NCBI RefSeq assembly: GCF_006345805.1
Contig: NW_021825855.1
Location: 1 to 14,182, forward strand
Origin: Octopus sinensis
Lineage: Eukaryota
DNA: 14,182 nucleotides
Direction: 5' to 3'
How positions within the stretch are numbered: the stretch's first letter is position 1; every line of letters begins with the position of its first letter. A model generated the notes under the pieces. That model worked only from the letters and a program-made list of their open reading frames with translations, was not told where the DNA came from and did not search any database. Of this stretch, positions 1 to 14,182 are shown one piece after another. A program made the translations under genes and the position numbers.

Positions 1-1553
1 AGTGAAATGACTGAAACAGAGTAAAGAGAGTATATACAGGCACAGGAATGGCTGTGTGGAACCACATGGTTCCGGGTTCAGTACTGGGCTTACAAAAGAA
101 TAAGTCCTGGAGTCGAGTTGCTCGATTAAAGGCGGTGCTCCAGCATGGCCGCAGTGAAATGACTGAAACAGAGTAAAGGGAGTATATACAGGCACAGGAA
201 TGGCTGTGTGGAACCACATGATTCCGGGTTCAGTACTGGGCTTACAAAAGAATAATTCCTGGAGTCGAGTTGCTCGATTAAAGGCGGTGCTGCAGCATGG
301 CCGCAGTGAAATGACTGAAACAGAGTAAAGAGAGTATATACAGGCACAGGAATGGCTGTGTGGAACCACATGGTTCCGGGTTCAGTACTGGGCTTACAAA
401 AGAATAAGTCCTGGAGTCGAGTTGCTCGATTAAAGGCGGTGCTCCAGCATGGCCGCAGTGAAATGACTGAAACAGAGTAAAGAGAGTATATACAGGCACA
501 GGAATGGCTGTGTGGAACCACATGGTTCCGGGTTCAGTACTGGGCTTACAAAAGAATAAGTCCTGGAGTCGAGTTGCTCGATTAAAGGCGGGGCTGCAGT
601 ATGGCCGCAGTGAAATGACTGAAACAGAGTAAAGAGAGGATATACAGGCACAGGAATGGCTGTGTGGAACCACATGGTTCCGGTTTCAGTACTGGGCTTA
701 CAAAAGAATAAGTCCTGGAGTCGAGTTGCTTGATTAAAGGCGGTGCTCCAGCATGGCCGCAGTGAAATGACTGAAACAGAGTAAAGAGAGTATATACAGG
801 CACAGGAATGGCTGTGTGGAACCACATGGTTCCGGGTTCAGTACAGGGCTTACAAAAGAATAAGTCCTGGAGTCGAGTTGCTCGATTAAAGTCGGTGCTC
901 CAGCATGGCCGCAGTGAAATGACTGAAACAGAGTAAAGGGAGTATATACAGGCACAGGAATGGCTGTGTGGAACCACATGGTTCCGGGTTCAGTACTGGG
1001 CTTACAAAAGAATAAGTCCTGGAATCGAGTTGCTCGATTAAAGGCGGTGCTCCAGCATGGCCGCAGTGAAATGACTGAAACAGAGTAAAGAGAGTATATA
1101 CAGGCACAGGAATGGCTGTGTGGAACCACATGGTTCCGGGTTCAGTACTGGGCTTACAAAAGAATAAGTCCTGGAGTCGAGCTGCTCGATTAAAGGCGGT
1201 GCTCCAGCATGGCCGCAGTGAAATGACTGAAACAGAGTAAAGAGAGTACATACAGGCACAGGAATGGCTGTGTGGAACCACATGATTCCGGGTTCAGTAC
1301 TGGGCTTACAAAAGAATAAGTCCTGGAGTCGAGTTGCTCGATTAAAGGCGGTGCTCCAGCATGGCCGCAGTGAAATGACTGAAACAGAGTAAAGAGAGTA
1401 TATACAGGCACAGGAATGGCTGTGTGGAACCACATGGTTCCGGGTTCAGTACTGGGCTTACAAAAGAATAAGTCCTGGAGTCGAGTTGCTCGATTAAAGG
1501 CGGTGCTGCAGCATGGCCGCAGTCAAATGCCTGAAACAAGTAAAAGAGTAAAA
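1..1553 (+). repeat. 152-bp tandem satellite, left array (~10 monomers, runs off window start), SINE-derived
   Basis: Monomer GGCACAGGAATGGCTGTGTGGAACCACATGGTTCCGGGTTCAGTACTGGGCTTACAAAAGAATAAGTCCTGGAGTCGAGTTGCTCGATTAAAGGCGGTGCTCCAGCATGGCCGCAGTGAAATGACTGAAACAGAGTAAAGAGAGTATATACA recurs with 152-bp period (spurious ORFs step by 152: 521, 673, 825, 977...). Both halves match the head and tail of SINE copies at 3833-4248 and 5340-5825. Confidence 0.97.
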
Positions 1554-1695
1554 TTTTGTGTTTTGGTGATCTCTCTTACTTTCTCTTACTTGGACAAAAT
1601 AATGGAAACACCTAGCATCATAATTTTGAAATATCTATAAAAGTTTCAAAAGCTTGTTTATTTTTATGTTTTTTGATTTATTATTTGTGTTGCTT

Positions 1696-1755
1696 AATAT
1701 ATTTTGCTAAAATATAATTCGTTAAAATATATTTTGCTAAAATATAATTCGTTAA
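1696..1755. repeat. Perfect 30-bp tandem duplication immediately upstream of the Tc1 ATG
   Basis: AATATATTTTGCTAAAATATAATTCGTTAA at 1696-1725 and 1726-1755. Confidence 0.9.
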
Positions 1756-1756
1756 A

Positions 1757-2130
1757 ATGACAGATCTATCGGACTTTCAAAGAGGTGAAATTGTTGGTGC
1801 CCGTATGGCAGGTGCTAGCGTAACAAAAACAGCTGAATTGTTGGGTGTATCAAGAAGTACTGTCTCGAAAGTAATGACAGCCCTTAAGAAAGAAGGGAAA
1901 ACCTCCTCGTCGAAACAAAACTCCGGAAGAAAATCAAAACTTTCAGATAAGGACCGTCAGACCCTTAGCAAATTGTTAGAAATGATCACAAAAGTACAGC
2001 TCCCAAATTTACTGCAGAGCTTAATGACTACCTTCGAGAACCCAGTTTCCACAAAAACTGTTCGCCGGGAGCTGCACAAAGCCGGATTTCATGGGACGTC
2101 TGCAATCAGAGAACCACTACTTTCAAAAAC
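1757..2130 (+). pseudogene. Tc1/mariner transposase remnant (N-terminal paired-like HTH DNA-binding region only; DDE domain missing)
   Basis: MTDLSDFQRGEIVGARMAGASVTKTAELLGVSRSTVSKV...NSGRKSKLSDKDRQTL resembles a Tc1 HTH plus GRPR-like linker; VSTKTVRRELHKAGF is the second HTH. An alternative frame at ~1970-2035 reads QIVRNDHKSTAPKFTAELNDYL, which fits Tc1 better and implies compensating frameshifts. GGACAAAATAATGGAAACACC (~1592-1612) may be a left TIR remnant. Confidence 0.85.
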
Positions 2131-2204
2131 AATGGAATGGAGGGGGCCACCTGAATAAGGGAATAAAAAGGGATCCATGGATAAAAAATGGTTGAAAACT
2201 CTTG
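2131..2204. mobile_element. Probable right-end fragment of a hAT-type MITE truncating the Tc1 remnant
   Basis: GGGATCCATGGATAAAAAATGGTTGAAAACTCTTG resembles the right end of the complete MITE at 2298-2516 (AAAAAGTTTGAAAAGCACTG). No partner end or TSD seen. Confidence 0.4.
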
Positions 2205-2206
2205 GT

Positions 2207-2608
2207 TTAAGAGGACACAAACATATTTATACAGGAGAGAAACTACATCATTGTAATATCTGTGGTTAAATCATTCTCACAAAATATTCACTTAACTCAG
2301 TGGTTTTTAACCAGGGTTCCGCGGAACCCTAAGGTTCTGCCAGTACAGTTCAGGGGTTCCGCAAGAAGTTACAAAACTGCTAAAATCGGCAGTAATTTTT
2401 AATTCTCCTGTGCAGATATGTGTGCATAAGACTATTAAATTATTGCACAGGGGTTCCTCGAGCCAGTGGAATGTTTCCTTGGGGTTCCGCTCCAGCAAAA
2501 AGTTTGAAAAGCACTGACTTAACTATTCATATGGGAGAGCAACCCTATCACTGTGAGATCTGTAATAGATCCTTCTCTGAAAGACTTCACTTCATTGCAC
2601 ACACTCAT
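2207..2608 (+). pseudogene. Degenerate tandem C2H2 zinc-finger array, interrupted by a hAT MITE
   Basis: 2207-2297 translates LRGHKHIYTGEKLHHCNICG (frameshift) KSFSQNIHLT; after the MITE, 2525-2608 reads IHMGEQPYHCEICNRSFSERLHFIAHTH. These are HTGEKP-like linkers with CxxC...H spacing. Confidence 0.8.
2298..2516. mobile_element. Non-autonomous hAT (Charlie/Buster-type) MITE, 219 bp
   Basis: Termini CAGTGGTTTTTAA and TTGAAAAGCACTG (11/13 inverted match). Perfect 8-bp TSD ACTTAACT at 2290-2297 and 2517-2524, with central TA as in the Buster nnnTAnnn preference. Subterminal GGGTTCC repeats. Confidence 0.92.
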
Positions 2609-2809
2609 GTATTCTTAAAGAGAGAATTCAGGGATCTTTTCGGTTTGAACGGCAGTTTTTTCTAGCGGCGTCATATGAAATTGTCACCCATAATTATGAC
2701 CCTAGAATTGATCTATTGCATTTCAATCTCTTTTAGGGTTATGGGTGGGAGGAAGTGTATCTTTTTTTCTTCACAAATGTAAATAAACCCAATCTGTTTC
2801 TTAACCCAA

Positions 2810-3120
2810 CTTTCTTTTATGTATTGTCTCGTGTGGCATGGGCTAAATAGTAGGTATTGTTTAGTGTCTGTGGTCTTGTAAAATATGTCCGTTTCTACTT
2901 TCTGTATATTTTTTAAACCTACTTGTCTAGGAATGGGAGTTCTTCTTGGTTGTGATCCATCATAAATTGTATGTTGGTGTTAATGCTATTAAGGAGATTT
3001 TTGAACTCCAAGAATTTATCTGATTTCATTCCAGAAGATGAAGCAGTTATCCAAAAATCTCATCCAATTTTCTGTTATGTATTGGCAGAGGGGTGTTCCG
3101 AATTTTGAAAATGACTCCTG
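2810..3120 (-). mobile_element. Penelope-like retroelement reverse-transcriptase fragment (frameshifted; not in ORF track)
   Basis: Manual minus-strand translation: YITENWMRFLDNCFIFWNE (decayed YxDD at 3046-3057), DKFLEFKNLLNSINTNIQFMMDHNQEELPFLD (LPFLD at 2925-2939), then KVETDIFYKTTDTKQYLLFSPCH. This is the motif order of the PLE RT palm/thumb. Confidence 0.85.
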
Positions 3121-3591
3121 ATATGTTAAATTACCTACCAGAAAAGATCAGGAAAGAAACACTCATGGCCTCATTTGATGTGATAGACTTCAAATGACAC
3201 AATTATACACAACTCTGTCTATTATGCTACTAATAATACACATACTACACCAACACAGTTTTACAGTAAATGAATTGAATGAGATTAAATTACAGGTCAA
3301 AAGCAATTTTCAAAAGATTGAAAATGCAGGTCAAAAATACAGGTCAAGGAAATAAACCACAAATCAAAAGTCGTAGACACATACAAAGCTTTAATCCTGC
3401 TGCTCATAACACAAATTGTGGATCTTTTCGGTTTGAACGGCAGTTTTTTCTAGCGGTGTCATATGAAATTGTCACCCATAATTATGACCCTAGTATCGAT
3501 CTATTGCATTTCAATCTGTTTTAGGGTTAGAGGTGGGAGAAGGGTATCTTTTTTTCATCACAAATGTAAATAAACCCAATCTGTTTCTTAA

Positions 3592-3810
3592 CCCTTTTGT
3601 ATTTAAACCGGCCATATCCGGCCAAAATATTTAATCTGTTTTATGTTCAAACTGACCAGATCCAGGCTCTCACACCTACCCTACAATGTTATTCTACATT
3701 AAGTAATTACACCATCAAGATCTTGAAGATATGAGATAATGCAGGATTAATTCAAATCAATGGGAATCAATAAGCACTATGTTTGATTGAATAATCGGAA
3801 CACTAAAGGG
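3592..3810. mobile_element. piggyBac-type non-autonomous MITE, 219 bp
   Basis: TTAA at 3588-3591 and 3811-3814. Termini CCCTTTTGTATT and AACACTAAAGGG (10/12 inverted). The empty site with a single TTAA is visible in host-MITE copy 3 (~8348). Confidence 0.88.
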
Positions 3811-3832
3811 TTAAACGAGGGACATATTCATA

Positions 3833-4248
3833 CTCTCTTTTACTCTTTTACTCTTTTACTTGTTTCAGTCATTTGACTGCGGCCATGTTGGAGCACCGCC
3901 TTTAGTCGATCAAGTCGACCCCGGAACTTATTCTTTGTAAGCCCAGTACTTATTCTATTGGTCTCTTTTGCCGAACCGCTAAGTGGCGGGGACGTAGACA
4001 CACCAGCATCGGTTGTCAAGCAATGCTAGGGGGACAAACACAGACACACAAACAACACACACATATATATATATATATACATATATACGACAGGCTTCTT
4101 TCAGTTTCCGTCTACCAAATCCACTCACAAGGCATTGGTCGGCCCGGGGCTATAGCAGAAGACACTTGCCCAAGATGCCACGCAGTGGGACTGAACCCGC
4201 AACCATGTGGTTGGTTAGCAAGCTACTTACCACACAGCCACTCCTGCG
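3833..4248 (-). mobile_element. Full-length tRNA-derived SINE (CORE-like; resembles octopus SINEs)
   Basis: Minus strand: A-box-like TGGCTGTGTGG, B-box-like GGTTCAGTCCC, CORE-like CTTGGGCAAGT, internal (TA)n/(TG)n, and 3' tail AAGGCGGTGCTCC...GACTGAAACAAGT(AAAAGAGT)n. Four other copies occur in the window. Confidence 0.9.
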
Positions 4249-4662
4249 GCACAGAATGTTTTTTTTTACCTCAATAGACGTCATTGATTGGTTGAAATTG
4301 CAGAAATTGAAGGAAAAAAAACGAATATCTAGCAAACTATAGAATTTTCTCAATAAAGCCAAGAGAAAAAGATGTTTTATAAACACATTCTACCAGTATA
4401 CGAAGTTTAAAAGTGTTTAGTTACGTGGAAATTATTTAAAAAAACTGCCGGTCAAACCGAAAAGGTCCAAACGAGGGACATATTCATACGGCACGGAATG
4501 TTTTTTACCTCAATAGACGTCACTGATTGGTTGAAATGGCAGAAATTGAAGAAAAAAACAAAGAATATCTTACAAACTATAGAATTTTCTCAATAAAGCC
4601 AAGAGAAAAAGATGTTTTATCAACACATTCTACCAGTATACGAAGTTTAAAATTTTTAGTTA

Positions 4663-5004
4663 CTCTCTTTTTCTCTTTTACTCTTTTACTTGTTTCAGTC
4701 ATTTGACTGCGGCCATCCTGGAGCACCGCCTTTAGTCGAGCAAATCGATCCCGGGACTTATTCTTTGTAAGCCTAGTACTTATTCTATCGGTCTCTTTTG
4801 CCGAACCGCTAAGTAACGGGGACGTAAACACACCAGCATCGGTTGTCAAGCAATGCTAGGGGGACAAACACAGACACACATACACACATATATATATATA
4901 TACATATATACGACGGGCTTCTTTCAGTTTCCGCCTACCAAATCCACTCACAAGGCTTTGGTCGGCCCGAGGCAATAGTAGAAGGCACTTGCCCAAGGTG
5001 CCAC
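4663..5004 (-). mobile_element. 5'-truncated SINE copy inserted in MITE copy 1
   Basis: Same tail and body as 3833-4248; ends at CCCAAGGTGCCAC and lacks the tRNA head. Host MITE resumes as TAGAAATTATGTTAAAAACTG. Confidence 0.88.
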
Positions 5005-5339
5005 CTAGAAATTATGTTAAAAACTGCTGTTCAAACCGAAAAATCCGAATTCAGTATAACTCATAATTATAGTAAATCGTCTCCTCCTCACAATTCAATT
5101 CAACTAGACACATATCCACAACAGATATAGACATGATTTAACATCCAACTTCCCTAGGTTGGGTAAAGAACTTCATGAGCATGGTTTCCTCAGCTGAACA
5201 CCTTTGTCGATGCCATCCAACTTACAGGGGGTACCAGGTATTTTTTTTATTAACCCAGCACTAGTTGGGTGGCCAAGTATCCTGCAAGACAGTGAAAATG
5301 TACCCCCTACTCTGTGGGTTGTATAATTGATATAAAGTC

Positions 5340-5564
5340 TCCTTTCTCTTTCTCTTTCTTCTCTTTTTCACTTGTTTCAGTCATTTTGACTGCCACCATG
5401 CTGGAGCACCGCCTTTAATCGAGCAACTCGACCCCGGGACTTATTCTTTGTAAGCCCAGTACTTATTCTATCGGTCTCTTTTGCTGAACCGCTGAGTGAT
5501 GGGGACATAAACACACCAGCATCAGTTGTCAAGCAATGCTAGGGGGACAAACACACTCACACAA

Positions 5565-5660
<96 letters not shown>

Positions 5661-5825
5661 TACGATGGGCTTCTTTCAGTTTCCGTCTACCAAATCCACT
5701 CACAAGGCATTGGTCGGCCCGGGGCTATAGCAGAAGACACTTGCGCAAGCTGTCACGCAGTGGGACTGAACCCAGAACCATGTGGTTGGTAAACAAGCTA
5801 CTTACCACACAGCCACTCCTGCACC
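5340..5825 (-). mobile_element. Full-length SINE copy with expanded internal (CA)n(TA)n
   Basis: Tail ~5340-5550, microsatellite ~5566-5662, head to CACAGCCACTCCTGCACC at 5825. Confidence 0.9.
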
Positions 5826-5876
<51 letters not shown>

Positions 5877-5907
5877 ATATACATATATATATACATATAT
5901 ATATATT

Positions 5908-5969
<62 letters not shown>

Positions 5970-5975
5970 TACTAT

Positions 5976-6009
<34 letters not shown>

Positions 6010-6038
6010 ATATATATCATATATATATATATATATAT
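5826..6038. repeat. Compound (TA)n/(CA)n microsatellite
   Basis: About 210 bp of nearly pure TA with CA interruptions. Confidence 0.97.
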
Positions 6039-6174
6039 ACGATGGGCTTCTTTCAGTTTCCTTCTACCAAATCAACTCACAAGGCTTTGGTCGGCCCAAG
6101 GTGCCACGCAGTGGGACTGAACCCAGAACCATGTGGTTGGTAAACAAGCTACTTACCACACAGCCACTCCTGCG
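6039..6174 (-). mobile_element. SINE 5' half with a small internal deletion
   Basis: Matches ~5661-5822 but reads TCGGCCCAAGGTGCC, a deletion between two GCCC motifs. No tail of its own. Confidence 0.85.
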
Positions 6175-6354
6175 ACTATATTTCTTGATTTATTTTTTAA
6201 AAATTAATTAAAAATTATGATTAATAAAAAAAGTTATTCAAAAAGTAATAATTGTTTCATTCTTTTGTGTTGTTACTGTTTTTGTTTTTTTTAATTAGAA
6301 ATCTTTAAGAAGTTTAACGAAGATGATTTACAGAAATGATAAAGAACAAGAATT

Positions 6355-6508
6355 CATCGTCACCATATAACTTCTGTTTTCCATGCTGGCATGGGTTGGA
6401 CAGTTTAACAGAAACTGGTACGGCTGGGAACCAAATCAACCACCATAGTATGTTTTGACAATGCCTTTCCTAATGCCAACCACTTTGCAGAGTGTACTGA
6501 ATGTTTTT
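6355..6508 (-). mobile_element. Decayed fragment of a second dispersed repeat (probable SINE 3' part)
   Basis: CATCGTCACCAT...TTTTCCATGCTGGCATGGGTTGGAC...ATGCCTTTCCTAATGCCAACC resembles, from memory, an abundant invertebrate repeat with a (GAT)n tail. No independent copy in the window. Confidence 0.4.
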
Positions 6509-6509
6509 A

Positions 6510-6765
6510 TCAACCAAACGCATACCCTCCATCAGACACCTACCATACTCCGAACGCCTTGTTTCCCTGGGCATGGATTCACTGAAGCTCCGGCGTCTGG
6601 CGACGGACTTGGTAAACACCCACAAAGTTATCAACCACCTCACCAACAACAACACTGAACACCTTTTTGATCTCCATGTGTCCAACACACGTGGACATGC
6701 CTACAAAGTCAGAAAACAACACAGCTCCCATGACTTTCGGAAACATTTTTTCACACTCAGAGTTG
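6510..6765 (+). mobile_element. CR1-group LINE ORF2 C-terminal fragment
   Basis: TKRIPSIRHLPYSERLVSLGMDSLKLRRLATDL...NTRGHAYKV...RKHFFTLRV matches the CR1 C-terminal pattern (Y-ERL--L-L-SL--RR---D, TRGH--KL, FF--RV). Confidence 0.85.
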
Positions 6766-6873
6766 CCAACCACTTTACAGAATGTACTGAATGCTTTTAT
6801 CAACCAAACGCATACCCTCCATCAGAGACCTACCATACTCTGAGCGCCTTGTTTCCCTGGGCATGGATTCACT
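6764..6873 (+). repeat. 110-bp direct repeat of 6474-6583 (290-bp offset)
   Basis: TGCCAACCACTTT...CCCTGGGCATGGATTCACT occurs twice with a few substitutions. Confidence 0.92.
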
Positions 6874-7074
6874 AAAAAATTATAAGTATTATAAATTTTT
6901 AACTTTAAATTTAAATAATTTAAATTTTGAATTTTATATTTTATTTTTTTTGTATATTATATTAATTAATTTTATTTCTATGTTTTGGTTTATGTTTTTC
7001 ACTGTTTGATTTGCCTAATATTGGTTTTATCTCTAATCTAATTTTTACATATATATATATAATATATATATATA

Positions 7075-7374
7075 TATAGCCTCGGGCCGACCAAAGCCTT
7101 TTGAGTGAATTTAGTAGACGGAAACTGAAAGAAGCCCGTCGTATATATCTGTGTGTGTGTTGGTGTGTCTGTGTTTGTTCCTCCCCCCCCCCACAACATC
7201 GCTTGACAACCGATGGTGATGTGTTTACGTCTCTGTACATCAGCGGTTCGGCAAAAAGAGACCGATAGAATAAGTACTAGGCTTACAAAGAATAAGTCCT
7301 GGGGTCAATTTGTTCGACTAAAGGCGGTGCTCCAGCATGGCTGCAGTCAAATGACTGAAACAAGTAAAAGAGTA
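7075..7374 (+). mobile_element. 5'-truncated SINE copy on + strand, preceded by (TA)n
   Basis: TATAGCCTCGGGCCGACCAAAGCC...AAGGCGGTGCTCCAGCATGGCTGCAGTCAAATGACTGAAACAAGTAAAAGAGTA. Confidence 0.88.
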
Positions 7375-7376
7375 TA

Positions 7377-7738
7377 TCTTTATATATAAAAGAGAAGTTG
7401 TGTGTCTGTCTCCTACGATTTAGACACCCACATTTTGCTGTGCAGTTTAACCAAAACCGGGTATCTTATAGTCGTGATTCATATCGAGCCCTTCTGGGTA
7501 TTAGCACTCGTCTACGATGAGTCTACAATATAAAAAAAAATTTACCATCATTTTTTCCATTTTAATGCATTTTTTCGCTATTAAATGTCTACGATGAGTC
7601 AACGATTTAAAAAAAAAATTACTATAATTTTTTTTCCATTTTTAATGCATTTTTTTGCTATATTTTGGCTATAACTCTAAAAATGCTTATATAGTTATTT
7701 CCCTTACAAACCCGAGCAACGCCAGGCGATACTGCTAG
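7377..7738 (+). mobile_element. Non-autonomous Helitron
   Basis: Starts A|TCTTTATATATAAAAG and ends with an imperfect GC hairpin CCCGAGCAACGCCAGG (7711-7726) followed by CTAG|T. Inserted between A and T with no TSD. Internal ~72-bp tandem duplication (7510-7580 and 7587-7660). Confidence 0.78.
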
Positions 7739-7930
7739 TATATATATATTAAAGTTGCAAAAATATCGCAAAAACCCGAACGTCGGGCAGTTGTGGTCAA
7801 GAATGGAATAAAATTGTGATGGCACCTGTAACATATGATTTTCCACCTGGTTTTGCATTTATATACTTAGTCGCGTACATACGTATATATATCTAGGTGC
7901 AAACGTACTAAGTCGTAGGCTTCACTTTTT

Positions 7931-7944
7931 GTGTCCATGGTAAC
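7931..7944. promoter_or_regulatory. Candidate RFX X-box within a CpG-containing unique segment
   Basis: GTGTCCATGGTAAC is close to the palindromic X-box GTTRCCATGGYAAC. Motif match only. Confidence 0.3.
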
Positions 7945-8167
7945 CGATATTTCGCAAAGGGTCACACACTCGCTCGCGCGCGCATTATGAAAAGAGTCAT
8001 ACGTCCGCACAGGAAACCGCTGCCAACAAAATAAGGAAACTTTCTGGATGTCACAATTCTTAGTAAATCATTTTCCTGGACACAGGAAGATAAACGTGCG
8101 CTAATTTTTTGCTATGAATACCTGACTAGCCAAGTAAAGGGCTTCAATTTATTCTAAACTCGGCATT

Positions 8168-8528
8168 GGATCTTTTCTGTTTGAACGGCAGTTTTTTCTA
8201 GCGGTGTCATATGCAATTGTCACCCATAATTATGACCCTAGTATCGATCTATTGCATTTCAATCTATTTTAGGGTTAGGGCTAGAGTTAGGGATGGGGGA
8301 AGGGTATATTTTTTTCTTCAGATATGTAAATAAACCCAATCTGTTTCTTAAACGAGGGACATATTCACACGGCACAGAATGTTTTTTTTTACCTCAATAG
8401 ACGTCATTGATTGGTTGAAATTGCAGAAATTGAAGAAAAAACCCAACAAATATCTTACAAACTATAGAATTTTCTCAATAAAGCCAAGAGAAAAAAGATG
8501 TTTTATAAACATATTCTACCAGTATACG
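8168..8528. mobile_element. GG-terminal MITE copy 3, uninterrupted but lacking the right end
   Basis: Left TIR GGATCTTTTCTGTTTGAACGGCAG; colinear with copies 1 and 2 up to TTCTACCAGTATACG, then replaced by the 22-bp array. Contains TTAGGGTTAGGGCTAGAGTTAGGG (8269-8292). Confidence 0.9.
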
Positions 8529-10481
8529 CATGCGCGAAAGTGTGACTGCGCATGCGCGAACGTGTGACTGCGCATGCGTTAACGTGAGACTGCGCATGCG
8601 CGAAAGTGTGACTGCGCATGCGTTAACGTGTGACTGCGCATGCGCGAAAATGTGAGTGCGCATGCGCGAACATGTGAATGCGCATGCGCGAGAGTGTGAG
8701 TGCGCATGCGCTAAAGTGTAACTGCGCATGCGCGAAAGTGTGACTGCGCATGCGTTAACGTGTGAGTGCGCATGCGCGAAAGTGCGCCTGCGCATGCGCG
8801 AAAGTGTGAATGCGCATGCGCGAAAATGTGAGTGCGCATGCGCGAAGGTGAGACTGCGCATGCGCGAACGTGTGAATGCGCATGCGCGAACGTGTAAGTG
8901 CGCATGCGCGAAGGTGCGACTGCGCATGCGCGAACGTGTGACTGCGCATGCGCGAAGGTGTGACTGCGCATGCACGAAAGTGTGAATGCGCATGCGCGAA
9001 AGTGTGAGTGCGCATGCGCGAACGTGTGAATGCGCATGCGCGAAAGTGTGACTGCGCTTGCGCGAAACTGTAACAGCGCATGCGCGAATGTGTGACTGCG
9101 CATGCGCGAAAGTGTAACTGCGCATGCGCTAAAGCGTGACTGCGCATGCGTTAACGTGTGACTGCGCATGCGCGAACATGTAATTGCGCATGCGCGAATG
9201 TGTGAGTGCACATGCGCGAAGGTGTGACTGCGCATGCGCGAATGTGTGACTGCGCATGCGCGAAGGTGCGACTGCGCATGCGCGAAGGTGCGACTGCGCA
9301 TGCGCGAAAGTGTGAGTGCGCATGCGCGAACGTGTGACTGCGCATGCGCGAAAGTATGAGTGCGCACGCGCGAAGTTGTGAGTGCGCATGCGCGAAGTGT
9401 AAGTGCGCATGCGCTAATGTGACTGCGCATGCGTTAACGTGTGGCTGCGCATGCGCGAACGTGTGACTGCGCATGCGCGGAAGTGTAAGTGCGCATGCGC
9501 GAAAGTGTGACTGCGCATGCGCTAAAGTGTGACTGCGCATGCGTTAACGTGTGACTGCGCATGCGCGGAAGTGTGAGTGCGCATGCGCGAAAGTGTGACT
9601 GCGCATGCGTTAACGTGTGACTGCGCATGCGCGAACATGTAATTGCGCATGCGCGAAAGTGTGAGTGCTCATGCGCGAAGGTCTGACTGCGCATGCGCGA
9701 AAATGTGAGTGCGCATGCGCGAAAATGTGAGTGCGCATGCGCGAAGGTGTGAATGCGCATGCGCGACAGCGTTAGTGCGCATGCGCGAAGGTGCGACTGC
9801 GCATGCGCGAAAGTGTGACTGCGCATGCGCGAACGTGTGACTGCGCATGTGCGAAAGTGTGAGTGCGCACGCGCGAAGGTGTGAGTGCGCATGCGCGAAC
9901 GTGTTAATGCGCATGCGCGAAAGTGTGAGTGCGCACGCGCGAAGGTGTGAGTGCGCATGCGCGAAAGTGTAAGTGCGCATGCGCGAAAGTGTGACTGCGC
10001 ATGCGCGAAAGTGTGAGTGCGCATGCGCGAAGGTGCGACTGCGCATGCGCGAAGGTGCGACTGCGCATGCGCGAAAGTGTTAGTGCGCATGCGCGAAGGT
10101 GCGACTGCGCATGCGCGAAAGTGTGACTGCGCATGCACGAAAGTGTGAGTGCGCATGCGCGAAGGTGTGAGTGCGCATGCGTGAAAGTGTGACTGCGCAT
10201 GCGCGAACGTGTGACTGCGCATGCACGAAAGTGTGAGTGCGCATGCGCAAAGGTGTGAGTGCGCATGCGCGAAAGTGTGACTGCGCATGCGCGAACGTGT
10301 GACTGCGCATGCGCGAAAGTGTGAGTGCGCATGCGCGAAAGTGTGACTGCGCATGCGCGAAAGTGTGAGTGCGCATGCGCGAAGGTGCGACTGCGCATGC
10401 GCGAAAGTGTGAGTGCGCATGCGCGAAGGTGCGACTGCGCGAAAGTGTGAGTGCGCATGCGCGAAGGTGCGACTGCGCATG
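8527..10481. repeat. 22-bp GC-rich minisatellite (~89 units); core TGCGCATGCGCG matches the NRF1-family consensus
   Basis: Unit TGCGCATGCGCGAAAGTGTGAC with a near-invariant core and variable spacer (AAAGTGTGAC, AAAGTGTGAG, AACGTGTGAC, AAGGTGCGAC, AAAATGTGAG and others). Copy number estimated from length divided by 22. Confidence 0.96.
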
Positions 10482-13400
10482 GCCGCAGTGAAATGACTGA
10501 AACAGAGTAAAGAGAGTATATACAGGCACAGGAATGGCTGTGTGGAACCACATGATTCCGGGTTCAGTACTGGGCTTACAAAAGAATAAGTCCTGGAGTC
10601 GAGTTGCTCGATTAAAGGCGGTGCTCCAGCATGGCCGCAGTGAAATGACTGAAACAGAGTAAAAGAGTATATACAGGCACAGGAATGGCTGTGTGGAACC
10701 ACATGATTCCGGGTTCAGTACTGGGCTTACAAAAGAATAAGTCCTGGAGTCGATTGCTCGATTAAAGGCGGTGCTCCAGCATGGCCGCAGTGAAATGACT
10801 GAAACAGAGTAAAGAGAGTATATACAGGCACAGGAATGGCTGTGTGGAACCACATGATTCCGGGTTCAGTACTGGGCTTACAAAAATAAGTCCTGGAGTC
10901 GAGTTGCTCGATTAAAGGCGGTGCTCCAGCATGGCCGCAGTGAAATGACTGAAACAGAGTAAAGAGAGTATATACAGGCACAGGAATGGCTGTGTGGAAC
11001 CACATGATTCCGGGTTCAGTACAGGGCTTACAAAAGAATAAGTCCTGGAGTCGAGTTGCTCGATTAAAGGCGGTGCTGCAGCATGGCCGCAGTGAAATGA
11101 CTGAAACAGAGTAAAGAGAGTATATACAGGCACAGGAATGGCTGTGTGGAACCACATGATTCCGGGTTCAGTACTGGGCTTACAAAGAATAAGTCCTGGA
11201 GTCGAGTTGCTCGATTAAAGGCGGTTGCAGCATGGCCGCAGTGAAATGACTGAAACAGAGTAAAGAGAGTAATACAGGCAAGGGAATGGCTGTGTGGAAC
11301 CACATGATTCCGGGTTCAGTACAGGGCTTACAAAAGAATAAGTCCTGGAGTCGAGTTGCTCGATTAAAGGCGGTGCTCCAGCATGGCCGCAGTGAAATGA
11401 CTGAAACAGAGTAAAGAGAGTATATACAGGCACAGGAATGGCTGTGTGGAACCACATGGTTCGCGGTTCAGTACTGGGCTTACAAAAGAATAAGTCCTGG
11501 AGTCGAGTTGCTCGATTAAAGGCGGTGCTCCAGCATGGCCGCAGTGAAATGACTGAAACAGAGTAAAGAGAGTATATACAGGCACAGGAATGGCTGTGTG
11601 GAACCACATGATTTCGGGTTCAGTACTGGGCTTACAAAAGAATAAGTCCTGGAGTCGAGTTGCTCTGATTAAAGGCGGTGCTCCAGCATGGCCGCAGTGA
11701 AATGACTGAAACAGAGTAAAGGGAGTATATACAGGCACAGGAATGGCTGTGTGGAACCACATGATTTCGGGTTCAGTACTGGGCTTACAAAAGAATAAGT
11801 CCTGGAGTCGAGTTGCTCGATTAAAGGCGGTGCTCCAGCATGGCCGCAGTGAAATGACTGAAACAGAGTAAAGAGATTATATACAGGCACAGGAATGGCT
11901 GTGTGGAACCACATGGTTCCGGGTTCAGTACTGGGCTTACAAAAGAATAAGTCCTGGAGTCGAGTTGCTCGATTAAAGGCGGTGCTCCAGCATGGCCGCA
12001 GTGAAATGACTGAAACAGAGTAAAGAGAGTATATACAGGCACAGGAATGGCTGTGTGGAACCACATGATTCCGGGTTCAGTACAGGGCTTACAAAAGAAT
12101 AAGTCCTGGAGTCGAGTTGCTCGATTAAAGGCGGTGCTCCAGCATGGCCGCAGTGAAATGACTGAAACAGAGTAAAGAGAGTATATACAGGCACAGGAAT
12201 GGCTGTGTGGAACCACATGATTCCGGGTTCAGTACTGGGCTTACAAAAGAATAAGTCCTGGAGTCGACTTGCTCGATTAAAGGCGGTGCTCCAGCATGGC
12301 CGCAGTGAAATGACTGAAACAGAGTAAAGGGAGTATATACAGGCACAGGAATGGCTGTGTGGAACCACATGGTTCCGGGTTCAGTACTGGGCTTACAAAA
12401 GAATAAGTTCTGGAGTCGAGTTGCTCGATTAAAGGCGGTGCTCCAGCATGGCCGCAGTGAAATGACTGAAACAGAGTAAAGGGAGTATATACAGGCACAG
12501 GAATGGCTGTGTGGAACCACATGGTTCCGGGTTCAGTACTGGGCTTACAAAAGAATAAGTTCTGGAGTCGAGTTGCTCGATTAAAGGCGGTGCTCCAGCA
12601 TGGCCGCAGTGAAATGACTGAAACAGAGTAAAGAGAGTATATACAGGCACAGGAATGGCTGTGGAACCACATGATTCCGGGTTCAGTACAGGGCTTACAA
12701 AAGAATAAGTCCTGGAGTCGAGTTGCTCGATTAAAGGCGGTGCTCCAGCATGGCCGCAGTGAAATGACTGAAACAGAGTAAAGAGAGTATATACAGGCAC
12801 AGGAATGGCTGTGTGGAACCACATGGTTCCGGGTTCAGTACTGGGCTTACAAAAGAATAAGTCCTGGAGTCGAGTTGCTCGATTAAAGGCGGTGCTGCAG
12901 CATGGCCGCAGTGAAATGACTGAAACAGAGTAAAGAGAGTATATACAGGCACAGGAATGGCTGTGTGGAACCACATGATTCCGGGTTCAGTACTGGGCTT
13001 ACAAAAGAATAAGTCCTGGAGTCGAGTTGCTCGATTAAAGGCGGTGCTCCAGCATGGCCGCAGTGAAATGACTGAAACAGAGTAAAGAGAGTATATACAG
13101 GCACAGGAATGGCTGTGTGGAACCACATGATTCCAGGTTCGGTACTGGGCTTACAAAAGAATAAGTCCTGGAGTCGAGTTGCTCGATTAAATGCGGTGCT
13201 CCAGCATGGCCGCAGTGAAATGACTGAAACAGAGAAAAGAGAGTATATACAGGCACAGGAATGGCTGTGTGGAACCACATGGTTCCGGGTTCAGTACTGG
13301 GCTTACAAAAGAATAAGTCCTGGAGTCGAGTTGCTCGATTAAAGGCGGTGCTGCAGCATGGCCGCAGTGAAATGACTGAAACAGAGTTAAGGGAGTATAT

Positions 13401-14182
13401 ACAGGCACAGGAATGGCTGTGTGGAACCACATGGTTCCGGGTTCAGTACTGGGCTTACAAAAGAATAAGTCCTGGAGTCGAGTTGCTCGATTAAAGGCGG
13501 TGCTCCAGCATGGCCGCAGTGAAATGACTGAAACAGAGTAAAGAGAGTATATACAGGCACAGGAATGGCTGTGTGGAACCACATGATTCCGGGTTCAGTA
13601 CTGGGCTTACAAAAGAATAAGTCCTGGAGTCGAGTTGCTCGATTAAAGGCGGTGCTGCAGCATGGCCGCATTGAAATGACTGAAACAGAGTAAAGGGAGT
13701 ATATACAGGCACAGGAATGGCTGTGTGGAACCACATGATTCCGGGTTCAGTACTGGGCTTACAAAAGAATAAGTCCTGGAGTCGAGTTGCTCGATTAAAG
13801 GCGGTGCTCCAGCATGGCCGCAGTGAAATGACTGAAACAGAGTAAAGAGAGTATATACAGGCACAGGAATGGCTGTGTGGAACCACATGATTCCGGGTTC
13901 AGTACTGGGCTTACAAACGAATAAGTCCTGGAGTCGAGTTGCTCGATTAAAGGCGGTGCTCCAGCATGGCCGCAGTGAAATGACTGAAACAGAGTAAAGA
14001 GAGTATATACAGGCACAGGAATGGCTGTGTGGAACCACATGATTCCGGGTTCAGTACTGGGCTTACAAACGAATAAGTCCTGGAGTCGAGTTGCTCGATT
14101 AAGGCGGTGCTCCAGCATGGCCGCAGTGAAATGACTGAAACAGAGTAAAGAGAGTATATACAGGCACAGGAATGGCTGTGTG
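10477..14182 (+). repeat. 152-bp tandem satellite, right array (~24 monomers, runs off window end)
   Basis: Same monomer and orientation as 1-1553; begins mid-monomer at GCATGGCCGCAG. Confidence 0.97.

What the first reader, a model, noticed from the sequence alone, without database searches (positions are those of the whole stretch)
8527..10481. About 89 helically phased NRF1/Ewg-type sites forming a 2-kb block at the satellite border
Seen: most units carry TGCGCATGCGCG with variation concentrated in the 10-bp spacer. The 22-bp period is about two helical turns, the core is pure purine-pyrimidine alternation (Z-DNA prone), and CpG density is extreme for this AT-rich context. Known: NRF1, Drosophila Erect wing and sea-urchin P3A2 bind YGCGCAYGCGCR-type sites as dimers, and NRF1 binding is blocked by CpG methylation. 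Inference: a possible methylation-switchable factor sink, enhancer cluster or boundary between satellite chromatin and the island. This is the best candidate for an undescribed system here; function is untested.
Basis: partly seen in the sequence, partly recalled or inferred. Interest (0 to 1): 0.8.

Follow-up and report, generated by a model that had tools for sequence, protein, structure and literature searches.

The report
Helitron-spread minisatellite of NRF1-type sites

Summary
The array is real: 89 units of 22 bp, 67 matching YGCGCAYGCGCR. It is not unique. The unit occurs at 36 other loci examined; at 30 it adjoins a non-autonomous Helitron (A|TC…hairpin-CTAG|T), in a fixed arm + array + linker layout. 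Here the Helitron arms are absent: the array cuts off a MITE at a CG overlap and joins the 152-bp repeat at GCATG. That 'satellite' is SINE-derived and found at only three assembly places; no other array borders it, and the 'island' is transposon debris. A boundary role is unsupported, and phasing is weak (34° per unit). New mutations, however, hit cores at the neutral rate. Best reading: transposon cargo amplified by palindrome-driven slippage, with NRF1 binding a likely side effect. Binding, methylation and raw-read support are untested.

The parts
8525..10481 (+). 22-bp minisatellite, 89 units; self-complementary core GCGCATGCGC (NRF1 consensus) plus spacer with two polymorphic positions; orphan copy of a Helitron-borne repeat
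   Evidence: family membership
8167..8528 (+). left part of an abundant MITE-like element with terminal inverted repeats, cut off by the array; the last two bases (CG, 8527-8528) are shared with the first unit
   Evidence: intact copy with the same upstream flank and no array at L097 (C29:10.17 Mb), 93% identical; contigs of four runs continue as the normal MITE at 8528 (table 7)
10477..14182 (+). 152-bp tandem repeat (24.4 copies, runs to the contig end) built from pieces of the dispersed SINE-like repeats; joins the array through shared GCATG (10477-10481)
   Evidence: exact 39-mer found only on C2326, C29 and C10444; the label SINE is recalled
1..1550 (+). second block of the same 152-bp repeat (10.2 copies)
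7377..7738 (+). array-free short copy of the parent non-autonomous Helitron family (A|TC ... hairpin, CTAG|T); 790 bp from the array and not joined to it
   Evidence: family has 12,139 exact 39-bp 3' ends

Best explanation
The array is an orphaned, locally expanded copy of a 22-bp minisatellite that lies inside a non-autonomous Helitron subfamily elsewhere in this genome, and it likely grew by slippage and unequal exchange between its self-complementary cores, with NRF1 binding a likely but unselected side effect. Shown: the typical copy reads Helitron 5' arm (about 300 bp, TC end), a fold-back at one core, 4-65 units, a 34-bp linker, then a further Helitron copy that supplies the CTAG end. 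Inferred: a RepHel transposase with a related 3' end moved this composite by reading through a lost terminator. Shown: at this locus the arms are absent and the array joins a MITE at CG and the 152-bp repeat at GCATG; a paralogue holds the MITE intact. Inferred: these joins are microhomology-guided template switches or deletions. Shown: the C29 copy has the same left junction but a reshuffled unit order and a second 20-unit block inside the 152-bp repeat. Inferred: units with perfect palindromes pair best and are amplified preferentially, which would explain the clean cores at expanded loci without selection.
For: Unit at 36 other distinct loci examined; 30 adjoin Helitron sequence, 23 through the same junction; among the 31 found by the unit alone, 25 adjoin. 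10 of 21 exact matches to the junction-side arm are array-free parent elements. All 18 linker copies follow a Helitron end. 47 of 47 CTAG ends are followed by T; 44 of 54 TC ends are preceded by A and the other 10 abut the next copy. 5 of 10 long RepHel ORFs examined end in an 86-92% similar terminus. Neighbouring cores pair: z = -6.7, 0 of 200 shuffles; strand inversions occur within arrays. Neutral decay in carried arrays: core 6.3%, non-polymorphic spacer 6.2%, arms 3.5% at 18 loci. Singleton mutations at the expanded loci fall 12 core to 7 spacer, near the 10:7 expected.
Against: At both expanded loci (window/C29 and C13:44.61 Mb) shared variants avoid the core (2.2-2.3% vs 6-13% in the spacer; 78-82% intact cores vs 50%); selection for binding would give the same pattern, and the amplification bias is only inferred. 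The window copy has no Helitron arm, so its route here is inferred; 6 of 36 other loci also lack arms. No 5' end matching the carrier was found upstream of the five RepHel ORFs, and no empty site of a composite insertion was tested.
Confidence: 0.75

Rival explanations
1. Same transposon origin, but the expanded arrays have been co-opted: they bind many NRF1 dimers when unmethylated and act as a selected sink or as a promoter-like element, like the NRF1-bearing 29-bp repeats that drive human TERRA.
For: Host NRF1 keeps R206, N242, R244, K221, K253, W258. Held arrays carry 914 of 4,842 genome-wide strand matches to TGCGCATGCGCR, 149 of them at this locus and its C29 twin. Cores are cleaner than spacers at two independently expanded loci. 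CpG transitions run 1.6-2 times background in arrays and 3.7 times in arms, so some germline methylation is likely.
Against: Only two expanded loci; singletons hit the core at the neutral rate. Carried arrays decay neutrally. No intact gene was seen in the window. Unit order differs between the two assembled copies. In O. bimaculoides methylation is low on transposons, though higher on satellites (PMC9476566, passages).
Confidence: 0.15
2. The array is a chromatin boundary between satellite heterochromatin and a functional island.
For: It lies between the island and the 152-bp repeat in the window and at C29.
Against: 0 of 36 other array loci border this repeat. The repeat occurs at three assembly places. 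The other satellite/island border, at 1550, has no array. At C29 a second array block lies inside the repeat, and the upstream DNA differs from the window's island. The island holds SINE-like, MITE, Helitron, Tc1 and zinc-finger remnants.
Confidence: 0.04
3. The length or the junctions of the array are an assembly artefact on a small unplaced contig.
For: The window is the whole of a 14-kb contig that begins and ends in tandem repeat. None of the contig pieces shown bridged the left junction.
Against: Units carry ordered, diagnostic variants with almost no indels. The C29 copy has the same left junction (1 mismatch in 366 bp of MITE) and shares runs of variant units. The unit is present in contigs of four runs with four organism labels.
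Confidence: 0.06

Closest known systems
Cg_HINE elements of Crassostrea gigas and DINE-TR1 of Drosophila (rolling-circle elements with central tandem repeats; PMC7492417 abstract and section 7, PMC10048060 passages)
   Same: Non-autonomous rolling-circle element carrying a variable tandem array, dispersing it genome-wide, with stand-alone expanded arrays; up to about 90 monomers are reported in oyster Helitrons.
   Different: Those are Helentron-type (subterminal inverted repeats); this carrier has canonical TC / hairpin-CTAG ends. The unit is only 22 bp, the array replaces the element's own 3' end so that the mobile unit is a multi-copy composite, and the unit is a consensus transcription-factor site.
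Canonical Helitrons and 3'-end read-through (Helraiser, HelibatN; PMC4778049 passages)
   Same: 5'-TC, CTRR-3', hairpin near the 3' end, insertion between A and T; loss of the terminator leads to transduction of downstream DNA.
   Different: The cargo is a palindrome-based minisatellite, not a gene or promoter fragment; no solitary donor of the linker was found.
Human subtelomeric 61-29-37 repeats at TERRA promoters (PMC6600276 passages)
   Same: CpG-rich tandem repeat with NRF1 sites in every unit, next to another tandem repeat; methylation-dependent NRF1 binding is shown there.
   Different: There binding and promoter activity are demonstrated and the site is subtelomeric; here neither is tested, the C29 copy is interstitial (10.5 of 17.1 Mb), and the sites are a closer match to the consensus.
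ISX element of Drosophila miranda (PMC4384637, search listing and start of abstract only; its Helitron nature is recalled)
   Same: A transposon disperses binding sites for a host factor to dozens of loci.
   Different: ISX carries single sites with refinement under selection; here tandem sites decay neutrally in the carried copies.

Membership tests
Canonical non-autonomous Helitron (carrier element) | 5'-TC and CTRR-3' termini without terminal inverted repeats | tested here: met
   517-bp array-free copy L058 and window 7377-7738
Canonical non-autonomous Helitron (carrier element) | short hairpin about 10 bp before the 3' end | tested here: met
   16-bp bulged stem-loop 8 nt before CTAG, recovered by folding; perfect 5-bp stem in RepHel-linked ends
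Canonical non-autonomous Helitron (carrier element) | insertion between A and T | tested here: met
   47 of 47 CTAG|T; 44 of 54 A|TC, the other 10 head-to-tail; ends were picked by motif
Canonical non-autonomous Helitron (carrier element) | no target-site duplication, shown at an empty site | not tested
   no empty-site comparison was made
Canonical non-autonomous Helitron (carrier element) | autonomous RepHel partner with matching ends | tested here: inconclusive
   5 of 10 long ORFs (1331-1744 aa, HUH and Y2 motifs) share the 3' end at 86-92%; no matching 5' end found within 2.5 kb upstream
Canonical non-autonomous Helitron (the window array itself) | array flanked by Helitron arms | tested here: not met
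   MITE on the left, 152-bp repeat on the right: an orphan derivative, not an element
Helentron / HINE | subterminal inverted repeats with a 3' palindrome | tested here: inconclusive
   the ends fit the canonical pattern instead; no dedicated search for subterminal repeats was run
NRF1/Ewg/P3A2 response element | sequence matches GCGCATGCGC | tested here: met
   69 exact in 89 units; consensus from PMC10810270
NRF1/Ewg/P3A2 response element | host factor with base-reading residues R206, N242, R244 | tested here: met
   one gene, five exon matches at C4:22.42 Mb; residues kept, G220 is S
NRF1/Ewg/P3A2 response element | bound in vivo, methylation-sensitive, acts on transcription | not testable with these tools
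   needs CUT&RUN, 5mC calls and reporters
NRF1/Ewg/P3A2 response element | site conserved above neutral background | tested here: inconclusive
   not in carried arrays; yes for shared variants at two expanded loci, not for singletons
Satellite-border boundary element | recurs at borders of the satellite | tested here: not met
   0 of 36 other loci; absent at the window's other border

The most novel reading that the evidence does not exclude
A Helitron built a tandem NRF1-site cassette, spread it to about 40 loci, and where it escaped and expanded the perfect sites were selectively kept, so that a few repeat blocks now hold about a fifth of the genome's perfect NRF1 sites and titrate the factor in a length- and methylation-dependent way, with block size differing between species.
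Probability: 0.12. Interest if true: 0.65.

Novelty: new member of a known kind. Interest (0 to 1): 0.3.

Why it matters
As it stands it is a clear case of a Helitron turning cargo into a dispersed minisatellite and then into stand-alone arrays, a route known from oyster and Drosophila. The unusual point is the unit: a consensus site of a conserved, dosage-relevant factor whose host orthologue is intact. The family gives about 36 neutrally decaying copies as a built-in control for two expanded, cleaner ones, which makes 'amplification bias versus selection for binding' directly testable. It also warns that motif counts for NRF1 in this genome are inflated by repeats.

Tried and rejected
Boundary by adjacency to the 152-bp repeat: rejected. 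Helical phasing and Z-DNA as special properties: weak. Solitary donor of the 34-bp linker, such as a captured promoter: none among 18 matches at up to 2 mismatches. Whether the spacer was copied from the Helitron arm or only joined to it through CTTT overlap: cannot tell. Matching 5' end on autonomous elements: not found. Sequencing runs: no RNA holder listed, which says nothing on expression. One search's arm comparison caught only 2 loci and was replaced (18 loci). A first greedy unit split mis-phased some units and was replaced by wrap-around alignment. C11257 was dropped as a near-identical copy of C9:22.56 Mb (99.3% over 6 kb). Earlier scan findings: none by place or sequence. Literature: searches listed no paper describing this repeat; the library is limited to open papers, and the repeat library behind PMC13282606 (supplements not read) may hold the family.

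Full report
Observation. The array is there as described: 8527-10481, period 22, 89.3 copies, 89 whole units by wrap-around alignment. It holds 63 exact TGCGCATGCGCG, 67 YGCGCAYGCGCR and 69 GCGCATGCGC, with none elsewhere in the window; CpG o/e is 1.74 against 0.72 and 0.61 in the flanks. Non-majority bases are 36 of 1076 in the core and 133 of 890 in the spacer, 84 of the latter at two polymorphic positions. Phasing is loose (34 degrees per unit at 10.5 bp/turn) and alternating purine-pyrimidine runs are 12-15 bp. The window is the whole of contig C2326 in a 2.72-Gb assembly. I take the genome to be an octopus from recall of its repeats; no call names it, so octopus papers are used by analogy.

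The unit is dispersed. A 30-base probe matched 62 times at 27 places, control 0; a looser two-core probe matched 208 times, of which only the first 100 were listed, so the locus count is a lower bound. Besides the window and its C29 twin I examined 37 loci and dropped one as a duplicate. Of 36, 30 adjoin pieces of one repeat family and 23 use the same junction; among the 31 found by the unit alone, 25 adjoin. None borders the 152-bp repeat.

The carrier is a canonical non-autonomous Helitron. An array-free copy is 517 bp, starts TC, ends in a 16-bp hairpin and CTAG. 47 of 47 CTAG ends are followed by T; 44 of 54 TC ends are preceded by A and 10 abut the next copy. These are the features given in PMC4778049 (passages). 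The family has 12,139 exact 39-base 3' ends; one short copy lies at window 7377-7738. The genome has many RepHel matches (150 scored); 5 of 10 long-ORF loci examined end in an 86-92% similar terminus, but I found no matching 5' end. In the array-bearing subfamily the element's last 214 bp are replaced by the array and a 34-bp linker, followed by another Helitron copy: all 18 linker matches follow a Helitron end. Of 21 exact matches to the arm beside the junction, 11 carry arrays and 10 are the parent form. Loss of the terminator with read-through to the next copy fits the model in PMC4778049; this step is inferred. The units next to the arm are inverted about one core, and larger inversions occur at C1:16.69, C7:74.32 and C13:44.61 Mb. 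Neighbouring cores pair strongly as single-stranded DNA (z -6.7, 0 of 200 shuffles).

This locus is an orphan. On the left the array cuts off a MITE at a shared CG; a paralogue at C29:10.17 Mb has the same flank and the whole MITE with no array, and contigs of four runs continue as the normal MITE at 8528. On the right it joins the 152-bp repeat through GCATG. That repeat is made of pieces of the SINE-like elements in the island (about 90% over 108 bp plus two short pieces) and its probe matched only C2326, C29 and C10444. The C29 copy shares the left junction (1 mismatch in 366 bp) and runs of variant units, but has different upstream DNA, a different right junction, a reshuffled order with internal duplications, and a second block of 20 units inside the 152-bp repeat. 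The island holds a Tc1 transposase fragment, a zinc-finger remnant below the Pfam cut-off, and SINE-like, MITE and Helitron copies. A boundary role is therefore unsupported.

The NRF1 question. The core is the NRF1 consensus, read by R206, N242 and R244 (PMC10810270, passages). The genome has one orthologue, five exon matches at C4:22.42 Mb, keeping these residues. Binding to naked unmethylated DNA is thus likely. TGCGCATGCGCR has 4,842 strand matches genome-wide against 191 for the reversed control; the 40 array stretches held carry 914 (19%), this locus and its twin 149. Of 12 solitary sites inspected, several lie in microsatellites and three in another shared repeat.

Is the site conserved? 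In carried arrays, no: at 18 loci the core deviates 6.3%, the seven non-polymorphic spacer positions 6.2%, and the Helitron arms 3.5%; across 32 arrays core and spacer do not differ (p 0.22). At the two expanded loci, yes: core 2.2-2.3% against spacer 6-13%, and 78-82% of cores intact against 50% in 548 carried units and 43% in 129 units of other orphans. In the window this holds over distinct units (15/488 vs 29/339, p 0.0008), though units are not independent. Singleton mutations at the two loci fall 12 in the core and 7 in the spacer, close to the 10:7 expected. So new mutations hit cores freely but core variants are rarely amplified. Preferential expansion of perfect palindromes, a founder effect, or selection for binding could each give this; with two loci I cannot separate them and favour the first. 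CpG transitions are raised 1.6-2 times in arrays (264/4672 vs 166/4644) and 3.7 times in arms (21/583 vs 15/1536), a modest methylation footprint. In O. bimaculoides methylation is low on transposons and relatively higher on satellites (PMC9476566, passages).

Comparison. It works like oyster Cg_HINE and Drosophila DINE-TR1, rolling-circle elements with central tandem repeats that seed stand-alone arrays (PMC7492417 abstract and section 7; PMC10048060 passages), but the carrier is canonical rather than Helentron-type. The regulatory analogue is the NRF1-bearing 29-bp repeat of TERRA promoters (PMC6600276 passages), where binding is shown. Helitrons are annotated in O. vulgaris (PMC13282606 passages; supplements not read). 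Searches listed no description of this repeat.

Verdict. Real, explained as to origin, a new member of a known kind. Interest 0.3. The boldest open reading, a selected NRF1 sink at the expanded arrays, has probability about 0.12 and would merit 0.65.

Noticed in passing
G000:C13:44,609,200-44,619,300 (L022, L023): Largest array found: over 300 units in blocks alternating with an unrelated AAAATTTT-based repeat, with strand inversions at its start and no Helitron arms; cores 82% intact; 279 of the genome's 4,842 NRF1-site matches.
   Followed up: partly
window 8530-8620, runs X1-X4: The unit is present in contigs of four organism labels. Summed depth of array over MITE is about 0.33 in X2 (organism B) against 0.01-0.03 in the others: a weak hint of a species-specific expansion; the tool warns that depth is no copy number.
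   Followed up: no
L101 (G000:C10444, about 22,200-22,500): A SINE-like element followed by about one and a half 152-bp units: a candidate birth stage or relic of the 152-bp tandem repeat.
   Followed up: partly
L005 (C1:25.15 Mb) and L103 (C1:111.18 Mb): Both arrays are split by the same second minisatellite (GGCTATTTGGG-like), so the composite picked up further cargo and moved again.
   Followed up: no
L146, L152, L156 (C1:0.19, 12.59, 16.18 Mb): Three of 12 solitary NRF1-consensus sites share flanks: another dispersed repeat carries a single site.
   Followed up: no
L050/L051 (C10:70.36 Mb): Head-to-tail tandem duplication of the whole arm + 32-unit array + linker module.
   Followed up: partly
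window 1748-2155: Tc1/mariner transposase N-terminal fragment (PF01498, E 1e-9).
   Followed up: yes
window 2200-2300 and 2519-2620: Degenerate C2H2 zinc-finger remnants on either side of a small inverted-repeat element; the second scores below the Pfam cut-off.
   Followed up: partly
window 6501-6872: Duplicated fragment that looks like a LINE 3' end (recalled); no Pfam match.
   Followed up: partly
window 7743-8528 vs L097 6573-7400: The two segments before the array occur at C29:10.17 Mb in the opposite order, suggesting a rearranged or tandem segmental duplication on C29.
   Followed up: partly
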